Below are positions 1-64,000 of a stretch of 64,000 nucleotides of DNA, one piece after another. This stretch comes from Gemmatimonadales bacterium (lineage in GTDB: Bacteria > Gemmatimonadota > Gemmatimonadetes > Gemmatimonadales > GWC2-71-9). Positions within the stretch are counted from its first letter, which is position 1, and every line of letters begins with the position of its first letter. The position numbers and the translations under genes were made by a program. A model generated the notes under the pieces. That model worked only from the letters and a program-made list of their open reading frames with translations, was not told where the DNA came from and did no database searches. The stretch spans positions 4,708 to 68,707 of the forward strand of contig JBOHSN010000006.1 of assembly GCA_050733215.1 (NCBI GenBank), in the 5' to 3' direction.

Positions 1-118
1 GGCCGTGCTTCATGGTCATCACGCGGCGTCCCCGGCGCACCAGCTCCGCGGAGAGCGCCACCGTGAGCGTGGTCTTGCCCGCGTTCTTGCGGCCGATCAC
101 CGAGATGATGCGTGCCAC
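1..118 (-). CDS. mobB: MobB (molybdopterin-guanine dinucleotide biosynthesis adapter), N-terminal fragment running off the left edge
   Basis: Reverse translation from GTG at 118 reads VARIISVIGRKNAGKTTLTVALSAELVRRGRRVMTMKHG. The P-loop GxxxxGKT sits at the extreme N-terminus as in MobB. It lies immediately downstream of mobA. It is truncated and therefore absent from the ORF track. Confidence 0.6.
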   Translation of the reverse strand, partial: MARIISVIGRKNAGKTTLTVALSAELVRRGRRVMTMKHG

Positions 119-711
119 AGCGCCTCGGCCCGCGCCAGCTCATCCGCGGTGTTGACGTTGAAGAAGAGTCGCGCGGGGTCGCCGAGCCGGCGCACCTCGT
201 CGAGCGGCAGCACGCCCACTCGGATGCGCGAGTGGAATCCGATGGCGCGCAGGTCGCCCGCCTCGGCGCTGGCGGCGATCGCCTCGCCGGCGGCGGGCCC
301 GTACGCGGCGCACAGCGGCTCGACGCCGCGGCGGCCGTCGCTCTCGGGAAGGAACGCGTCGTGCTCGGCGAGTCCGGCGGCGAGCGCGGCGAGCAGCTCG
401 GCGGTCACGAACGGCATGTCCCACGCGACGCACACGACCGGCGCGGGCGCCTCGAGGACGGCGGTATAGATCCCGCCGAGCGAGCCAAGCCCGGGACGGG
501 TGTCGGGCACGACGCGGAGATCCGGCCGCCACGCGTGTGCGTCAGGCGCATTGGCCACCAGAAGTGGTGTGGCGCCGAAGGCGCGGTCGCACTCGGCCAC
601 GAGCCGGTCGAGGATCCGCTCGCCGCCGACGAATTCCAGTCCCTTGGGCCGGCCGGCGAAGCGGGTCGCGCCGCCGCCGGCGAGGATCGCACTGCGGACG
701 AGCCTGCTCAT
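97..711 (-). CDS. mobA: Molybdenum cofactor guanylyltransferase MobA
   Basis: C-terminal 204 aa of ORF 97..1350 (MSRLVRSAILAGGGATRFAGRPKGL...), with the LAGGxxxRxG nucleotide-binding motif. The ATG at 711 overlaps the fdhD stop (ATGA). The upstream part of the ORF is a shadow of fdhD. Confidence 0.85.
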   Translation of the reverse strand: MSRLVRSAILAGGGATRFAGRPKGLEFVGGERILDRLVAECDRAFGATPLLVANAPDAHAWRPDLRVVPDTRPGLGSLGGIYTAVLEAPAPVVCVAWDMPFVTAELLAALAAGLAEHDAFLPESDGRRGVEPLCAAYGPAAGEAIAASAEAGDLRAIGFHSRIRVGVLPLDEVRRLGDPARLFFNVNTADELARAEALWHASSR

Positions 712-1475
712 CGGCTCATCCAATATTGGGGAGCTCCGCTGACAGCACGCCCCACGAGGGTGACCCCGCTCCGCCGCGCGATCTCGACCGCGAGCGTGCT
801 CGGCACCGACGGGGTGGCCACCCAGGCGATCCCCGCCCGCACCGCCTTGAACGCGAGCTCCGCCGAGATGCGGCCCGTGACCAGGAGGCCGAGGCCGGCC
901 ACCGGCCGCCGGGCGATCAGCGCCCCGCCGATCGACTTGTCCACCGCGTTGTGGCGACCGATGTCCTCGGCGTGCGCCAGCAGCTCCGCGCCATCGGTGA
1001 GCGCCGCCGCATGGATGCCACCGGTGTCCTTGTAGCGTGTGCCCCGGCCGAACAGCGCCTTGAACAGCGCGCGCAGTCGTTCCTGCTCCGGTGCCGGGCC
1101 CCGCGGCGGCGCGGTCTCCACCGTGGCGGGATCGGCCAGATAGGTCGCGACCGCGCCGCAGCCCGAGGCGAGTACGGGCCGGCGCCGCTCGGCGACCACC
1201 GCGTCCGCCCGCGCCGGCGGCACGTCGGCCCAGAAGCCGAGGTCCGTGGCGCAGGGCCGGAGCGTCACTTCGTCCACGTGGTCGATGTACCCCTCGCCGT
1301 GCAGCCAGCCGACGGCGAGCTCCTCCAGCAGATCGGGGGTGCACATCCACGTGACCGCGGGACGCCCGTTCACCTCGAGCCAGACCGGCGTTTCCTCGAC
1401 GGCCGCCCGGTCCGCCATGTTGCCGCCGCGCTTCGCCGCGCGGGAGAGCTCAGGCCGGTCCGGTGCAGTCGGCAT
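708..1475 (-). CDS. fdhD: Formate dehydrogenase accessory sulfurtransferase FdhD
   Basis: 255-aa ORF with the FdhD signature EDIGRHNAVDK and a C-terminal LVTGRISAE...VGRA pattern. The start could instead be the internal ATG at 1418. Confidence 0.85.
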   Translation of the reverse strand: MPTAPDRPELSRAAKRGGNMADRAAVEETPVWLEVNGRPAVTWMCTPDLLEELAVGWLHGEGYIDHVDEVTLRPCATDLGFWADVPPARADAVVAERRRPVLASGCGAVATYLADPATVETAPPRGPAPEQERLRALFKALFGRGTRYKDTGGIHAAALTDGAELLAHAEDIGRHNAVDKSIGGALIARRPVAGLGLLVTGRISAELAFKAVRAGIAWVATPSVPSTLAVEIARRSGVTLVGRAVSGAPQYWMSR

Positions 1476-1866
1476 GGAGGGTCGGATCCTCGCTCACGCG
1501 CACACGCTCGAGCCGCACGTCCGCCGGAAGGCGCTCGGCGATGCGAGCGAACAAGTGCGCTGCCATCGCTTCGCAGGTGGGAAGCGTCCGCGCGAAGGCG
1601 GCCACATCGCGATTGAGGTAGCGGCCCTGGAGGGGCGCGACCACCTCATCCTGGAGGACGGCGTCGAGCTGGGCCAGATCTACCAGCAGGTCGGGAGGCG
1701 CGTCGGGGCCGCCGCTCACGGTGACGGCGCAGCGGTAGTCGTGCCCATGCGGCGGCTCCTCGGACAGGGCGCCGAACGCGTCGCGGTTGTGCTCGGCGCT
1801 CCACTCCGGCCGGTAGAGCCGGTGCAGCGCGTAAAAGGTGACCGTTCGGGTGAGCGTGATGGGCAT
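1450..1866 (-). CDS. queD: 6-carboxy-5,6,7,8-tetrahydropterin synthase / 6-pyruvoyl-tetrahydropterin synthase family (QueD-like)
   Basis: MPITLTRTVTFYALHRLY...GHDYRCAVTVSG...PTCEAMAAHLF matches the PTPS/QueD fold pattern (HRL, GHxY, catalytic region). The ATG at 1866 is preferred over the GTG at 1887. Confidence 0.75.
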   Translation of the reverse strand: MPITLTRTVTFYALHRLYRPEWSAEHNRDAFGALSEEPPHGHDYRCAVTVSGGPDAPPDLLVDLAQLDAVLQDEVVAPLQGRYLNRDVAAFARTLPTCEAMAAHLFARIAERLPADVRLERVRVSEDPTLHADCTGPA

Positions 1867-1893
1867 CCGCGTTATCCGGACCAGCACATCAGA

Positions 1894-2989
1894 CTACTTC
1901 CAGGCAACCGCATTGTTGGCATCCGCGATACGATCCGTGGCCGTCAGCTTCGTCAGGCCGGTCCCGTCGGGATTCACAAGGAACAGTTGATCGCCCGAAG
2001 GGAAAAGTATCCGGCTGCCGTCTGGTGACCACGTCGGCATCAGATCGAGATCATCCGGGCGCGTCAGCAGTCGCGTCTGTGCGCTGGCGTCGGCATTCAT
2101 TACGAAGATCTCCCATTCCTGATACCGCCAGGACGCAACGACGATCCGCGCGCCGTCGGGCGCCCAGGAGGGATACCCGTCGGCTTCGACCGCGATCGTT
2201 CCGGCCGGACCCATAGATCAGGCCGTTACCATCCGGTGCCCACGACGGCCTGTCCCCGGAAATCGAGGGGGTCAGGGCAGCCGCGCCGGTGCCATCGGGG
2301 TTCACGAGGCTGATCGCACCACCAGAAGAGATATAGGCAATGCGGCGCCCGTCTGGAGACCATTGTGCACGATAGTCGTTTAGACCGGTGGTCAACGTGC
2401 TCGTCGTTCCGCTGCCCGGATCCAGGATGCGAATGCCGGTGAAGTTCGAGGAGTTGTGAACGAGATGCCCGCCATCGGGAGACCACGAGACATCCGAATC
2501 ACATCTGACGAAGGCGGGCAGCTCGAGGCGGGCTGTTCCGTCCGCGCGCATGACGATGATGCGACATCCGAACTGCTGCTGAGCCACAAAGGCGATGCGA
2601 TGACAGGCCGGTGACAGGTCCGCCGTCGTGGTCGCTTCCGCGGAGAGAGAGACGTTGAGCGCCGGCAGCACGAAGCAGCTCGCCCCGGTGCCGGCGACGG
2701 TCACTGTCACCGACCCCGCCGGCAATCCCTCTATTCGATAGTTACCCTGCGCGTCGGTGGTTGCGGTTCGCGTGGTGTCGCCGCGCGTCGCCGTCACCAC
2801 CGCGTTCGCGAGCGGGCCGAACCCCGGCGACGAAGAGCTCACCCGGCCCGTCAGGATCGCCGTCCCGCCGGGACCGCCGGTGTCGCCGCACCCGCCCAGG
2901 CGCAGGAGCCATAAGAGGCTGGATTGCCCGGCCACACGGACAATCCACGCGGGAAAAGCGAGGAGCGTACCGGAGCGTTCGGAGATCAT
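1894..2989 (-). pseudogene. Lipoprotein with a carboxypeptidase-regulatory-like domain plus TolB-type PD40 beta-propeller repeats, split by a 1-nt frameshift near 2205-2216
   Basis: ORF 2051..2989 carries a lipobox (LGGC), a CarboxypepD_reg-like stretch (TDAQGNYRIEGLPAGSVTVTV) and repeated WSPDG/WAPDG motifs, then degenerates after ...APDGNGLIYGS. ORF 1894..2214, in another frame, continues with GYPSWAPDGARIV...WSPDGSRILF...NPDGTG. Confidence 0.6.
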
Positions 2990-3058
2990 GAACGGAAGCT
3001 ACCCCGGAACGCTCACCGGATAGACGGGCCGGACTCACGGACGACCGATGACGCTTGA

Positions 3059-3721
3059 CTACAGCGTGTAGCCGATCCCGAACAGAACCCACGGCGACAA
3101 GTCCCATTCCGAGTCCTGCCCCGTGATGATGACTGGATCGGGCGGCTCGAGGAAGCTAGGCGGATAGGTGAGCTTCCAGAAGTTGGCGCGAAACTCGGCA
3201 CGGAGGTGCACCCGGTCGCCCAAGAACACGCGGGTGCCAGCCGTCGGGGCGAAGAAGAACTTCGTGCCGAAGTCGTACCCGCTGGTGTCGGCGGGCACCT
3301 TGCTCCCGAAGCCGAAGCCACCGGCCAGCCCGACGAACGGCGCGAACCCGTTCCAGGTCTTGCCGCCGGTCAGATTGAGTGTGACTAGGGCCTCCGCGAA
3401 CACGACCGACTGGTCCACCGGTCCCGTCACCTCATCGACGAACGGGTCCACGATGAGCCGTTCGAGCTGGCCATACGAGACGCCGAGTCCGAGCGCAAGC
3501 GCCCGGCCGGAACGGAAGTCGAAGCGGCCGCCGAAGGTCCAGCCGCCGTGGGGGCCCACGCCGACGTCGCCGCCGTTGCCGAGGAAACGGCCGCCGTGGA
3601 TCGTGATGCTGCTGCCCTGCTTGATGTCGCGGTAGGGGCTCTTCCGGGGGGCGTGCCCCACCTGCGCCGCGGCGATCGTGGGGGCGAGTGCGAGTGCGAG
3701 TGCGAGGCGGATCGGGCGCAT
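3059..3721 (-). CDS. Secreted outer-membrane beta-barrel-like hypothetical protein
   Basis: Starts at MRPIRLALALALAPTIAAAQ (signal peptide, AxA site), has an alternating beta-strand pattern and ends in an aromatic residue pattern (GIGYTL). The ATG at 3721 sits 3 nt after the gpmI stop. Confidence 0.6.
   Translation of the reverse strand: MRPIRLALALALAPTIAAAQVGHAPRKSPYRDIKQGSSITIHGGRFLGNGGDVGVGPHGGWTFGGRFDFRSGRALALGLGVSYGQLERLIVDPFVDEVTGPVDQSVVFAEALVTLNLTGGKTWNGFAPFVGLAGGFGFGSKVPADTSGYDFGTKFFFAPTAGTRVFLGDRVHLRAEFRANFWKLTYPPSFLEPPDPVIITGQDSEWDLSPWVLFGIGYTL
3684..3707. repeat. Hexamer tandem repeat GCGAGT x3.9, encoding (Leu-Ala)n of a signal peptide
   Basis: The plus strand reads gcgagtgcgagtgcgagtgcgagg and the minus strand encodes RLALALALAP. 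It is the reverse complement of the hexamer array at 19041..19064. Confidence 0.8.
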
Positions 3722-3723
3722 GG

Positions 3724-5277
3724 TCACGTGAGGCGGAGGTCGCGGCCAGTCATCTCGGCGGGCTGGTCCACGCCGAGGAGCCCCAGCACGGTGGGGGCGA
3801 TGTCGCAGAGCGCGCCGCCCTGCCGGAGACCGGCACAATCGGCCCGCACGGTCACGAGCGGGACGGGATTGGTGGTGTGGGCGGTGTGCACGCCGCCGGT
3901 CGTGGGATCGATCATCGTCTCGCAGTTGCCATGGTCGGCGGTGATGAGGACGCTCGCGCCGGCTTTCTCCGCACTCGCGAGCAGTCGCTGGAGAGAGTGG
4001 TCCACGGTCTCGACGGCCCGGATGACCGCGTCCATGACGCCGGTGTGGCCGACCATGTCCGCGTTGGCGTAGTTGCAGAGCACGAAGTCGTGCCGGCGCG
4101 CCTCCACGGTGCGGCAGAGCGTGTCGGTGACGCCCGCCGCGCTCATCTCCGGCGCCAGATCGTAGGTCGCCACCTTCTGCGACGGGATCAGGCAGCGCTC
4201 CTCGCCGCGGTATGGTGGCTCGTAGCCGCCGTTGAAGAAGTACGTCACGTGCGGGTACTTCTCGGTTTCCGCGGTACGGAACTGCGTCAGCCCGCGTTCG
4301 GCGAGCGTCTCGGCGAGGATCCGCGCGAGGGTGAATGGAGGAAACGCGGGTGGAATCGGAAACGTCTGGTCGTACTGCGTCATGGTCACCGCCCGCACGG
4401 CGGGCCGGTCCGCGATGTCGAACCCCTCGAACTCGTCCAGCGCCAGCGCGGCGACGATCTGGCGCATCCGGTCACTGCGGTAGTTGAAGAAGATGATGCC
4501 GTCGCCTTCGCGGAACTCTGCCACCGGCCGCCCGTCGCGGTAGTGGATGAGCGGCTTCACGAATTCATCGGTCTCGCCGCGCTGGTAGGCCGCCTGCACC
4601 GCGAGCACCGGATGCGTGATCGCCGCGCCGACCCCGTGCACGATGGCGTCGTAGGCCACCTTGGTCCGTTCCCACCGGCGGTCGCGATCCATCGCGAAAT
4701 AGCGCCCGCAGAGCGTGGCCACGTCCACCCGGCTGCCCCCGACGCGCCGCATGTCGAGCAGCAGCGTGCGCACGACCTCCGCGCCGAGCGTGGGTGATGC
4801 GTCCCGGCCGTCGAGGAAGCCGTGGATGGCGATGTGGGGGACCTTCTGCCGGACACCGAGCTCGATGCAGGCGAGCAGATGCCGGTCGAGGGCGTGCACG
4901 CCACCGGGGCCGAGGAGGCCGACCAGGTGCAGCGTACCGCCGGTCTGCCGCAGGTACGCGCCGAGCTCCACCAGCGGCTCGAGCCGGTAAAACGCGCCGG
5001 ACTGGATGCTCTGCGAGATGCGCACGAGATCCTGCGGCACCACCCGCCCGGCGCCGAGGTTCAGATGGCCGACCTCGCTGTTGCCCATCTGGCCTTCGGG
5101 GAGGCCCACGACGAGGCCGCTGGCCTGGAGCAGCGTGCGGGGCGCGGAGCCCCACAGCCCGTGCCACACCGGGGTGCGGGCGAGCTCGATCGCGTTGCCC
5201 TCTCGCTCCGGGCGGTACCCCCAACCGTCAAGCACGACCAGCACCACCTGACGGTCGCGAGTACTCCCTTTCGACAT
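3724..5277 (-). CDS. gpmI: 2,3-bisphosphoglycerate-independent phosphoglycerate mutase
   Basis: 517-aa ORF with VVLVVLDGWG..., SEVGHLNLGAGR and ITADHGN motifs, colinear with iPGM over its full length. Confidence 0.95.
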   Translation of the reverse strand: MSKGSTRDRQVVLVVLDGWGYRPEREGNAIELARTPVWHGLWGSAPRTLLQASGLVVGLPEGQMGNSEVGHLNLGAGRVVPQDLVRISQSIQSGAFYRLEPLVELGAYLRQTGGTLHLVGLLGPGGVHALDRHLLACIELGVRQKVPHIAIHGFLDGRDASPTLGAEVVRTLLLDMRRVGGSRVDVATLCGRYFAMDRDRRWERTKVAYDAIVHGVGAAITHPVLAVQAAYQRGETDEFVKPLIHYRDGRPVAEFREGDGIIFFNYRSDRMRQIVAALALDEFEGFDIADRPAVRAVTMTQYDQTFPIPPAFPPFTLARILAETLAERGLTQFRTAETEKYPHVTYFFNGGYEPPYRGEERCLIPSQKVATYDLAPEMSAAGVTDTLCRTVEARRHDFVLCNYANADMVGHTGVMDAVIRAVETVDHSLQRLLASAEKAGASVLITADHGNCETMIDPTTGGVHTAHTTNPVPLVTVRADCAGLRQGGALCDIAPTVLGLLGVDQPAEMTGRDLRLT

Positions 5278-5313
5278 GGCTCTCCGCGTGGCCCGCTATT
5301 AGAATCCGCGACG

Positions 5314-6444
5314 GTGACTCAAGCGCCCCAATCTAGTCCTGCCCTCCGCCGGCTACCAGCCTGTGCGCTCGTGTGTTCGCTCGCGCTCGCGACACCGTTC
5401 GCGCGCGTGCTCGAGGCGCAGGACGACGCCCGCGCGACCCGTGACGCGCCGTTCGCGCGCGCCGCCGCCGGCACCGTGCTCGGCACGATGCGGAGCGGCG
5501 CGGAGGTGTCGGCCGGCCGCACGCGCGCCGGCTGGACCGAGGTGACGCTCGAGGGCTGGATCTACGAGCCGTCCGTGGGACGCGACCGGCGCGAGGGGTT
5601 CCAGATCGGCGTAGCGGCGCGGGGAGGGGAGAACCTGCGCGCGGAGCCGAACGGCCGTGTGCTCGCGCGGCTCCGCTATGGCGCGCTGCTCGAGCGCACC
5701 GGCGCCCGCGGCAACTGGGTGCGGGTGCGCCGCAAGGGTTGGGTTCCACGATCGGCCGTGGAGCGGGCGGTGGAGACGGCGGTGGCGCCTGCGGCGCGGC
5801 GGGAGAGGGCGGCAGAGGGCGGGAGAGGACCGGAAAGTGCGGCTGCTGCGACGGCCAGGCGCGACTCCACTCCGCCGGACACGTCCCGCCCTCTCCCGCC
5901 GTCTCCCGCCCCCTCCCGCCCTCCGGAGGAGTCCCGCATTCAGGTCACCCGATCGACCGCGCTCCACGCCGCTCCCGATGCCGCCGGGCTCGGCACCCTC
6001 CAGCCGGGGGTCGATGGCCGCGTGCTGGCGCGCGCGGGCGAGTGGGTGCGCGTGCAGCTCGAGGGCTGGGTGCGCGCAGCGGACGTCGGCCCGCCCGCCG
6101 ACGGCGCGATGGTGGGTGTCTCGGCGGCGGAGCTCCGGGCCGAGCCCGCGCGGTACGTCGGCCAGCTGGTCGAGTGGCGGCTCCAGTTCATTGCCGTTCA
6201 GGAGGCGGACGAGCTCCGGAGCGAACTCCCCGCCGGACAGCCCTTTCTGCTCACGCGGGGGCCACTGCCGGAGCCGGGCTTCGTCTATGTGATCCTGCCC
6301 CGCAACCAGGCGGAGCAGTTCCGCGCTCTTTCGGGGCTCCAGGAGCTGGTGGTCCACGTCAGGATCAGGGCGCCGCGCACGAAGTACCTGACCACCCCAG
6401 TGGTCGAGCTGAGCTCGGTGGTGAGTGGCCTGCCGGGGAAGTAG
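5314..6444 (+). CDS. Secreted hypothetical protein with two SH3-like (SH3_3) modules separated by a repeat-encoded linker
   Basis: An in-frame GTG at 5314 gives a signal-like N-terminus (LPACALVCSLALATPFARVLEAQ). GWTEVTLEGWI and GEWVRVQLEGWV are SH3b-like. The part of ORF 4822..6444 upstream of 5314 is antisense to gpmI. Confidence 0.6.
   Translation: MTQAPQSSPALRRLPACALVCSLALATPFARVLEAQDDARATRDAPFARAAAGTVLGTMRSGAEVSAGRTRAGWTEVTLEGWIYEPSVGRDRREGFQIGVAARGGENLRAEPNGRVLARLRYGALLERTGARGNWVRVRRKGWVPRSAVERAVETAVAPAARRERAAEGGRGPESAAAATARRDSTPPDTSRPLPPSPAPSRPPEESRIQVTRSTALHAAPDAAGLGTLQPGVDGRVLARAGEWVRVQLEGWVRAADVGPPADGAMVGVSAAELRAEPARYVGQLVEWRLQFIAVQEADELRSELPAGQPFLLTRGPLPEPGFVYVILPRNQAEQFRALSGLQELVVHVRIRAPRTKYLTTPVVELSSVVSGLPGK
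5799..5926. repeat. Inverted pair of decamer arrays (GCGGGAGAGG x3 / CCTCTCCCGC-like x3, 52-nt spacer) lying in frame inside a CDS
   Basis: 5799-5828 reads gcgggagagg gcggcagagg gcgggagagg. 5890-5919 reads cctctcccgc cgtctcccgc cccctcccgc. The same family occurs at 45621 and 53668. Confidence 0.85.
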
Positions 6445-6604
6445 GCTATCCGCTATCCGCTAACCGCTATCCGCTAACCGCTAACCGCTATCCGCTATCC
6501 GCTATCCGCTAACCGCTATCCGCTGTACCTTCCAACGAGTTACTGCGCGCGATGCCATCAACGCCCTGCGGATAGCGGATAGCCGATAGCGGATAGCGGA
6601 TAGC
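6445..6604. repeat. Inverted heptamer arrays: GCTAWCC x11 (6445-6521) and GGATAGC x5 (6570-6604), 43-48 nt spacer
   Basis: Direct reading. The arrays start 1 nt after the TAG stop at 6442-6444 and end 6 nt before the ATG at 6611. Confidence 0.95.
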
Positions 6605-6610
6605 CCCCAA

Positions 6611-6955
6611 ATGAACGACCTCCTCAGGCAACGCATTCTTCGCGCCCTGGACCGGCTCGATGACGAGCGGGCCTATCAGGCGTTGGACTACGTCGAGTTT
6701 CTCTCGAGCAGGTACGCGGCTCGCGCGCGGCCCTCCGGTCTGCTCGCGCAGCTCACCGAGGCCGTCGAAGATACGATGCGCGCAGGCAAGCTTCCGATCC
6801 AGGCGATCAGCGGCACCATGGGCGTGGTGGACAGCGCCGCCAAGGTCATGCGCGGCCTCGCCGCGGCGGGCCAGGCGGTGGTGGAGGAAGCGGTGAAGGC
6901 TGCGGCGCCGCCGCCACCGCCGCCACGCGCGCCGAGGGCCGATACGGCGAGCTGA
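6611..6955 (+). CDS. Hypothetical small protein (helical, with a Pro-rich tail)
   Basis: 114-aa ORF MNDLLRQRILRALDRLDDERAYQALDYVEFL... with a plausible amphipathic composition. I recognise no family and there is no obvious SD sequence. Confidence 0.45.
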   Translation: MNDLLRQRILRALDRLDDERAYQALDYVEFLSSRYAARARPSGLLAQLTEAVEDTMRAGKLPIQAISGTMGVVDSAAKVMRGLAAAGQAVVEEAVKAAAPPPPPPRAPRADTAS

Positions 6956-6966
6956 TCTCGTAGGGT

Positions 6967-6987
6967 CACTCGACACTCGACACTCAT
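6967..6987. repeat. Heptamer tandem repeat CACTCGA x3 (single arm)
   Basis: cactcga cactcga cactcat, in the 47-nt gap before the permease gene. Confidence 0.8.
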
Positions 6988-7002
6988 CAAGCGAGACTGA
7001 CT

Positions 7003-8487
7003 ATGGCCGCGCCCGCCCGGTCGGTGCCTCCGACTGCCCCCACCGCCTCCGATGAGTCGCAGTTCGTCCGCGGCATCGGACCACTGGCCGCCATCTCGCT
7101 GGTGGTCGGCTCGATGATCGGCTCCGGCATCTTCATCGTCGCCGCCGACATCAGCCGCCAGGTGGATGCGCTCGGCCCGGCGGGGCTCCTGCTCGTGTGG
7201 GCCGCCACCGCGGTCATCACGCTCGTGGGCGCGCTCACCTACGCCGAGCTCGCGGCGATGATGCCCAACGTGGGCGGGCAGTACGTGTTCCTGCGCGAGG
7301 GCCTGTCGCCCTCCATGGGCTTCCTCTACGGCTGGACGCTCTTCACCGTCATCCAGAGCGGGACCATCGCCGCGGTGGCCGTGGCCTTCGGCCGTTTCCT
7401 CGGGGTGGTGGTTCCCTCGATCACACCCGACGTCTTCCTCGACCTCGGCTCGTTCGCGATGCCGGGCGGCCGAATCCAGCTCGGCCTGTCCCCCCAGCGC
7501 GTTGTTGCGGTGGTGATGGTGGCGGTGCTCACCGCGGTGAACATCCGCGGCGTCCGGCTCGGCGCCGCCATCCAGACCAGCTTCACCGTCGCCAAGGTGG
7601 GCGCGCTGGCGGCCCTCGTCCTGCTCGGCCTCACCGTGTTCCGCCGGCCCGAGATCGCCGCTGCCAACTTCGGCGCGTTCTGGGGCACGGGGGACTGGGG
7701 GCTGGCCGTGCTGCCGGTGATCGGCGCCGCGATGGTGGGGTCGCTCTTTTCGAGCGATGCCTGGAACAACGTCACCTTCGCGGCGGCCGAGGTGCGCGAT
7801 CCGAAGCGGAACCTTCCGCTCGCGTTGGCCGTCGGGACCGGGTTTGTCGGCCTGGTCTACGTGATCACGAACGTCGCCTACCTCCACGTGCTGCCGTTTC
7901 AGGGCGTAGAGGGCGGCGCGGACGTGATCGCGCGCGGCATCCAGCACGCCACGCAGGACCGGGTCGGCACCGCGGCGATGGAGTCCATGGTCGGCCCGGT
8001 GGGTGCGACGCTGATGGCGATCGCGATCCTCGTGTCCACCTTCGGCTGCAACAACGGCCTGATCCTCGCCGGCGCGCGGGTCTATTACGCCATGGCGCGC
8101 GACGCGCTGTTCTTCCGGCGGGCCGGCACGCTGCACCCGGAGTTCCGCACGCCCGTTTTCGCGCTGGTCACCCAGGCAGTCTGGACGATGGTGCTCTGTG
8201 TGAGCGGCACCTACGGCGAGCTGCTCAACTACGTGGTGTTCGCGGCCCTCCTTTTCTATGCGCTCACCGCGGTCGCGCTGTTCCGCCTCCGCCGCACCCG
8301 GCCCGACGCGCCCCGGCCGGTGAAGGCGTTCGGCTACCCCGTGCTCCCGGCGCTCTACATCGTCGCGACCGCGTCCATCCTCGTGGTGCTGCTGGTGGAC
8401 CCGCAGCAGCGGCTCTACTCCGGACTCGGGCTGCTGCTGGTGCTGCTTGGTGTGCCGGTTTACTGGCTCTGGCGCAAGACGGCCTGA
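7003..8487 (+). CDS. APC-superfamily amino acid permease (LAT/APA-like)
   Basis: 494 aa with about 12 hydrophobic segments. N-terminal motif ISLVVGSMIGSGIF and AELAAMMPNVGGQYVF, typical of APC transporters. Confidence 0.9.
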   Translation: MAAPARSVPPTAPTASDESQFVRGIGPLAAISLVVGSMIGSGIFIVAADISRQVDALGPAGLLLVWAATAVITLVGALTYAELAAMMPNVGGQYVFLREGLSPSMGFLYGWTLFTVIQSGTIAAVAVAFGRFLGVVVPSITPDVFLDLGSFAMPGGRIQLGLSPQRVVAVVMVAVLTAVNIRGVRLGAAIQTSFTVAKVGALAALVLLGLTVFRRPEIAAANFGAFWGTGDWGLAVLPVIGAAMVGSLFSSDAWNNVTFAAAEVRDPKRNLPLALAVGTGFVGLVYVITNVAYLHVLPFQGVEGGADVIARGIQHATQDRVGTAAMESMVGPVGATLMAIAILVSTFGCNNGLILAGARVYYAMARDALFFRRAGTLHPEFRTPVFALVTQAVWTMVLCVSGTYGELLNYVVFAALLFYALTAVALFRLRRTRPDAPRPVKAFGYPVLPALYIVATASILVVLLVDPQQRLYSGLGLLLVLLGVPVYWLWRKTA

Positions 8488-8503
8488 CAACTGCAGCCGC
8501 GAA

Positions 8504-8570
8504 GGAACGCCAATGCACGCGAATGAGAGTCCATTCGCGCTCATTCGCGCAAATTCGCGGCTTCGGTTCC
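8504..8570. repeat. Hairpin of decamer repeats (CGCGAATGAG-type left arm; NNCATTCGCG x3 right arm)
   Basis: ggaacgccaatgcacgcgaatgagag / tccattcgcg ctcattcgcg caaattcgcg gcttcggttcc. The outer GGAAC...GTTCC ends also pair. Confidence 0.75.
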
Positions 8571-8643
8571 TGACAAGAAACCTGCCGAGCGCCGGCCCGT
8601 AGTGAGCCCGGCCCGATAGCTCCCACTCGAACCCCGGATACGC

Positions 8644-10437
8644 ATGTCCGTCCCCCTCATCCGGCGCGCGCTTTACGTCCTCGCGCCGACCGTCGCCGCC
8701 CTGACCGCCGCCTGTAGTCGCCCCGACGCCCAAGCCCGTACAACTACGAAGGATCCCGCCGCCGCCGTCACCGCGTTGGCGGACGAGTACTTCGCCGGGC
8801 TGATCGAGCGAATGCCCGAGATCGCGACCTTCTGGGGCCTGACCGACGCCCGCCATGACGGCATCTCGGACGCTTCGCCGGAGGCGCTCGCGCGCTGGGA
8901 GACACGGCAGGACGCATGGCTCGCGCGGGCGGCCGCACTCGACCAGGCCGCGCTCGACGGCACGCCGCAGGCCGTAACCTACGCCATCCTTCGCGAGTCG
9001 CTCGAGTCGGCCAAGCGCACCCGTGTGTGCCGTCCGCAGCTATGGGGCGTGAGCCAGCTCTTCGGGTGGCAGGTCGGGTATCCCCGGCTGGGCAGCCTCC
9101 AGCCGCTTGGCGACTCCGCCGGTCGGGCCCAGGCGCTCGACCGCTGGCGCGGGATCCCGGGGTTCGTGGACCAAAGCGTGGCCAACCTGCGGGAAGGTGT
9201 GCGGCTGGGCTATACCGCGCCGCGCGGGAATGTCGAGGCGGTGCTCGAGCAGGTGGACGCGCTCCTCGCCGCCGAGCCCGAGGCATCGCCGTTCGCGCTC
9301 ATGATTCGCCGCGACTCCACGCCGGCGTTCCGGGAGGCGCTCACGGCCATCGTGCGCGACGAGATCAATCCGGCGCTTCGGCGCTACCGCGCATACCTGG
9401 CCGACGAGTATCGTACGAAGGCACGTACCGACCCCGCGGTCGCCGCGCTGCCGAACGGCGGGGAGTGCTATCGCGCCGCTATCCGGAACTTCACCACTCT
9501 CGATCTGGCCCCGAAGGCGGTGCACGAGCTCGGCCTCCGGGAGATGGTGCGCATCGAGTCCGAGATGCGTGCCATCGGCGAGCGGAGCTTCGGCACGTCG
9601 GACGTGAAGCCGCTGCTGGAGCGGCTCCGCACCGATCCGAAATACACCTTCCGCTCGCGGGAGGAGATCATCCGTGTGGCCGAGGAAGCCACTGCGCGCG
9701 CCAAGGCCGCCGCGCCGAAGGTCTTCAACCGGATGCCCAAGGCCGACATGATCGTGGATCCCTGCCAGCCGTTCGAGGAGAAGTCCGGCTGCCCCGCGTC
9801 ATACAGCCAGGCGTCGGAGGACGGCACGCGCCCGGGCCGCTATCGCATCAACGCGGGAAGCCCCCGCACCACGCCCCGCGCCTCGGCCGAGGCCACGGCG
9901 TTCCACGAGGGGATCCCGGGCCACCATTTCCAGGTCGCGCTCGCGGCCGAGCGGCCGGGCGCGCATCCGCTGACCCGGTACCTGTTCAACAGCGGCTTCG
10001 GCGAGGGATGGGCGCTGTACGCCGAGCAGGTCGCCAACGAGCTGGGCTTGTATTCGTCCGACCTCGACCAACTGGGCCGTCTCTCCAGCGACGCGCTGCG
10101 GGCCTCACGCCTCGTCGTGGACGCGGGCATTCACGCGCTCGGCTGGAGCCGGCAGCAGGCGATCGATTACATGGTCGCGCACACGGCGGAGTCGAAGGCG
10201 TTCATCGAGTCGGAGGTGGATCGCTACATCATCCTCCCCGGCCAGGCCACGGCCTACATGGTGGGTCGGCTCGAGATCGAGCGGCTCCGCAAGGAAGCGG
10301 AGAAGCGGATGGGTGATCGCTTCGACATCCGCGCCTTCCACGACCGCGTGCTGGAGGACGGGAGCGTGCCGCTGTCGCTGCTCCGGCGGAAAATCGAGCG
10401 CTGGGCTGCCGAGGGGACGACGGCGCCGACGTCTTGA
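8644..10437 (+). CDS. DUF885 family lipoprotein (putative metallopeptidase-like)
   Basis: Lipobox LTAACS. The conserved DUF885 motif AFHEGIPGHHFQ is present and the 597-aa length is typical. Confidence 0.85.
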   Translation: MSVPLIRRALYVLAPTVAALTAACSRPDAQARTTTKDPAAAVTALADEYFAGLIERMPEIATFWGLTDARHDGISDASPEALARWETRQDAWLARAAALDQAALDGTPQAVTYAILRESLESAKRTRVCRPQLWGVSQLFGWQVGYPRLGSLQPLGDSAGRAQALDRWRGIPGFVDQSVANLREGVRLGYTAPRGNVEAVLEQVDALLAAEPEASPFALMIRRDSTPAFREALTAIVRDEINPALRRYRAYLADEYRTKARTDPAVAALPNGGECYRAAIRNFTTLDLAPKAVHELGLREMVRIESEMRAIGERSFGTSDVKPLLERLRTDPKYTFRSREEIIRVAEEATARAKAAAPKVFNRMPKADMIVDPCQPFEEKSGCPASYSQASEDGTRPGRYRINAGSPRTTPRASAEATAFHEGIPGHHFQVALAAERPGAHPLTRYLFNSGFGEGWALYAEQVANELGLYSSDLDQLGRLSSDALRASRLVVDAGIHALGWSRQQAIDYMVAHTAESKAFIESEVDRYIILPGQATAYMVGRLEIERLRKEAEKRMGDRFDIRAFHDRVLEDGSVPLSLLRRKIERWAAEGTTAPTS

Positions 10438-10493
10438 CGGCACCTTGACCGGAGCGGGGCAGCTTCCTCTCGTCTCCAGCGGGCGAGGGAATC

Positions 10494-10988
10494 ATGAGGT
10501 ACGCCGCGATGGGCGTGTGGTTCGTGCTGTGGGCGCCGGTGCTCGCCGCCCAGTCGGATGCACCGGGGCCGCGGGGCGTGACCGTGCTCACGGGGGTCGG
10601 GAACTCGTTGGGATGGTTCGGCGCTCAGGGCGAGCGGTACTTCGCCGGCGACCGGATATCCCTGTTCGCCGGACTGGGCTACACGCCCAATGTGGATGAG
10701 AATCCGTCAGGCGTCACGGTGGCGTCGGGGCTGCGCGGGTTCACCCGGGGAGACAAGCACCGGGGCTTCCTCGAGCTGTCAATCTCGCAGATCGCGATCC
10801 AGTCGGGAATCGAGCGCCGGTTGTATGGACCGGGGCTTCAGGCCGGCTGGCAATTCGTATCGCGCGGGGGGTTCACCGTCATGACCTCGGCGGGCCTGGG
10901 GTACATTCCGGCCGCGGACGTGAGCGAGCCGGTGCAATTGTTGATCGGGCTGGGACTCGGCTACACCTGGCGGCGCCCGCCGCCTTGA
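10494..10988 (+). CDS. Small secreted beta-barrel-like hypothetical protein
   Basis: Signal peptide [21 protein letters not shown], Gly/aromatic-rich alternating strands, and a GAGGGA SD-like sequence upstream. Confidence 0.5.
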
Positions 10989-11098
10989 TTTCGCCCAGAC
11001 CGGCCCGTAACTTCCGAGATGGCACCCACGACACTCGGCCCGCCAGGCGCCCCGCCGGGGCACCTGCGGGCCGTCGCGCATCCGTCACACGTTCCAGC

Positions 11099-12559
11099 AT
11101 GAGCCGAATCCGCCAGGCCGTCGGGCTCACCTTCGACGACGTACTCCTCGTGCCGCGGCATTCGACCGTGCATCCGCGCGAGGTTTCCACCCTGAGCCGG
11201 CTCACCCGCTCCATCCCGCTCAACATCCCGCTCATCTCCGCCGCCATGGACACCGTCACCGAAGCCGAAATGGCCATCGCCATGGCGCGCGCCGGAGGCA
11301 TCGGGGTGATCCACAAGAACATGACGATCGACCGCCAGGCGGCCGAAGTCGATCGGGTGAAGCGCAGCGAGAGCGGGATGATCCTCAACCCGATCACGCT
11401 GGGGCCCGAGCGTCCGGTGCGCGAGGCCTACGCGCTGATGCGGCGGTTCAAGATCTCGGGTGTCCCCATCGTGGACGGCGAGGGCCGCCTCATCGGGATC
11501 ATCACCAACCGCGATCTCCAGTTCGAGCGGAATCTCGACCAGCCGATTCGCGACGCGATGACGAAGGAAAAGCTCGTGACCGCGCCGGTCGGCACCGATC
11601 TCGACGAGGCCGAGCGGATCCTCGCGCGCCACCGTATCGAGAAGCTGCCGGTGGTGGACGCCAGGGGCGTGCTCAAGGGCCTGATCACGGTCAAGGACAT
11701 CTTCAAGCGCCGCGAGCATCCTGACGCCAACAAGGACCAGCACGGCCGTCTCCGGGTCGCTGCCGCCGTGGGTGGCGCGCCCGATGCCGTCACCCGCGCG
11801 CGCGCCCTGGTCGGCGCCGGCGTGGATGTGCTCTGCGTGGACTCGGCACACGGGCACAGCGAAGCCGTGCTCCAGGCGCTCGACGCCATCAAGGAGAGCT
11901 TCCCCGACGTCGAAGTCATCGCGGGCAACGTCGCCACCGAGGCGGGAGCGCGCGAGCTGGTCCGGCGCGGGGCCGACGCCGTCAAGGTGGGCATCGGTCC
12001 GGGCAGCATCTGCACCACCCGCGTGGTCACCGGCGTGGGTGTTCCGCAGGTCACCGCCATCCAGGACGCCGGGCGCGGCGCGGGCGACGTGCCGATCATC
12101 GCCGACGGCGGCATCAAGTACTCCGGCGACGTCGTCAAGGCGATCGCCGCCGGGGCGTCCGCCGCGATGATGGGATCGATGCTCGCTGGCACCGAGGAGA
12201 GCCCCGGCGAGGCGGTGCTGGCCGAGGGCCGGCGCTTCAAGATGATCCGCGGCATGGGCAGCCTGTCGGCCATGCAGGACGGCAGCGCCGACCGGTACTT
12301 CCAGGAAGGCGAGATGACGCCCACCAAGATGGTGCCCGAGGGCATCGAGGGCCGCGTCCCCTACAAGGGCCCGGTGGCCGACGTGCTCTTCCAGATGGTG
12401 GGCGGGCTCCGGAGCGGGATGGGGTACTGCGGCGTCGCCAACCTCGCGGCGCTCCAGTGCGACGTCGAGATGATCCGCGTAACCGCGGCGGGCCTGCGCG
12501 AGTCACACCCGCACGACGTCACGATTACGCGCGAAGCACCGAACTACAGTAAGCAGTGA
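11099..12559 (+). CDS. guaB: IMP dehydrogenase
   Basis: [22 protein letters not shown]..., a CBS pair, the catalytic [11 protein letters not shown] loop and GGIKYSGD. The ATG at 11099 lies inside ORF 10985..12559. Confidence 0.95.
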
Positions 12560-12683
12560 GCAGTAAGCAGTAAGCTGGGGATTCCGGTGCCCGGGCAGAT
12601 CCCGTACGCCCCCGCTCACCGCTTACCGCTCACCGTTTACTGCTCACCGTTTACTGCTCACTGCTCACTGCTCACTGCTCACC
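12548..12683. repeat. Inverted heptamer arrays: AGTRAGC x4 (12548-12575) and GCTYACY/GTTTACT x10 (12614-12683), 38-nt spacer
   Basis: Direct reading. The left arm contains the guaB stop codon (TGA 12557-12559). The right arm ends 17 nt before the permease ATG. Confidence 0.95.
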
Positions 12684-12700
12684 CCAACCAGAGGATCCCC

Positions 12701-14137
12701 ATGGATCTCTTCCGGCGGAAGAGCGTCACCGATCTCCAGGCCGAAGCCACGAGCGAGGGTGGCCTCAAGCGCTCGCTGGGCGCGTTCAATCTGGTGATGC
12801 TGGGCATCGGCGCCATCATCGGCACCGGCATCTTCGTGCTGACCGGCACGGTGGCCGCGCAGAACGCCGGCCCGGCGGTGGTGCTGTCGTTCGTGCTGGC
12901 CGGACTGGCGTCGATCTTCGCCGCGCTTTGTTACGCCGAGTTCGCCTCCGTCGTGCCGATCGCCGGCAGCGCGTACACCTACGGCTACGCCACGCTCGGC
13001 GAGTTCTTCGCCTGGATCATCGGCTGGGATCTGATCCTCGAGTACGCGCTGGGCGCGGTGACCGTCGCCATCGGCTGGTCGGGATACGTCGTGTCGTTTC
13101 TCAGGGACTTCGGCATCGTCATCCCGCCCCAGCTGACCGCCGCGCGGGGGAGCGTGGTGACGCTCGCCGACGGGTCCACAGTCACGGCGCTGTTCAACCT
13201 GCCGGCCGTGCTCATCGTCGCGCTGGTGACGGCGCTGCTGGTCGTCGGCATCCGCGAATCGGCCAACGTCAATAACGTGATCGTGGTGATCAAGGTGACG
13301 GTGGTGCTGCTGTTCATCGGTCTGGCGGCGCCGCACATCGTCCCGGAGAACTGGGTGCCATTCATCCCGCCAAACACCGGCGTCCGGGAGCACTTCGGCT
13401 GGACCGGCGTCGTGGCGGGCGCCGGCGTCGTGTTCTTCGCTTATATCGGCTTCGACGCCGTGAGTACCGCGGCCCAGGAAGCGAAGAACCCCCAGCGCGA
13501 CATGCCGATCGGCATCATCGGGTCGCTGATCGTGTGCACGATCCTCTACATCGTCGTGTCGGGCATCGCGGCGGGCGTGGTGCCCTACCGGGAACTCGAC
13601 GTGCCCGATCCGATCGCGCTCGTCGCGGATCGCGCTGGGCTCGGCTGGTTCGCGACGCTGATCAAGGTCGGCGCGATCGCGGGCCTGAGCTCGGTGATCC
13701 TGGTGATGCTCCTCGGCCAGGCCCGCGTCTTCTACTCGATGTCGAACGACGGGCTGCTTCCGCCGTTCGTGAACAAGATCCACCCCCGCTTCCGCACGCC
13801 CTGGCTCACCCAGATCCTCACCGGGATTGCGGTGGTCATACCCGCCGCGCTGCTGACGGTCCGCGAGGCGGGCTCGCTGGTGTCCATCGGCACGCTGCTG
13901 GCATTCGTCATCGTTTCCATCGGCATCATCGCGCTGCGCATCCGTGAGCCCAACCTGCCGCGGCCGTTCAAGACGCCGGCCGTCTGGGTCGTCGCGCCGC
14001 TCGGAGCGCTGACCTCGTTCTACCTGATGTATTTCCTTCCGTGGCGAACCTGGGAGCGGCTGCTCATCTGGCTCGCGATCGGGCTGGTGATCTATTTCGC
14101 GTACGGCAGGACGCACTCGAAGCTGGCAAAGCGGTGA
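12701..14137 (+). CDS. APC-superfamily amino acid permease (cationic amino acid transporter-like)
   Basis: Starts at MDLFRRKSVTDLQAE, with a GAGGA SD at 12691. Contains the motif YAEFASVVPIAGSAYTY. The 38 codons of ORF 12587 upstream of this start are a translation of the repeat array. Confidence 0.9.
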   Translation: MDLFRRKSVTDLQAEATSEGGLKRSLGAFNLVMLGIGAIIGTGIFVLTGTVAAQNAGPAVVLSFVLAGLASIFAALCYAEFASVVPIAGSAYTYGYATLGEFFAWIIGWDLILEYALGAVTVAIGWSGYVVSFLRDFGIVIPPQLTAARGSVVTLADGSTVTALFNLPAVLIVALVTALLVVGIRESANVNNVIVVIKVTVVLLFIGLAAPHIVPENWVPFIPPNTGVREHFGWTGVVAGAGVVFFAYIGFDAVSTAAQEAKNPQRDMPIGIIGSLIVCTILYIVVSGIAAGVVPYRELDVPDPIALVADRAGLGWFATLIKVGAIAGLSSVILVMLLGQARVFYSMSNDGLLPPFVNKIHPRFRTPWLTQILTGIAVVIPAALLTVREAGSLVSIGTLLAFVIVSIGIIALRIREPNLPRPFKTPAVWVVAPLGALTSFYLMYFLPWRTWERLLIWLAIGLVIYFAYGRTHSKLAKR

Positions 14138-14164
14138 GACCCAGGGTGAGCTTACTATTCCCCC

Positions 14165-15184
14165 ATGCCGACGCTGACTGCCGAGGAGCTGGCCGCCGCC
14201 GAGGCGCTCGCCGCCGTCTTCCAATGCGGCCAGCGCGTCTGCCTCACCACCCACGTCAACCCGGATGGCGACGGCCTCGGCAGCGAAGCCGCGCTGGCGC
14301 ATCTCCTCCGCGCCCGCGGCCTCGAGGTGAGCGTCACCAACCCCACGCCGACTCCCGCCCGCTTCCGGTTCCTCTTCGAGGAGCTTCCCGGCGTGGACCG
14401 CACCGGCGAGGCAGTGAAGGAGATCCGCCGAGCCGATGTCATCGTCGTGCTCGACATCTCCGAGCTCGGCCGGCTCGGCATGCTCGCGGAGCCGGTGCGG
14501 GAACGCGGGGTGCCGGTCGCCTGTATCGACCATCACGTAAGCCCGGGGATCCTCCCGCCGGGTCCGCGGTACCTGGACCCCACCGCCTCGGCCACCGGCG
14601 AGCTGGTGTTCGAGGTGGCGAAGGCCAACGGCTGGCGGCTCGAACAGCCGGCGGCCCGCGGCCTGTACGTCGCCCTGCTCACCGACACCGGCGGCTTCCG
14701 CTTCAGCAACACGCATCCACGCACGCTGCGCATCGCCGCGGAGCTGCTCGAGACCGGGCTCGACCCCGAGGGCATCTATCTCGATGTCTACGCGCGGGCG
14801 CCCGAAGGCCGGCCCAGACTTCTCGCCGAAGCGCTCCAGACGCTGGTGGTCGAGCCCGAAGTCGGTCTCGCCTGGGTGACGGTGCCGCCCGGTGCGGTGG
14901 AACGGTTCGGCCTCACCTCGGATGATCTGGATGGAGTGGTCGAGTACCCCAGGTCGGTGGATGGCGTGCGCATGGCCCTGCTGTTCCGTGAGGTGTCGGC
15001 GGGGCGGGTAAAGGTGTCGCTGCGCTCGGTCGGGAGCGTGGATGTCGCCGCGTTTGCGCGGCAGTTCGGCGGGGGCGGGCACACCAAGGCCGCCGGCCTG
15101 GCCGTGGTCGGCTCGCTGGGGGAGGTCCAGGCGACGGTGCTCAGCGCTGCCCGGACGTACCTGGCGGGAAATGGACGCCCATGA
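14165..15184 (+). CDS. nrnA: DHH/DHHA1 phosphoesterase (NrnA-like oligoribonuclease / pAp phosphatase)
   Basis: Motifs HVNPDGDGLGS, IDHH and GGGGH (DHHA1). Confidence 0.8.
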   Translation: MPTLTAEELAAAEALAAVFQCGQRVCLTTHVNPDGDGLGSEAALAHLLRARGLEVSVTNPTPTPARFRFLFEELPGVDRTGEAVKEIRRADVIVVLDISELGRLGMLAEPVRERGVPVACIDHHVSPGILPPGPRYLDPTASATGELVFEVAKANGWRLEQPAARGLYVALLTDTGGFRFSNTHPRTLRIAAELLETGLDPEGIYLDVYARAPEGRPRLLAEALQTLVVEPEVGLAWVTVPPGAVERFGLTSDDLDGVVEYPRSVDGVRMALLFREVSAGRVKVSLRSVGSVDVAAFARQFGGGGHTKAAGLAVVGSLGEVQATVLSAARTYLAGNGRP

Positions 15185-15235
15185 CCTCCGGGGCGGCATA
15201 TTGCCGACAACGGCGCTAGGAATTAGCCTCAGATC

Positions 15236-15466
15236 ATGGAGATCATCGACCGCATCGAGCGCACCCTCGATCTGCTTCGTCCCTACATCGCCTCCCACCG
15301 CGGCAATGTGGAGGTGGTGGATTTCGACGAGGGGGAGGGCCGGCTGCTGCTCCGCCTGGGCGGCACCTGCCATGGGTGCAGCGCGTCGACTGTCACCCTG
15401 AAGCAGGGGATCGAGCTCCGGCTCCGCGAGCTGGTACCGGAAGTGAAGACCGTCGACGCCGTCTGA
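15236..15466 (+). CDS. NifU C-terminal-domain Fe-S assembly protein
   Basis: 76 aa with CHGC (GTCHGCSAS), typical of the Nfu/NifU C-terminal domain. Confidence 0.8.
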   Translation: MEIIDRIERTLDLLRPYIASHRGNVEVVDFDEGEGRLLLRLGGTCHGCSASTVTLKQGIELRLRELVPEVKTVDAV

Positions 15467-15473
15467 GCCTCCC

Positions 15474-16580
15474 GTGACCGAGTCCCTCCAGGCGCGGGTC
15501 ATCGCCGCGCTTTCCCGCATCCAGAACCCCCGTCTCGACGCCGACCTGCTCTCCGCCGGCATGGTGCGGGACCTTGTGGTCACGCCCGAGGGCGCGGTGT
15601 CATTCACGTTCCTGCTCTCGCGCGAGGACCCAGCGACACTGGTACGCGAGGCCCGGAACGCGGTGAGCGGGGTGGAAGGCGTTCGGCGCGAGGACGTGAA
15701 GATCTCGGTGGCCGATCCGGCCGGCCCCGCTCGCGCTACCCACGCGCCACCCGGCGCGGTGCCGGCCAATATTGCCCCGCCCCCGCCGCCGGAGCAGCCG
15801 AACCTCGGCCGGATCATCGCGGTCTCCTCGGGCAAGGGTGGTGTGGGCAAGTCCACCGTGGCCGCGAACCTCGCGGTGGCGCTGGCAGAGGCGGGGCACG
15901 CAGTCGGAATCATGGACGCCGACATCTACGGGCCCAACATCCCGCGCATGTTCGGCGTGTTCGACAAGCCGCCGGTGTTCGGCGGGCGGATTCAACCGCT
16001 CGCCGCCCACGGGGTCAAGCTGATGTCGCTGGGGTTCCTGGTTGAGCGTGACGCCCCCGCCATCTGGCGCGGTCCGATCATCATGAAGGTCGTGCAGCAG
16101 TTCCTGCGCGACGTGGACTGGGGCCGCCTGGATTATTTCCTGGTGGATCTTCCGCCGGGCACGGGCGACGCGCAGCTCTCACTGGTGCAGTCCACCCACG
16201 TCTCCGGCGCGCTGATCGTGACGACACCGCAGGAGGTGGCCGTGGGCGACGCCCTCAGAGGCGCCCGGATGTTCGAGCGCGTGGGGGTCCCGGTGCTGGG
16301 CGTGGTCGAGAACATGAGCGGCTATACCGATCCGGAGACCGGCCGCCGCGTCGAGTTCTTCGGGTCGGGCGGCGGGCGCCGGCTGGCGGAGGAGATCGGC
16401 GCGCCCCTCCTCGGCGAAGTGCCGCTCCAGCCTCGTCTGGCCCTGCATGCCGACGAGGGTCGGCCGGTCCTCGTGGCCGAGCCCGAGAGCCCCGCCGCCC
16501 TCACCCTCCGCGCGATCGCGGACGCGCTCGTCAAGGAGGCCGGCGGTCGGGTGGTCGAGCTGCCGATTCTCCGGGGCTAG
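15474..16580 (+). CDS. apbC: Mrp/NBP35 (ApbC) Fe-S cluster carrier ATPase
   Basis: N-terminal DUF59-like segment, a deviant Walker A SGKGGVGKST, and the overall Mrp pattern (DLPPGTGD, ENMS). Confidence 0.9.
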   Translation: MTESLQARVIAALSRIQNPRLDADLLSAGMVRDLVVTPEGAVSFTFLLSREDPATLVREARNAVSGVEGVRREDVKISVADPAGPARATHAPPGAVPANIAPPPPPEQPNLGRIIAVSSGKGGVGKSTVAANLAVALAEAGHAVGIMDADIYGPNIPRMFGVFDKPPVFGGRIQPLAAHGVKLMSLGFLVERDAPAIWRGPIIMKVVQQFLRDVDWGRLDYFLVDLPPGTGDAQLSLVQSTHVSGALIVTTPQEVAVGDALRGARMFERVGVPVLGVVENMSGYTDPETGRRVEFFGSGGGRRLAEEIGAPLLGEVPLQPRLALHADEGRPVLVAEPESPAALTLRAIADALVKEAGGRVVELPILRG

Positions 16581-16605
16581 TCGGCTCCTCACGATCCAGC
16601 CGGCG

Positions 16606-16743
16606 TTTTTCACCGCAGAGACGCAGAGGCGCAGAGATATCGCAGAGTATTCGTTGTGGTCTCATGTCAGGAGATCCGAATGCTTGGCGTGAGGCCACAA
16701 CAATTCAGCAGTTCTCTGCGTCTCCGCGCCTCTGCGTGAAAAA
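16606..16743. repeat. About 138-nt imperfect hairpin built from octamer repeats (CGCAGAGR x3-4 / YCTCYGCG x3) with an inner inverted repeat TTGTGGTCTCA...TGAGGCCACAA
   Basis: Left arm tttttcaccgcagagacgcagaggcgcagaga. Right arm ttctctgcgtctccgcgcctctgcgtgaaaaa. Inner arms at 16654-16664 and 16690-16700. Confidence 0.85.
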
Positions 16744-16760
16744 TCCGGCGAACAAGTCCG

Positions 16761-17525
16761 ATGCCAATCATCACGCTGCTGACCGACTTCGGCACCCGTG
16801 ACGCCTACGTCGGCGAGCTGCGCGGTGTGCTCCTTACGCGGGCGCCCGGCGCGGTCCTCGCCGACATCACCCACGACATCGCGCCGGGCGACGTGCGGGC
16901 CGCCGCGTACGTGCTTGGCCGCACGTGGCCGAAATTCCCGGCCGGGACCGTGCACCTGGCCGTTGTCGATCCCGGCGTTGGCGGCGCGCGCGCGGCGCTC
17001 GCGATCCGGTCTGCCGGACATCATTTTGTCGGGCCCGACAACGGACTGTTGACTTCGGCGCTCACCGGCGCGCACGACGTCGTCGAGCTGCCGATTCCTC
17101 CCTCGGCGTCGGCCACGTTTCACGGACGCGACGTATTCGCGCCCGCCGCCGCTGCGCTGGCCGGCGGCACGCCCATGACCACGCTGGGCTCACCCCCTCT
17201 CAGGGTTCCGGTGCGGCTTCCGCCCGCCCTGCCGCGCAGTGAGGGGGACAGCCTGGTTGGCGAGGTGGTCTACGTGGACCGCTACGGCACGCTGGTGACG
17301 AACCTCGCGCCTGATGCCGGCGGCTTCGTGGAAATCGGCGGCTCGCGTCTGCCGCTCCGGCGCACGTTCAGCGACATCGCGCCGGGTGAGCTGGTGGCGT
17401 TCGTGGGTTCCGGCGGAGTGATCGAGATCGCGGTGCGGGACGGGTCGGCCGCGGAGCGGCTCGGTGCAGCGGTTGGAGCTTCGGCGCGCCTGGTACGGCC
17501 CCCAGGGAACGTCAGCCGCGAATGA
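16761..17525 (+). CDS. SAM hydrolase / SAM-dependent halogenase family protein (DUF62)
   Basis: MPIITLLTDFGTRDAYVGELRGV... and VVDPGVG are hallmark N-terminal motifs of this family. Confidence 0.8.
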   Translation: MPIITLLTDFGTRDAYVGELRGVLLTRAPGAVLADITHDIAPGDVRAAAYVLGRTWPKFPAGTVHLAVVDPGVGGARAALAIRSAGHHFVGPDNGLLTSALTGAHDVVELPIPPSASATFHGRDVFAPAAAALAGGTPMTTLGSPPLRVPVRLPPALPRSEGDSLVGEVVYVDRYGTLVTNLAPDAGGFVEIGGSRLPLRRTFSDIAPGELVAFVGSGGVIEIAVRDGSAAERLGAAVGASARLVRPPGNVSRE

Positions 17526-17565
17526 ACCCGAATCGACGCGACAACTGCAGCGGAGCGCCGCGGCT

Positions 17566-18189
17566 CTAACCCGAGCTCGTTCCGGTACCGCCCGCCTCCG
17601 CCAGCGGTTCGCCGCGTATTCTCCCCACTACGCGCTTGAAGAATCCGACCAGCTTCCACATTAGAAGCACGCAGAGGATCACGAGCACCACGACGATGGC
17701 GCCGGTGAGCACCGGATGCTCTGCGGCGAGCCACGCCAGCCCGATGGCCAGCATGTCCTCGACCGCGCTCAGGATCCAGTTGCTGAACGGCTCCGGGCTC
17801 GTGTTGGCCGCCGCGCGGGTAGTCGCCTTCGCGCCGTGCGAGGTGAGCGCGACACCACCCGCGAGGAGCGCCGCGCTCAGCTTCCAGCCCTCGGGCACGT
17901 CGCCGAACGCGCCGTATGCGAGGAGGGCGGCCGCGGGCGGCCGGATGAACGTGTGGATGGTGTCCCACGCGCTGTCCACGACCGGGATCTTGTCGGCGAC
18001 GAACTCGACCACGAAGAGCCCCAGGGCGATTCCCCAGACGATCGGCTGCGCGAGAACCTGGAGGGCAGGGGGAAGCTGGAAGACGCCGAAATGCTGGAGC
18101 AGCCCCGCGGCGGCGACAGTGGCGTAGAGGTTCAGCCCTGAGGCGAAGGAGGTGCCGAGCGTCCACCCCAGCGTTTCGAGCGGCGACAT
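17566..18189 (-). CDS. DUF4126 membrane protein
   Basis: 207 aa and multi-pass. The N-terminus ...FASGLNLYATVAAAGLL... and FVADKIPVVDS resemble DUF4126. Confidence 0.65.
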   Translation of the reverse strand: MSPLETLGWTLGTSFASGLNLYATVAAAGLLQHFGVFQLPPALQVLAQPIVWGIALGLFVVEFVADKIPVVDSAWDTIHTFIRPPAAALLAYGAFGDVPEGWKLSAALLAGGVALTSHGAKATTRAAANTSPEPFSNWILSAVEDMLAIGLAWLAAEHPVLTGAIVVVLVILCVLLMWKLVGFFKRVVGRIRGEPLAEAGGTGTSSG

Positions 18190-18193
18190 GCCA

Positions 18194-19072
18194 TCAATTT
18201 ACCCACTCGACCCGGACCGCACCGACGCTGCACTTGAGCGCGATGTCGAGGTGCGGCTCGGCGGGGTCGAAGTCACGCGTGATCCACGAGCCGCCGCGCT
18301 GGACCAGCCCCTCCGAATCGAAGCTGGACAGGAACTTGTCCATCGTGATCCGCACGGGGGCCCGCTTCGGGAGCCGGAGGCGAAGTTCGCCCATCGACAG
18401 CGTGAGCTCGACCGTCTGGGTCGCGGTCCACACGCCGCCGAAATCAAGCGTGAGCTTCCCGACGCCGCCCTCGACCTTCACCTTCTCGCAGCGGCTGTTG
18501 CCCAATCGGTAGATCGCGAGGTCCGCCGCGCCTGCGGCGAAGATGGCGGAGTGGCAGCGGGTCCGGTTGGGGGCGGAGAAGCGGACGCTGGCCCGGCTCG
18601 CGCCGGTCTCGAGGCGCACGCTCGCGATGCGGAGCCCGCCGAGGTCCAGGTCGGCCTCGCCGGCGCCGAGGTTGAGGTCGAGCGCGAGATCGGCCCTGGG
18701 TGAGAGCTCCACGACGGCCTTCTGCCGGAGCTGATTCTTGGAAACCACGCGGAGCCCCGCGCGTCCGGCCGACTCCACGCCGAGCCGCACCGTGGCAGCG
18801 GGCGCCGCATAGTGGCTCAGCGGGACGAAGCGGTCGGCATCGTAGGAGAGGTGCATCCGGTAGAGCTCGCCGTCCCGGCCAGGCACCACCTTGAGCAGCC
18901 CCGCGGCGAACTCGAGCTGGGCATCGAGCTTGGTTTCACCGTGGAGCTGCCGGAACGTGGAATACGGGCGCCAGCTCTGCGCCGACGCCGCGCCCGTCCA
19001 GCCGAGCAGCGCGCCCGCCGCGGCAACGCCGGTCGCCCATACTCGCACTCGCACTCGCACTCGCACCGGCAC
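18194..19072 (-). CDS. Secreted beta-rich protein, DUF4097/toastrack-like (putative adhesin fold)
   Basis: Signal-like WATGVAAAGALLGWTGAASAQS, then repeated LxLxxGxGxxxLDLGG strands. The start is ambiguous: five in-frame GTGs (19072-19048) lie inside a hexamer repeat. Confidence 0.45.
   Translation of the reverse strand: MPVRVRVRVRVWATGVAAAGALLGWTGAASAQSWRPYSTFRQLHGETKLDAQLEFAAGLLKVVPGRDGELYRMHLSYDADRFVPLSHYAAPAATVRLGVESAGRAGLRVVSKNQLRQKAVVELSPRADLALDLNLGAGEADLDLGGLRIASVRLETGASRASVRFSAPNRTRCHSAIFAAGAADLAIYRLGNSRCEKVKVEGGVGKLTLDFGGVWTATQTVELTLSMGELRLRLPKRAPVRITMDKFLSSFDSEGLVQRGGSWITRDFDPAEPHLDIALKCSVGAVRVEWVN
19041..19064. repeat. Hexamer tandem repeat ACTCGC x4 (minus strand GTGCGA x4, encoding VRVRVRVR)
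   Basis: Direct reading. It is the reverse complement of the array at 3684..3707 and lies at the 5' end of the CDS 18194..19072. Confidence 0.8.
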
Positions 19073-19077
19073 CAGCT

Positions 19078-20331
19078 CTACTGCCGCGGCTCGGGCGAAC
19101 GACCGCCGGGCCGGCGCACAGCCGGAACGCCGACCTGCGGAGTGGCCCAGAGGTACTCGTCCGTGAGCGCCTCCGGCGGGATGAGCCGTCCGGCGAAGCC
19201 TTCGCGGAGTCCCGCCCGGCTGAGGAGCGCCGCGCCGAATCCGGCCGTGGCGAGCAGCCACGTGACGAGGACCGCCGCTCCGCGGACCAACTGTCCCGCC
19301 ACCGGCACCCACCCGAAGAGCGCCCAGGCGAACCACAGCGCGAACAGTCCGGCGAGCCCGACGCCGAGGTAGCGGTAGCTGTTGGGCGAGCCGAGCATCG
19401 CGCCCCTCGCGAGGCGCCGGCGGGTCCACGTTTCTCCAATGGCGTGCGCGACGGCGAGGTAGCCGCCCACCACGCCGAGCAGCACCAGCAGCGCGTAGAC
19501 CGTGACGGCGAACGGCAGGAGCAGGATGCCGGCGACGCTGAGGATCAGGCCCACCACCAGCATGCCGAACGTGGGCAGGACGAGAATCTGGCCGATGAGC
19601 CCCGTGACGAACGCCCGGCCGAACGAATGCGTGACCGTGTCGGAAACGATCTCGAGGTTGGGCCGTGCGAAGAGCACGAGCCCGAACCCGAGCGCGAGCG
19701 CGGTGACGAATACGCCGAACACCCCTGCCAGACCGAGCCCCACGCGTACCACGGGCGAAAGCGGGGTGTCCCAGGCTGCGCCAGCGGGTGGGGGCGGGGG
19801 GGCGGTGAGCTCGCTGGCCTCGCCGCCGATCTCGCCGCCGCGCGACGAGACCTCGCCGTTGAGCGCGAGGATGTCACCCTGCACCACGCCGCCCGGATGC
19901 ACGACGACGTCGCCATTCAGCGTGACCAGGTTGCCGAGCAGCCGTCCGTGCACGTTGGCGTCGCCCTGGAGCACCAGAAGGTGGCCGGTGATCGTCTGGT
20001 CGGAGCCGATGGTGAAGTCGCCGAGGCGGGCCTGGCCGTTCGGAACCGTGACCCGGGTATCGGGCCCGGGCCGGGGGGCCGCACGCCGGACCGCACGCTC
20101 GACGCGCTCTGGCTGGCTCAGGTCGGAGAGATCGACGGAGGGGCCGGCGGGATCCGCGGCCTGGATGGCCTGCGGACGTGGCTTCGGTTCCTGCCCGATC
20201 TGCTGGATGTAGCCGCGGACCGCTTCGACGATCTCGTCGGCCATTCCCCCGCCACCCGCGGCGTGAACCGGCGGGGCAATGACGGCGGCGAGTGCGAGCG
20301 CGATGGCGGCGGAGCGGTTACCAGTTCGCAT
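19078..20331 (-). CDS. Membrane protein with a periplasmic bactofilin-like (polymer-forming cytoskeletal) repeat domain and a polytopic C-terminal half
   Basis: Signal peptide AIALALAAVIAPPVHAA, beta-helix-like repeats (GHLLVLQGDANVHGRLLGNLVTLNGDVVVHPGGVVQGDILALNGEV), then about 6 TM segments. Confidence 0.55.
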   Translation of the reverse strand: MRTGNRSAAIALALAAVIAPPVHAAGGGGMADEIVEAVRGYIQQIGQEPKPRPQAIQAADPAGPSVDLSDLSQPERVERAVRRAAPRPGPDTRVTVPNGQARLGDFTIGSDQTITGHLLVLQGDANVHGRLLGNLVTLNGDVVVHPGGVVQGDILALNGEVSSRGGEIGGEASELTAPPPPPAGAAWDTPLSPVVRVGLGLAGVFGVFVTALALGFGLVLFARPNLEIVSDTVTHSFGRAFVTGLIGQILVLPTFGMLVVGLILSVAGILLLPFAVTVYALLVLLGVVGGYLAVAHAIGETWTRRRLARGAMLGSPNSYRYLGVGLAGLFALWFAWALFGWVPVAGQLVRGAAVLVTWLLATAGFGAALLSRAGLREGFAGRLIPPEALTDEYLWATPQVGVPAVRRPGGRSPEPRQ

Positions 20332-20848
20332 GGGCCACCCGCTGCGGCGGCGCCGGCACCGTGAGGAGCCGGCGGAGGGCCAGCACTCCCGTCACGTACA
20401 CCAGCGTGCCAAAGGCCGAGGCGAGGGCAAGGCGGCCAGGGGCGTCGAGCAGCCCGCGGAATCCGGCGAACCACGGCTGCTCCATCAGGGTGAGCGCCGT
20501 CCCGCGCAGCCCGACCCATGCCCATTGTACGGCCTCGGTGGCCAGCCAGCCGCCGAACGTGAGCATAGTGTCGCGGTTGGCGAGCGTCCACGCCACGCTG
20601 GCCGCCATGGAGCCGACCACGAGCAGGGCAAGCGACGCGGCGATGGCCACCGACTTGGGGGTGGCGAACAGACGGCGACGCGCGGAGCGGATCGAGCGGA
20701 TGGCGAAGGGGTCGGGCACCCGGACCGAGGCCATCACCCGGTCGCTGAAATCGGCGCGCGGCGCCAACAACGGCAGCGCCGCGAGCCGCTCGTCGAGCCA
20801 GCGATCGAGCTCGTCGGAAGGCAGAGGCGAGTCGGACGAACCGGTCAT
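20318..20848 (-). CDS. Putative membrane anti-sigma factor
   Basis: Immediately downstream of the ECF sigma gene. 176 aa with a cytoplasmic N-terminus and several TM segments. No zf-HC2 motif seen. Confidence 0.45.
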   Translation of the reverse strand: MTGSSDSPLPSDELDRWLDERLAALPLLAPRADFSDRVMASVRVPDPFAIRSIRSARRRLFATPKSVAIAASLALLVVGSMAASVAWTLANRDTMLTFGGWLATEAVQWAWVGLRGTALTLMEQPWFAGFRGLLDAPGRLALASAFGTLVYVTGVLALRRLLTVPAPPQRVAHANW

Positions 20849-20885
20849 AAGTGAGCCCCTTTACGATGGCGGTGATGGGAAGGTT

Positions 20886-21485
20886 TCATGGCCGGAGGTG
20901 CGCCAGCTCACGCCGCAACTCGTTGCGTGCGCGGTGGATGTAGGTCTTGACGGTGCCGAGCGGAAGGCCCAGGATCTCAGCGATCTCCTCGTACGCACGA
21001 CCCTCGACGTGGCGGAGCAGAATGCAGGAGCGATACTCCGAGCGCAGCCTCGCGATCGCCGCCTCGATCTCGCCGCCCAACTCGCGCGCTTCCACTTCGT
21101 CGAGCGGGGACGCCTGGCGGTCGCCGATCTGGAGCGCCGTCGCCTCGATCGCCTCGGGTGTCTCCGCGTGCGGAGATCCCTCGAGCGAGAGCGTATCCAG
21201 CTCCCGCCGGCGGAGATGATCGATCGCGGCGTTGTTCGCGATCTTGAAGATCCAGGACGAGAATTTGTACTCCGGCCGGTACGAGTCGATCGCGTTCAGC
21301 GCCTTGACGAAGGTCTCCTGGGCCAGATCCTCGGCGAGCTCGCGGTCGCGCACCATCCGATAGAGCAGCGAGAAGAGCGGGCGCTCGTAGCGGCGGACGA
21401 GCTCCCGATACGCCACTTCCTCGCCGCCTCGCGCAAGGGCGACGATCTCCTGATCGGTCCGCGCGGCCAGCTCGGGCCTACGCAC
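20886..21485 (-). CDS. ECF-type RNA polymerase sigma-70 factor
   Basis: Region 2 (LAEDLAQETFVKAL...FSSWIFKIANN) and region 4 (YRSCILLRHVEGRAYEEIAEILGLPLGTVKTYIHRAR). Confidence 0.9.
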   Translation of the reverse strand: MRRPELAARTDQEIVALARGGEEVAYRELVRRYERPLFSLLYRMVRDRELAEDLAQETFVKALNAIDSYRPEYKFSSWIFKIANNAAIDHLRRRELDTLSLEGSPHAETPEAIEATALQIGDRQASPLDEVEARELGGEIEAAIARLRSEYRSCILLRHVEGRAYEEIAEILGLPLGTVKTYIHRARNELRRELAHLRP

Positions 21486-21538
21486 TGCGGCTCCCCGCGC
21501 TTGCGGAGCGGTCCGAGCGGGCGGTACATTGAGCGCCT

Positions 21539-22270
21539 ATGTTAGCCTCGGATCAGAAGTTACCTGTTTCCGGAGGGGCGGCGAAGCGCGCCTACGTCCG
21601 GGCGATGTTCGCGGCGATCGCCCCGACGTACGATCGGTTGAATCGGATTCTCAGTCTCCGGCTCGACCTCCGCTGGCGCAGACAGGCGGTCGCGCAGCTT
21701 GGCTGGGAGCGCGCGCCGGAGGGAATCTACCTCGACCTCTGCGCGGGAACGCTGGACTTCGCGGCGGCGCTGGCCGGCCGGCCCGGCTTCCGTGGGCGTG
21801 TCGTCGGCGCCGACTTCGTGCGCCCCATGCTGGAGCTAGGCCGGGCCAAGACGCCACGGCTCGAGCCGGTGACGGCCGATGCGCTGGAACTTCCGTTCGA
21901 GAGCGCAGTCTTTGACGGGGCGATGATCGGCTGGGGGCTGCGTAACCTCGCGGATCTGGATGCCGGGCTCGTCGAGCTGGCCCGGGTGATGAAGCCGGGC
22001 GCCCGGCTCGTCGTCCTCGACATGGCCACGCCGCCGAGGCAGCCGCTGCGTGGGTTGTATCTCCTCTATTTCGAGCGCGTGCTGCCGCTGGTCGGCCGGC
22101 TGATCTCCAAACATGCGAGCGCCTACGAGTGGCTTCCAGAGTCCACCCGGGTGTTCCCGGCGCCGCCCGATCTCGCGCGCCGGATCGAGGCGGCAGGGTT
22201 CGAGGATGTGCGCTACATGCTCCTCATGGGCGGGGTCACGGCGATGCACGTCGGCGTTCGATCGCGTTGA
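21539..22270 (+). CDS. ubiE: Demethylmenaquinone/ubiquinone C-methyltransferase (UbiE/MenG)
   Basis: VRAMFAAIAPTYDRLNRILSL (UbiE N-terminal signature) and the SAM motif LDLCAGT. Confidence 0.85.
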   Translation: MLASDQKLPVSGGAAKRAYVRAMFAAIAPTYDRLNRILSLRLDLRWRRQAVAQLGWERAPEGIYLDLCAGTLDFAAALAGRPGFRGRVVGADFVRPMLELGRAKTPRLEPVTADALELPFESAVFDGAMIGWGLRNLADLDAGLVELARVMKPGARLVVLDMATPPRQPLRGLYLLYFERVLPLVGRLISKHASAYEWLPESTRVFPAPPDLARRIEAAGFEDVRYMLLMGGVTAMHVGVRSR

Positions 22271-22280
22271 ACGTTCGTTG

Positions 22281-22406
22281 AACCACAGAGGACACAGAAA
22301 ACACCGAGAACCGGATTATCCGGCGGTCTCGGGCCGAGATACACGACCCTGAACGCGAGACCACAAACAAGATCGGTTCTCTGTGTTCTCTGTGTCCTCT
22401 GTGGTT
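22281..22406. repeat. 126-nt hairpin element: 33-nt arms (31/33 complementary) built from CACAGAGG-type octamers, with an inner inverted repeat GGTCTCG...CGAGACC
   Basis: Left arm aaccacagaggacacagaaaacaccgagaaccg (22281-22313). Right arm cggttctctgtgttctctgtgtcctctgtggtt (22374-22406). Confidence 0.9.
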
Positions 22407-22438
22407 GATGCAGTTCCTACGCCGGTAGCGGAGCCCAA

Positions 22439-23935
22439 ATGGCGATTGACAGCCTGAGCGAGTTCATCCGCGAGATCGAGAAGATCGGCGAGCTGGTACG
22501 GGTGACGCACCCGGCGAAGGCTCGCCTGGAGATTGCGGAGATTGCCGACCGGTGCATGAAGAGCGCCGGCGGCGGGCCGGCGCTCTTCTTCGAGCACGTG
22601 CTCCTCGACGATGGGCGGCGGAGCGCGTACCCTGTCGCCATCAACCTCTACGGCTCGATGCGGCGCATGTGTCTGGCGCTGGGGGTGAACGCGCTGGATG
22701 AGATCGGCGGGCGCATCAGCGAGCTGCTCGAGCTCAAGGTGCCGGAAGGACTCTTCGGCAAGCTCTCGATGCTCCCGCGTCTGGCCGAAGTCGCCAGGTT
22801 TCCGCCGCGGACCCGGAGCGGCAAGCCGCCGTGCCAGCACACGGTCACGCGGGGGGACAACGTGGATCTCTCCGTTATTCCGTTTCTCACGACCTGGCCC
22901 AAGGACGGCGGACCCTATATCACGCTGCCGATGGTGATCACAACCGATCCTGTGCGCGGCATCCGGAACGTCGGGATGTACCGCGTCCAGGTGCTCGGCC
23001 GGAATACGCTCGCGATGCACTGGCAACGCCACAAGGTGGGCGCGGCGCACTGGCGCGAGATGGCGGCGCGCGGCGAGAAGATGCCGGTGCTCATCGCGCT
23101 CGGCGGTGACCCCGCGAGCATCTACTCCGCCTCGGCGCCGCTCCCACCGACCATCGACGAGTTCATCTTCGCGGGCTTTCTCCGGCGCTCGCCGGTGGAG
23201 CTGGCGAAGGCGGTCACCTGCGACCTGGACGTGCCGGCCGAGGCGGACATCGTCCTCGAGGGATACATCGAGCCGGCCGAGCCGCTCGCGCTCGAGGGGC
23301 CGTTCGGCGACCACACGGGGTTCTACTCGCTCGCGGACTACTACCCCACGGTGCACGTCACGGCCGTCACGATGCGGCGGGATCCGGTGTACCCGGCCAC
23401 GCTGGTGGGCCGCCCGCCGATGGAGGACTACTACCTCGGTCACGCCACCGAGCGGATCTTTCTGCCGCTGCTCCGGCTCACCCTGCCCGAGATCGTTGAT
23501 TACCATATGCCCGCGCCCGGCATCTTCCACAATCTGGTGTTCGTCAGCATCGACAAGCAGTATCCCGGGCAGGCGTGGAAGGTGATGAACGCGCTGTGGG
23601 GCCAGGGGCTGATGTCGCTGGCCAAGGTGATCGTCGTCGTGGACAAGCAGGTGAACGTGCGCGATGCCGACGAGGCGTGGTGGGTGGCGCTCAACAACAT
23701 CGACCCCGAGCGCGATGTCCGCTTTACCATGGGCCCGATGGACGTGCTCGACCACTCGAGCCGGGCCTTCACCTATGGCAGCAAGATGGGGATCGACGCG
23801 ACGCGAAAGTGGAAGGAGGAGGGGTTCGACCGGGAGTGGCCGGAGGTGATCGCGATGGACGAGGCGACCAAGCGGCGCGTAGACGAGATCTGGCCACAGC
23901 TTGGGATCCGGTTGGAGGTGAGAGGTGAGAGGTGA
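22439..23935 (+). CDS. ubiD: UbiD-family (prenyl-FMN-dependent) decarboxylase
   Basis: 498 aa, colinear with UbiD/MqnL-type decarboxylases (...GGPYITLPMVITTDP..., ...FGDHTGFYS...). A ubiX gene is nearby. Confidence 0.9.
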   Translation: MAIDSLSEFIREIEKIGELVRVTHPAKARLEIAEIADRCMKSAGGGPALFFEHVLLDDGRRSAYPVAINLYGSMRRMCLALGVNALDEIGGRISELLELKVPEGLFGKLSMLPRLAEVARFPPRTRSGKPPCQHTVTRGDNVDLSVIPFLTTWPKDGGPYITLPMVITTDPVRGIRNVGMYRVQVLGRNTLAMHWQRHKVGAAHWREMAARGEKMPVLIALGGDPASIYSASAPLPPTIDEFIFAGFLRRSPVELAKAVTCDLDVPAEADIVLEGYIEPAEPLALEGPFGDHTGFYSLADYYPTVHVTAVTMRRDPVYPATLVGRPPMEDYYLGHATERIFLPLLRLTLPEIVDYHMPAPGIFHNLVFVSIDKQYPGQAWKVMNALWGQGLMSLAKVIVVVDKQVNVRDADEAWWVALNNIDPERDVRFTMGPMDVLDHSSRAFTYGSKMGIDATRKWKEEGFDREWPEVIAMDEATKRRVDEIWPQLGIRLEVRGER

Positions 23936-24014
23936 GAGGGAGTACCGAGGCGAGCTCACGAGCCCGACGCCTGCGCCGGAGCCCCCGCTCACGTCTCACC
24001 GCTCACGTCTCACC
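23917..24014. repeat. Inverted heptamer arrays: GGTGAGA x3 (23917-23937) and GCTCACG/TCTCACC x4 (23987-24014)
   Basis: Direct reading. The ubiD stop (TGA 23933) and the only in-frame start of ubiA (GTG 23925) both lie in the left arm. Confidence 0.95.
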
Positions 24015-24902
24015 GCCCGCGAAGGCCAGACGTTTGCCGGCGAGTCCCTCCTCGTCCGCTACGCCAACTTCGTCAAGCTGCCCCATACCCTCTTCGCCCT
24101 GCCGTTCGCGCTGCTCGGCCTGGTGGCGGCCTCGATGGAGGTGCCCGTAACGTGGCGCACCGTGCTCCTGGTGGTTCTCGCGTTCTCGGCGGCGCGCTGG
24201 GTGGCCATGGGCTTCAACCGGATCGCCGACCGGGAGTACGACGCGCGGAACCCGCGCACCCGGAATCGCGAGCTCCCGCGCGGCGCGCTCTCCCTGCCGC
24301 AGGCGTGGGCATCGATCATCCTGGCGGCGGCGCTGTTCGTGCTCGCGGCCGCGCTGCTCAACCGGCTCTGTCTGGCGCTGAGCCCGCTGGCGCTCGCCTG
24401 GGTGATGACCTACAGCTTCGCGAAGCGATTCACCTGGTGGCCGCATCTCTGGTTGGGCCTGAGCCTGGCCATCGCGCCGGTGGGCGGGTGGCTGGCCGTG
24501 ACCGGCGCCTGGAGCGAGCCGTGGTGGCTGCTGGCACCGATCACGGTGGCGGTGGCCACGTGGGTGGCCGGCTTCGACATCTTCTACGCCCTGCCCGACG
24601 AGGCGTTCGACCGGAGCGAGGGACTCCGGAGCGCCGTGGTGCGGCTCGGCGAGAGGCGCGGCATCCTCCTGGCGAAGGTGCTGCACGGGATCACGATCCC
24701 GGCTCTGGGGCTGTTCGGCTGGGCCGCCGGGTTCGGCCGGCTGTACTTCGCCGGCCTCCTCGTCGCGGCGGGCATTCTGATCTACGAGCACCGCCTGGTC
24801 CGGCCTGGTAACCTGACGCGCCTCGATGCGGCGTTCTTCACCATGAACGGTGTGATGAGCGTGACGGTCTTTCTGTTCGCGCTGGGGGATCGGCTGCTGT
24901 GA
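23925..24902 (+). CDS. ubiA: UbiA-family aromatic prenyltransferase (4-hydroxybenzoate polyprenyltransferase-like)
   Basis: Multi-TM protein with NRIADREYDARNPRTRNR (the NxxxDxxxD region). The first about 33 codons are repeat-derived. There is no other ATG/GTG/TTG before the conserved N-terminus (VRYANFVKLPHT). Confidence 0.8.
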   Translation: MRGEREYRGELTSPTPAPEPPLTSHRSRLTAREGQTFAGESLLVRYANFVKLPHTLFALPFALLGLVAASMEVPVTWRTVLLVVLAFSAARWVAMGFNRIADREYDARNPRTRNRELPRGALSLPQAWASIILAAALFVLAAALLNRLCLALSPLALAWVMTYSFAKRFTWWPHLWLGLSLAIAPVGGWLAVTGAWSEPWWLLAPITVAVATWVAGFDIFYALPDEAFDRSEGLRSAVVRLGERRGILLAKVLHGITIPALGLFGWAAGFGRLYFAGLLVAAGILIYEHRLVRPGNLTRLDAAFFTMNGVMSVTVFLFALGDRLL

Positions 24903-25068
24903 GGGAAGAGCGGGCGGCACCGGCCGGAAGCCGACGCCGGGGAACGCGGCCCGCGCGGCCGGCGCGCGATGGTCGGCCGCTTCCGCCCGCTCCCACCCGG
25001 CCCCGACCGCTGCCGCCGGTCCCGACCAAGCATCCGCACCGCTCGCCCACACCGAATCGGAGAGGCCG

Positions 25069-25653
25069 ATGAGCCGGCTCCCGATCGTGCTGGCTATCAC
25101 CGGGGCATCGGGGGCACCGTATGGGGTTCGACTTCTTGACGTGCTTGCCCGGAACAGTGTGCCGGTGTGGCTGATCGTGACCAGCCACGGCGGGCGACTC
25201 CTCAAGGCCGAGTGCGACATCGGCTCCATCGACGACCTCCGCGCCGCGACCGGCGGCGACTGGGCCAGCGTGCGCCAGTTTCCTGACGGCGATCGCGGCG
25301 CGCTCCCGGCGTCAGGCTCGCAACGCACCGCCGGCATGGTCGTATGCCCGTGCTCCATGGGCACCGTCGCGGCCATTGCCGGCGGCACGAGCCGCTCGCT
25401 GGTGGAGCGCGCTGCGGACGTGACGCTCAAGGAGCGCCGCCGACTCGTCCTGGTCCCGCGGGAGACGCCCTTCTCGCTCGTGCATCTCCGGAACCTGGTA
25501 GCCGCCACGGAGGCAGGGGCGGTGGTGCTGCCCGCGGCGCCGGGCTTCTACCATCGCCCCACCGCGGTGGGACAACTGGTGGACTTCGTGGTGCAGCGCG
25601 TGTTCGACCTGTTGGAGCTCGACCTCACGATCGCTCCACGGTGGGAGGGATGA
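25069..25653 (+). CDS. ubiX: Flavin prenyltransferase UbiX
   Basis: IVLAITGASGAPYGVRLL..., CPCSMGTVAAIA and RETPFS motifs. Confidence 0.9.
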   Translation: MSRLPIVLAITGASGAPYGVRLLDVLARNSVPVWLIVTSHGGRLLKAECDIGSIDDLRAATGGDWASVRQFPDGDRGALPASGSQRTAGMVVCPCSMGTVAAIAGGTSRSLVERAADVTLKERRRLVLVPRETPFSLVHLRNLVAATEAGAVVLPAAPGFYHRPTAVGQLVDFVVQRVFDLLELDLTIAPRWEG

Positions 25654-26126
25654 GGCTCGGCATCATCGCGGACACGCACGGATTGCTGCGCCCCGCGGTG
25701 TTCGACGTCTTCGCCGGGGTCGATCACATCCTGCACGGCGGCGACCTCGGCCCGCTCGAGCTGCTCGCCGAGCTCGAGGCGATCGCGCCGGTGACGGTCG
25801 TGTACGGCAACGCCGACGGGCTCGACGTCCGGGCCCGCCTGCCGCAGGTCGCTCGGATTCAGCTCGACGGATTCCGCATCGTCGTGACGCACGGCGACCA
25901 ATTCGGCTCCCCCACGCCCGACAAGCTGAACGCCGCGTTCCCCGACGCGGAGATCCTCGTCTTCGGCCACACCCACCGGCCGCTCCTGACCATCGTGGAT
26001 CAGGTGGTGACCGTCATGAATCCCGGTGGTGCCGGGCACCGGCGCTTTGATCTGCCGCCCTCCGTGGGGATCATGGAGCTGGAGCCCGGCATCCCGCCGC
26101 GGGCCCGGCTGGTGCCGCTGGAGTGA
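25650..26126 (+). CDS. YfcE/MJ0936-type metallophosphoesterase
   Basis: MRLGIIADTHG, GDL, GNAD, THGD and GHTH motifs. The ATG overlaps the ubiX stop (ATGA). Confidence 0.8.
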   Translation: MRLGIIADTHGLLRPAVFDVFAGVDHILHGGDLGPLELLAELEAIAPVTVVYGNADGLDVRARLPQVARIQLDGFRIVVTHGDQFGSPTPDKLNAAFPDAEILVFGHTHRPLLTIVDQVVTVMNPGGAGHRRFDLPPSVGIMELEPGIPPRARLVPLE

Positions 26127-26190
26127 GCGAACTTGAGCCTCACTTGACGCGCCTCGGCGACCCTTCGCGATCATCGATTCGGAGGGCTGC

Positions 26191-26667
26191 ATGCCCGCTT
26201 CACGCACCCTTGCGACATTTCTTGTGCTTATGACGACGCTCGCCGCGGCCAATGCGGCCGCGCAACAGGTCGAGTCAGGGGCGCGGGTCCGCGGTCGCGC
26301 TGCCGCCGGGCCGTTCGATGGCCGGGTGGCATGGGCCAGCACCGACTCGCTGGCCGTCACCCAGCAGGGCGACACACGCGCGTATTCCAGGGCCGACATT
26401 CGACGGCTGGATGTCGCAACCGGCTCCAGGCGCAACCTGCTCAAAGGAACCGCGATTGGCGCCGGCGTGGGTGCGGCGGCCGGTATCGCCATCATCATCG
26501 CCGCGGATGACGATCAGGACTCCGAGCTGGAAGGTCTCGAAGTCGCTGTCGCCGGCGCCATGTTCCTCGGCAGCACCGCGCTTGGCGGGATCGTGGGCGC
26601 GCTCATCAAGAGCCCCCGCTGGACCAGAGTGCACCCCACCGGCCTCGGCGTGAGCATCAGCTTCTGA
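26191..26667 (+). CDS. Hypothetical secreted/membrane protein with glycine-zipper segments
   Basis: Signal peptide TLATFLVLMTTLAAANAAAQQ. The C-terminal part has GAGVGAAAGIAI-type segments. Confidence 0.45.
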   Translation: MPASRTLATFLVLMTTLAAANAAAQQVESGARVRGRAAAGPFDGRVAWASTDSLAVTQQGDTRAYSRADIRRLDVATGSRRNLLKGTAIGAGVGAAAGIAIIIAADDDQDSELEGLEVAVAGAMFLGSTALGGIVGALIKSPRWTRVHPTGLGVSISF

Positions 26668-26690
26668 CGGCCGCCATTGTCGCGCTCGCG

Positions 26691-27353
26691 TTGGCAGTGA
26701 TCGCCAGGGCGGACACCGTCGCCGTGCGCGCGGTCGGGCGTGCGCCCGCCGCCGACCGCCTCGCCGACAGCACCGGCTGGGGGCTGCCGCAGATCAGCCT
26801 GAAGACCGGGCAGGGCACGGCCTCGATATGGCTGCTCCGGGCTGGGGACAGCGTCTACCTGGTCGCTGCGATTCCCGACTCGACGTTCTACTGGGGCGAC
26901 GACCTGGTCGTGAGTCTCGACACCGAGGGCGACCGGGCCGAGACGCCGCAGCACGATGACTTCCAGTGGTATTTCCGCCGGGTGCTCGACAGCAGCGTGG
27001 TGTATCGTGGACGCGCCGGGCAGTGGGGCGAGCCGCAGGGTGATCCCGACTGGCGCCTGGGCCAGGGGCGATCCGGGGCCGGCTGGGACGTGCGGGCGTC
27101 CGAGCGGAGCGGGGGAAGGGGATGGACGGTCGTGCTCCGGCTCGATGCCGGCTGGTTCGGGCTCGGGCGAGGCACGACGCCGGGTCTGGCCATCCGGATC
27201 TACGACGACGCGCCCGGGGGATGGCATGCCTGGCCAGAGCCTCCCCCCGGTACCCCTCCCGCACGGGTGGAACGCCGGCCGGCCCTTTGGAGCTCGGTCA
27301 GACCCAGTGCGTCAGCGGCGTCGTCCGGCGCAGCGCCTCCGGGTGGGCCCTGA
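26691..27353 (+). CDS. Hypothetical protein (CBM9/DOMON-like beta-sandwich suspected); the true start is probably upstream (CTG 26664)
   Basis: This is the ORF-track start (TTG). The in-frame upstream codons read LTAAIVALALAVIARA, a signal peptide with no canonical start codon. The 3' end overlaps the convergent gene by 56 nt. Confidence 0.5.
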   Translation: MAVIARADTVAVRAVGRAPAADRLADSTGWGLPQISLKTGQGTASIWLLRAGDSVYLVAAIPDSTFYWGDDLVVSLDTEGDRAETPQHDDFQWYFRRVLDSSVVYRGRAGQWGEPQGDPDWRLGQGRSGAGWDVRASERSGGRGWTVVLRLDAGWFGLGRGTTPGLAIRIYDDAPGGWHAWPEPPPGTPPARVERRPALWSSVRPSASAASSGAAPPGGP

Positions 27354-28395
27354 ACCACGCCATGATCAGCAGGATTTCGTCAACCGAGTCGAGCGGAAGC
27401 GGCCCCGGCGCCGCGTCCGGCTGCGCCAGCTCGTCCCGCACCACCGCGCGGAACGCCTCGTGCTCGATCGGCGTGTCGGGCCAGGGGAACGACGCCTTCA
27501 CCACGCCCCGCCGGATCAGGTAGACCCGCTCGTCCCCGAACGCACCCGGATCCCGGTACACGAAGGTGAGCAGGTCCACCGCCGTACGGGCCCGGCTAAT
27601 CGCCCCGAAGAGCCATTCCAGGTTCTCGAACCGCTCCCGCCACTTCGCGGCTGCCTCGAACTCCGCCCGCCCCGCCGCGGCCTGCATGGACGCCACCACC
27701 CGGTCGATCGGCTGGATCGTGCGCCCCTCGAGGAACGCCATCGCCGTCTCCACCCGCAGCCGGTAGTCCCACTCCGCCACGAAGCCCGCGCAGGGGCCGC
27801 TGCAGAACCCGAACTCGTGCCGCATGCAGGCCGCGCGTCGCGTTGCATCGAACAGGTCACCCTGTCCCGCGAAAACGATCGGCATGCTGGCCGCGCAATC
27901 CCGGATGCCGAGCAGGTCGCTCAGGGTTCGCACGGCCTCGCCGGTGCGCCCGAGCGAGCGGAAGGGCCCGTAGCAGCGCGCGTCGTCCGCGGCGATGGTG
28001 GTGCCGCAGGTGATGCGGGGCGCCGGCCCGCGCGAGACCTTCACGAACACCGCCCGGCGGGTGCGATTCAGGGCGAGGTTGAAGTGGGGACGGTAGCGGC
28101 GGATCTGGCGGAGCTCGGTAAGGTAGGCGGCGAATTCGCTGGGGACGTAGTCCCACTGGATGTCGTGTGCCGCGTAAAGTATCCGGGCGGCCTTGTCGTC
28201 GGGGTAGCGCGCGCGGAAGTACGTGAGCAGCCGGGCTCGGAGCCGTTTCGCCTTGCCGACGTAGAGAATCTTCCCCGTCGGGTCCACCATCCGGTACACC
28301 GCAGGACGATGCTCCGCCATTCCGCCGACGCGGGTCCGGAGGGCCGCGAGGTCGGCGGCCGGCAACGCGAACTTCATCGCGCGGGAGCGTCTCAT
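27298..28395 (-). CDS. GIY-YIG nuclease with a UVR-like segment (homologue of the N-terminal half of UvrC)
   Basis: AVYRMVDPTGKILYVGKAKRLRARLLTYF (GIY-YIG) and EFEAAAKWRERFENLEWL (UVR-like). There is no C-terminal RNaseH/HhH part. The ATG at 28395 overlaps the mutM stop (ATGA). Confidence 0.7.
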   Translation of the reverse strand: MRRSRAMKFALPAADLAALRTRVGGMAEHRPAVYRMVDPTGKILYVGKAKRLRARLLTYFRARYPDDKAARILYAAHDIQWDYVPSEFAAYLTELRQIRRYRPHFNLALNRTRRAVFVKVSRGPAPRITCGTTIAADDARCYGPFRSLGRTGEAVRTLSDLLGIRDCAASMPIVFAGQGDLFDATRRAACMRHEFGFCSGPCAGFVAEWDYRLRVETAMAFLEGRTIQPIDRVVASMQAAAGRAEFEAAAKWRERFENLEWLFGAISRARTAVDLLTFVYRDPGAFGDERVYLIRRGVVKASFPWPDTPIEHEAFRAVVRDELAQPDAAPGPLPLDSVDEILLIMAWFRAHPEALRRTTPLTHWV

Positions 28396-29216
28396 CGCTG
28401 ACAGCGGTGGCAGAAGACGGTGATGCGCGCGTCGATGGCGTGGGTGCCGGCGAGCCGGGTGCCACAGCGGCGGCACGGCTCACCCTCCCGCCCGTACACG
28501 AGCAGCGCGAGCTGGAAGTTGCCGGGCTCGCCCGTGCCGGTCCGGTAGTCGCGGAACGTCGTTCCCTGCGACGCGATCGCGGCGTCCAGGATGCGCCGCA
28601 CCTCGGCATACACCCGCGTGGTCTCGACGCCATTGAGCGAGCGGGCAGCGCGCGACGGGTCCACTCCGGCCGCAAAGAGCGCCTCGTTCGCGTAGATGTT
28701 GCCCACGCCGGCGAGGTGCCGCTGGTCCATCAGCACCTTCTTCACGGCCTGGCGTGACCGGGCGAAGATCCGCCCGAGCTGCTCGGCGGTGAACGACGGA
28801 TCGAGCGGCTCCGGCCCGATCGCCCGGTCGTAGGCGCGCCAAGCCGCGTCGTCCAGGAGCAGCAGGGTGCCCAGGCGGCGGACATCGCTGTAAATGAGGC
28901 GCCGCGTGTCGTCGAGCTCGGCGGTGAGCACGGCATACCGCTTCTCGCCCGGAGTAAGGGGCCGGTCGTGCACCTGCAGCGATCCCGTCATTCCGGGCTG
29001 GACTACGAGGCGACGGCTTCCCAGATCGAAGACCGCGTGCTTGGCCCGGCGGGCGAGCCCGCGGACGGTCGCGCCGCGAAGCCCACCCAGCAGCCGTCGC
29101 CGGGTGGTCCCGCGGAGCACGTCGTCGTGACTGAGCGATACCGCGCCGAAGGTGCGCCCGACGACGCGCGGACGGAGATCCCTGACGATGGTCTCGACTT
29201 CGGGAAGCTCGGGCAT
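28392..29216 (-). CDS. mutM: Formamidopyrimidine-DNA glycosylase
   Basis: MPELPEVETI N-terminus, H2TH region and a C-terminal zinc finger CRRCGT...CHRCQ. Confidence 0.95.
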   Translation of the reverse strand: MPELPEVETIVRDLRPRVVGRTFGAVSLSHDDVLRGTTRRRLLGGLRGATVRGLARRAKHAVFDLGSRRLVVQPGMTGSLQVHDRPLTPGEKRYAVLTAELDDTRRLIYSDVRRLGTLLLLDDAAWRAYDRAIGPEPLDPSFTAEQLGRIFARSRQAVKKVLMDQRHLAGVGNIYANEALFAAGVDPSRAARSLNGVETTRVYAEVRRILDAAIASQGTTFRDYRTGTGEPGNFQLALLVYGREGEPCRRCGTRLAGTHAIDARITVFCHRCQR

Positions 29217-29268
29217 TGCGGCCCGAAAGCTATCCGAAGCCCGCGTCCGTGTCAGCCCGGATCAGCGC

Positions 29269-29718
29269 TCACGGGTTGACGGTGATCGTGCCAACCATGT
29301 TGGGATGGATGTCGCAGTGATACCCGTACGCACCCGGAGCGGACAGCGTGATCGAATACGTCGCGTTTCCGCCGAGGGAGCCGGACGGCGTGAAGTCGCC
29401 GGCATTGTCGGGCGCGATGTTGTGGGCAGTCGCCGTTCCGGCTACGTAGTCGCCGCCCGTGATGTCGCCGTTGACCCAGCGAATCGCGACCGTGGGGTTC
29501 CCGCCCAGGCTCACGACCTTGGGGTTGGGGCTGAAGGCCGTCGTCGTCTGGGTCGATGCGCCCTCGACGATGCCGATGTCGGTGGTGGTATTCCCCGGCG
29601 GCGGCTGAGGGTTGTTGGGGTTCGGACCGGCGCCGTCGTTGCCGCCGCAGGCTGCGGCGAGCAGCGCCGCGACCAGAACGGCCCGGCTGCCAGCGCGTGA
29701 CGATACGAGAATGGACAT
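29269..29718 (-). CDS. Cupredoxin (type-1 copper, plastocyanin/pseudoazurin-like) lipoprotein
   Basis: Lipobox LLAAACG. The C-terminal ligand set is YHCDIHPNM plus an upstream His (TAHNIAPD). The ATG at 29718 lies within ORF 29269..29883. Confidence 0.75.
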   Translation of the reverse strand: MSILVSSRAGSRAVLVAALLAAACGGNDGAGPNPNNPQPPPGNTTTDIGIVEGASTQTTTAFSPNPKVVSLGGNPTVAIRWVNGDITGGDYVAGTATAHNIAPDNAGDFTPSGSLGGNATYSITLSAPGAYGYHCDIHPNMVGTITVNP

Positions 29719-29889
29719 AGGGGACCCTCGGAACCTCGGGAGAGCGGGACGCAGCGGGACAACCGTCGCCGCGGGGCGAGCCCGTTCATCAGGGGGGCAC
29801 GCATCGCGCCGTGGCGCGGCCGGGCGAGATCCCCTCATTAGTACGACGTTTCGGGCTTCAACGTCCGCACAAGCAACCGGCAACCCGTC

Positions 29890-31263
29890 TCAGAACCGAT
29901 AGCTGATCCAGCTCAGGAAATATCGGACGTCGGCGCCCGGAGGCGTATCGCGGAGGTAGGGGCCCACCGCGCAATGGGTGAGCGTGAGCTGGTAGACGAC
30001 ATTCGGGCTCGGCGTCCAGTCCACCTCGAGCGCAAGCTGCCGCCCGACGGAGCGCGCCCGGCTCGGCCCCCCCGGCCGCTGGGGATTCACGGCGATGCCG
30101 TAGAGCCCGTCGCGCCGGCTGGTCCGCCAGAACAGCGTAAGGCCGCCAACGACCGACAGCCGGGAGCTGACGAAGGCACGAACCGACGGCTGGAGATCGA
30201 TCGAGTTGGCGGGGCCGACGAGGCCCGAGAGGCCGGAGTAGGCGGTGTTGGGGAACAGCGGATTGAAGGTGCCGAGGTCGGCGTCGTCCGGGTCGCGGTC
30301 GCCGCTCGTGACGTCTATCCGCAGGCCCAGCCGGGGGCGGAGCGGCACGCGACGGAGGCGCACGCCGTTGTCGGCCGCCGCATCCCAGGCCCGGATCCGG
30401 CCCGTGCCGAAGCGGCCGAACTGGCCATTGGCCTCGAGGTTGTAGTCCCACGCACCGCGCGCCCCGTTCGCCCGCACGCCCACAGTGTGGCGGAGCTCGT
30501 CCGCGGTGCCCTGGTCGAAGCGCGCGCCGCGCCGATCGAGGCCGATGTAATACGCCGTCAGCGTTCCACCCAGCCCGAGCATATCGCGCCGGATCCACGA
30601 TGCACCCCAGAGGAGACGGGTCGAATCGGCCGAATCGTCGAAGACGCCCCGTTCGACGAGCACCGGGCGCAGTACCCAGAGGGTGCCCCTCGACCGCGAG
30701 GGTCCGAGCAGAACCCGGAGCCCGTCGAAGGTCTGCCGTACGTTCACCATCTCGCGCGCGGACACCAGCCGGGACGAACCGACGTCCAGCTCCTGCCGCC
30801 CGATCCGCACGGCGATCAGGCGATCACTCCCCAGCGACAGTTCACCGAAGGCCTGGTGGAGGTCGAGTCCGTTCTCGTCGAAGGCGCGGGGGCCGCCCGT
30901 CCGGCCGGACGCGAGCGCAGCCTGAAGCTGGACGAACACGCGAAGCCGCTGGCCGACGTGCAGGTCGGCGTGGACCAGATAGCGATGGAGGAGATAGCCG
31001 CCGGCGTCGGGAGGATCGCCGCCAAAGAGCGGGTTGCGGAACTGCTCGTACCGAAGCCGGGTCTCACCGCCAAGGCTTGCCCAGATGCGCCCCGCGCCGT
31101 CGAGCGGCAGATACTTGAGGCGGTCGAGCCGGCCGGTATGGAGGCGCGGATCGCGGAGCGCGCTCCAGTCCTCTTCGTACCTCAGCGCCTGGAATACCGG
31201 CCTCGCGGCGGGCGTCGTATCCTGCCCGGCGGCCGGGGCCGCGGGGAGCATGGCGGCCAGCAC
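29890..31263 (-). CDS. Alginate-export (AlgE-like) family outer-membrane porin
   Basis: 457 aa, beta-barrel pattern, C-terminal ...FLSWISYRF. An RYEEDWS...LKY...RLRYE N-terminal region typical of the family. The N-terminus is uncertain (see findings). Confidence 0.7.
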   Translation of the reverse strand: MLAAMLPAAPAAGQDTTPAARPVFQALRYEEDWSALRDPRLHTGRLDRLKYLPLDGAGRIWASLGGETRLRYEQFRNPLFGGDPPDAGGYLLHRYLVHADLHVGQRLRVFVQLQAALASGRTGGPRAFDENGLDLHQAFGELSLGSDRLIAVRIGRQELDVGSSRLVSAREMVNVRQTFDGLRVLLGPSRSRGTLWVLRPVLVERGVFDDSADSTRLLWGASWIRRDMLGLGGTLTAYYIGLDRRGARFDQGTADELRHTVGVRANGARGAWDYNLEANGQFGRFGTGRIRAWDAAADNGVRLRRVPLRPRLGLRIDVTSGDRDPDDADLGTFNPLFPNTAYSGLSGLVGPANSIDLQPSVRAFVSSRLSVVGGLTLFWRTSRRDGLYGIAVNPQRPGGPSRARSVGRQLALEVDWTPSPNVVYQLTLTHCAVGPYLRDTPPGADVRYFLSWISYRF

Positions 31264-31424
31264 GCCCGCGGCGGTTATGGAGGCGCGGCGGCGCTCGTGC
31301 GTGACGAGTCGCTTGATGACGATTCGGAGTGTGAGGACGGCGGCGAGCGTGGCAATCTGCGGCCAGATATGCGGCCATGACCAGCGCGCCGGCGAGCTGG
31401 ACTGCGCTCGCGAGCTCCGCGGCG

Positions 31425-31790
31425 TCAGGCGGCCTCACGCCGCACCCGAGGCGTGAGATGCGGGCCGCCCGCCAGCTCGCGTCCGAGGAAGTAGTTCAGC
31501 ACGGTCCGGATGGCCATGATGGCCGCGAGCTTGCCCAGATCGTCCCAGGTCGGCGCGAGGGCGGTCCGGATGATGTCGGAGGCCAGCGCCAACTCGAGGG
31601 CGAGCGCGAGCCACTCGCCCAGGCGGCGCCGGACCGCGTCGCGGTCGGCGCCGCGGCCGAGCAGGTCAGCGATGGAATGCCGGGCAACGCGAGCCAGCGC
31701 TTCGGCCACCGCGAAGGCGACCACGAGTCCGGTCGCCAAGTCGACGGCCATGGCGAGCCACCCAAGTACCGTTCCGACGATCGCGAGCAT
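31425..31790 (-). CDS. DUF1622 membrane protein
   Basis: 121 aa with two to three TM segments and a pattern (...ELALASDIIRT...AAIMAIRTVLNYFL) resembling DUF1622. Confidence 0.6.
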   Translation of the reverse strand: MLAIVGTVLGWLAMAVDLATGLVVAFAVAEALARVARHSIADLLGRGADRDAVRRRLGEWLALALELALASDIIRTALAPTWDDLGKLAAIMAIRTVLNYFLGRELAGGPHLTPRVRREAA

Positions 31791-31814
31791 CGGCTGCGTC
31801 TCTCCGGCACGCGC

Positions 31815-32456
31815 TCAGCCGCTGGTGGCGAAGCCGGGGTAAAGCGTCATGCCGCCATCTACGTAAAGGCTGACCCCGTTGACGTAGTCGGACTCGTCGG
31901 ACGCCATCCATACGACCGCCCGGCAGGGGATGACCTCGTGCACCGAGCTCACGCACACGATCTTGCCGGCCGCGCAGGACACCTCCGGCCGCACGCCGCG
32001 CCGCTTGAATTCCCGTACCGCCTCACGGGCGCAAAGAAACTGGCCGGTCAGGTTGACGCCGATGACGAGGCTCCACTGCTCGAGAGTCATCTGGTCCACC
32101 GGCGCATCCTGCTGCAGGCCGGCGTTGTTGACCATGACGTCGATCGTGCCGAGCTCGTCGAGCATGCGGCGGAACATGGCCTGCACCTGGTCCTCGCGTG
32201 ACACGTCGGCCTGGTGGGCGTAGGCCTGGACGCCACCCGCCCGTATGTGATCGACAACCTCTGCGGCCGCCTCCTCGCCGCGGACGTAGTTCACGACAAC
32301 GTCCGCCCCGGCCTCGCCCAGGGCGAGCGCGACCGCCTTGCCGATTCCGGAGTTTGCTCCGGTGACCAGGGCCTTCTGTCCCTTCAATATTTGGCGGACC
32401 TTGCAGGTGGGCATGACGACATCGGGCAGGGCGTCGTCGCGTACGATGGTTGCCAT
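31815..32456 (-). CDS. SDR-family oxidoreductase (glucose 1-dehydrogenase-like) carrying an internal in-frame deletion of the YxxxK region; possibly non-functional
   Basis: TGANSGIGKA, NNAG and SSVHEVIP are present, but the sequence then jumps to ...CRAVVWMASDESDYVNG...DGGMTLYPGF. It is 213 aa versus about 260 for the family. Confidence 0.7.
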   Translation of the reverse strand: MATIVRDDALPDVVMPTCKVRQILKGQKALVTGANSGIGKAVALALGEAGADVVVNYVRGEEAAAEVVDHIRAGGVQAYAHQADVSREDQVQAMFRRMLDELGTIDVMVNNAGLQQDAPVDQMTLEQWSLVIGVNLTGQFLCAREAVREFKRRGVRPEVSCAAGKIVCVSSVHEVIPCRAVVWMASDESDYVNGVSLYVDGGMTLYPGFATSG

Positions 32457-32581
32457 CGGGGTCTCACGGTCGGTGGATAGGGGCGTAATGCCGCTGCCTC
32501 CCGGCCGGTTCCGCCGTCCGAACGTCGCGGCCGGGGACGCGGGTCCCGGCACGGAGCCATGTTGTTGGTGGCGAGGCCGAA

Positions 32582-33166
32582 TCAGATGGCGGCGCGGAGT
32601 CCGAGGTCGCGGGCGGTGGCGGCGAGGCGCTTCCAGAGGAGCCTGCGCCCGCGGTGCAGCCGCGACCGCACCGTGCCCACCGGACACCCGATCGTCTCCG
32701 CGATCTGTTCGTAGGAGAGATCGTCCACGAAGTAGAGCACTGCGACCGTGCGGTACTCGAGGGGAAGCGACGCAAGCGCCGCCTGCACCGCCTGGAGGTC
32801 CATCGTGCCGAGGACGGCAGTGGCCGCGTCCGACCCGTCGGCGGCCCAGCGGGCGTCGGCCGCGGTGCGGTCCCCGCTCTCGCCGTCCTCCGCGACCAGC
32901 GGCACCGTGATTCCGCGCCGCCGCTCGGCGCGACAGCGGGTGAGAAACACGTTGACCACGATGCGCTGGAACCAGGCCCGGAAGTTGGTGCCCGGCTCGA
33001 AACTCTCGAAGCTGCGCCAGGCGAGCAGCGACGCCTCCTGCACGATGTCTTCCGCGTCCGCCGTGTTGCGCGCGAGGTGGTACGCCGCGCGGTATGCCGG
33101 CTCGAGCACCGGCTGGAGCAGCCGCTCGAAGGTGCTGGTTCGGGTTTCCTCAGCGGGGGGCGTCAT
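32582..33166 (-). CDS. ECF-type sigma-70 factor
   Basis: Last 194 aa of ORF 32582..33922. Region 2 DAEDIVQEASLLAWRSF...FRAWFQRIVVN and region 4 LPLEYRTVAVLYFVDDLSYEQIAETIGCPVGTVRSRLHRGR. The ATG at 33166 overlaps the STAS stop (ATGA). Confidence 0.85.
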   Translation of the reverse strand: MTPPAEETRTSTFERLLQPVLEPAYRAAYHLARNTADAEDIVQEASLLAWRSFESFEPGTNFRAWFQRIVVNVFLTRCRAERRRGITVPLVAEDGESGDRTAADARWAADGSDAATAVLGTMDLQAVQAALASLPLEYRTVAVLYFVDDLSYEQIAETIGCPVGTVRSRLHRGRRLLWKRLAATARDLGLRAAI

Positions 33167-33429
33167 GCGAGCTCCTTGCTCAGCAACTCCCGGATGAGCG
33201 GGGTGCAGTCCACGATCTCGATACGGTCCTGCGGCAGATGGCGAAGCAGCTCCAGCCCGGCGGCGTCCAGGTATACCACGTCGCGGAAGTCCAGTTGGAT
33301 CCGGGCGCCCTCGTCGAGCACCCGGCGCAGCTCCTGGCCCAGCACGGGCAGCGTGGTCTGGGTGATGACCCCCTCGACTTTGAGGCGGATCAGCTCGGGC
33401 TCGGTCGTGACGTTCGTGAGTCTCAGCAT
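33163..33429 (-). CDS. STAS-domain protein (anti-sigma-factor-antagonist fold) lacking the phosphorylatable serine
   Basis: 88 aa. LDFRDVVYLDAAGLELL aligns with the SpoIIAA/RsbV motif D(S/T)(S/T)GL, but with Ala-Ala. Confidence 0.7.
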   Translation of the reverse strand: MLRLTNVTTEPELIRLKVEGVITQTTLPVLGQELRRVLDEGARIQLDFRDVVYLDAAGLELLRHLPQDRIEIVDCTPLIRELLSKELA

Positions 33430-33459
33430 GTTTGGTCCGTGGGTTCGCCCACGAGTAAA

Positions 33460-33475
33460 AGCACCCCGCGTGCCA
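33460..33475 (-). promoter_or_regulatory. Candidate sigma54 (-24/-12) promoter for the STAS-ECF sigma operon
   Basis: The minus strand reads TTGGCACGCGGGGTGCT, against the consensus YTGGCACGrNNNTTGCW. GG and GC have canonical spacing. The GC is 32 nt upstream of the ATG at 33429 and the site is about 150 nt downstream of the stop of a sigma54-activator gene. Confidence 0.55.
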
Positions 33476-33627
33476 AGCGGACGACCCGCCGGGTACAGCG
33501 TGACAACATGTTGAAGGGATTTGGCTTAGGTGACGTATCCGAGCGACGGCCGCTCGCCAAACGCACTCGGGGTCCCAAAAAGTTGGGAATCTCCCACGTC
33601 GATCTCCGGGGGAATTTGGGAGGCGAC

Positions 33628-36600
33628 CTAGCCCGGCCGACGGACGCCCAGCTTCTTCATTCGCGCTTCGAGGGTCGTGGGCTTGAGACCCAGAAGCACC
33701 GCTGCACCTCTGGGTCCGCTCACCCGCCACCCGGTCTGTTCCAGTACCTCCGCGATGTGTCTCCGCTCCATCTCCTCCAGGGTCGGCTGCCCGGCTCCCC
33801 GGCTGCTCGGAGCCGCTCCACTGTCGGAAGGCAGCAGCCCGTCCAGCTCCAGCGCGGAACCACGGCTCAGAATGACCGATCGCTCGATGACGTTGGCCAG
33901 CTCGCGGATGTTGCCGGGCCACGGGTAAGCGGTCAGCCCCTCAAGCACGCCCCGGGGCACCGCCTCGATGCGCTTTCCGAGCTTCGCGGCGTACTTGAGG
34001 ACGAAGTACCGGACCAGCTCCGCGATGTCTTCGGCCCGCTCCCGTAGCGCCGGGTTCCGGATGGGGAACACGTTGAGCCGGTAGAAGAGGTCGGCCCGGA
34101 AGCGGCCGTCGCGGACCCGTGCCTCGAGGTCGCGATGCGTTGCCGCGATCACCCGCACATCCACGTTGATCGGGCGAAGGCCGCCCACCCGCTCGATCTC
34201 ACCTTCCTGGAGGACCCGGAGCAGCTTCACCTGTGAGTCGAGCGGCAGATCCCCGATCTCGTCGAGAAAGAGCGTGCCCCCGTCGGCGACTTCGAACCGT
34301 CCGATTCGCCGGCTCACGGCTCCAGTGAAGGCGCCCTTCTCGTGGCCGAACAGCTCGCTCTCGACCAGCCCCGGGGAGATCGCGCCGCAATTGACCGTGA
34401 TGAGCGCGCGGTCGCGCCGGGGGCTCAGCTTGTGAATCGCCCGGGCGAGCAACTCCTTCCCGGTGCCGGTTTCCCCGGTGATCAGGACGGTGGTGTCGCC
34501 CGGCGCCACCTGCTCGACCTCCGTGAGCACCCGGCGAAGCGCCGGGCTTCGCCCGACGATCTCCTCGAATCCGTGCTCGGTCTCGATCTGCTCCTGGAGG
34601 TAGACGTTCTCGGTCTCCAGCCGGTCCTTGAGCCGCCGCACCTCGGCGAGCGCGGCCCGAAGCGACTCTTCCGCCCGCTTGCTGTCGTCGATGTCGGTTG
34701 CCACGCCGAACCAGCGGGTGGTCGCTTCCTCCGGGCTGCGCATCGGGATCGCGCGGGCGCGGAACCAGCGGTGCTGGCCGTCCGCCCTCCGAAGCCGATA
34801 CTCGGTCTCGAACGCCTCGCCGGTCCGCACCGATTGCTCCCAGGCCGCGGTCGTGCGCTCGCGGTCGCCGGTATGGACGGCGGCAAGCCAGCCCTGGCCG
34901 AGGCAGCGCGCGAGCGGGAGCCCCGTGTATTCCGAGAACCGGCGGCTCACGTAGTCGCATCCACCGTCGGTGCCGGCGGTGAACAGGACTTCGGGCACCG
35001 TCTCCGCCATGGTGCTGTAGCGAAGCTGGCTCTCGCGCAGCGCGTCGCCAGTGCGCTTGCGCTCCAACTCCGCGCCGGCGCGGGCGGCGAAGATACGCAG
35101 GATCGCGAGGTCGTCCGGGGTCGGTGTGATCGGGGCGGTGTGGAGCACCGCGAGATGGCCGAGCAGGTCGCCGGTGGCTCCGCGAAGGGGGATGCCCAGA
35201 TAACTCTCCGCACCGAGGGTCTGGAGCTCGGTATCGGCCGGGAAGAGCGCCTGGATGTCGCGGGTATGCAGGCACATGTCGCCCCCGAGCACCTGCTGGC
35301 AGGGTGTTCCACTGACCGCATACTCCACGTTCTCCGCGAAGTCCGACCCGCTCCAGAACGCGAGCGTGCGGACGCGGGTGCGCTCGGCGTCGGTGCATTC
35401 CGCCGCGAACGCGTAGCGGGCCTGGAGCGCGTCGGCCAGATGCTGGACCAGGGGGCGGAAGAAGTCACCCGCCGTCACGGCGGCCGTGCCCTCCGCCAAG
35501 GCCCGGAGCTTCGCCTCGGCGCGCGTACGCTCGGTCACTTCCTGGCGCGTCCGCTCGTACAGGCGCGCGTTTTCGATGGCGATGGCGGCCTGAGCGGAGA
35601 TCAGCTGCATCACCCGGACGCGCTCGGGAGTGAAGGCGTGTGGGGTGAGCCGGTTCTCGACGTAGAGCGTGCCGACGAGGGTGCCCTGATTGAGGACCGC
35701 GGTGCAGAGTACGGAGCGGGGCCGCTCGCGCACGATGTACGGATCCTCCGCGCAGCGCTCGTCCACCGGCGCGTCGGCCACCACGACGTTCTCGCGGGTC
35801 CGGCGCACGTAGTGGATCAGACTGACCGGCAGATCGACACTCTCGGCCAGCGGCACGGTCGGTCCGCCGAGCACCTCGATCCGATCGTGCGAGCCGGTGA
35901 CGCGCACGACGGGCCCGGCTTCCCCCTCGAGCACGAGGGAGCCCCGCTCGGCACCGGCGTTCTCGAGCGCGACGCGCATGAGTCGGTCCAGTAGCCGCTC
36001 GAGATCGATCTCCTGGCCGATCGCCTGGGCGGCCTTGATCGCGGCCGCTGCATCGATCGAAATGTCGAGCGTCTCGCTGGACACGAGCACCGACGAGCCG
36101 CTCGGCCGCGCAGATCCATCCGGGGCCAACCCCTGCCGCAGCAGTTCGGGATACCGGCGGTCCAGGTCCGCCACCTTGGCGGTTGCGCCCCACTGCGCGT
36201 ACCCGAAGCGGGCCTCGGCCAGGAACACCGCCGCGACCTTGGGCTGTCCGCGCTGGAGCCAGAACCGGCCGTACAGCTCGTTGATGAGCGCCCGGTGTCG
36301 AGGCGATTCCTGAGCGGCGACCGCCTCGAGGGCGGCGTCATATAGCGTGACCGCGTCCCCCGGTCGCTGCCGCACCCGCGCGATCTCCGCCGAAGCGAGG
36401 AGGTGGAGATGCCCGAAGTTCTCGGGAGCGCTCTCCGCCCAGCGGGCGAGCCGCGCCTCGAGCCGATCAAGCTTGGTCTCCGCGGGCGGCCGCTCGCCGG
36501 CCGGGGCGTCCGGCAGCCAAGCGCAGATGGCGAGCACGTGGCGGAAGGTGAACATCGCGGGCCAGATCGAGCCGACGAACACGTCGGCGGCCGCCTCTTC

Positions 36601-39600
36601 GGTCGCTGCGTAGCGCCGAGCCGCCTCGACCTGCCCGAAGGTGTGGAGGAGCTCGAGCTTCACCGTGGCATGCAGGGCGCGGAAGATACCGCTGCCCCCG
36701 AGCAGCTTGAGGTAACGCTCCTCGTCGAAATCCGAGCCCGACAGACTGATCGGCGTCTCTGTGCGGCCACGCAGCGCCTCGCTCCACTGCAGCATGACGC
36801 GCTGCATCTCGACGTAGGTGTGGAGCTGTAGCCGGGCGAGCAGGTCCGCCGTGGGTCCGTGACGATCGGCGAACGTCTCGAGGTCGCGCTCGATCTGCAT
36901 CCCGTACCACGCCTGCTGGAACTGTGCGTAGCCCGCCACCGCGAGGTTCCCGGACTCGAAAGCCGCGCGGACCGCCTCCCGGGCGTGGACGATGCAGTTC
37001 GCGAACGGCTGCCGCCACGCATTGACCAACGCCGCAAACCGGTGATGCACGATCGCGCGAAGTCGCAGATCCGCGAAGCGCTCATTGACCGCCAGCGCGA
37101 GCTCGCCGAACTCCGCGCCACGCTCGTACTCGCCGAACACGGAGCCCACGGTCATCGCGTGGTGCAGGAAGCCGAAGGCCGACGGCTCGCTGACGCCGTG
37201 CTCGAGCGACAGACGCACGAGGCGGGCTGCGACGAGGTCGCCGAGGCGGGTCTGTCCGCTGATGTACGCCGGCGCCCAAGCCGCCTGGAGCAGCCGCATC
37301 GCCTGACGCATGCCGGGATCCTGCACCGGCGGGAGCTCCACCAGGCTCGCGATGGGCCGCGTCCCGATCGCCCGCCGAATCGCATCGAGCTCGGCGGCGA
37401 GGTCCGGTTCCCAGGCAGCCGGATCGGCGCTCACGGCGACGTCGAGCCGGCGGAGCCCGTCGAGGCCGGCCGCAATCGCGTCCGCGTAGCGCGACATTGT
37501 CTCGTACTCGACCATCAGCAGGGCGTAGACGTCGGCGACATCGAGCGGTGACCGGCACCGTTCGAGCAGCGCGAGGAAGCTCCTTTCCGCCTCGTCCAGG
37601 CGGGCGCAGAGATACTCGGCTTCCGCCCGCTCGAGGTGCAGCGCGAAGGCGAGCTCGTAATGCTCGGACCAGGCGGTGTCGGGAAGCAGCTCCGTTCCGA
37701 CCGTGAAATGGCTCAGGGCGCTCGGGTACGCGGCCGATGCTTTGGCCTTGCGCCCGGCGTCAAGGTTCAGCTGGGCCAGACGCCGGCGCTCGCCGGCATC
37801 GGCGATGAGCGAACGACCGTAGTTCAGGTGGTTGGCCACCTCGAACAGGCTGTCCGCGCGGGCGTCGCCGCCGCGCTCGAGCAGCAACCGCCCGACGGTG
37901 AGATGCGCCTGCCGCCGGCCCTCCTCGGGAATCAGCGCGTACGCGGCCTGCTGCACCCGGTCGTGGAGGAAGCGGTAGCCGATCTCGGCGGGTTCGATGC
38001 CGGTGGAGAGGTCCGGCGCGAATCCGTACGACTTGTCCAGCGAAAGCACGAGTCCTTGCTCGACCGCCTCCCACAGATCCGCGGCGGCCTCGGCCGGCTC
38101 CGCCTGGCTGATGATGGCAAGCGTCCGGAGATCGAACCGGTCACCCACGCACGCCGCGAGGCGAAGCGCCCGCTGGGTGCGGGAACCGAGGCGGGAGATC
38201 TTGGCCGCCATCAACGCGAGGACGTTGTCGGCGAGCTCCACCCGAGCCGTCCGGTCCAGATCGACCCGCCATCCGCCCGTGGCCTCGTCGAACGTGATGA
38301 GCCCGTCGGCGTGGAGCGACTGTAGCAGCTGCTTGACGAAGAAAGGATTGCCGCCCGTCTTGGTGAGAACGAGGTCCGCGGCAGCGGATGCGTGTCCCGC
38401 GTCGGTCCGAAGCGCGTCCGCGACCAGCTCCCGCAGCTGGCCGGCGTCGAGCGGCGGGAGCGCGATCTCCTCGATCCGCACCCGCGCGGCGAGTTCGCCG
38501 ACGGTCAGCCGCAGGGGATGGGTGGGGGACACCTCGTTGTCACGATACGCGCCGATAACGAGGAGCCCACGGATGTCCGGGTCGGTCAGCAGGAAGGGCA
38601 GCAGGGCGAGCGTCGCCGCGTCCGCCCACTGGAGGTCGTCCAGGAACAGAACCAGGGGGTGGTCGGCACGAGCGAACGCGGCCACGAACTTCTGGAAGAC
38701 CAGATTGAACCGGTTCTGCGCCTCGGTCGGCCCGAGCACCGGGGCCGGGGGCTGGGGGCCGAGGATGCGCTCGAGCTCGGGGATGACGTCGATCACGACC
38801 TGGGCATTGGCGCCGAGCGCGGCGCCCAGCCGCGCCGCCCAGGTGCGGACCTCCTCGTCGCTTGCCGCGAGCGTCTGGCGCACCAGCGCCTGGAATGCCT
38901 GGGCGAGCGCCCGATAGGGAACGTCCCGCGCCAGCTGGTCGAACTTCCCCGCGATCAGGTGGGCCTGTCCCCGGGTCATCGACTTGTAGACCTCCTGGAT
39001 GAGCGAGGTCTTCCCGATGCCGGAGTAACCGGTCACCAGCACGAGCTCGGTCGCGCCGGCCGCGACCCGCTCAAATGCCGCCCGCACGGCGGCGCCTTCC
39101 GCGGCCCGCCCGTACAGCCGCTGAGGAACCACGAACCGGGTCGAGCTGTCCTCGGTGCCCAGCGGGTGCTCGCCCACCGTTCCCGATGCCTCCAGCTCGG
39201 CAGCGAACCGCGCCAGATCCGCGCGCAGCCCCTGCGCGCTCTGGTAACGCGCCTCGGGCATCTTCTCGAGCAGGCGCGTGACCGCCCGGCAGACGACCTC
39301 GGGCAGCTCGGGCCGCCGGAGCGCCGGCGAGTCCGGCAGCCGTGCGATATGGCCGTGGATCAGCTCCAGCGGATCCGACGAATCGAAGGGCAGCCGCCCG
39401 GTCAGCATCTCGTACAGGGTCACGCCCAGCGAGTACAGATCCGTGTGGTAATCCACATCCCGGTTCATCCGCCCGGTCTGTTCGGGCGACATGTAGGCGA
39501 TCGTGCCCTCGAGCAGATGCGGGTGGCTCGGCGGCTGCGGCTCGCTCGTCAGGCGGGAGGCGATGCCGAAGTCGGTCAGCGTGACGCGCGAGGTGGCGGC

Positions 39601-40008
39601 GTCAACCAGGATGTTGTTGGGATTGACGTCTTTGTGGATGATGCCGCGACGGTGGAGCTCGCCGAGGACGGTCGCGAGCTGCACGCCGATGCTCAGCACC
39701 TGGCGGAGGGGAAGCGGGCTGCTCGCGATCAGCGTCTTGAGCGGCACTCCGCCGGCGTCCTCGAGCACGAGGGCGACGCGGTCGCGATGCGTCACCAGCT
39801 CCAGCGGCCGGGCCACGCCGGCAATCGAGAGGGACGACAGGATCTGGTACTCACGCCGCAACGCGGTCAACTGCGCGGGCGCGGGAAACTCATCCGCCGG
39901 GGTCTTGATCACGGCCGGGAGGCCGTCGCGCCGGCGGGTTGCCCGGAAGACGACGCGGCGGCGACCCCGGTAGATCTCCTGCTGGATGTCGTAGCCGGGA
40001 ATGCTCAT
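33628..40008 (-). CDS. 2126-aa multidomain regulator: Ser/Thr protein kinase - AAA_16/STAND NTPase - helical repeats - GAF - GAF - PAS - sigma54-interaction AAA+ - Fis-type HTH
   Basis: Kinase aa 6-268 (39205-39993): PAVIK, IIHKDVNPNNIL, DFG, SPE. AAA_16 aa 296-500: GYSGIGKTS, LVLFLDDLQWAD. GAF about 1315-1485 and 1505-1650. PAS about 1660-1780. Sigma54 AAA+ aa 1814-2055 (33844-34569): GETGTGKE, GAFTGA, TLFLDEIG. HTH aa 2078-2120. Confidence 0.9.
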   Translation of the reverse strand: MSIPGYDIQQEIYRGRRRVVFRATRRRDGLPAVIKTPADEFPAPAQLTALRREYQILSSLSIAGVARPLELVTHRDRVALVLEDAGGVPLKTLIASSPLPLRQVLSIGVQLATVLGELHRRGIIHKDVNPNNILVDAATSRVTLTDFGIASRLTSEPQPPSHPHLLEGTIAYMSPEQTGRMNRDVDYHTDLYSLGVTLYEMLTGRLPFDSSDPLELIHGHIARLPDSPALRRPELPEVVCRAVTRLLEKMPEARYQSAQGLRADLARFAAELEASGTVGEHPLGTEDSSTRFVVPQRLYGRAAEGAAVRAAFERVAAGATELVLVTGYSGIGKTSLIQEVYKSMTRGQAHLIAGKFDQLARDVPYRALAQAFQALVRQTLAASDEEVRTWAARLGAALGANAQVVIDVIPELERILGPQPPAPVLGPTEAQNRFNLVFQKFVAAFARADHPLVLFLDDLQWADAATLALLPFLLTDPDIRGLLVIGAYRDNEVSPTHPLRLTVGELAARVRIEEIALPPLDAGQLRELVADALRTDAGHASAAADLVLTKTGGNPFFVKQLLQSLHADGLITFDEATGGWRVDLDRTARVELADNVLALMAAKISRLGSRTQRALRLAACVGDRFDLRTLAIISQAEPAEAAADLWEAVEQGLVLSLDKSYGFAPDLSTGIEPAEIGYRFLHDRVQQAAYALIPEEGRRQAHLTVGRLLLERGGDARADSLFEVANHLNYGRSLIADAGERRRLAQLNLDAGRKAKASAAYPSALSHFTVGTELLPDTAWSEHYELAFALHLERAEAEYLCARLDEAERSFLALLERCRSPLDVADVYALLMVEYETMSRYADAIAAGLDGLRRLDVAVSADPAAWEPDLAAELDAIRRAIGTRPIASLVELPPVQDPGMRQAMRLLQAAWAPAYISGQTRLGDLVAARLVRLSLEHGVSEPSAFGFLHHAMTVGSVFGEYERGAEFGELALAVNERFADLRLRAIVHHRFAALVNAWRQPFANCIVHAREAVRAAFESGNLAVAGYAQFQQAWYGMQIERDLETFADRHGPTADLLARLQLHTYVEMQRVMLQWSEALRGRTETPISLSGSDFDEERYLKLLGGSGIFRALHATVKLELLHTFGQVEAARRYAATEEAAADVFVGSIWPAMFTFRHVLAICAWLPDAPAGERPPAETKLDRLEARLARWAESAPENFGHLHLLASAEIARVRQRPGDAVTLYDAALEAVAAQESPRHRALINELYGRFWLQRGQPKVAAVFLAEARFGYAQWGATAKVADLDRRYPELLRQGLAPDGSARPSGSSVLVSSETLDISIDAAAAIKAAQAIGQEIDLERLLDRLMRVALENAGAERGSLVLEGEAGPVVRVTGSHDRIEVLGGPTVPLAESVDLPVSLIHYVRRTRENVVVADAPVDERCAEDPYIVRERPRSVLCTAVLNQGTLVGTLYVENRLTPHAFTPERVRVMQLISAQAAIAIENARLYERTRQEVTERTRAEAKLRALAEGTAAVTAGDFFRPLVQHLADALQARYAFAAECTDAERTRVRTLAFWSGSDFAENVEYAVSGTPCQQVLGGDMCLHTRDIQALFPADTELQTLGAESYLGIPLRGATGDLLGHLAVLHTAPITPTPDDLAILRIFAARAGAELERKRTGDALRESQLRYSTMAETVPEVLFTAGTDGGCDYVSRRFSEYTGLPLARCLGQGWLAAVHTGDRERTTAAWEQSVRTGEAFETEYRLRRADGQHRWFRARAIPMRSPEEATTRWFGVATDIDDSKRAEESLRAALAEVRRLKDRLETENVYLQEQIETEHGFEEIVGRSPALRRVLTEVEQVAPGDTTVLITGETGTGKELLARAIHKLSPRRDRALITVNCGAISPGLVESELFGHEKGAFTGAVSRRIGRFEVADGGTLFLDEIGDLPLDSQVKLLRVLQEGEIERVGGLRPINVDVRVIAATHRDLEARVRDGRFRADLFYRLNVFPIRNPALRERAEDIAELVRYFVLKYAAKLGKRIEAVPRGVLEGLTAYPWPGNIRELANVIERSVILSRGSALELDGLLPSDSGAAPSSRGAGQPTLEEMERRHIAEVLEQTGWRVSGPRGAAVLLGLKPTTLEARMKKLGVRRPG

Positions 40009-40030
40009 GGCCCTTCGATATACCGGCCGG

Positions 40031-41326
40031 TCAGCCGGCGCGCCAGCCGGCTTCCTGACGGCGGCTCCGCTCCCTCCAGCCGATGTCCTGGCGGAACTGC
40101 TTGCCGGCGAAGTCGATGCGGGTGGCGGCCTCGGAGCTCAGCCGCTGCGCGTCGGCGAACGTCCCGGCCGTGCCCGTTACCGTCAGCACCCGTCCGCCGG
40201 CTACCCGGAGCACGCCATCCGGGTCCACGGCCGTGCCGGCGTGAAAGACGATCACCCCATCGGCAAGGTCCTGCGGAATCCGGATAGCAGCGCCCTGCTC
40301 GGGCTGATCGGGGTAGCCGCGTGCCGCGAGCACGGTGGTGACGGCCGCACCTCCACCAATGCGAAGGCCGGAAGGAGCGTCGCCCCGAGCGACCCGCCAG
40401 AATGCGTCGGTGAGCCCCGCCTCGACCAGCGGCAGCACCACCTGCGCTTCGGGGTCCCCCAGGCGGCAGTTGAACTCCACGACCGCGAGATCGCCGGCGG
40501 GGCCCACCATCAGGCCGGCGTAGAGCACGCCGGAGAACGGAGTGCCACGCCGGCGAAGCTCCTCGAGCACCGGCAGGCACACCTCGCGCTCCGCCCGGTC
40601 CAGCAGCCCTGATGTCGCCAGCGCGACCGGGCTGTACGCGCCCATGCCGCCGGTGTTCGGTCCGCGGTCGCCCTCGAGCAGCCGCTTGTGGTCCTGCGCG
40701 GCCGGGAAGAGCTCGACCTGCGCGCCGTTCGTGAGCGCGAGCACCGAGAGCTCCTCGCCCTCGAGGAACGCCTCGATCACCACGACCCGGCCGGCGGCGC
40801 CGAACTTCCCCTCGCCAAGCATGGCGCGCACTGCGCCGGCGGCGTCGGCGCGGGTGGCGCAGACGATCGCGCCCTTGCCAGCCGCGAGGCCAGAGGCTTT
40901 CACCACCAGCGGCTCGGCGTGAGCGTCGACATACGCCAGCGCGGCGCGCAGGTCGGTGAACGTGGCGCTCGCCGCCGTCGGGACCCCGGCCGCCTCCATG
41001 ATCTCCTTGGCGAACGCCTTCGACGCTTCGAGCTGCGCCGCAGCCGCGCTCGGCCCGACCACCGCGCGTCCCTCCGCCCTCAGCCGATCGGCCAGGCCGG
41101 CGGCCAGCGGCGCCTCGGGCCCGATCACGACCATGTCGATGCCGAGCATGTCGGCCGCATCGGCGACCCGGTCGATGTCGTCGGGGGAGATGAGAAGGTT
41201 TTCGGCGAGCGTGGCTGTGCCCGGATTGCCCGGCGCGCAGTGGAGCGCGGCGCCGGGATTCTCGCGGCGAAGGGCGTGGCAGAGCGCGTGCTCCCGCCCC
41301 CCGCTGCCGACGACCAGAATCCTCAC
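40031..41326 (-). CDS. purD: Phosphoribosylamine--glycine ligase
   Basis: MRILVVGSGGREHAL... is colinear with PurD. The GTG start overlaps the upstream stop (GTGA). Confidence 0.95.
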   Translation of the reverse strand: MRILVVGSGGREHALCHALRRENPGAALHCAPGNPGTATLAENLLISPDDIDRVADAADMLGIDMVVIGPEAPLAAGLADRLRAEGRAVVGPSAAAAQLEASKAFAKEIMEAAGVPTAASATFTDLRAALAYVDAHAEPLVVKASGLAAGKGAIVCATRADAAGAVRAMLGEGKFGAAGRVVVIEAFLEGEELSVLALTNGAQVELFPAAQDHKRLLEGDRGPNTGGMGAYSPVALATSGLLDRAEREVCLPVLEELRRRGTPFSGVLYAGLMVGPAGDLAVVEFNCRLGDPEAQVVLPLVEAGLTDAFWRVARGDAPSGLRIGGGAAVTTVLAARGYPDQPEQGAAIRIPQDLADGVIVFHAGTAVDPDGVLRVAGGRVLTVTGTAGTFADAQRLSSEAATRIDFAGKQFRQDIGWRERSRRQEAGWRAG

Positions 41327-42333
41327 CGACGCTGGGCGGAGCGGAACGCCTCGGCGGCGCGCTCGGCCGCCCGCTTCGCGGCGTCGGCCACGGCGGAGAC
41401 GAATTCCCGTGCTTCGCTCGCGTAGTACGATCCCGCGGCGGCCATGTCGTCACCCAGCGGACGGGCCTGCTCCTCCGCGCCCCTGCGGGTGTACTCGCCG
41501 CGGAGAATCCGGTCGTAGTCGCCGCCCGCCACCCACTGCTGAAGCTCGGCCGCTCGGATCGTGTTCATCGGGTGGGTGAGCGCGAGCGTGTTGAGAATCT
41601 TGTAGATCGCGTCGAATCCTTCGCGCGAGCCGAGGTACTCGTTGGCCTGCGACATGAACGCGTCGAGGCTCATCTCCCCCCGGTTGATCTGCCCCCGGGT
41701 GCCGCCGGCCATCTTCATGAACACCCGCTGTGCTGCGAGCACGTCCTGCGAGCCGATGAGCCCGGCGCGGTCGGAGGAGAGCTCGGCTTTGCGCGCCCAC
41801 TCGAGGATCGCGAGGCGGATGGGGAAGAGCGCGATCCCCGCGAGGATCGGCAATGCCGAAAGGCCCACGCTGAGCAGAATCTCCGCGATGGTGCGGTACA
41901 GCGAGTGGCCGCTCACGACGTGCCCCATCTCGTGGGCAAGCAGCACGCGGAGCTCGTCGTCGTCGAGCATCTCGAGCGCGGCGGAGTGCACCACGATGAA
42001 CGGATCGTCCACGCCGTAGGCGCCGGCGTTGAACACCGGCGTCTGCGAGACGTAGAGCTCCGGCACCTTCGGCCAGTCGAACGTGTGGGCGACTTCCGTC
42101 TGGAGGGTCCACAGCTTGGGGAACTGGGCGGCGCCGGCCCGGACGGCATTGCCCTGAAAGAGAAGGCGGATCCCGCGCTCGCCGCCGAGGAAGGCGATCA
42201 CCTTGCGCACGACCTCATCGAAGCCCGGCAGGACCCGGAGCGACTGGAGTGCGGCGCGGTCAGCCGGGTGCTCCCACGAGACCGCGGCGATCTCCGGGAA
42301 GCGCTGACGGGGCCGGGTGGCGGGGACGGTCAT
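41323..42333 (-). CDS. M48-family zinc metallopeptidase
   Basis: HEMGHVVSGH (HExxH) with a downstream E...D region; 336 aa. Confidence 0.85.
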   Translation of the reverse strand: MTVPATRPRQRFPEIAAVSWEHPADRAALQSLRVLPGFDEVVRKVIAFLGGERGIRLLFQGNAVRAGAAQFPKLWTLQTEVAHTFDWPKVPELYVSQTPVFNAGAYGVDDPFIVVHSAALEMLDDDELRVLLAHEMGHVVSGHSLYRTIAEILLSVGLSALPILAGIALFPIRLAILEWARKAELSSDRAGLIGSQDVLAAQRVFMKMAGGTRGQINRGEMSLDAFMSQANEYLGSREGFDAIYKILNTLALTHPMNTIRAAELQQWVAGGDYDRILRGEYTRRGAEEQARPLGDDMAAAGSYYASEAREFVSAVADAAKRAAERAAEAFRSAQRR

Positions 42334-42400
42334 GGGCGGCTCACGGTTCGGGTATGCCCGGCTCTACGGGCCGGCATTGAGGCATGTTTCAGATTGAACG

Positions 42401-42422
42401 GTCGTCGGTCGTCGGTCGTCGG
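42401..42422. repeat. Heptamer tandem repeat GTCGTCG x3 (single arm, no stop codon in the unit)
   Basis: gtcgtcg gtcgtcg gtcgtcg g, in the 99-nt intergenic gap. Confidence 0.8.
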
Positions 42423-42432
42423 CCCCAAGTAG

Positions 42433-43614
42433 TTACGCAATCCGACTGGTGTCGAACGCCTGATCGAGATCCGCAATCAGGTCCTCCGGATCCTCGCACC
42501 CGCAGGAGAGCCGGACCAGGCTGTCGGTGAGCCCGGTGGCGTCGCGGAGCGCCTGCGGGACCGAGCCGTGCGTCATCGACACCGGATGGCCGATCAGGCT
42601 CTCGACGCCGCCCAGGGACTCGGCGAGCGCGAAGATCGTCGTTGCCTCGACGAAGCGCTTGGCCCGTGCGGAGTCACCGAGGTCGATCGAGATCATCCCG
42701 CCGAAGCCGCTCATCTGGCGGCAGGCGAGGTCGTGCTGCGGATGGCTCGGAAGCCCAGGATAATACAGCTTCCGCACCTCCGACCGGTGGCTCAGCCACT
42801 GTGCCACCCGGCGCCCGTTGAGATCGTGTTGTCGCATCCGGAGCGGCAGCGTCTTGATGCCGCGGAGCGCGAGCCAGCAGTCCATCGGGCCAGGCACGCC
42901 ACCGGCGGCGTTCTGGAGAAAGCCGAACCGCTCGGCGAGGTCGTCGCGGCTGGTCACGAGCAGGCCACCGACCATGTCGCTGTGGCCGTTCAGGTACTTG
43001 GTAGTGGAGTGAAGCACGACGTCGCAGCCGAGCGCGAGGGGCCGCTGGAAGAACGGCGTGGCGAAAGTGTTGTCTACGACGGTGACGAGGCCCCGCGCCT
43101 GCGCCAGGTCGGCCACGGCTGCCAGGTCGGTGAGGAACATCATCGGGTTCGTCGGCGTCTCGCAGTAGATCACCCTGGTGGCCGGCGTGATGGCGCGCTC
43201 CACCGCGTTCACGTCGCGCATGTCGGCGAACGTGAACCCGAGCCCCAGATCGGCGTACACGCGGCTCATCAGCCGCTGGGATCCGCCGTAGAGATTGTCG
43301 CCCGCCACCACGTGGTCGCCGGCCTTGAGCAGCTTCAGGATCGTGTCGAGCGCGGCCAGCCCCGACCCGAAGGCGAACCCGAACGTGCCGCCCTCGAGCA
43401 CCGCGACGTTGCGCTCCAGCGCCTCGCGGGTCGGATTCTGGGTCCGGGCGTACTCGTAGCCGTTGTGCGGCCGGCCGAGCCCGTCCTGCACATAGGTGGA
43501 CGTCTGGTAGATCGGCTGCATGACCGCCCCGGCGGCCGGGTCGGGTGCCTGGCCGGCGTGGATCGCCTGGGTCGCGAAGCGATGGGATGGGTGCTCGGGA
43601 CGAACGCGCGTCAT
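42433..43614 (-). CDS. PLP-dependent trans-sulfuration enzyme (cystathionine gamma-synthase/gamma-lyase family)
   Basis: 393 aa with the Cys/Met-metabolism PLP motif STTKYLNGHSD. Substrate specificity cannot be resolved from the sequence. Confidence 0.9.
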   Translation of the reverse strand: MTRVRPEHPSHRFATQAIHAGQAPDPAAGAVMQPIYQTSTYVQDGLGRPHNGYEYARTQNPTREALERNVAVLEGGTFGFAFGSGLAALDTILKLLKAGDHVVAGDNLYGGSQRLMSRVYADLGLGFTFADMRDVNAVERAITPATRVIYCETPTNPMMFLTDLAAVADLAQARGLVTVVDNTFATPFFQRPLALGCDVVLHSTTKYLNGHSDMVGGLLVTSRDDLAERFGFLQNAAGGVPGPMDCWLALRGIKTLPLRMRQHDLNGRRVAQWLSHRSEVRKLYYPGLPSHPQHDLACRQMSGFGGMISIDLGDSARAKRFVEATTIFALAESLGGVESLIGHPVSMTHGSVPQALRDATGLTDSLVRLSCGCEDPEDLIADLDQAFDTSRIA

Positions 43615-43730
43615 GGGCCCTGCCGAGGGCGGGTCTCCGGGGGCGGGAAAGTCGCGGAAGCGTAACGGCGTTCGACACTTCCGGGCAAGCCTCGGTTGAA
43701 GATTGCCGTGGCCCCGGGTAGCTTCGCGGA

Positions 43731-44780
43731 GTGATTGCCCCTTCCATCCGCGCGGCGGCCGGCACGCGGTGCCTGGTCGTGGACGACGACGCGCAGGTGC
43801 GCGGCGCGCTGGCCCGCGTCGTCGAGGCGCAGGGACTCGCCTGCGTGGAGGCCGCGTCCGGCGCCGAGGCGCTCGCGCTCCTGCGCGCCGGGGGCGAGAT
43901 CCCGGTCTGCATCTCGGACATCCACATGCCCGAGATGGATGGGGTAACGTTCCTCCGCGAAGCGCTGCGGCTCTATCCCGACATGGCCATCATCATGCTC
44001 ACCGGTGTGGCCGAAGTGAGCACGGCGGTGGAGTGCCTCCAGCTCGGCGCGCTCGATTACATCTCGAAGCCGATGCTGATCGACGAGGTGCGCGCCCGGT
44101 TGCAGAAGGCGATCGAGAAGCGGGATCTGATCCTGCAGAACCGATTCTACCAGCAGCATCTCGAGAGCCGCGTCCGCGAGCTCGACCGCCGCAACAAGCA
44201 GTCGCTCATCAACGGCGTGCAGATGCTGGTGCACGCGCTCGAAGCCAAGGACGCGTACACCAGCGGGCACTCCGCCCGGGTCAGCCGGTACGCGGTACGG
44301 ACCGCGGTGCAGCTTGGCTTCACCGGCGAGCGGCTGGAGGAGATCCGGCTCGGCGGCGAGCTGCACGACATCGGGAAGATCGGCACCCGCGAAGCGATCC
44401 TGAACAAGCCGGGTCCGCTCTCGGGCGAGGAGTTCGAGCACATCAAGGTGCACACCACGCTGGGTGAGCGGATCCTGGCGCCGTTCCTGGGCGAGTCCCC
44501 CCCGGTGCTCCGCATCGTACGCTCGCATCACGAGCGGATCGACGGCACCGGCTTTCCCGACCGGCTCAGGGGCAGCGAGATCCCGATCGAGGCGCGCATC
44601 GTCGCCGTAGTGGACGCGTTCGACGCGATGACCACGAATCGGGCGTACCGGCCGTCCCGCACGCCGGTCGAGGCGGTGGTCGAGCTGCGTCGCTGCGCCC
44701 GGACCCACTTCGACGAATCGGTGGTGACGGCATTTCTCAGCGCGTATCCGGAACCCTCGCTGTTGCCGCTCCAGGTCTGA
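43731..44780 (+). CDS. Response regulator with an HD-GYP phosphodiesterase output domain
   Basis: REC: LVVDDD...ISDIHMPEMDG...SKP. HD-GYP: GHSARV...ELHDIGKIG...HHERIDGTGFP. GTG start. Confidence 0.85.
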   Translation: MIAPSIRAAAGTRCLVVDDDAQVRGALARVVEAQGLACVEAASGAEALALLRAGGEIPVCISDIHMPEMDGVTFLREALRLYPDMAIIMLTGVAEVSTAVECLQLGALDYISKPMLIDEVRARLQKAIEKRDLILQNRFYQQHLESRVRELDRRNKQSLINGVQMLVHALEAKDAYTSGHSARVSRYAVRTAVQLGFTGERLEEIRLGGELHDIGKIGTREAILNKPGPLSGEEFEHIKVHTTLGERILAPFLGESPPVLRIVRSHHERIDGTGFPDRLRGSEIPIEARIVAVVDAFDAMTTNRAYRPSRTPVEAVVELRRCARTHFDESVVTAFLSAYPEPSLLPLQV

Positions 44781-44785
44781 CCTCG

Positions 44786-46180
44786 ATGTCCGGTACCCTG
44801 ATGATCAGCGTGTCGGGCATGCGTGGTCACGTCGGCACGGACCTCACGCCCGAGGTCGTCGCGCGCCACGCCGCGGCGCTCGGGGCGTGGGCGCGCATGC
44901 AGGGCCGTCCCCTGGTGGTGCTCGGCCGGGACGCCCGCACCAGCGGCCCGATGTTCGCGCACGCGGCGGCCGCCGGTCTCATGTCCGTCGGTGCCGACGT
45001 GATCGACCTGGGCATCGTCCCCACGCCGACCACGCAGCTCGCCGTAGAGCACCATCACGCCGGCGCCGGCCTCATCCTCACGGCCAGCCACAATCCGATC
45101 GAGTGGAACGCCCTCAAGCTCGTGGGCCCGGACGGCATCTTCCTCGACGCGGCGGCGGGCGCCGCGGTCCGGGCACTGGCCGATGCGGGCCCGGTACGAG
45201 CCGGCTGGGACGGCATCGGCCGGGTGCATGAAGATCCGGACGCGGTGGCCCGACATCTCGCCGCCATTCTCGCGCTGCCTGTGATCGACGTCGCAGCGAT
45301 CCGCGCGCGAGGCTTTCATGTGGCGCTCGACTGCGTGCGGGGGGCCGGAGGTGTCGCACTTCCGCCACTCCTCGAGCGACTCGGTGTCCGCGTGAGCGGC
45401 ATCCATCTGGAGGCCGACGGTCGCTTTCCCCATCCCCCCGAACCGGTCCCCGAGAATCTCGGCGACCTGGAACGGCTGGTGCGGGAGAGCGGGGCCGACC
45501 TGGGGCTCGCCGTGGACCCGGATGTGGACCGGCTCGCGCTGGTGGACGAAACCGGTACGGCCGTGGGCGAGGACTATACCCTGGCGCTCGCGGTGCGAGC
45601 GGTGCTTGGGCAGGGAAGCCGAGGGCGGGAGCGGGCGGGAGAGAGCGGGACAGGTGACGCTGCTCCCGCTGTCGTGGTCAATCTTTCTACCAGCCTGGTC
45701 GTGGAGGACGCGGCGCGGGACCACAACGCGCGCTTCGTGCGTGCGCCCGTCGGGGAGGCGAACGTCGCGCGGGCGATCCGGGACGAGGCCGCGCTTATCG
45801 GCGGGGAAGGCAACGGGGGGGTGATTCTCCCGGCGCTGCACATCGGCCGCGATGCACCCCTCGGCGTGGCCTTGATTTTGCACTATTTGGCCAAGGTTGG
45901 GGCATCGCTTTCGAGCGTCGTCGCTGCGTCGCCGCGCTACGTGATTCTGAAGGCGAAAGGGCCGCGCGGGCCCGAGCTGGGACCGCTGTACGATCGGCTC
46001 CGGCGGCGCTTCCCCGAAGCGGACGCGGACGCGCGGGACGGGTTGCGGCTGGCCTGGCGGGACCGATGGCTGCACGTGCGGCCCTCCGGCACCGAGCCGA
46101 TCGTCCGGCTGATCGCGGAAGCCCCGACGGCCGCCGAGGCGGAGGCCCTGGTCTCCGCCGCGCGCGAACCGCTGACCTGA
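44786..46180 (+). CDS. Phosphohexomutase (phosphoglucosamine/phosphomannomutase family)
   Basis: VSGMRG and the active-site TASHNP. Four-domain length. It lies immediately upstream of glmS, which suggests a GlmM-like role. Contains an apparent repeat-derived insertion at 45621-45673. Confidence 0.85.
   Translation: MSGTLMISVSGMRGHVGTDLTPEVVARHAAALGAWARMQGRPLVVLGRDARTSGPMFAHAAAAGLMSVGADVIDLGIVPTPTTQLAVEHHHAGAGLILTASHNPIEWNALKLVGPDGIFLDAAAGAAVRALADAGPVRAGWDGIGRVHEDPDAVARHLAAILALPVIDVAAIRARGFHVALDCVRGAGGVALPPLLERLGVRVSGIHLEADGRFPHPPEPVPENLGDLERLVRESGADLGLAVDPDVDRLALVDETGTAVGEDYTLALAVRAVLGQGSRGRERAGESGTGDAAPAVVVNLSTSLVVEDAARDHNARFVRAPVGEANVARAIRDEAALIGGEGNGGVILPALHIGRDAPLGVALILHYLAKVGASLSSVVAASPRYVILKAKGPRGPELGPLYDRLRRRFPEADADARDGLRLAWRDRWLHVRPSGTEPIVRLIAEAPTAAEAEALVSAAREPLT
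45621..45673. repeat. Short member of the GCGGGAG decamer family inside the phosphohexomutase CDS
   Basis: GCGGGAG at 45625, 45635 and 45645 (10-nt period), then the inverted unit CTCCCGC at 45663. It encodes ...SRGRERAGESGTGDAAP... Confidence 0.7.
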
Positions 46181-46194
46181 GAGGACCACGCCGA

Positions 46195-48024
46195 ATGTGT
46201 GGCATTGTCGGATACATCGGTCCGCGCCCCGCGGCCCACCTGCTCATCGACGGGCTCCGACGTCTCGAGTATCGCGGGTATGACTCCGCCGGAATCGCCG
46301 TGGTGAACGGCACCGGCCTCAAGATCCACAAGGCCGCCGGCAAGCTGTCCACGCTCGAGCAGCAGCTCGACGGCAATCTCCCTCTCGGCACGCTTGGCAT
46401 AGGGCATACGCGCTGGGCCACTCACGGTGCCCCCACCACGCCGAATGCGCATCCGCACACCGACCAGTCGGGCCGGATCGCCGTGATCCACAACGGGATC
46501 ATCGAGAATGCGTCCGCGATCCGGAAGGCGCTGGTCCAGCGGGGCCACACCTTCCGCTCGGAAACGGATACCGAGGTCCTCGCCCACCTGGTGGGCGAGT
46601 TCTACCGCGGCAACCTCGAGGAGGCGGTGGCGAACGCGCTCCGCGACGTCGAAGGGGCGTACGGCTTGGCGTTCATCTCGGCTGACGAGCCGAACGTGCT
46701 CGTGGCGGCGCGGAAGGGATCGCCGCTGCTCCTGGGGGTGGGGGAGAACGAGTGGTTCGTCGCGTCCGATGCCTCACCGCTGCTCCAGTACACCCGCTCG
46801 GTGATCTACCTCGACGACGGCGAGCTGGCGGTGCTGACCCGTGAGGGATACCGCGTGCGCACGCTGGACACCGCCCGGATCAGCAAGCCGATCGCCCAGA
46901 TCGACTGGGATCTGGCGACGATCGAGCGGGGCGGGTACCCGCACTTCATGCTGAAGGAGATCTTCGAGCAGCCGGAAAGCCTCCGCAACACGCTACGCGG
47001 CCACCTGCTGGAAGACGAGGGCACCGCGCGGGTCTCCGGCCTCAATCTGTCCGACGAGCAGCTCGCGAAAGTACAACGCATCGTCATCACGGCGTGCGGC
47101 ACCTCGTGGCACTCCGGGCTCATCGGCGAGTACATGCTCGAGGAGATGGCCCGGATCCCGGTGGAGGTCGAGTACGCGTCGGAGTTCCGCTACCGGAACC
47201 CGGTCGTGGACGAGCACACGCTGGTGATCGGCGTCTCGCAGTCGGGCGAGACCGCCGACACGCTGGCCGCCATCCGCGAGGCCAAGCAGCGTGGCGCGCG
47301 CACCATCGGCGTGGTGAACGTCGTCGGCTCGACCATCGCGCGCGAGGTGGATGGGGGCATCTACCTGCACGCCGGTCCGGAGGTGGGCGTCGCCAGCACC
47401 AAGGCGTTCACCAGCCAGGTCGCGGCGCTGTCGCTGGTCGCGTTGCGGATCGCGCGGCTCCGCAGCCTGAGCGTTCTTCACGGCCGGCAGATCATTCAGG
47501 CGCTCGACCGCCTGCCCGATCAGATGGCGGCGATTCTCCAGCGGTCGGAGGAGATCGAGCGGCTCGCCGAGCGCTTCCTGGCCACCACGCACAACGCGCT
47601 CTACCTGGGCCGGGGGGTCAATTTCCCGGTGGCGCTCGAGGGCGCGCTGAAGCTGAAGGAGATCTCCTACATCCACGCGGAGGGCTACCCCGCGGCGGAG
47701 ATGAAGCACGGTCCCATCGCCCTGATCGACGAGAACATGCCCGTGGTGTTCATCGCGCCCCGGGACGCGGTACACCCCAAGATCGTGTCGAACATCGAGG
47801 AGGTGAAGGCGCGCGGTGGCAAGGTTATTGCTCTCGTCAATGCCGGCGATGCGGAGATCGAGCGCTTGGCGGACGCGACCTTCGAAATTCCGGAGACGCT
47901 GGACCTCCTGACCCCGATTCTCACCAGTATCCCGCTGCAACTGCTGGCGTATTTTGTGGCGGTGCGGCGCGGATGCAACGTGGACCAGCCGCGAAATCTG
48001 GCCAAGTCGGTGACGGTGGAGTAG
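46195..48024 (+). CDS. glmS: Glutamine--fructose-6-phosphate aminotransferase
   Basis: MCGIVGY N-terminal nucleophile, two SIS domains and the C-terminal ...NLAKSVTVE. Confidence 0.95.
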   Translation: MCGIVGYIGPRPAAHLLIDGLRRLEYRGYDSAGIAVVNGTGLKIHKAAGKLSTLEQQLDGNLPLGTLGIGHTRWATHGAPTTPNAHPHTDQSGRIAVIHNGIIENASAIRKALVQRGHTFRSETDTEVLAHLVGEFYRGNLEEAVANALRDVEGAYGLAFISADEPNVLVAARKGSPLLLGVGENEWFVASDASPLLQYTRSVIYLDDGELAVLTREGYRVRTLDTARISKPIAQIDWDLATIERGGYPHFMLKEIFEQPESLRNTLRGHLLEDEGTARVSGLNLSDEQLAKVQRIVITACGTSWHSGLIGEYMLEEMARIPVEVEYASEFRYRNPVVDEHTLVIGVSQSGETADTLAAIREAKQRGARTIGVVNVVGSTIAREVDGGIYLHAGPEVGVASTKAFTSQVAALSLVALRIARLRSLSVLHGRQIIQALDRLPDQMAAILQRSEEIERLAERFLATTHNALYLGRGVNFPVALEGALKLKEISYIHAEGYPAAEMKHGPIALIDENMPVVFIAPRDAVHPKIVSNIEEVKARGGKVIALVNAGDAEIERLADATFEIPETLDLLTPILTSIPLQLLAYFVAVRRGCNVDQPRNLAKSVTVE

Positions 48025-48073
48025 CGGACGACTCGATAACGTCCCCCCGCCGATCATCGCTTGGTCAAACAAG

Positions 48074-48103
48074 ACGCCCCCGGGTCTTCCCGGGGGCGTT
48101 TTT
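48074..48103 (+). terminator. Rho-independent terminator of glmS
   Basis: Perfect 11-bp stem ACGCCCCCGGG / CCCGGGGGCGT, a 4-nt loop TCTT, and a following T run (TTTTT). Confidence 0.75.
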
Positions 48104-48121
48104 GCATCCCACCCGCGCCTC

Positions 48122-48508
48122 TCAGGGCAGGAGTCGAAAGCCTGGGGTGTGCCGGGGGCGGAGCATGCCGAAGTGGCGGCGGTCCGTGGTCACGATGCTA
48201 TCGGTCTCGAGCCGTTCGGCCGTTGCCGCGACGCTTCCATCCACGAATCCGAGCGGCGCGTCTGCGTAGGCCTGCATGAGCTCGGCAGCACGCCGGGCAT
48301 CCTCGTCCAGCAGCGGCTCGACGGCAAACTCGGCCGCCACGACGGCATCCACGAACGCCAGCTCGGCGCGCGGCCCGATGCGACGAGCCAACAGGTAGCA
48401 GACTTCCGGGACGACGCAAACCGGCAGCAGCACATCGGCTCCGCTCCGCTCCCACCAGTCGCGCACCCGGAGGTGCCAGGCGTCGTCGCGGTCGATCAGG
48501 GCGTACAC
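48122..48508 (-). CDS. vapC: PIN-domain ribonuclease toxin (VapC-like); the real start is probably upstream (CTG 48535)
   Basis: PIN acidic residues are present at PEVCY, FVDGS and TTDRRHF. The first conserved Asp (VVADTGAVYAL) lies upstream of the ORF-track GTG start. Confidence 0.7.
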   Translation of the reverse strand: MYALIDRDDAWHLRVRDWWERSGADVLLPVCVVPEVCYLLARRIGPRAELAFVDAVVAAEFAVEPLLDEDARRAAELMQAYADAPLGFVDGSVAATAERLETDSIVTTDRRHFGMLRPRHTPGFRLLP

Positions 48509-48531
48509 CGCGCCGGTGTCGGCGACGACCG

Positions 48532-48765
48532 TCAGGGGTGGGGCTCCGACCAGAGCAGCTCGTCCACCCGCTCCGACGTGTCCGCCCGGCCGCTCGCGAA
48601 GCGGCCGGTGAGCGCCGGCAGCGCGGTCCTGGAGGGACGCGGGGCGGCGATGTAGGCAGCGAGCGCCTCACGGACCACGGCGGCGAAGCTCAAGCCGTGC
48701 CGGCGTGCGAAGCCGCGGGCCCGGCGCAGGAGGGGGTCGTCAAGGAACACAGTGGTCCGGCGCAT
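48532..48765 (-). CDS. vapB: Ribbon-helix-helix antitoxin (VapB-like)
   Basis: MRRTTVFLDDPLLRRARGFARRHGLSFAAVVREALAAY is an RHH pattern. It lies directly upstream of the PIN gene. The ATG at 48765 is preferred over the TTG at 48801. Confidence 0.65.
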   Translation of the reverse strand: MRRTTVFLDDPLLRRARGFARRHGLSFAAVVREALAAYIAAPRPSRTALPALTGRFASGRADTSERVDELLWSEPHP

Positions 48766-48791
48766 GACATACATATTACATATGGTATATG
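48766..48791 (-). promoter_or_regulatory. AT-rich promoter/operator candidate of vapBC
   Basis: The minus strand reads GCATATACCATATGTAATATGTATGTC-ATG, an AT island in a 70% GC context with reiterated CATATR motifs. TAATAT sits 7 nt before the ATG. Confidence 0.35.
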
Positions 48792-48825
48792 CCAGGCGCA
48801 ACGGTCCCTCGCGTCGGCGAGCGCG

Positions 48826-49971
48826 TCACGCCGCCGCGACGCGACCAGCGCGGATCGCACGCTCGTACTCCGCGACCAGCGCGTCATGCACCGCGCTCCA
48901 GCTCCGTGCTTCCGCCGTGGCCCGGGCCGCGCGGGCGAGGCGTCGGCGTTGGGACCCGTCCGCGAGCAGCGTCCGGAGCGCGTCGGCGAGCGCGGGCGGA
49001 TCGTGCGGGCGCACCAGCCAGCCGTTCCAGCCGTGATCCACGAAGTCCATCGGGCCACCCGCCGCCGCCGCGATGCAGGGAAGTCCGGACGCCATCGCTT
49101 CGAGCAGGACGTTGCCGAACGTCTCGGTGGCGGACGGCAGGACGAACAGGTCAGCCGATGCGTAGGCGGCGCTCAGCTCGCCGTCCCGACGGAACCCGGC
49201 CACGCTGACGCCCGGCAGGCCGCGGCGCGCGATCTCGGCCTCCATCAGTCCGCTCCCAACGAAGACCAGCCGGGTACGATCGTGCAGGTCGCCCAGGAGC
49301 CCCCACCCATCCAGCAGCACGTCGATGCCCTTCTCCGGTGCGACCCGGCCCACGTAGGTCACCAGCAGGTCGTCTGGTCCGAGTCCCAGGCTCCGCCGCC
49401 ACGCCTCCGAGCGGTGCCGGGGATGAAACCGTTCGGCATCCACCCCGCGGCTCCAGATGGCGGTGTGGCGAATCCCCCGCGCGTGCAGGTGCGCCTGATG
49501 GGCGACCGATGGGCAGAGCACCCGCGAGGCGTGGCCGTAGAACCACCGCAGGTAGCGCCATCCGGGCTTGACCGCCCAGTTCAGGCCGTAGAGGGCGGCG
49601 TAGCGCTCGTAATCCGTGTGACTGGAGGCGACGATCGGAAGCCCGAGCTCGCGCGCGGAGCGGAGTCCGGCGAGGCCGATGGGGAACTCGGTTGCAAGGT
49701 GGACCAGATCGGGCTGGAAACGCGTCAGGTCGGCGCGGATCCCGTCACGCCGAGGGAACGCCCACTGCACCTCGGGCGAGATGAACAGCGCTCGGCTGCG
49801 TGATCGGTGCACTTCGGGCCGGTCGGCCTCGCCGGGGGGCAGCTCGTAGCTGGCGCTGTAGACCCGGACGGCATGCCCTCTCTCACGGAGCCCCTCGACC
49901 GCCCGCTGCATGGTGAGCGAGACCCCACTCACCATCGGCCAGTACACCTCCGAAAACAACGCCACCCGCAT
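48826..49971 (-). CDS. GT4-family glycosyltransferase
   Basis: MRVALFSEVYWPMVSGVS N-terminus and the C-terminal E-x7-E region (SATETFGNVLLEAMASGLP). Confidence 0.85.
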   Translation of the reverse strand: MRVALFSEVYWPMVSGVSLTMQRAVEGLRERGHAVRVYSASYELPPGEADRPEVHRSRSRALFISPEVQWAFPRRDGIRADLTRFQPDLVHLATEFPIGLAGLRSARELGLPIVASSHTDYERYAALYGLNWAVKPGWRYLRWFYGHASRVLCPSVAHQAHLHARGIRHTAIWSRGVDAERFHPRHRSEAWRRSLGLGPDDLLVTYVGRVAPEKGIDVLLDGWGLLGDLHDRTRLVFVGSGLMEAEIARRGLPGVSVAGFRRDGELSAAYASADLFVLPSATETFGNVLLEAMASGLPCIAAAAGGPMDFVDHGWNGWLVRPHDPPALADALRTLLADGSQRRRLARAARATAEARSWSAVHDALVAEYERAIRAGRVAAA

Positions 49972-50052
49972 GAACGGCCTCCGCCAGTGATCCTTGCCGG
50001 GAAGCTCTCCGGGACGCGTCAAGACGGAGTCAGGCCGATTGTCACATCGGGG

Positions 50053-50949
50053 TCACGCCGGGAGGGTGAACGTCTGGCCGACCTCCGTGAGGGCAACGCG
50101 GTGCGCATCGGAGCCCGCCGCGGCGAGGAGCCGCTCGATGGGCTCGCTCATCGGCTCCCGGCTGAGACGGAAGGTGGAGTGATGGATCGGGAGCACGTGC
50201 CCGGCGCCAAGGTCCTGCGCCATGCGCCAGGCCTGCTCCGGAGAGGCGTGGTTGGCGATCCACGGGTCGTAGGCGCCGATGGGAAGCAGCGCCAGATCGA
50301 CCCGGCCACGCTGGCCGATCGGCGTCAGGGTGTGGGTGTAGGCGGTGTCCCCGGCGAACAGGATGGTCCGGCCCTGGCGGCGGAGCACATACCCGCCGTA
50401 GCCGCGGTGCCGGTCGGTAACCATGCGCGCGCCCCAGTGGCGGACCTCGACCGACTCGATCTCGATGCCCGCGATCTCGGCGCGCTCTCCCCACGCCAGC
50501 TCGCTCACCCGCCGGAATCGCCGGACGAGATCGCGGTTGCCGGGCTGGACGACCACGTGCACGTCCCGGGGCAGGGAGGCCAACGTGCCGAGATCGGTGT
50601 GGTCCATATGCGCGTGGGAAAGCAGCAGCAGGTCGAGGCGCGGCAGCTCGCGGGCCTCGAGCGCCGGCGCGATGAGCCGCCGGGGGCCGAACTTGGCGAG
50701 CCCCCGGCCAATCCCGATACGGGTTTCCAGGGCTGGGTCGGTGAGGAACCAGGCGCCGAAGAAGTTCGTGAGCACCGTGGCGTGGCCCAGCCAGGCCACC
50801 GAGGTCCGGTCGTCGGACCAGCGCGACGGGTCGGGCCGGTGGGGCGCGGGCAGCACCGGTGCGCAGGCCTCTCGGCGCCGCTCATCGGCGGCGTCACGCA
50901 CGTAGCAGCGGGCGAAGTTGAGGCGGGTCCGGAATGGGCTTTGAGCCAT
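50053..50949 (-). CDS. MBL-fold metallo-hydrolase
   Basis: WLGHATVL..., the HxHxDH motif (SHAHMDH) and a downstream His/Asp pattern. Confidence 0.8.
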
Positions 50950-50961
50950 GCTGGACGATAA

Positions 50962-51056
50962 AACCACAAAGGCAGGAAGGACACAAAGGCCTCATATTCA
51001 TCCCCGCGACGCCGAGGTCTCCGGGCAGCCTTCGGGCCCTTCGTGCCTTTGTGGTT
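50962..51056. repeat. 95-nt hairpin element with perfect 13-bp outer arms AACCACAAAGGCA / TGCCTTTGTGGTT (same family as 22281)
   Basis: Direct reading. It lies in the divergent promoter region between the MBL hydrolase and dtd. Internal GGACACAAAGG resembles the octamers of 22281. Confidence 0.8.
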
Positions 51057-51080
51057 CAACCCCCTTGTCCGAGGATCTGG

Positions 51081-51524
51081 ATGCGCGTCGTGCTCCAGCG
51101 GGTCTCGCGGGCTTCCGTCACCATCGATGGCCACATCGCCGGCGCCATCGAACGCGGTTTCTGCCTGCTGGTCGGCTTCACCCACACCGACACGACGGCG
51201 GAGGGCGACTGGATGGCGGAGAAGATCGCGGGACTTCGCCTCTTCCCCGACGCCGCGGGCAAAATGAACGTCGGGTTGGCCGACGCCGGCGGAGCGCTGC
51301 TCGTGGTCTCGCAGTTCACGCTGTATGGCGACGCGGCCAAGGGACGGCGCCCTTCATTCATCGACGCCGCGCGTCCCGAAGTGGCGATTCCGCTCTACGA
51401 GCGCTTCATCGGCGCGCTTCGCGCGCGAGGCCTGAAGGTCGAAACCGGCGAGTTCGGAGCGATGATGGACGTGGCGCTCGTCAACGAAGGGCCGGTGACG
51501 CTCATTCTCGAGCGGAACGCGTGA
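51081..51524 (+). CDS. dtd: D-aminoacyl-tRNA deacylase
   Basis: MRVVLQRV..., SQFTLYGD and the GPVT C-terminal motif. GAGGA SD at 51071. Confidence 0.9.
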
Positions 51525-52165
51525 GCGCCACCCGGCTGGTGCTGGCGTCGTCGTCCCCCCGGCGGCGGCAGCTGCTCGAGATGCTGGGGATTCCCGTCGA
51601 CGTGCGGCCCCCGCACATCAACGAAGTGCGCGCAGCGGAGGAGACGCCGCGGGAGTACGTGGAGCGGCTCGCGGTCGAGAAAGCGGGTGCCGTGCCGGGC
51701 GAGCTCGTTCTGGCGGCGGACACTACCGTGGTCGTGGACGCGGAGGTGCTCGAGAAACCGGTGGATGAGGCCGACGCGTTGCGAATGCTCGAGCGCCTGG
51801 CGGGGCGCACGCACGAGGTCATCACCGCCATTGCGCTCCGCGCGCCCGGCGGGACCCGTCAGGCCACCGACGTCACGCGGGTGACGTTCCGTGCGGCCGA
51901 CCGGAGGCTGCTTCGCGCCTACGTCGCCACCGGCGAGCCGATGGACAAGGCGGGCGCGTATGGTATCCAGGGCTATGGCGCGGCGCTGGTCGAGCGGATC
52001 GAGGGCGACTTCTTCGGCGTGATGGGGCTGCCGGTGCGGCTGGTGCTCGAGCTCCTGGAGCAGGCGGGGCATCCGTACCGCTTCGGGATGAGCGGATGGC
52101 CCGATGGTCCATCGATCGTCACCACCGAACCCGGAACACCTCCACCGTCTGCGTCTTTCCCCTGA
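51521..52165 (+). CDS. maf: Maf-family nucleoside triphosphate pyrophosphatase
   Basis: [14 protein letters not shown]..., [10 protein letters not shown]. The GTG overlaps the dtd stop (GTGA). The C-terminal tail overlaps the convergent cyclase gene by 47 nt. Confidence 0.85.
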
Positions 52166-53654
52166 GGCCCGTGCCCGGCAGGTGCTCGGCGTCGACCGGC
52201 GTCGTCATGGCCCGACGGAAATCCTCACTCACCAGGATATCGCCGGGCCCGGCTTCGCCGCAGAGCCGTTGCGCCACGTTCACGGCGTCGCCGATGACGG
52301 TGTACTCGAGGCGGCGATGGCTCCCGATGTTGCCCACGAAGACCTCGCCGTGGTTGATGCCGATGCCGACCGCGATGGTGGGGCGGCCGGCGGCGCGCCA
52401 CCGCTGGTTCAGGCCCTCGACGGTCTGCTGCATCGCCACTGCCGCCTGATAGGCGCGATGGGGATCGTCGGGGTGCGCCACCGGCGCGCCCCAGAGCGCC
52501 ATCAGCGCATCGCCGATGAACTTGTCCAGCGTGCCGCCGTGCTCGAAGATCACGTCGACCATCTCGGTGAAGTAGTCGGTGAGCAGTGCGGCGATGGCGT
52601 CCGGCTCCATCCGCTCCGCCATGGCGGTGAAGTTCCGGATGTCCGCGAAGAGCACCGTCATCGGCCGCCGCTCGCCGCCCAGGAGAATGGCCTGCTGATG
52701 ACGCGCGATCTCCGCGGCGACGTTGGGCGCGAAGTACCGCTCGAAGTTGGCGCGGACGTTTTCTTCGCGGCGCAGCCGCTCGGCGTACCTGCTGGTCCGG
52801 ATCGCCACCGCCGCAAGCCCGCTGAACGCCACCAGGAACTGGAGGTCCTCGTCGCCGAAGGAGTTCGCGATGGCGAGGTTGTCCACGTACAGCACGCCGA
52901 GCACTTCGTCGCCTTCGGCCATCAGCGGAGAGCACATCGCGCTCCGGACGCTCTGCTGGAGGATGGACTTGCCCTTGAAGCGGGTATCGGTGGCGGCGTT
53001 CTGGGTCAGTACCGCGAGCCGCTCGTCCATCACCTTCTGCACGATCGAGCGCGGCACGTGCTGGAACTCCGCGTCACCCACCCGCGTCCGCGAGATGCGG
53101 GGCACCAGCTCGCCGGTGCTTTCGTTCAGGAGCAGGATGGAGATGCGGTCCACCTGCATCACCTCGAAGGTGACCGAGACCACCGTGTCGAGCAGCCGGT
53201 CGATGTCGAGCTCGCCCGAGAGCTTCTGGGCCACGCCGAGCAGCAGGTTGAGCTTGTGCGCGGCGGCGTCGGACGGCGTTTCGGCGTTCCGCACGCGCAC
53301 CTGGCGCACGATGGTTCCGCCCGCCGGCGCGCCGGTGGGCGGCGGCACCGCCGCATCGCCGGGCCCGCGCACCGCCTGGAGCTGGTAGACCAGCTTGCCG
53401 AAGGAGACCGAGTCGTTGGGTCCCAGGCGGCCGGCGGCGACCCGGCGGCCGTTGATGCAGGTGCCGTTGGATGAGCCGAGGTCCTTGACGTGGACGCCGT
53501 CGGCCGCGACGGTGAGCTCGGCGTGGCGTCGCGAGACGGTGGGGTCGTAGATCGCGATGTCGCTCGCGACGCCGCGGCCCAGGATCACCGGCCGGCCGGC
53601 CGGGAGCTCGAAGGTCTGGGTGCCTGAGGTACTGACCAGGCGGTAGAGGGGCAT
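52119..53654 (-). CDS. FHA - GAF - class III adenylate/guanylate cyclase
   Basis: FHA: ILGRG...DPTVSRRHAEL...DLGSSNGT. A central GAF-like region. Cyclase: TVLFADIRNFT...FIGDALMALWG...GINHGEVFVGNIG. Confidence 0.85.
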   Translation of the reverse strand: MPLYRLVSTSGTQTFELPAGRPVILGRGVASDIAIYDPTVSRRHAELTVAADGVHVKDLGSSNGTCINGRRVAAGRLGPNDSVSFGKLVYQLQAVRGPGDAAVPPPTGAPAGGTIVRQVRVRNAETPSDAAAHKLNLLLGVAQKLSGELDIDRLLDTVVSVTFEVMQVDRISILLLNESTGELVPRISRTRVGDAEFQHVPRSIVQKVMDERLAVLTQNAATDTRFKGKSILQQSVRSAMCSPLMAEGDEVLGVLYVDNLAIANSFGDEDLQFLVAFSGLAAVAIRTSRYAERLRREENVRANFERYFAPNVAAEIARHQQAILLGGERRPMTVLFADIRNFTAMAERMEPDAIAALLTDYFTEMVDVIFEHGGTLDKFIGDALMALWGAPVAHPDDPHRAYQAAVAMQQTVEGLNQRWRAAGRPTIAVGIGINHGEVFVGNIGSHRRLEYTVIGDAVNVAQRLCGEAGPGDILVSEDFRRAMTTPVDAEHLPGTGLRGKTQTVEVFRVRW

Positions 53655-53667
53655 AGGGGAAAAGTAG

Positions 53668-53792
53668 GCGGGAGAGGGCGGGAGGGGGCGGGAGGGGGAG
53701 GGAGAGGGAGCCGGATCGGGCGGCTCCGCTGTTCACGCCGGGGGCGTTCCTGCCTCTCCCGCCCTCTCCCGCCCTCTTTCGCCCTCTCCCGC
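53668..53792. repeat. Inverted decamer arrays GCGGGAGRGG x4 (53668-53707) and CCTCTYYCGC x4 (53753-53792), 42-45 nt spacer
   Basis: Direct reading. The right arm encodes the last about 19 codons of trpE. The left arm ends 14 nt upstream of the cyclase start codon. Confidence 0.95.
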
Positions 53793-55268
53793 CGCAAGCG
53801 CCAGTGCAAGCAACACCGCCCGCGCCTTCGCCTCGGTCTCGCGGAGCTCGGCCGCCGGGTCGGAGTCGGCCACGATGCCGGCGCCGGCCTGCACCCAGGC
53901 CCGTCCGTTCCGCATGACGCAGGTGCGCAGCGCGATCGCGGTATCGAGTACCTGCGCCCCCCAGCCGACGTATCCCACGGCGCCCGCGTACGGTCCACGG
54001 CGCACCGGCTCGAGCTCGTCGATGATCTCCATCGCGCGGACCTTGGGCGCGCCGCTCACCGTGCCGGCGGGGAAGCAGGCCGCGAGCGCGGCCACGGCGT
54101 CGAGCTCCGGCCGCAGCCGGCCGCGCACCTCGCTGACGAGGTGCATGACGTGCGAGTACCGTTCGATCGTCATGAACTCCGTGAGGTGCACCGAGCCGAA
54201 CTCGGCGACCCGGCCCACGTCGTTCCGCCCCAGGTCCACCAGCATCAGATGCTCGGCCCGCTCCTTCGGGTCGGCTTCCAGCTCCGCGGCGAGCGCAGCG
54301 TCGCGCTCGGGCGTGTCGCCCCGCAGCCGGGTGCCGGCGATCGGCCGGAGCGTGACCTCCCGGTCCTCCACCCGCACGAGAATCTCGGGCGAGCTGCCGA
54401 CGATATGGACGTCGTCGAAGTGCAGGCAGTAGAGATACGGCGCCGGGTTGAGCGCGCGGAGGTAACGGTATGTCAGAAACGGATCGGGGGCGGGGAGATC
54501 CAGCCGGCGGGAGAGCACCGTCTGAAAGGTGTCGCCCGCGGCAATGTACTCCTTGATCCGGCGTACGTCGCGCTCGAAACGGGTGTCGGTGTAGGGCGAC
54601 GTTACGGACGGGACAGCGGCCGGCTCCATCGGCAGCGGCCGCAGTATGGCGGGACCGGCGAGACGCGCCAGCCAATCGTCGATGCGGGCTTCGGCAGTTT
54701 CGTGCAGCCGGGCCAGCGTCGCCTCGTCCGCGCCGTCCGGCACATCGACGTTCGCGATCACGGTCGCGCGATTGTACAGATTGTCGAGCACGAGGAGCGT
54801 GTCGGCCACCATGAGGAGCGCGTCCGGCAGATCGCGGTCGTCCGGCGGGGGTGACGGCAACGACTCGAGGGTGCGCACGATGTCGTACCCGAGGTAGCCC
54901 ACGGCGCCGCCGGTGAAGCGCGGCAGCCCGGGCACCTCCACCGGGGCGTAGCGCCGCATCGCGCGGCCGAGGTGCTCGAGCGGGGCGATGTCCTCGGCCT
55001 CGAGCTGCCAGCCCGCCGCCGCGGTCCACCGCTCGCAGCGTCGCCCGCGGTAGCGGAACACCTCGCGCGGATCGGTGGCCAGAAACGTGTAGCGGGCCCA
55101 TCGCTCGCCCCCCTCGAGCGACTCGAGCAGGAAGCCGAAGGGGCCCCGGTGCAGTTTCGCGAATGCCGCGACCGGCGTATCACCGTCGAGCAGCACCTGA
55201 CGGGTGACCGGCACGATGGCGCCGCCCGCCCGGGCGCCGGCCCTGATCGCCTCCAGGCCGACGCTCAC
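53733..55268 (-). CDS. trpE: Anthranilate synthase component I
   Basis: 511 aa and colinear with TrpE (...LESLEGGERWARY..., ...GAPKVRAMEII..., GAGIVADS). The C-terminal tail AAGEGERGRERAGEAGTPPA is repeat-derived. Confidence 0.9.
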   Translation of the reverse strand: MSVGLEAIRAGARAGGAIVPVTRQVLLDGDTPVAAFAKLHRGPFGFLLESLEGGERWARYTFLATDPREVFRYRGRRCERWTAAAGWQLEAEDIAPLEHLGRAMRRYAPVEVPGLPRFTGGAVGYLGYDIVRTLESLPSPPPDDRDLPDALLMVADTLLVLDNLYNRATVIANVDVPDGADEATLARLHETAEARIDDWLARLAGPAILRPLPMEPAAVPSVTSPYTDTRFERDVRRIKEYIAAGDTFQTVLSRRLDLPAPDPFLTYRYLRALNPAPYLYCLHFDDVHIVGSSPEILVRVEDREVTLRPIAGTRLRGDTPERDAALAAELEADPKERAEHLMLVDLGRNDVGRVAEFGSVHLTEFMTIERYSHVMHLVSEVRGRLRPELDAVAALAACFPAGTVSGAPKVRAMEIIDELEPVRRGPYAGAVGYVGWGAQVLDTAIALRTCVMRNGRAWVQAGAGIVADSDPAAELRETEAKARAVLLALALAAGEGERGRERAGEAGTPPA

Positions 55269-55846
55269 CGCGGCGCCCCGACCACGAAACTGCCGGGCCC
55301 GGGCAGCGCCGCGCGAAGGTTGTCCGACGCCGGCCGGGTGGAGACGAGAAACCGGATGCCGCCGTCGGGCAGCAGCTGCCCGACGGCCAACACCGCCTCG
55401 AACGCGGCATCGCTGCCGTACTTCCGCGTGGCCTCGATGGGAGCCGAGAAGTGGACCGGGTACTTGAAGGTCACGGTGGCGCCCGCGATGGGCGTGGCGC
55501 TGCTCTCCACATCCACGCCGTAGACGCCGGGCCGGGGGCGGATGGCCAGGCGCACCGAGTCGGATGTGGGCGCCGCGCTGTCGAACGCTTCCGCCGGCAG
55601 CGTCACTTCGGCAAAGATGAGGTTGTCGGGCGGACCATGGCGGAGCACAACGACCCGCCGGGCGCCCCGCGACACGCGCAGCGTGGTATCGTCCGGGGGC
55701 ACGCCAGCGACCTCGAGCAGGTAGACCTGGTCGAGGGTGTACCTGAGCGCCGGGTTGCCGGTGGTGTTGGAGGGCCTCGGGCCCGGCGCGGCGGGGTTGG
55801 GGGAAGCGCAGGCGGCGATTGCGAGCAGGGCGAGGACCGGGGACAT
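55265..55846 (-). CDS. Hypothetical lipoprotein
   Basis: MSPVLALLAIAACAS lipobox. The 21 upstream codons of the ORF (..SPLTAHHLPLTAH..) are a repeat translation. Its stop overlaps the trpE GTG (GTGA). Confidence 0.5.
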   Translation of the reverse strand: MSPVLALLAIAACASPNPAAPGPRPSNTTGNPALRYTLDQVYLLEVAGVPPDDTTLRVSRGARRVVVLRHGPPDNLIFAEVTLPAEAFDSAAPTSDSVRLAIRPRPGVYGVDVESSATPIAGATVTFKYPVHFSAPIEATRKYGSDAAFEAVLAVGQLLPDGGIRFLVSTRPASDNLRAALPGPGSFVVGAPR

Positions 55847-55861
55847 TCCAAACCAGTGCGC

Positions 55862-56008
55862 GGTGAGAGGCAAATGGTGAGCGGTGAGCGGTGAGCGGAT
55901 CGGAGGCATGATGACTCAGTGCGTTGTCCGGGGGTTGGCAGTCTGGACCGTCCCGCTTCTCGTGTACTGCTTACCGCTCACCGCTCACCGCTCACCGCTT
56001 ACCGCCCA
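55862..56008. repeat. Inverted heptamer arrays: GGTGAGM x4 (55862-55868, 55876-55896) and CCGCTYA-type x5-6 (55967-56008), flanking the start codon of the plus-strand gene
   Basis: Direct reading. The SD (GGAGG 55902) and ATGATG (55908-55913) lie in the loop. The right arm is translated as LPLTAHRSPLTAQ. Confidence 0.95.
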
Positions 56009-57983
56009 GTCCTGGAGCTCCCCGCCGGCTCTGGCCCTTGCCGGACGGGCGGTCGAGCGGCGGCAGGAGGCCCAAGCCGATTCCGCGCTCCGGAGCTGGC
56101 GGACGCGCGCGCACGGCTTCGTCTTCTTCCTGGCGCAGATCGGGGAGGGGCTCACCGGACCGCCGCGCCTCGTGAAGGCGGACGAACTGGACGTGGAAGT
56201 GTATTGGCAGGTGCCGGGGCGGAGCAAGCAAATCATCCTCGGCTGGCGCGACGGCCGCTTCCTTCCCACCGACATCGACTACCACCGGGACCATCTCGGC
56301 ATCGTCACCAACGACTTCGGTGACGTGATCCGCATCGGTGAGGGCGACGAGGTGCGCGACGTGCCGCACCCGCTTTCGCCCGCCGGCCTCGAGGCCTACC
56401 AGTTCGCGCTGGGTGACTCGCTCTCGATCCGGAGCGCCACCGGCGAGATCCGCGTGCGCGAGCTCCGGGTGCGCCCGCGGGACTTCGGCGCTCCGCTGGT
56501 GGTCGGCTCGCTGTATCTGGATGCCGCCTCCGCTCGGGTGGTGCGGTTCCGGTTCAGCTTCACGCCGGCTGCGTACCTCGATCGCCAGCTCGAGGACATC
56601 AGCGTCGTGCTGGAGAATTCACTGGTCGAAGGCCGCTTCTGGCTCCCGTACCGCCAGGAGATCGAGATCCGGCGCCGGACCAGCTGGCTCGACTTTCCGG
56701 CCCGCGGCATCATCCGTGGGCGCTGGGAGATCGGTGACTACGACCTCGGGCTTGCGATCCCGCCGGCGGTGTTCGCGGGCGGCGACATCGGCGGGCTCGT
56801 CAGGCCGGACCCGAACGACCCACGCTGGACCGTTCCACTCCGCGAGGCCATCGCCGGCGCCGCTCCCCCGCTCGACCGGCGCGACATCCAGGCTCTCCGC
56901 GTCCAGGCGGAGCGCATTGCCGGTAGGCGCGCGCTGAGCGGACTCCCCGGCAGCCGGCTCGCCATCGGCTCCATCAGCGACCTGGTCCGGGTGAATCGGG
57001 TGCAGGGACTCACGTTGGGGCTCGGGAGCTCGTTGCGCCTCGGCGAGAGCCGGCTGCGGCTCCGACCGAGGCTCGGTTTCGGCACGGCGGACGAGCGGCT
57101 GACCGGCGGGCTCGCGGTGGACGTCGGCATCGGGGCGGCGGAGCTCACCGGCTATGTTGGGCGGCGGGTGACCGACGTCAGCGACCAGCGCGTGATCTCC
57201 GGCCTGCTCAACTCGTTTCTCGCGCAGGAGAGCGGGGACGACTACGGTGATTACGTATCGCTCGACGCCGTCGGCGCAGGCCTCCGGCAGCCGCTCGGCG
57301 GCCTGACCGCGCTCACGCTCGAGCTCGCGTTGGAGCGAAGCCGCTCGCTCGAGGTGCGCGCCACACCGGCTCACGGGAGCTATCGTCCCAACCCGGCGCT
57401 GGGCGCCGGGACGTACCGGCATGCGCGTCTCCGGCTGGAGCGGGCCGGCGCCGCCCCGCCGAGCAGCGGACTCGCGGGCCACCTCGCGGTGGAGGTGGGC
57501 GAAGGCCCGACCGACTACCTGCGGGTGGCAGGCGGGGGCGCGTGGCTACTGCCGGTCGGCGGCAGCCAGCTCCTGCTCAAGGCCGATGCAGGAACGGGGA
57601 CCGTGGGTCTTCCGGCATATCGGAGCTTCGTGCTCGGCGGGCGGGGCACGCTGGTCGGCGAGCCGTTCCGCGCCTGGGGCGGACGCGATTTCGTGCTCGC
57701 ACGGGTCGAGTGGCGGCTCGATGCGCCGGTCCCGGCGATTTCGCTTGGGTCGTTTGCCTCCACCGGCCGCACGATGATCGTGGCCCCGTTCGCGGCGGCC
57801 GGCTGGACCGGCCGGCCGATCGCCGGGCTGCCGTGGGCCGGCACCGACGGGGTCCGGCCGGTGGCCGGTATCGCCGTCGAGTGGCTGATGCGGCTGATCC
57901 GGGTGGAGGCTGGGGTGGGACTCCGGGACGGCGACTTCGGGGTCACGGTGGACATTCACCCGGAATGGTGGGGGATTCTGTAG
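55908..57983 (+). CDS. Large hypothetical outer-membrane protein (Omp85/surface-antigen-like C-terminal barrel suspected)
   Basis: 692-aa reading from ATG 55908 with a GGAGG SD. Signal-like N-terminus and a Gly/aromatic beta-strand-rich C-terminal half. No firm family call. Confidence 0.5.
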   Translation: MMTQCVVRGLAVWTVPLLVYCLPLTAHRSPLTAQSWSSPPALALAGRAVERRQEAQADSALRSWRTRAHGFVFFLAQIGEGLTGPPRLVKADELDVEVYWQVPGRSKQIILGWRDGRFLPTDIDYHRDHLGIVTNDFGDVIRIGEGDEVRDVPHPLSPAGLEAYQFALGDSLSIRSATGEIRVRELRVRPRDFGAPLVVGSLYLDAASARVVRFRFSFTPAAYLDRQLEDISVVLENSLVEGRFWLPYRQEIEIRRRTSWLDFPARGIIRGRWEIGDYDLGLAIPPAVFAGGDIGGLVRPDPNDPRWTVPLREAIAGAAPPLDRRDIQALRVQAERIAGRRALSGLPGSRLAIGSISDLVRVNRVQGLTLGLGSSLRLGESRLRLRPRLGFGTADERLTGGLAVDVGIGAAELTGYVGRRVTDVSDQRVISGLLNSFLAQESGDDYGDYVSLDAVGAGLRQPLGGLTALTLELALERSRSLEVRATPAHGSYRPNPALGAGTYRHARLRLERAGAAPPSSGLAGHLAVEVGEGPTDYLRVAGGGAWLLPVGGSQLLLKADAGTGTVGLPAYRSFVLGGRGTLVGEPFRAWGGRDFVLARVEWRLDAPVPAISLGSFASTGRTMIVAPFAAAGWTGRPIAGLPWAGTDGVRPVAGIAVEWLMRLIRVEAGVGLRDGDFGVTVDIHPEWWGIL

Positions 57984-57994
57984 CCGGTCCGCCG

Positions 57995-58018
57995 CTGCCC
58001 GCCTGCGCGCCTGCCCGT
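57995..58018. repeat. Octamer tandem repeat CTGCSCGY x3 (single arm)
   Basis: ctgcccgc ctgcgcgc ctgcccgt, 12 nt after the TAG stop at 57981-57983. Confidence 0.6.
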
Positions 58019-58064
58019 TACTTTTCAGCGTTCCCTCTGACTTCCCAATTCCCTCGAGCGGCGA

Positions 58065-60323
58065 ATGCAGTTCACCGATGAATGGCTCGTGCCCACCGTT
58101 GAGACGCTCGTTCCCGGCGACGTGCTCGCGGGCCTCCGTCTCGCCGACGGGCCACCCTCCTCGCTCTGGGAAACGCTGGTTCAGCGCAAGCTCGCCACGG
58201 ATGCGCAGATCCTGAATGCGGTGGCGACGCGCTTCCGCTTCGGGGTGGCGGAGCTGGCCGGGGTCGATCCCGACGTGAAGGATGCGGTGCCCGAGCAGCT
58301 GGTCCGCAAGTACAACGTCGTGCCTATCCGGGTGACCGAGTCGCTGCTGGAGATCGGAACCGCCAATCCGTTCGATCTTGACGCCGAGAAGGCGCTCGCG
58401 TTCGCGACCGGCCGCGAGGTCCGCCTGCTGCTCGCCGCGCCCGCGCGAATCCGCGAGAAGCTGGACGAGCTCTACCGCGGCGAGGATGCGATCAACCGCT
58501 TCCTCGACAGCATGGGCGGCGACTTCGAGGTCAAGGAGGTCAAGGAGGAGGACGACGCGGCCGTCACCGCGGAGGAGGCGAGCCAGCGGCCCATCATCCG
58601 CCTCGTCGACACGATGCTCGCCGACGGGGTGACGAGCCGGGCGAGCGACATCCACGTGGAGCCGGCCGAGGGCGCCGTGGTGGTGCGCTACCGTATCGAC
58701 GGCGTGCTCCGCCAGGTCATGAAGATCCCGCGCTCCGCGGGACTGCCGCTCATCTCGCGCATCAAGATCATGTCCGGCCTCGACATCGCCGATCGCCTGC
58801 GCCCGCAGGATGGCCGCGCCCGCGTGTCGGTGAACGGCGATCCGATCGACCTGCGCATCTCCACGCTCCCGGCCTCGCTGGGCGAGAAGGTCGTCATCCG
58901 GATCCTGAGCCAGAAAGCGACGGTGCTGTCGCTGGACGGTCTGGGGCTCAATCCGCAGGAGGCCGAGTCCATCGCGCGCCTGCTGCGGCACAAGGAGGGC
59001 ATCATCCTGGTGACGGGCCCCACCGGCTCGGGCAAGACGACGACGCTCTACTCCGCGCTCCGGCTGATTCAGAGCGAGGGCGTCAACATCGTCACGGTCG
59101 AAGACCCCGTCGAGTACCGGCTGGGCCAGAACATCGTGCAGGTGCAGGTGCACGAGAAGGCCGGCCTCACCTTCGCGTCCGCGCTCCGCTCGATCCTCCG
59201 GCAGGATCCCGACGTGGTGCTCATCGGCGAGGTGCGCGACCAGGAGACCGCGCAGATCGCGCTGCAGGCCTCGCTCACCGGCCACCTGGTCCTGTCCACG
59301 CTGCACACCAACGACGCACCGAACTCGGTCACCCGTCTGCTCGACATGGGCATGGAGGCGTACAAGATCGCCTCGGCGCTGCGCGGCATCGTGGCACAGC
59401 GGCTGATGCGGCGGCTCTGCGTCCATTGCAAGGAGCCCGGCGGCGACGGGACGCCGGAGCGTGTCGCCCGCCTGCTGCCCGCGGGGACCAAGCTCTTCCG
59501 GGCGGTCGGCTGTCCGGAATGCGCGCAGACCGGCTATCGCGGCCGTTTCAGCATCGTGGAGGTGCTCACGATGACGCCCGCGATCGAGCGGGCGATCGGG
59601 GCCGGTGCCACGGCCGACGTGCTCGCCGAGATGGCCCGGGACCAGGGCATGCGCTCGCTCTGGGAGAGCGGCCTCCAGCACCTGGTGGCCGGCGACACGA
59701 CCGTGGAAGAATTGCTCCGCGTCACCGACGTTCCCGCCGAGGTCGTGCCGGAGCGGGCGAGCGCGCCACGGCGTCCGGCGCCGGAGCCGAAGCGCGGTGG
59801 GAGGGCCGCCGCCGCGCCGCCTGCGACCCCGGCTCCGGCCAGCACACCGCCTCAGCCCGCGTCGGCGCCGTCGGTCGATTTCTCCATGGAGATGGACCTG
59901 CTCGACGACGCGCCGCCCGGCTCGGCCGCCGGCGCTGAGCGGAGGCGCGGCATCGTCGTGTTGCTGGTGGACGACGAGGACGATCTCCGGCGGGTCATGC
60001 GCGACCTGCTGGAGCGCGAAGGCTACTCGGTCCAGGAGGCGCGCGACGGCGTGCAGGCGCTCGACCAGGTGGACCGGCACGCGCCGGACGTCATTGTGCT
60101 CGACCTCAACCTGCCGGGGCTCGACGGCTACGGCGTCCTGTCCCAGCTCCGCTCCCGGAATGCCACCCGCAACATTCCGGTCATCGTACTCACCGCGAAG
60201 GGCGACGAGGAAAACGAGGTGCGTGTCTTCGAGCTGGGCGCGGACGACTTCCTGAGCAAGCCGTTCCGCGCCCGCGCGCTGCCCGCGCGCCTCGAAGCGG
60301 TGCTCGGCCGCCGCGCCCGATGA
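58065..60323 (+). CDS. GspE/PilB-family secretion ATPase with an N-terminal T2SSE_N domain and a C-terminal CheY-like receiver domain
   Basis: T2SSE_N-like aa 1-150. Walker A GPTGSGKTTT, Asp/His boxes, and the tetracysteine motif CVHC...CPEC. REC aa 629-752 (59949-60320): LLVDDEDD, VIVLDLNLPGLDG, VLTAKG, SKPF. Confidence 0.85.
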   Translation: MQFTDEWLVPTVETLVPGDVLAGLRLADGPPSSLWETLVQRKLATDAQILNAVATRFRFGVAELAGVDPDVKDAVPEQLVRKYNVVPIRVTESLLEIGTANPFDLDAEKALAFATGREVRLLLAAPARIREKLDELYRGEDAINRFLDSMGGDFEVKEVKEEDDAAVTAEEASQRPIIRLVDTMLADGVTSRASDIHVEPAEGAVVVRYRIDGVLRQVMKIPRSAGLPLISRIKIMSGLDIADRLRPQDGRARVSVNGDPIDLRISTLPASLGEKVVIRILSQKATVLSLDGLGLNPQEAESIARLLRHKEGIILVTGPTGSGKTTTLYSALRLIQSEGVNIVTVEDPVEYRLGQNIVQVQVHEKAGLTFASALRSILRQDPDVVLIGEVRDQETAQIALQASLTGHLVLSTLHTNDAPNSVTRLLDMGMEAYKIASALRGIVAQRLMRRLCVHCKEPGGDGTPERVARLLPAGTKLFRAVGCPECAQTGYRGRFSIVEVLTMTPAIERAIGAGATADVLAEMARDQGMRSLWESGLQHLVAGDTTVEELLRVTDVPAEVVPERASAPRRPAPEPKRGGRAAAAPPATPAPASTPPQPASAPSVDFSMEMDLLDDAPPGSAAGAERRRGIVVLLVDDEDDLRRVMRDLLEREGYSVQEARDGVQALDQVDRHAPDVIVLDLNLPGLDGYGVLSQLRSRNATRNIPVIVLTAKGDEENEVRVFELGADDFLSKPFRARALPARLEAVLGRRAR

Positions 60324-61423
60324 CCGAATCGCTCGCGGACGCGAGCCCGGCCATCGAGCTGGTGAAGCCCGCGGTCCGGGGACAGCCGGCGTACACGCTC
60401 GTTCCGCGCCCGTCCCGCCGCAAACTGAATCAGAACGAGAGTCCGTGGGACGTGCCGGAGGCGCTCAAGCGCGAGATCATCGAGCGCGCGATGGCGCTGC
60501 CGTGGAACCGCTACCCGGAGTTCGTTCCGTCCGAGCTGCTCCAGCGGCTCGCGGCGGCGCACGCGTGGCACCCCGACGGGATCCTGGTCGGCAACGGCTC
60601 CAACGAGCTGATCCAGGCGGTGCTCGCCACCACGCTCTCGCCCGGCGAAGCCGTCGTGGCGCCGTCGCCGACGTTCTCGCTCTACCGCCTGCTGACCAAC
60701 GTGTTCGACGGCCGCTACGTGCCGGTGGCGCTGGGCGGGGATTTCCGGTACGACGTTGATTCGCTGATCAAGGCGGCCGTGCGGGAGCGCGCCCGGGTCG
60801 TGGTGCTCAACTCGCCGAACAACCCCACCGGTAGCACGCTGCCGCCCGACGGCGTGGAGCGTGTGCTCGAGGCGACCGACGCGCTGGTGCTGTGCGACGA
60901 GGCGTATCAGGACTTCGGTGGCCCCACCGCCGTGCCGCTGCTGCCGTCGTCCCCGCGAGTCGTGGTCCTCCGCACGTTCTCCAAGGCGTTCGGTCTCGCG
61001 GGGCTCCGCTTCGGCTACGCGCTGGCGCATCCTTCGCTGGCGCGGGAGATCGCCAAGGGCAAGCTGCCGTACAACGTGAACGCCATCACGCTCGCGGCCG
61101 CGGCGATGCTGATGGAGCACGCGGAGCTCCGCACCGAACGGATCCGCTCCCTCGTCGCGACGCGGGATCGCACGGTGGATCGCCTCCGCGCGCTCCGGGG
61201 CATCAGGGTGTACCCGACCGCCGCCAACTTTGTGCTCCTCCGCTGCCAGGGCGTGCCGGCGCGCGATGTCTTCCGGCGGCTGCTGGACGAGCACGGCATT
61301 CTCGTGCGCGATGTGTCCAGCGGGAGCGAGCTCCAGGAGTGCCTGCGGATCTCCATCGGCACGGAGGAGGACATGGACGCGGTCGCCGCGGCGCTGGAGC
61401 AGATCGTCGGCGGTGAGCGGTGA
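60320..61423 (+). CDS. hisC: Histidinol-phosphate aminotransferase
   Basis: LNQNESP, NPNNPTG and the PLP lysine region FSKAFGLAGLRFGY. The ATG overlaps the upstream stop (ATGA). The stop lies inside a heptamer array. Confidence 0.9.
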   Translation: MTESLADASPAIELVKPAVRGQPAYTLVPRPSRRKLNQNESPWDVPEALKREIIERAMALPWNRYPEFVPSELLQRLAAAHAWHPDGILVGNGSNELIQAVLATTLSPGEAVVAPSPTFSLYRLLTNVFDGRYVPVALGGDFRYDVDSLIKAAVRERARVVVLNSPNNPTGSTLPPDGVERVLEATDALVLCDEAYQDFGGPTAVPLLPSSPRVVVLRTFSKAFGLAGLRFGYALAHPSLAREIAKGKLPYNVNAITLAAAAMLMEHAELRTERIRSLVATRDRTVDRLRALRGIRVYPTAANFVLLRCQGVPARDVFRRLLDEHGILVRDVSSGSELQECLRISIGTEEDMDAVAAALEQIVGGER

Positions 61424-61434
61424 GCGGTGAGCGG
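61412..61434. repeat. Heptamer tandem repeat GGTGAGC x3 (single arm) containing the hisC stop
   Basis: ggtgagc ggtgagc ggtgagc gg. TGA occurs at 61414, 61421 and 61428, so in all three frames. Confidence 0.95.
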
Positions 61435-61442
61435 GAGGTCCC

Positions 61443-62033
61443 GTGGCAAGGGTAGGCGACGTCACCCGTACCACCAAGGAAACCGAGCTGCGCGTCCGGG
61501 TCGATTTGGACGGCCGGGGCGAGGCGAGCATCCGCACCGGCATCGGCTTCTTCGACCACATGCTCGAGGCGCTGGCGCGCCACGCGCTACTCGATCTCGA
61601 GATCCAGGCGGCAGGCGACCTCCACGTGGACGGCCATCACACGGTCGAGGACACCGGAATCGCGCTCGGCCAGGCCATCGCGGAGGCGCTGGGCGACCGC
61701 GCGGGCATCCGCCGCTACGCCGATGCGGCGGTGCCGCTCGACGAAGCGCTGGTGCGCGTCGTACTCGATGTGTCCGGCCGCCCGTTCCTGGCGTACCAGG
61801 TGGACATCCCGAAGTGGCAGATGCTCGGCGACTACGACGTGTTCCTCACGCCGGAGTTCTTTCGCGCGCTGGTGACTCACGCGGGCGTCACCGCCCACAT
61901 CGACCTGATGCGGGGCGATAACCCGCACCACATCGTCGAGGCGGCGTTCAAGGCGTTCGCCAAGGCACTCGACGCCGCGACCGCGCTCGACCCCCGGGTG
62001 CACGGCGTGCCCTCGACCAAGGGCGTGCTGTGA
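61443..62033 (+). CDS. hisB: Imidazoleglycerol-phosphate dehydratase
   Basis: RTTKETELRV...GIGFFDHML...DGHHTVED motifs. GTG start preceded by GGGAGG. Confidence 0.95.
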   Translation: MARVGDVTRTTKETELRVRVDLDGRGEASIRTGIGFFDHMLEALARHALLDLEIQAAGDLHVDGHHTVEDTGIALGQAIAEALGDRAGIRRYADAAVPLDEALVRVVLDVSGRPFLAYQVDIPKWQMLGDYDVFLTPEFFRALVTHAGVTAHIDLMRGDNPHHIVEAAFKAFAKALDAATALDPRVHGVPSTKGVL

Positions 62034-62644
62034 TCGCAGTGGTGGATTACGGGGTGAACAACGTAAAGAGCGTCGTCCGCGCGCTCCTCGCGGGCGGCCA
62101 CGCTGCCGAGCTCACCGCCGAGCCCGGTGTGGTCCGCCGGGCCGACCGCGTGCTCCTGCCCGGCGTCGGCAACTTCGGGCAGGGCACGACGAATCTCGCG
62201 CGAACCGGCCTGGGCGATGCCGTGCGCGACGCGGCCGCCGCCGGCCGGCCCGTCATGGGCATCTGCCTCGGGCTCCAGCTCTGCCTCGAGCGGAGCGACG
62301 AAGCGCCGGACGCGCGAGGGCTCGGCCTGCTGCCGGGACGGGTGCGCCGCCTCGACGTGACCTTGCCGGTGCCCCACGTCGGCTGGGCCGAGGTGCGCCC
62401 GACCCCGGCGGGCCGTGCGCACCCCATGCTCCGCGCGCTGAACGGCGGCGAGTTCTTCTACCACGTGCACAGCTACCATCCGGCGGCCCTGCCCGACGAC
62501 GCGGTGCTCGCCACGGCGGATTACGGCTACGCCTTTGCCACGATCGTGGGGCAGGGGAACGTCGTCGGCGCCCAGTTCCACCCCGAGAAGTCGCAGCGCG
62601 CGGGGATCGAGCTGCTCTCGGCGTTCGCGAGGTGGGCGCCCTGA
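62030..62644 (+). CDS. hisH: Imidazole glycerol phosphate synthase, glutaminase subunit
   Basis: IAVVDYGVNNVKSV, the catalytic GICLG, and a C-terminal FHPEKS. Confidence 0.9.
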   Translation: MIAVVDYGVNNVKSVVRALLAGGHAAELTAEPGVVRRADRVLLPGVGNFGQGTTNLARTGLGDAVRDAAAAGRPVMGICLGLQLCLERSDEAPDARGLGLLPGRVRRLDVTLPVPHVGWAEVRPTPAGRAHPMLRALNGGEFFYHVHSYHPAALPDDAVLATADYGYAFATIVGQGNVVGAQFHPEKSQRAGIELLSAFARWAP

Positions 62645-63108
62645 CCACCGTCACCGTCTCACTGGTGGATGTGTACGTGCTGCGCGGCGCGGGGCCGAGA
62701 CTCGAATGCCTGGCGCTCCGGCGCGCGCCGGGTGGCCGCTGCCCCGGCTCGTGGGAGACCGTGCACGGGCACATCGAGCCGGGTGAGACACCGGCCGCGG
62801 CGGCACAGCGGGAGCTCCGGGAGGAAACCGGGCTGGCGCCGCTTCGCCTCTACAACCTCAGCCGGGTCGAGCTCTTCTATCAGCACCGCCCTGACGAAGT
62901 GGCGATGGTGCCGGTCTTCGCCGCGTTCGTGGACCCTGCAGCCGCCATGCGGATGAGTGGAGAGCACGACCGGTTCGAGTGGCTCAGTCCGGACGCGGCC
63001 CGCGGCCGCTTCGCCTGGCCGAGGGAACGGCGCGCGGTGGACGACCTCATCACGCTGGTGGGGAGTGGAGACGCCGGCGCCGTGGACGACGTGCTGCGCG
63101 TATGCTAG
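62632..63108 (+). CDS. NUDIX hydrolase
   Basis: Nudix box [23 protein letters not shown]. Confidence 0.75.
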
Positions 63109-63860
63109 CGCGGCGCATCATCCCCTGCCTCGACGTCGCCGGCGGGAGGGTGGTCAAGGGGGTCCACTTCGAGTCGCTCCGCGACGCGGGCGATCCGGTC
63201 GAGCAGGCCGCACGGTACGACGCGGAGGGCGCGGACGAGCTCGTCTTCCTGGACATCTCAGCCACGACCGACGACCGCCGTACCACGCTCGACATGGTGA
63301 GCCGCGTGGCCGACACGGTGTTCATCCCGTTCACGGTGGGCGGCGGCATCCGGACGGTGGACGATGCGGGACTGGCGCTCCGTGCGGGCGCGGACAAGGT
63401 ATCGGTCAACACCGCGGCGGTCCGCGATCCGTCGCTGGTGGAGCGGCTCGCCGGGAGCTTCGGGTCGCAGTGCGTGGTGGCGGCGGTGGACGTGAAGCGC
63501 ATCGGCGGCCGGTGGGCCGTGATGGTGTCGGCCGGGCGGGAGGGGACGCCGCTCGAGGCAATCGAGTGGGTGCGGCGGCTCGAGCAGCTCGGCGCGGGGG
63601 AGATCCTGCTGACCAGCATGGACCGCGACGGCACGCAGTCAGGCTATGACCTCGAGCTGCTCCGGTCGGCGTCGGCCGCGGTGCGGATTCCGGTGATCGC
63701 GTCGGGCGGGGCGGGGAAGCTGGAGCACCTCGCGGAAGCGCTCGAAGCGGGCGCGCACGGGGTGCTCGCGGCGTCGATCTTTCACTTTCGGGGATCTACC
63801 ATTCCGGAGGCGCGGGAGTTCCTGCGGGCCAAAGGCTTCACAGTTCGGGTTACCCGATGA
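63102..63860 (+). CDS. hisF: Imidazole glycerol phosphate synthase, cyclase subunit
   Basis: [12 protein letters not shown]..., DELVFLDI and SGGAG motifs. The ATG at 63102 lies within ORF 62979..63860. Confidence 0.95.
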
Positions 63861-64000
63861 GGGGGAGTGGCGCCGCCCACCCGGTTGTCGCCCCCGCGTC
63901 GGCGCCGCTGCGCGCTTGTCAGTCCGGGCCTGGCAGCGTTCGGTGGCCCGCCACCGCTTGAGCGACGAGGCCGGCCACCAGGACGTACGCCTGCGGTTCC

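What the first reader, a model, noticed from the sequence alone, without database searches (positions are those of the whole stretch)
32582..33429. Non-phosphorylatable STAS protein translationally coupled to an ECF sigma factor, with no anti-sigma or RsbW-type kinase nearby but a Ser/Thr kinase upstream
The STAS ORF has LDAAGLE where SpoIIAA/RsbV carry the phospho-serine (D-S-S/T-G-L). Its TGA overlaps the ECF sigma ATG (ATGA at 33163-33166). No RsbW-like kinase and no membrane anti-sigma factor follows the sigma gene; the next gene is a decayed SDR. Established knowledge: some ECF groups are genomically linked to Ser/Thr kinases, and sigma phosphorylation has been reported for Vibrio EcfP/PknT. 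Inference: this sigma factor may be controlled by the neighbouring kinase and/or by direct STAS binding. That would be an atypical form of partner switching.
Basis: partly seen in the sequence, partly recalled or inferred. Interest (0 to 1): 0.6.

Follow-up and report, generated by a model that had tools for sequence, protein, structure and literature searches.

The report
Sigma-54-driven STAS plus ECF sigma operon
A small anti-sigma-antagonist-like (STAS) protein that cannot be phosphorylated and an ECF sigma factor are made together from a sigma-54 promoter that the giant activator gene next door most likely switches on, so this sigma factor is controlled mainly by transcription (as HrpL is in plant pathogens), while the job of the STAS protein, which belongs to a large unstudied family, is still open.

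Summary
An 88-aa STAS gene (33163-33429, minus strand) has Ala where RsbV/SpoIIAA carry the phospho-serine. Its TGA overlaps the ATG of a 194-aa ECF sigma gene. No RsbW-type kinase or anti-sigma gene lies in the locus, here or in six close relatives.

The interpretation missed the main point. The upstream "kinase" is the N-terminus of a 2126-aa sigma-54 enhancer-binding protein. A sigma-54 promoter, TGGCAC-N5-GTGCT, lies 30 nt upstream of the STAS start. A GG-N10-GC promoter precedes STAS in 22 of 26 related loci, including loci whose activators have no kinase domain. The unit is therefore a sigma-54 to ECF cascade, as in HrpR/S-hrpL.

EcfP-like activation by phosphorylation is unlikely, because the sigma factor keeps its DAED motif and the kinase-like domain has an atypical catalytic loop.

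The STAS protein folds like RsbV (pLDDT 91). It belongs to a family of about 1,470 clusters in which Arg, Gly or Ala replace the serine. About a third of the loci have STAS without any ECF gene, so STAS may act on the activator rather than on sigma.

The ECF's sister lineages use small ZAS anti-sigma factors. An orphan ZAS gene exists elsewhere in this genome.

Verdict: a new variant of a known kind.

The parts
33628..40008 (-). Giant 2126-aa sigma-54 enhancer-binding protein. Domain order: kinase-like domain, AAA_16/STAND, 2 x GAF, PAS, Sigma54_activat (with GAFTGA), HTH_8.
   Evidence: Pfam and NCBIfam hits. GAFTGA and the Walker motifs are read directly in the translation. The atypical HKDxNPNN loop is conserved in 4 homologues.
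33573..33622 (-). Array of TCCCAA / TTGGGA half-sites, including the perfect dyad TCCCAA-CTTT-TTGGGA at 33588..33573. This is the likely upstream activator sequence for the HTH_8 domain. It lies 100-145 nt upstream of the -24 element.
   Evidence: Sequence. The same half-sites recur upstream of STAS in L012 and L013, while more distant loci carry a different dyad, CGATATTTCG. Part of the array also scores as a terminator-like hairpin, so a dual or alternative role is possible.
33504..33515 (-). IHF-like site TTCAACATGTTG (core TCAA-N4-TTG), located between the half-site array and the promoter.
   Evidence: Read. ATCAA-N4-TTR cores sit at the same relative position in L012, L013 and L031. This was judged by eye only, with no statistics.
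33460..33475 (-). Sigma-54 (-24/-12) promoter TGGCACGCGGGGTGCT. Its 3' end lies 30 nt upstream of the STAS ATG.
   Evidence: this is one of only 2 matches (<=1 mismatch) to TGGCAC-N5-TTGCW in 64 kb, with 0.89 expected; a GG-N10-GC element lies 43-70 nt upstream of STAS in 22 of 26 related loci. rpoN is present in the genome.
33163..33429 (-). 88-aa mini-STAS protein with an RsbV/SpoIIAA-like fold. It has Ala at the phospho-acceptor position and lacks the C-terminal helix of canonical antagonists.
33172..33177 (-). AAGGAG Shine-Dalgarno sequence for the ECF gene. It lies inside the STAS codons for the Lys-Glu of the SKELA tail.
   Evidence: Sequence. The C-terminal (S/N)(K/R)ELA is conserved in the close family.
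32582..33166 (-). 194-aa ECF sigma factor with regions 2 and 4 and an intact DAED motif. Its ATG overlaps the STAS TGA.
   Evidence: The nearest NCBIfam models are SigH/SigE/SigW-type, all below their cut-offs. The tree places it among ZAS-paired ECFs.
31815..32453 (-). SDR (glucose-1-dehydrogenase-like) with an in-frame internal deletion that removes the catalytic segment. Probably a decaying passenger gene of the operon.
   Evidence: The gene is intact in L119, an 81-aa remnant in L118, a C-terminal fragment in G005, and intact but relocated in G012.
31425..31790 (-). DUF1622 small membrane protein, co-directional with the operon and syntenic in close relatives.
   Evidence: 87 bits. Synteny.
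29890..31263 (-). Alginate_exp-type outer-membrane porin, co-directional and syntenic.
   Evidence: 253 bits. Synteny.
29722..29875 (-). Conserved leader upstream of the cupredoxin gene. It carries a two-block motif TGTGC-N18-CGTC (29871..29842) whose spacer varies in sequence but not in length, followed by a conserved GC-rich hairpin. It is a candidate ECF-dependent promoter plus structured 5' UTR.
   Evidence: 75% column identity among W, G005 and G012; the motif is unique in the genome; the hairpin shows 2-3 compensatory pairs, though only 3 sequences were available. No Rfam match.
29269..29721 (-). Amicyanin-like cupredoxin lipoprotein with C-x2-H-x2-M copper ligands. It is the recurrent cargo of this kind of cassette.
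   Evidence: Copper-bind, 23.7 bits. Cupredoxin genes follow STAS directly in L037, L041 and L068, and follow the ECF directly in G012.

Best explanation
The stretch is a two-gene operon transcribed by sigma-54 RNA polymerase.

Proposed chain of events:
1. The adjacent 2126-aa enhancer-binding protein senses a signal through its kinase-like/STAND/GAF/PAS half.
2. It binds the TCCCAA/TTGGGA dyads about 100-145 nt upstream.
3. It uses its AAA+ module to open the TGGCAC-N5-GTGCT promoter.
4. This yields one mRNA from which the mini-STAS protein and, by translational coupling (ATGA overlap plus an internal AAGGAG), the ECF sigma factor are made in fixed proportion.

The ECF sigma factor keeps its core-binding DAED motif and has no anti-sigma gene in cis. 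Its activity is therefore set mainly by how much of it is transcribed, as for HrpL. It then most likely redirects RNA polymerase to genes for a periplasmic electron-transfer set (cupredoxin, porin, DUF1622) lying downstream.

The STAS protein is an RsbV-like fold that is not regulated by serine phosphorylation. It is a conserved accessory of this class of sigma-54 operons. My preferred sub-hypothesis is that it modulates the circuit by protein binding. That could be feedback on the activator (PspA/HrpV-style) or titration of the sigma factor or of a trans-encoded ZAS anti-sigma factor.

What is shown:
- gene content
- the promoter and its conservation
- gene linkage across relatives
- the STAS fold
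- loss of the phospho-site

What is inferred:
- which activator fires the promoter
- the ECF regulon
- every statement about what STAS binds
For: Activator and promoter:
- The giant protein carries Sigma54_activat (253 bits), AAA_lid_14 and HTH_8, and contains GAFTGA.
- rpoN is present in the genome.
- The promoter match is one of 2 in 64 kb, and it sits 30 nt before the STAS ATG.
- A GG-N10-GC element lies 43-70 nt upstream of STAS in 22 of 26 loci. Only 28 such matches exist in the 490 kb scanned.
- The dyad half-sites are conserved in G005 and G012 and differ in more distant clades.

Gene linkage:
- An activator gene lies next to STAS in about 26 of 31 loci, and an ECF gene lies directly after STAS in about 21 of 31. 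These loci include Rokubacteria and Verrucomicrobia.
- The activators next to STAS are 51-79% identical to the giant's C-terminal part, mostly above the genome's own paralogues at 38-54%.
- The ATGA overlap and the internal Shine-Dalgarno sequence are present.

Sigma factor:
- DAED is intact, whereas phosphorylation-activated ECF43 lacks it (PMC8999054).
- HrpL is a published precedent for an ECF sigma factor transcribed from a sigma-54 promoter (PMC8999054).

STAS protein:
- The AF2 model has pLDDT 91, with TM 0.78 to RsbV and SpoIIAA.
- The phospho-site is Ser/Thr in only about 15% of 262 members.
Against: - Promoter use, the transcription start and co-transcription are all inferred.
- The degenerate promoter pattern used for the 22-of-26 count was written after the sites had been seen, and the loci are phylogenetically related.
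- Two loci (L033, L034) show the promoter and STAS-ECF but no activator gene within the 1.5 kb available.
- The dyad region also scores as a terminator-like hairpin.
- The ECF regulon is guessed from synteny and from one conserved two-block motif that occurs only once in the genome.
- A purely transcriptional control may be incomplete. The sigma factor's sister lineages use ZAS anti-sigma factors, and an orphan ZAS gene exists in this genome.
- Nothing here tests what STAS binds.
Confidence: 0.72

Rival explanations
1. STAS acts as a feedback regulator of the activator. Once induced, the mini-STAS protein binds the enhancer-binding protein (its AAA+ or adjacent PAS module) and damps or reinforces its activity. 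This would resemble PspA on PspF, HrpV on HrpS, or FleN on FleQ. The ECF gene would then be cargo of the cassette rather than the partner of STAS. This reading is compatible with the cascade above and concerns only the role of STAS.
For: - STAS is linked to the sigma-54 promoter and activator more consistently than to an ECF gene.
- In L037, L041, L068 and L070 the operon is activator, promoter, STAS, then cupredoxin/GSDH/DoxX. In L016, L066 and L067 STAS sits among genes for secreted proteins. In all these loci STAS is the only cytoplasmic product.
- ECF-less members are scattered over the STAS tree, which needs at least 6 changes of state.
- STAS is coupled to at least 2-3 separate ECF lineages. 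That fits a partner which stays constant, namely the orthologous activator core.
Against: - The library searches found no paper linking a STAS protein to a sigma-54 activator.
- The activators' sensory parts vary widely.
- L033, L034 and L066 show no adjacent activator gene in the DNA available.
- There is no interaction evidence of any kind.
Confidence: 0.3
2. STAS binds the sigma factor directly. STAS would be a stoichiometric partner of the ECF sigma factor, either a STAS-type anti-sigma factor or a chaperone, replacing the missing anti-sigma factor. This would be an atypical partner switch without a kinase.
For: - STAS and the ECF gene are translationally coupled by ATGA overlaps across divergent lineages, as is usual for sigma/anti-sigma pairs.
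- An ECF gene directly follows STAS in about 21 of 31 loci.
- No anti-sigma gene is adjacent in W, G005, G012, L118, L119 or L120.
- The surface around Asp55/Gly58, which RsbV uses to dock on RsbW, is conserved.
I did not verify it.
Against: - STAS persists without any ECF gene in about 9 loci, and there it is translationally coupled to a secreted protein instead (L066/L067).
- STAS is paired with unrelated ECF clades and with degenerate sigma-like proteins that lack DAED (L018, L062, L043).
- To my knowledge no STAS protein is known to bind a sigma factor directly.
- A profile of concatenated STAS+ECF pairs found no fusion among the best 120 of 2545 hits.
Confidence: 0.25
3. A trans-encoded ZAS anti-sigma factor holds the sigma factor. 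The ECF would be sequestered after synthesis by the orphan 86-aa zf-HC2 protein encoded next to uppS on another contig (G000 C15:43214..43474). It would be released by thiol or redox stress, as in the RsrA/RshA systems. STAS might then antagonise that ZAS, or might be unrelated to it.
For: - The orphan ZAS gene scores 42.6 bits against zf-HC2 and has the H-x3-C-x2-C motif.
- It is 47% identical to the ZAS gene that directly follows a STAS-ECF pair in L063.
- In 10 relatives its orthologues sit directly after an ECF gene that is 44-52% identical to the window's ECF. That is closer than this genome's own paralogues at 37-40%.
- G018 has uppS-ECF-ZAS, where G000 and G005 have uppS-ZAS.
- In the tree the window's ECF lies in the same clade as 12 ZAS-paired ECFs.
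- The two nearest paralogues in this genome each have their own ZAS gene downstream, so the orphan has no obvious partner among them.
Against: - G013 keeps the orphan uppS-ZAS arrangement but has no ECF of this clade at all, so the orphan does not depend on the STAS-linked sigma factor.
- G005 has the orphan and also a separate ECF-ZAS pair.
- Presence of the orphan does not track presence of STAS-ECF among 61 relatives.
- The genome is about 91% complete, so a cognate ECF gene could be missing from the assembly.
Confidence: 0.25
4. Control by phosphorylation. The kinase-like N-terminal domain of the giant protein would phosphorylate the sigma factor (EcfP/PknT-style) or the STAS protein to switch the sigma factor on.
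For: - A Pkinase domain (119 bits) with the VAIK lysine, DFG and SPE motifs lies on the neighbouring protein, and it is conserved.
- Several ECF groups are linked to Ser/Thr kinases (PMC8999054).
- In G347 the giant kinase-type gene lies directly after STAS-ECF.
Against: - The sigma factor keeps DAED, so it does not need an added negative charge (PMC8999054).
- The catalytic loop is HKDVNPNN, with the Lys of HRDxKxxN replaced by Asn. The Gly-rich loop is YRGRRRV. Both features are conserved, which suggests a non-canonical kinase or a pseudokinase.
- Homologous STAS-ECF pairs sit behind PAS-only or GAF-only activators with no kinase domain.
- The STAS phospho-acceptor is Ala here and Arg in most of the family.
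Confidence: 0.05

Closest known systems
HrpR/HrpS - sigma-54 - hrpL (ECF32) cascade of Pseudomonas syringae and Erwinia (PMC8999054)
   Same: An ECF sigma factor with no cognate anti-sigma gene is transcribed from a sigma-54 promoter activated by an enhancer-binding protein encoded nearby. Sigma activity follows transcription. In that system small proteins (HrpV, HrpG) modulate the activator.
   Different: - The sigma factor here is not HrpL-like. Its nearest models are SigH/SigE/SigW-type, and it lies in a clade of ZAS-paired ECFs.
- The activator is a single 2126-aa multi-sensor protein rather than a sensor-less pair.
- A STAS gene is co-transcribed ahead of the sigma gene.
- The likely output is a periplasmic cupredoxin/porin set, not a secretion system.
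RsbV-RsbW-SigB and SpoIIAA-SpoIIAB-SigF partner switching
   Same: A single-domain STAS protein with the RsbV/SpoIIAA fold (TM 0.78) is encoded first in an operon that ends in a sigma factor gene.
   Different: - There is no RsbW/SpoIIAB kinase/anti-sigma gene and no PP2C gene in the operon.
- The phospho-serine is replaced (Ala here, Arg in 36% of the family).
- The protein is about 20-25 residues shorter.
- The sigma factor is group 4 (ECF), not group 3.
- The genome has a separate canonical RsbV(DSSG)-RsbW-GAF/PP2C cluster on contig C55.
Non-phosphorylated STAS antagonists such as M. tuberculosis RsfA (own knowledge) and RsfB-UsfX (PDB 8ih8)
   Same: These STAS proteins act by binding alone and are regulated by something other than serine phosphorylation.
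   Different: They still target an RsbW-type anti-sigma factor (UsfX). No such partner is linked here.
PspF-PspA, FleQ-FleN and HrpS-HrpV anti-activator loops (own knowledge)
   Same: A small protein is produced from the sigma-54 regulon and feeds back on its own enhancer-binding protein. It is often the first gene of the induced operon.
   Different: None of those anti-activators has a STAS fold. The interaction is only a hypothesis here.
RsrA-SigR / RshA-SigH type ZAS-regulated ECFs
   Same: The sigma factor's nearest relatives, in this and related genomes, are followed by 80-110-aa soluble H-x3-C-x2-C proteins. One STAS-linked relative also has such a gene (L063).
   Different: No ZAS gene follows the window's ECF or the ECFs of its six closest relatives. 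The only candidate is an orphan gene on another contig.

Membership tests
STAS-domain anti-sigma-factor antagonist (SpoIIAA/RsbV type) | STAS fold (beta-alpha sandwich) | tested here: met
   Pfam STAS_2 at 31.4 bits, above the 29.2 cut-off. AF2 model at pLDDT 91. Foldseek best hits are RsbV 6m36, SpoIIAA 1thn and TM1442, with TMq 0.76-0.79.
STAS-domain anti-sigma-factor antagonist (SpoIIAA/RsbV type) | Phosphorylatable Ser/Thr immediately after the conserved Asp at the N-terminus of helix 2 | tested here: not met
   The residue is Ala56 here. It is Ser/Thr in 38 of 262 family members and Arg in 94.
STAS-domain anti-sigma-factor antagonist (SpoIIAA/RsbV type) | Cognate RsbW/SpoIIAB-type kinase/anti-sigma factor and PP2C phosphatase encoded with it | tested here: not met
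   None is present in the window or in about 30 related loci. The genome's one clear RsbW homologue is on contig C55, with its own DSSG-type RsbV.
ECF (group 4) sigma-70 factor | Regions 2 and 4 only, with a core-binding DAED-type motif in region 2.2 | tested here: met
   Sigma70_r2 at 56.5 bits and Sigma70_r4_2 at 62.3 bits. TIGR02937 at 87.8 bits, above the 42.9 cut-off. DAEDIVQEA is read. The protein is 194 aa.
ECF43 / EcfP-type phosphorylation-activated ECF | DAED motif replaced by Ser/Thr-containing residues, with a Ser/Thr kinase as activator | tested here: not met
   DAED is intact here, and is DADD or DAED in close relatives. The criterion is taken from PMC8999054.
ECF32 (HrpL) family | Sequence membership in the ECF32 group | not testable with these tools
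   The ECF Hub group HMMs are not available. The best NCBIfam hits are SigH_actino, SigE and SigW-type models, all below their cut-offs. Membership is therefore unlikely. The resemblance lies in the wiring only.
Sigma-54-dependent transcription unit | -24 GG and -12 GC elements with canonical spacing, located upstream of the first gene | tested here: met
   TGGCACGCGGGGTGCT at 33475..33460. The element is conserved in 22 of 26 loci.
Sigma-54-dependent transcription unit | rpoN and an enhancer-binding protein with GAFTGA in the genome | tested here: met
   rpoN at C108, 217.7 bits. The giant protein has Sigma54_activat at 253 bits and contains GAFTGA.
Sigma-54-dependent transcription unit | Transcription start at the promoter and dependence on RpoN and the activator | not testable with these tools
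No cultured strain is available.
ZAS-regulated ECF (RsrA/RshA type) | Small H-x3-C-x2-C anti-sigma gene directly downstream of the sigma gene | tested here: not met
   Absent in W, G005, G012, L118, L119 and L120. Present in L063 and next to the sister ECFs. An orphan homologue lies on contig C15.
MlaB (the name JGI gives to homologues) | Encoded with MlaFED, with a fold nearest to MlaB | tested here: not met
   No Mla genes occur in any locus. TMq to MlaB is 0.55-0.58, against 0.78 to RsbV.

The most novel reading that the evidence does not exclude
The roughly 1,470-cluster family of 85-95-aa STAS proteins, which carry Arg, Gly or Ala at the phospho-site, could be a new class of phosphorylation-independent switch proteins dedicated to sigma-54 circuits. 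They would act either as STAS-type anti-activators or co-activators of their cognate enhancer-binding proteins, or as the first STAS proteins that bind an ECF sigma factor directly in place of an anti-sigma factor.
Probability: 0.3. Interest if true: 0.75.

Novelty: new variant of a known kind. Interest (0 to 1): 0.55.

Why it matters
ECF sigma factors are the largest family of alternative sigma factors, and many groups still have no known mode of control. This cassette shows a recurrent design in uncultured soil phyla (Gemmatimonadota, Rokubacteria, Verrucomicrobia). A sigma-54 activator with very large sensory capacity feeds an ECF sigma factor through transcription. A conserved, non-phosphorylatable STAS protein is always made with it.

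If STAS proves to act on the activator or on the sigma factor directly, that would extend partner switching beyond kinase/phosphatase logic. It would also give a function to a family of well over a thousand unannotated small proteins that pipelines currently mislabel as 'MlaB component' or 'anti-anti-sigma factor'.

The analysis also corrects the simple 'anti-sigma-less' label. The sigma factor descends from ZAS-regulated relatives, and an orphan ZAS gene survives in this genome.

Tried and rejected
- Named relatives: the genome-contig scan with the full STAS alignment had no stretch conserved enough to search with. With close sequences it returned only one locus, a Gemmatimonadales MAG.
- ECF group assignment: the ECF Hub HMMs are not available. 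The classification paper mentions neither STAS nor sigma-54 in its main text, and its supplements are not held.
- STAS-ECF fusion (Rosetta-stone test): a profile of nine concatenated STAS+ECF pairs found only stand-alone ECFs among the best 120 of 2545 hits. The fusion reported in an earlier scan note could not be confirmed.
- ECF regulon by motif: TGTGC-N17-ACGTC-N-TA occurs only once in the 3.97-Mb assembly, so no regulon could be defined.
- The cupredoxin leader matches no Rfam family. BLAST did not find it in 150 family genomes beyond the close relatives.
- Literature search for a STAS protein acting on a sigma-54 activator: nothing relevant was found.
- MlaB reading (JGI label): rejected on gene context and fold.
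- EcfP-like sigma phosphorylation: rejected as the main mechanism. DAED is intact, the kinase loop is atypical, and kinase-less activators occur in homologous cassettes.
- STAS:ECF, STAS:activator and ZAS:ECF complex prediction: not possible, because structure prediction folds single chains only.
Full report
**What is there.** All genes discussed lie on the minus strand.
- The 88-aa ORF at 33163..33429 is a real gene. It passes Pfam STAS_2 (31.4 bits against a cut-off of 29.2).
- It has 26 near-full-length homologues at 63-97% identity.
- A profile of 70 members finds 1,468 cluster representatives at E <= 1e-10 in a 1.84-billion-protein library. Almost all are 85-95 aa.
- An AlphaFold2 model built on that alignment is confident (pLDDT 91, pTM 0.82). 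It has the order beta1-beta2-alpha1-beta3-alpha2-beta4-alpha3.
- Its best structural matches are RsbV in complex with RsbW (6m36), SpoIIAA (1thn) and TM1442, at TM 0.76-0.79. MlaB scores 0.55-0.58. The JGI label 'MlaB component' on homologues is therefore misleading.
- The protein is about 20-25 residues shorter than canonical antagonists.

**The phospho-site.** The profile alignment to TM1442 and RsbV places Ala56 at the position of their phospho-serine, the residue directly after the conserved Asp.
- The replacement is a family trait. Among 262 members the position is Arg 94, Gly 40, Ala 31, Thr 21, Ser 17.
- Arg3, Glu19, Gly20 and Asp47 are nearly invariant.
- The genome has a separate canonical module on contig C55: RsbV with DSSG, RsbW, and a GAF-PP2C phosphatase. 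The organism therefore does use phospho-dependent partner switching elsewhere.

**The sigma gene and the coupling.**
- The plus strand reads TCAT at 33163-33166, so the STAS TGA and the ECF ATG overlap as ATGA.
- AAGGAG lies 5 nt upstream of the ECF start, inside the STAS codons for the conserved SKELA tail.
- The 194-aa product has regions 2 and 4. It passes the general ECF model TIGR02937 but no specific NCBIfam model. The nearest are SigH/SigE/SigW-type.
- It keeps DAEDIVQEA in region 2.2.

**The neighbour is a sigma-54 activator.** The 2126-aa protein at 33628..40008 has this domain order: Pkinase, AAA_16, two GAF, PAS, Sigma54_activat (253 bits), AAA_lid_14 and HTH_8. It contains GAFTGA. 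The genome encodes RpoN.

The 198-bp gap between this gene and STAS holds three elements:
- **Promoter.** TGGCACGCGGGGTGCT at 33475..33460 is one of only two matches (<=1 mismatch) to TGGCAC-N5-TTGCW in the whole 64-kb window, with 0.89 expected. It ends 30 nt before the STAS ATG.
- **Half-site array.** TCCCAA/TTGGGA half-sites span 33622..33573, including a perfect dyad, at 100-145 nt upstream of the -24 element.
- **IHF-like core.** TCAA-N4-TTG lies between the array and the promoter.

**Comparative support.**
- Whole-genome searches of relatives and context look-ups gave about 31 loci with a member of this STAS family.
- A GG-N10-GC element of the form GG[CT]A[CT]-N5-[CGT]TGC[TC] lies 43-70 nt upstream of the STAS start in 22 of 26 loci tested. 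Only 28 such matches exist in all 490 kb of those loci on both strands.
- That pattern was written after the sites had been seen, and the loci are related. The a-priori test is.
- The TCCCAA/TTGGGA half-sites recur in G005 and G012. More distant clades carry a different dyad, CGATATTTCG, at the same place. This is what one expects if the sites co-evolve with the HTH domain.
- An activator gene is adjacent in about 26 of 31 loci. It is a giant kinase-STAND type in W, G005, G012, G009, L062, L063, L118, L119 and L120. In G347 the order is permuted to STAS-ECF-giant.
- The activator is a PAS-PAS type in L014/L064/L068 and a GAF type in a Rokubacteria contig, L061.
- The C-terminal parts of these activators are 51-79% identical to the giant's. 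The genome's own other activators are 38-54% identical. They therefore form one orthologous core with variable sensors.

This is the architecture of HrpR/S - sigma-54 - hrpL, the published case of an ECF sigma factor controlled by transcription (PMC8999054).

**Why phosphorylation control is unlikely.**
- ECF43 sigma factors such as EcfP are inactive because they lack DAED. The kinase supplies the missing charge (PMC8999054). Here DAED is intact.
- The kinase-like domain has VAIK-Lys, DFG and SPE motifs. Its Gly-rich loop is YRGRRRV and its catalytic loop is HKDVNPNN, with the Lys of HRDxKxxN replaced by Asn. Both are conserved in four homologues down to 58% identity. From general kinase knowledge this suggests a sensory or scaffolding pseudokinase or a non-canonical enzyme.
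- The same STAS-ECF pair works with activators that have no kinase domain at all.

**What does STAS do?** This is the open part.

*Points for direct STAS-sigma binding:*
- the ATGA coupling in many lineages
- an ECF gene right after STAS in about 21 of 31 loci
- no anti-sigma gene next to the six closest cassettes

*Points against it as the family's general role:*
- About 9 loci have STAS but no ECF gene. The arrangements are activator-STAS-cupredoxin (L037, L041), activator-STAS-cupredoxin/CHRD/GSDH (L068), STAS-DoxX (L070), YceI-STAS-outer-membrane protein (L016, L066/67) and activator-STAS alone (L040).
- In those operons STAS is the only cytoplasmic product.
- ECF-less members are scattered on the STAS tree.
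- The ECFs that follow STAS fall into at least two or three separate lineages.
- Some partners are degenerate sigma-like proteins without DAED or a detectable region 2 (L018, L062, L043).

A constant partner fits this pattern better than a variable sigma factor. The orthologous activator core is one candidate, which would give a PspA/HrpV-style feedback loop. I rate activator feedback at about 0.30, direct sigma binding at about 0.25, and antagonism of a trans-encoded anti-sigma factor within the 0.25 given to the ZAS rival.

**The 'no anti-sigma factor' claim needs a qualification.**
- One STAS-linked relative (L063) has an 81-aa zf-HC2 (ZAS) gene directly after the ECF gene.
- tblastn with that protein found an 86-aa ZAS gene in this genome at C15:43214..43474. 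It is 47% identical, carries HLETCAAC, and scores 42.6 bits against zf-HC2.
- That gene lies 32 nt after uppS, with no sigma gene beside it.
- In ten relatives its orthologues follow an ECF gene that is 44-52% identical to the window's ECF. That is closer than this genome's paralogues on C12 and C38 (37-40%), each of which has its own ZAS gene.
- G018 has uppS-ECF-ZAS, so the orphan state in G000, G005 and G013 arose by loss of the sigma gene.
- In the ECF tree the window's sigma factor sits in a clade (SH-aLRT 83) with 12 ZAS-paired ECFs. The STAS-linked ones, including L063, form a subclade (SH-aLRT 91).

The sigma factor therefore descends from ZAS-regulated stock, and a trans-acting ZAS factor is a live possibility.

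Against a specific pairing:
- G013 keeps the orphan but has no ECF of this clade.
- Presence of the orphan does not track STAS-ECF presence across 61 relatives.

**Likely output.**
- Close relatives share the string STAS-ECF-SDR-DUF1622-Alginate_exp porin-cupredoxin-Fpg-UvrC-like.
- In G012 the cupredoxin gene follows the ECF gene directly.
- In ECF-less cassettes the cupredoxin gene follows STAS directly.
- Upstream of the cupredoxin gene, W, G005 and G012 share a 150-nt leader. It starts with TGTGC-N18-CGTC, whose spacer varies in sequence but not in length, as in a two-block promoter. A conserved hairpin follows.
- This may be the ECF-dependent promoter. The motif is unique in the genome, so this remains a guess.

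**Comparison with earlier notes of this scan.** Other agents reached the same sigma-54 to ECF reading for this and similar cassettes. My analysis was done before I read them, and I re-derived each point. This report adds the following:
- family-wide statistics on the phospho-site
- the structural assignment to the RsbV class
- the ECF-less cassettes, which argue that STAS is tied to the activator
- the multiple ECF lineages paired with STAS
- the ZAS ancestry of the sigma factor and the orphan ZAS gene

**Verdict.**
- The mechanism for the cascade is well supported by sequence and comparison, and untested by experiment.
- The role of STAS is unknown, with three concrete and testable candidates.
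- Novelty: a new variant of a known kind.

Noticed in passing
window 29722-29875 (-); L012:10930-11120; L013:4310-4480: A roughly 150-nt leader upstream of the amicyanin-like cupredoxin gene is 75% conserved among three genomes whose other intergenic DNA does not align. It has a two-block motif TGTGC-N18-CGTC followed by a GC-rich hairpin with a few compensatory changes. There is no Rfam match, and the motif is unique in the genome.
   Followed up: partly
own genome G000 C15:43214-43474 (-), outside the window; L078-L093: An orphan 86-aa ZAS (zf-HC2) gene lies 32 nt after uppS. G018 has uppS-ECF-ZAS, and ten relatives have ECF-ZAS pairs. In G000, G005 and G013 the sigma gene between uppS and the ZAS gene has been lost while the ZAS gene stays intact (84% identity between G000 and G005).
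   Followed up: partly
window 31815-32453 (-); L118:8920-9165; L119:8953-9813; L012:10030-10286; L013:11121-11975: The SDR gene after the ECF gene is decaying independently in several lineages, in frame where it could be read. There is a deletion of about 75 aa here, an 81-aa remnant in L118 and only a C-terminal fragment in G005. The gene is intact in L119, and intact but moved upstream of the giant gene in G012.
   Followed up: partly
own genome G000 C55:4309-6717 (+): A canonical partner-switching cluster with no sigma gene beside it: RsbV-like STAS with DSSG (111 aa), RsbW-like kinase (155 aa) and a GAF-PP2C phosphatase (514 aa).
   Followed up: no
L018:6489-7020 (-), L062:6255-6785, L043 (after STAS): In one STAS clade the downstream 'ECF' is degenerate. 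Region 4 is kept, but region 2 is no longer detected by Pfam and DAED is replaced by AAGA or MAEG. These may be sigma-like proteins with a changed function.
   Followed up: no
window 32582-32600 (-) and ECF C-termini in L012, L013, L014, L064: The STAS-linked ECFs end in Ala-Ala-containing tails (RAAI, RAAG, RAAV, LQAA, LQAAA). This recalls the C-terminal AA degron reported for AntA/ClpXP (PMC8999054). It might make the sigma factor short-lived, so that its activity tracks transcription. Speculative.
   Followed up: no
L014:10223-10621; L064:6913-7269: In the second STAS-linked ECF clade a conserved 118-132-aa protein with no Pfam match always follows the ECF gene. It is a candidate clade-specific sigma regulator.
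   Followed up: partly
L018:1-5600; L062:7290-7775; L059:8086-10900; L068:5885-8077: The cargo downstream of these cassettes is repeatedly periplasmic redox machinery: a XoxF-like PQQ dehydrogenase with cytochrome c and a binding protein, Rieske/cytochrome c/DoxX, and cupredoxin-CHRD-GSDH. This hints that the signal sensed concerns periplasmic oxidation or metal supply.
   Followed up: no
window 33465-33481 and 33584-33596 (-): Both hairpins that the terminator scan reports in the gap overlap regulatory elements, namely the -24/-12 promoter and the dyad array. They could also terminate read-through from the giant gene.
   Followed up: no

What the first reader, a model, noticed from the sequence alone, without database searches (positions are those of the whole stretch)
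33430..33627. Near-consensus -24/-12 (sigma54) promoter between the giant activator gene and a STAS-ECF sigma operon
The minus strand at 33476-33460 reads TTGGCACGCGGGGTGCT, against the consensus YTGGCACGrNNNTTGCW. The TGGCACG block is perfect, the GG-to-GC spacing is canonical, and only the first T of TTGC is changed. The GC sits 32 nt before the STAS ATG (33429). Upstream, at typical enhancer distances, lie the palindromes CAACATGTTG (33504-33513), CCCAA-AAAG-TTGGG (33574-33587) and TGGGA-ATC-TCCCA (33584-33596). Inference: the adjacent 2126-aa activator drives this promoter, giving a sigma54 -> ECF sigma cascade.
Basis: partly seen in the sequence, partly recalled or inferred. Interest (0 to 1): 0.75.

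Follow-up and report, generated by a model that had tools for sequence, protein, structure and literature searches.

The report
Conserved sigma-54 promoter driving an ECF sigma operon
In a Gemmatimonadales genome, the gap between a giant kinase-fused activator gene and a small operon for an alternative (ECF) sigma factor holds a sigma-54 promoter and its enhancer site, both conserved across related genomes, which points to a sigma-54-to-ECF regulatory cascade like the known HrpL one, though nothing has been tested experimentally.

Summary
The motif is present exactly as described: TTGGCACGCGGGGTGCT at 33476-33460 on the minus strand, with the -12 C 32 nt before the STAS ATG.

The motif alone proves little. 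The window gives 1 match against 0.63 expected, and an equally good match lies inside glmS.

Comparison with relatives settles it. In seven other Gemmatimonadota loci with the same gene order (giant activator, then STAS and/or ECF sigma), the intergenic region has diverged to about 35% identity. Two blocks stay at about 75%:
- TGGCAC-N5-(C/G)TGC(T/C)TTT, with a variable spacer. It lies 31-34 nt before the start codon in seven of the eight regions.
- The palindrome TCCCAA-N4-TTGGGA (window 33588-33573). In seven of the eight regions its centre sits 130-135 bp upstream of the predicted start site (33449).

All activators examined keep GAFTGA and a near-identical C-terminal helix-turn-helix. More distant ECF relatives next to separate Ser/Thr kinases and small activators carry the same two elements. 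Relatives paired with zf-HC2 anti-sigma factors carry neither.

The design has a known precedent in HrpRS/sigma-54/hrpL. What is new is the clade and the kinase-STAND-GAF-PAS activator. I could not check for rpoN in this genome, and no transcription data exist.

The parts
33628..40008 (-). Gene for the 2126-aa enhancer-binding protein. Domain order: Ser/Thr kinase, AAA_16 (STAND-type NTPase) with a helical/TPR-like region, GAF, GAF, PAS, sigma-54 AAA+ domain, AAA lid, HTH_8.
   Evidence: Pfam: Pkinase 6-259, AAA_16 297-485, GAF 1335-1478, PAS_3 1686-1770, Sigma54_activat 1817-1983 (E 1.4e-75), HTH_8 2076-2120. GAFTGA, Walker A GETGTGKE, kinase HKDVNPNN and DFG are present. A 100% identical protein in NCBI is named 'sigma 54-interacting transcriptional regulator [Gemmatimonadales bacterium]'.
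33573..33596 (.). Upstream activator (enhancer) site. The core palindrome TCCCAA-N4-TTGGGA is at 33588-33573, with a third half-site TGGGA at 33596-33592. The centre lies about -131.5 from the predicted transcription start.
   Evidence: Exact match in the window. Conserved in L001, L002, L161, L163, L165, L166 and L173, with a variable N4 and no covariation. Mean pairwise identity is 0.75 against 0.35 for the rest of the intergenic region. The centre lies at -130.5 to -134.5 in seven loci. The same site occurs in one or two copies upstream of distant ECF relatives.
33500..33530 (-). Spacer between enhancer and promoter. It contains the non-conserved palindrome CAACATGTTG (33504-33513). Only AA (33527-33526) and TT (33506-33505) are invariant. 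It may be a DNA-bending (IHF/HU-type) region, but this is inference only.
   Evidence: Mean identity here is 0.35-0.49 in alignment A2. The palindrome is absent from the orthologues.
33460..33476 (-). Sigma-54 type -24/-12 promoter TTGGCACGCGGGGTGCT, with GG at 33474-33473 and GC at 33462-33461.
   Evidence: Shuffle p within the intergenic region is 0.0004. GG, A and TGC are invariant across eight orthologous regions while the five-base spacer varies. Eight of the 11 matches to TGG[CT]A[CT]-N5-NTGC in 302 kb of Gemmatimonadota DNA are these ECF-upstream sites.
33430..33449 (-). Predicted transcription start (about 33449, 12 nt downstream of the -12 C) and a leader of about 20 nt. The leader contains the conserved CGAACCC (33447-33441). 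A hairpin, CGTGGG-CGAA-CCCACG, spans 33453-33438 and so begins 4 nt upstream of the predicted start.
   Evidence: The start position is inferred from the canonical sigma-54 geometry. The distance from the -12 C to the start codon is 31-34 nt in seven of eight loci. The hairpin folds at -10.8 kcal/mol with z = -2.6 in the window only. The CGAACC sequence, but not the hairpin, recurs in the orthologues.
33163..33429 (-). Gene for an 88-aa STAS-domain protein, the first gene of the operon.
   Evidence: Pfam STAS_2 scores 31.4 bits against a cut-off of 29.2. Orthologues are present in L001, L161, L163, L165, L166 and L173. The position of the phospho-acceptor reads DAAG rather than DSSG (read from the sequence).
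32582..33166 (-). Gene for a 194-aa ECF (group 4) sigma factor. Its ATG overlaps the STAS stop codon (ATGA), which suggests translational coupling.
   Evidence: Pfam Sigma70_r2 and Sigma70_r4_2. Start and overlap. Among NCBIfam models only the superfamily model TIGR02937 passes its cut-off. DAEDIVQE is retained in region 2.2.

Best explanation
The 198-bp gap between the activator gene and the STAS gene is a complete enhancer-dependent sigma-54 control region.

Proposed mechanism:
1. RNA polymerase carrying sigma-54 binds TGGCAC-N5-GTGC (33475-33461) as a closed complex.
2. The C-terminal Fis-type helix-turn-helix of the adjacent 2126-aa activator binds the palindrome TCCCAA-N4-TTGGGA (33588-33573), about 131 bp upstream of the start site.
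3. The N-terminal sensing modules (Ser/Thr kinase, STAND-type NTPase, two GAF domains, PAS) release their control. The AAA+ domain then oligomerises, loops over to the promoter, contacts sigma-54 through its GAFTGA loop, and uses ATP to open the DNA.
4. Transcription starts near 33449 and yields a STAS-ECF sigma mRNA with translationally coupled genes.
5. The new ECF sigma factor redirects RNA polymerase to its own, still unknown, regulon.

Shown by sequence comparison: the motifs, their selective conservation, their fixed spacing, the intact catalytic and sigma-54-contact motifs, and the conserved gene linkage.

Inferred only: that this protein binds this site, that expression depends on sigma-54, the start site, the nature of the signal, and the roles of the kinase domain and the STAS protein.
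For: - Motif and geometry.
- Probability of an equally good match in this intergenic region: 0.0004.
- All eight orthologous intergenic regions carry the element. These loci have 53-87% ECF identity and 62-89% activator identity. The naive joint probability is about 1e-19, which overstates the case because the regions are homologous.
- Footprint in alignment A2: promoter block 0.73 and enhancer block 0.75 mean identity, against 0.35 elsewhere. 16 of 22 invariant columns fall in these two blocks (Fisher p = 2.7e-8).
- GG, A and TGC are invariant while the N5 spacer varies freely. This is the pattern expected from sigma-54 contacts.
- The enhancer centre is fixed at -130.5 to -134.5, and the -12 C lies 31-34 nt from the ATG, even though the DNA in between has diverged.
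- 8 of 11 relaxed matches in 302 kb of Gemmatimonadota DNA are these sites.
- The activator has Sigma54_activat at E 1.4e-75, plus GAFTGA, Walker A and HTH_8.
- The HTH sequence W(R/K)VSGPxGAAxxLGLKPTTLEARMKKLG is nearly invariant in every activator next to such a site.
- Four ECF relatives at 54-56% identity, next to separate kinases and/or small PAS-type activators, have the same enhancer plus a GGCAC-N..-TG(C/T/A) element.
- Negative controls lack both elements: three relatives paired with zf-HC2 anti-sigma factors, and 80 more distant metagenomic ECF loci.
- There is no sigma-70-type promoter and no Rfam family.
- Sigma-54 and enhancer-binding proteins exist in the phylum (Francke 2011 supplement).
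- Precedent for sigma-54-driven ECF genes: hrpL (PMC8999054; PMC3105312 and PMC5263251).
Against: - There is no transcript, start-site or binding data.
- rpoN was not found in the window or in any fetched locus, and the rest of the genome could not be searched.
- The -12 element has G or C where the consensus has the first T. In three distant relatives the GC itself reads GT or GA, which is unusual for sigma-54.
- The orthologous regions share ancestry, so their agreement is not statistically independent.
- L004 has a diverged enhancer (TTCCTGA-N4-TCGTGAA) even though its HTH is nearly the same.
- L178 has the DNA elements but no activator gene within 8 kb. Paralogous activators share the HTH, so the adjacent protein need not be the only activator, or even the activator.
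- The gap is short and lacks a terminator, so read-through from the activator gene may also contribute.
Confidence: 0.85

Rival explanations
1. The promoter is a real sigma-54 promoter, but a different enhancer-binding protein activates it. This would be a paralogue with the same helix-turn-helix. The adjacency of the giant gene would then reflect shared history or a different functional link, for example kinase action on the STAS or ECF protein.
For: The HTH is nearly identical in the giant activators and in the small PAS-type activators of related loci. L178 has the enhancer and promoter without any activator gene within 8 kb. L004 encodes two activators flanking the ECF gene.
Against: In all eight loci of the close clade, the giant gene ends 30-60 bp before the enhancer. 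No second GAFTGA protein is encoded in the 64-kb window.
Confidence: 0.08
2. The two conserved blocks serve another system, for example a repressor-bound palindrome plus a promoter for a sigma-70-family or ECF sigma factor. The resemblance to a -24/-12 promoter would then be coincidental.
For: A motif of equal consensus score occurs by chance inside glmS. ECF genes are usually autoregulated. A GAAC-containing block (CGAACCC, 33447-33441) is conserved just downstream.
Against: The invariant positions are exactly GG, A and TGC at 10-bp spacing, with a free spacer. No -35/-10 pair was found. A GAAC-type -35 at 33447 would put the start inside the coding sequence. The elements co-occur only with enhancer-binding protein genes and never with anti-sigma-linked relatives.
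Confidence: 0.04
3. The palindrome is the intrinsic terminator or attenuator of the activator transcript. STAS-ECF expression would then be set mainly by read-through.
For: The simple scan flagged TGGGAGATTCCCA followed by ACTTTTTGGG as terminator-like. The palindrome can fold as a 6-bp RNA hairpin.
Against: No U-run follows the hairpin in the window or in any orthologue. Folding z-scores range from -1.7 to +0.3. The arms are invariant in sequence and show no compensatory changes, which indicates a constraint on the DNA. The same palindrome occurs upstream of ECF genes that are not preceded by an activator gene (L175, L177, L178).
Confidence: 0.02
4. The motif is a chance match with no function.
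For: One match against 0.63 expected in the window.
Against: The motif is conserved, with fixed spacing, in all eight orthologous regions while the flanks have diverged.
Confidence: 0.01

Closest known systems
HrpR/HrpS, sigma-54 and hrpL in Pseudomonas syringae; HrpS and hrpL in Erwinia and Dickeya (PMC3105312, PMC5263251, PMC8999054)
   Same: An ECF sigma factor gene is transcribed from a sigma-54 -24/-12 promoter. AAA+ enhancer-binding proteins encoded next to it activate that promoter. The ECF factor has no co-encoded anti-sigma factor, so it is controlled mainly through its synthesis. Together these form a sigma-54 to ECF cascade.
   Different: The ECF group differs. HrpL belongs to ECF32, whereas this protein passes only the ECF superfamily model and its best below-cut-off match is a SigH-like model. 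HrpR and HrpS are small proteins that lack a sensory domain and act as a hetero-hexamer. Here a single 2126-aa protein carries kinase, STAND, GAF, GAF and PAS modules. Here a STAS gene is co-transcribed. The phylum differs and the regulon is unknown.
Rrp2, RpoN and RpoS cascade of Borrelia burgdorferi (from my own knowledge, not checked here)
   Same: An enhancer-binding protein and sigma-54 switch on the gene for a second, alternative sigma factor.
   Different: The downstream sigma factor is RpoS (group 2), not an ECF factor. Rrp2 is a response regulator and acts without a defined enhancer site.
Kinase-associated ECF sigma factors: ECF43 (EcfP/PknT), EcfK/PknS, and groups ECF59-62, 217, 267 and 283 (PMC7826278, PMC8999054, PMC13147305)
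   Same: An ECF gene with no anti-sigma factor is genomically tied to a Hanks-type Ser/Thr kinase. In relatives the kinase is a separate 860-870-aa protein. In the window it is the N-terminal domain of the activator.
   Different: ECF43 members lack the DAED motif in region 2.2 and are activated by direct phosphorylation. This ECF and all its relatives keep DAED or DADD. The kinase link comes together with an enhancer-binding protein and a sigma-54 promoter, which suggests control at the level of transcription.
GAF/PAS-regulated enhancer-binding proteins of the FhlA/NifA/NorR type
   Same: The C-terminal 340 residues align end to end with the FhlA model (404 bits) and with the NifA and NorR models. 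The order GAF/PAS, AAA+, Fis-type HTH is the same.
   Different: All scores are below the equivalog cut-offs (FhlA cut-off 830). About 1300 additional N-terminal residues carry the kinase and STAND modules.
Cyanobacterial Pkinase-AAA_16-GAF-histidine kinase proteins (HstK-like; the name is from my own knowledge)
   Same: Residues 1 to about 1500 align at 36-40% identity with many Nostoc, Microcoleus and other cyanobacterial proteins.
   Different: In those proteins the alignment stops before the sigma-54 AAA+ domain. I did not check their C-terminal domains here; from my own knowledge, proteins of this type end in a histidine kinase. The sigma-54 output version is common in databases: all 120 best hits carry PF00069 plus PF00158, and they come from Gemmatimonadota, Acidobacteria, Nitrospirota and Eisenbacteria. 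I found no paper describing it.
SpoIIAA/RsbV-type STAS anti-anti-sigma factors
   Same: A small STAS-domain protein is encoded immediately upstream of a sigma factor gene and is translationally coupled to it.
   Different: The protein is only 88 aa and covers only the first 51 of 80 profile positions. The phosphorylatable Ser is replaced: DAAG in the window, DGSG in L001, DQHG in L004. There is no HATPase-type anti-sigma kinase nearby. One orthologous locus (L166) has a zf-HC2 protein after the ECF gene.

Membership tests
Sigma-54 dependent (-24/-12) promoter | GG and GC doublets exactly 10 bp apart within TGGCAC-N5-TTGC | tested here: met
   TGGCAC-GCGGG-GTGC at 33475-33461, matching 11 of 12 specified consensus positions.
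Sigma-54 dependent (-24/-12) promoter | Selective conservation of the -24 and -12 blocks in orthologous regions, with a free spacer | tested here: met
   GG, A and TGC are invariant in 8 of 8 regions. The spacer varies. Block identity is 0.73 against 0.35 for the background.
Sigma-54 dependent (-24/-12) promoter | Correct strand and a plausible distance upstream of a gene | tested here: met
   The -12 C lies 31-34 nt before the start codon in seven loci and 53 nt before it in L004.
Sigma-54 dependent (-24/-12) promoter | An enhancer site about 80-150 bp upstream and a cognate AAA+ activator with GAFTGA | tested here: met
   The palindrome is centred at -131.5 and is conserved. The adjacent activator has GAFTGA, Walker A and HTH_8. 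Binding itself was not tested.
Sigma-54 dependent (-24/-12) promoter | rpoN present in the same genome | not testable with these tools
   No RpoN-box protein was found in the window or in the loci fetched up to that point, L001-L160. The scan of genome contigs was already used. At phylum level, G. aurantiaca T-27 has sigma-54 and enhancer-binding proteins (Francke 2011 supplement).
Sigma-54 dependent (-24/-12) promoter | Transcription start about 12 nt after the GC, with expression dependent on sigma-54 and an activator | not testable with these tools
   Requires 5'-end mapping, genetics or in vitro transcription.
Bacterial enhancer-binding protein (sigma-54 AAA+ activator) | Sigma54_activat AAA+ domain with Walker A and B, a GAFTGA loop and a C-terminal HTH | tested here: met
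   PF00158 at E 1.4e-75, PF25601 and PF02954. GETGTGKE, LFLDEIG and GAFTGA are present.
ECF (group 4) sigma-70 family | Only regions 2 and 4 are present, and the protein passes the ECF superfamily model | tested here: met
   PF04542 plus PF08281. TIGR02937 scores 87.8 bits against a cut-off of 42.9.
HrpL / ECF32 | Sequence membership of the HrpL group | tested here: inconclusive
   No HrpL model appears among the 25 best of 69 NCBIfam hits. The best hit, SigH_actino, scores 127.9 against a cut-off of 251.6. No ECF-group HMMs were available. I treat this as 'works like', not 'is a member of'.
ECF43 (phosphorylation-activated ECF) | Loss of the acidic DAED motif in region 2.2, with a neighbouring Ser/Thr kinase | tested here: not met
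   DAEDIVQE is retained in the window and in all 14 relatives aligned. A kinase is nearby or fused.
SpoIIAA/RsbV anti-anti-sigma (STAS) partner-switching module | STAS fold | tested here: met
   PF13466 scores 31.4 bits against a cut-off of 29.2 and covers profile positions 1-51 of 80.
SpoIIAA/RsbV anti-anti-sigma (STAS) partner-switching module | Phosphorylatable Ser in a DSSG/DSTG motif, and an adjacent HATPase-type anti-sigma kinase | tested here: not met
   The sequence reads YLDAAGLE. No HATPase_c gene lies in the operon.
Intrinsic (Rho-independent) terminator (rival reading of the palindrome) | A GC-rich hairpin followed directly by a U-run, with the structure conserved rather than the sequence | tested here: not met
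   No U-run follows in any locus. Folding z-scores are not significant. The arms are invariant in sequence.

The most novel reading that the evidence does not exclude
[quoted passage not shown] These ECFs keep the DAED motif. The kinase may instead feed into a PAS-AAA+ enhancer-binding protein that switches on the ECF gene from a sigma-54 promoter.

On this reading, the 2126-aa protein is a natural fusion that hard-wires the pathway kinase to activator to sigma-54 to ECF into one polypeptide. Its kinase domain might additionally act on the co-transcribed STAS protein or on the ECF itself, which would give a feed-forward loop.
Probability: 0.3. Interest if true: 0.7.

Novelty: new variant of a known kind. 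Interest (0 to 1): 0.5.

Why it matters
Transcription of an ECF sigma gene by sigma-54 is experimentally established for essentially one system, hrpL of plant pathogens.

This locus shows an independent and evolutionarily conserved instance of the same design in Gemmatimonadota, a poorly studied soil phylum. All the cis elements are defined to the base: promoter, enhancer, their spacing and the predicted start site. It is therefore directly testable with reporters, EMSA and in vitro transcription.

It also gives a first likely target and DNA site for one clade of a large, uncharacterised family of kinase-STAND-GAF-PAS enhancer-binding proteins. All 120 best database hits share the kinase plus sigma-54 architecture, across at least four phyla.

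Finally, it offers a concrete alternative explanation for kinase-associated ECF groups that retain the DAED motif. Reviews list the mechanism of those groups as unknown.

Tried and rejected
- Whole-window statistics for the motif were not significant. The second-best hit, at 47817, lies inside glmS.
- A metagenome scan with the ECF alignment returned only relatives at 48% identity or less. None had a convincing -24/-12 motif upstream. These served only as a negative background.
- The sigma-70 promoter scan found none. The two 'terminators' it flagged are the enhancer palindrome and the -24 region themselves. I rejected them after folding and comparison.
- Rfam found nothing in 33000-33800.
- A search for an RpoN-box protein in the window and in the loci fetched up to that point found none, so rpoN remains unverified for this genome.
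- NCBIfam gave no specific family for the ECF or the STAS protein.
- Literature searches for kinase-fused enhancer-binding proteins found nothing. The supplements of the ECF classification paper, which might have assigned an ECF group, are not held.
- CAACATGTTG as an enhancer was rejected because it is not conserved.
- The 5'-leader hairpin was not taken as a conserved structure, because only the CGAACC sequence recurs.
- FHA or other phospho-binding domains in the small activators were not found. Their N-termini look PAS-like.
- L005, a 66% identical activator, has a different downstream gene and neither element. It is probably a paralogue whose target lies elsewhere.

Full report
**Where the window comes from and what it encodes**

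The window is from a Gemmatimonadales bacterium. The 2126-aa protein is 100% identical to an NCBI MAG protein named 'sigma 54-interacting transcriptional regulator [Gemmatimonadales bacterium]'. The closest genomic loci are Gemmatimonadales and Gemmatimonadota MAGs. G+C content is 70%.

On the minus strand the gene order is as follows.
- The activator gene, 40008-33628. Its domains are Pkinase, AAA_16, GAF x2, PAS, Sigma54_activat, AAA_lid_14 and HTH_8.
- A 198-bp gap.
- An 88-aa STAS gene, 33429-33163.
- A 194-aa ECF sigma gene, 33166-32582, whose ATG overlaps the STAS stop codon as ATGA.
- A short-chain dehydrogenase gene, a DUF1622 gene, an alginate-export porin gene and a cupredoxin-like lipoprotein gene.

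**Checking the observation**

Taken alone, the motif is weak evidence. TGGCAC-N6-TGC occurs once in the window against 0.63 expected by chance. A match of equal consensus score lies inside glmS at 47817-47832. At that rate a genome of a few megabases (my own estimate of its size) would hold dozens of chance matches.

Within the 198-bp gap on the correct strand, only about 0.04% of 5000 dinucleotide shuffles reach the same score.

**Comparative test**

I collected loci in two independent ways: from the activator, with a genome scan, and from the ECF sigma, with a protein search followed by context look-ups.

Seven further distinct loci have the arrangement giant activator, then STAS and ECF. 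These are L001, L004, L161, L163, L165, L166 and L173. Their ECF identity to the window is 53-87%. In L004 the ECF gene follows the activator directly.

The intergenic regions aligned in A2 are largely scrambled, with a mean pairwise identity of 0.35. Two islands stand out, at 0.73 and 0.75. Sixteen of the 22 invariant columns fall within these 44 columns (Fisher p = 2.7e-8).

*Island 1* is TGGCAC-N5-(C/G)TGC(T/C)TTT. GG, A and TGC are invariant and the five spacer bases vary freely. This is the pattern expected if sigma-54 contacts are what is being conserved. Each region also passes its own shuffle test, with p between 0.0002 and 0.034. The -12 C lies 31-34 nt before the start codon in seven of the eight regions (using the MLRL start for L173).

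*Island 2* is the palindrome TCCCAA-N4-TTGGGA, usually preceded by G(T/G)GAGAT. This block provides a third half-site in the window and in three orthologues (L161, L166, L173). The arms are invariant in sequence, N4 is free, and there are no compensatory changes. That points to a protein-binding DNA site rather than an RNA stem. In seven of the eight regions its centre lies 130.5-134.5 bp upstream of the predicted +1, although the DNA in between is not conserved. In L004 the site has diverged to TTCCTGA-N4-TCGTGAA.

In 302 kb of Gemmatimonadota DNA, 8 of the 11 matches to TGG[CT]A[CT]-N5-NTGC are these sites.

**The activator**

All the giant proteins keep the features below.
- The kinase motifs HKD(V/I/L)NPNN and DFG.
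- The sigma-54 AAA+ Walker A motif. L001 has the variant GATGTGKE.
- The GAFTGA loop that contacts sigma-54.

The last 100 residues, including W(R/K)VSGPxGAAxxLGLKPTTLEARMKKLG, are almost invariant.

The C-terminal 340 residues resemble FhlA, NifA and NorR but fall below the equivalog cut-offs.

**A wider family**

ECF relatives at 54-56% identity are not next to a giant activator.
- In L175 and L177 they sit beside a separate Ser/Thr kinase of about 870 aa and a small PAS-like sigma-54 activator.
- In L168 they sit beside a response regulator and such an activator.
- In L178 they sit beside three kinases.

All four loci carry one or two copies of the same palindrome. Where there are two, they are 19-20 bp apart. 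All four also carry a GGCAC-N..-TG(C/T/A) element at a comparable distance, and the small activators share the HTH.

ECF relatives followed by a zf-HC2 anti-sigma factor (L170, L179, L180) have neither element. The same is true of 80 more distant metagenomic ECF loci.

A quick neighbour-joining tree places the zf-HC2-linked proteins in one clade and seven of the eight giant-activator-linked proteins in another. All keep the acidic DAED or DADD motif.

**Rival explanations**

- No sigma-70-type promoter is present.
- The terminator-like calls are the palindrome and the -24 region themselves. No U-run follows, the folding z-scores are unremarkable, and the same palindrome occurs where no gene precedes it.
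- Rfam finds nothing.
- Two uncertainties remain: read-through from the activator gene, and activation by a paralogous activator with the same HTH.

**rpoN**

I could not search the rest of the genome. The only phylum-level evidence found is that the Francke et al. 2011 supplement lists a sigma-54 homologue and enhancer-binding proteins for Gemmatimonas aurantiaca T-27.

Indirect support comes from the many intact GAFTGA activators in these MAGs. There are also perfect TGGCAC-N5-TTGC sites elsewhere in Gemmatimonadales contigs.

**Comparison with what is known**

The design has an established precedent in HrpR/HrpS, sigma-54 and hrpL (PMC8999054; PMC3105312 and PMC5263251).

This system differs in ECF lineage, in activator type and in the co-transcribed STAS gene.

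It is not an ECF43-type phospho-activated sigma factor, because DAED is retained (criterion from PMC8999054).

The STAS protein lacks the phospho-acceptor Ser and has no partner kinase, so it is not a canonical SpoIIAA/RsbV module.

The kinase-plus-sigma-54 architecture is common in databases. All 120 best hits have it, and the named ones come from Gemmatimonadota, Acidobacteria, Nitrospirota and Eisenbacteria. I found no paper describing it.

**Verdict**

This is a new variant of a known regulatory design. It is moderately interesting, mainly because the elements are defined precisely enough to test directly, and because it suggests a transcriptional route linking Ser/Thr kinases to ECF sigma factors.

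Noticed in passing
window 31815-32456 (-): The short-chain dehydrogenase gene after the ECF gene has an in-frame 74-aa deletion relative to its 94%-identical orthologue in L161 (residues 178-251 of that protein). The deleted stretch is where, from general knowledge of the family, the catalytic Tyr-x3-Lys motif lies. The real start is MATIVRDD at 32456, not the GTG at 32687. In L001 only remnants of the gene remain. The gene looks as if it is decaying in this clade.
   Followed up: yes
window 29722-29889 (-); L161 11604-11770; L163 11329-11497; L165 8461-8644; L001 about 18380-18565: The region upstream of the cupredoxin-like lipoprotein gene is unusually conserved: 70% mean column identity, even to loci with 66-69% ECF identity. 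It contains TGTGC-N18-CGTC(C/G)TA, a possible ECF-type promoter. This is followed by a GC-rich leader of about 50 nt that can form a long hairpin, with a few compensatory changes. There is no Rfam match. It may be a target of the ECF sigma factor or a new leader element.
   Followed up: partly
window 32457-32581 (-): CGGAACC and CGGCATTACG are conserved between the ECF stop codon and the dehydrogenase start in the window, L161 and L163. This could be an ECF-type -35/-10 pair. Only three close sequences were compared.
   Followed up: no
window 47817-47832 (+): TGGCAAGGTTATTGCT scores as well against the sigma-54 consensus as the finding does, but it lies inside the glmS coding sequence. It is a chance match and shows that the motif alone is not diagnostic.
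   Followed up: yes
window 33438-33453 (-): The 5' leader contains CGAACCC, conserved in most orthologues just after the predicted start site. In the window only, it also contains a 7-bp hairpin (-10.8 kcal/mol, z = -2.6). By analogy with the negative autoregulation of hrpL, the GAAC block could be a site for the ECF holoenzyme. This is speculation.
   Followed up: partly
L168 7732-8000; L175 6783-7187; L177 7666-8000; L178 7767-8000: ECF relatives at 54-56% identity sit next to separate Ser/Thr kinases (Pkinase plus a PD40/Tricorn beta-propeller) and small PAS-like sigma-54 activators. They carry the same TCCCAA-N4-TTGGGA sites, sometimes two copies 19-20 bp apart, plus a -24/-12-like element. 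In three of them the GC of the -12 element reads GT or GA.
   Followed up: partly
L170 10209-10223 (-); L179 10264-10278 (+): Perfect TGGCAC-N5-TTGC and TGGCAT-N5-TTGC matches occur elsewhere on Gemmatimonadales contigs. One lies about 80 nt upstream of an acyltransferase-3 gene. They are candidate additional sigma-54 promoters in the order.
   Followed up: no
L163 1094-7510: In this MAG the orthologous activator is annotated as two ORFs of 1879 aa and 246 aa, split inside the AAA+ region. This is either a frameshift or pseudogene, or an assembly error. The promoter and enhancer downstream are intact.
   Followed up: no
L004 7741-9987 (-) and 10972-11250 (+): In the most divergent giant-activator locus, the ECF gene directly follows the promoter with no STAS gene between them. 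A second, GAF-PAS-type sigma-54 activator converges on it, and a STAS gene lies 3 kb further on. The module has been rearranged rather than lost.
   Followed up: no
L166 8806-9105: One orthologous locus has a 99-aa zf-HC2 (anti-sigma-like) gene right after the ECF gene, giving the order STAS, ECF, zf-HC2. This hints that the STAS protein may once have belonged to a partner-switching module. The window has no such gene.
   Followed up: no
window 33628-40008 (-) and protein hits P0121-P0240: The Pkinase-AAA_16-GAF-(PAS)-Sigma54_activat-HTH_8 architecture is widespread. All 120 best hits (42-100% identity) have it, including proteins from Acidobacteria/Blastocatellia, Nitrospirota and Candidatus Eisenbacteria. 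They are annotated only generically.
   Followed up: partly
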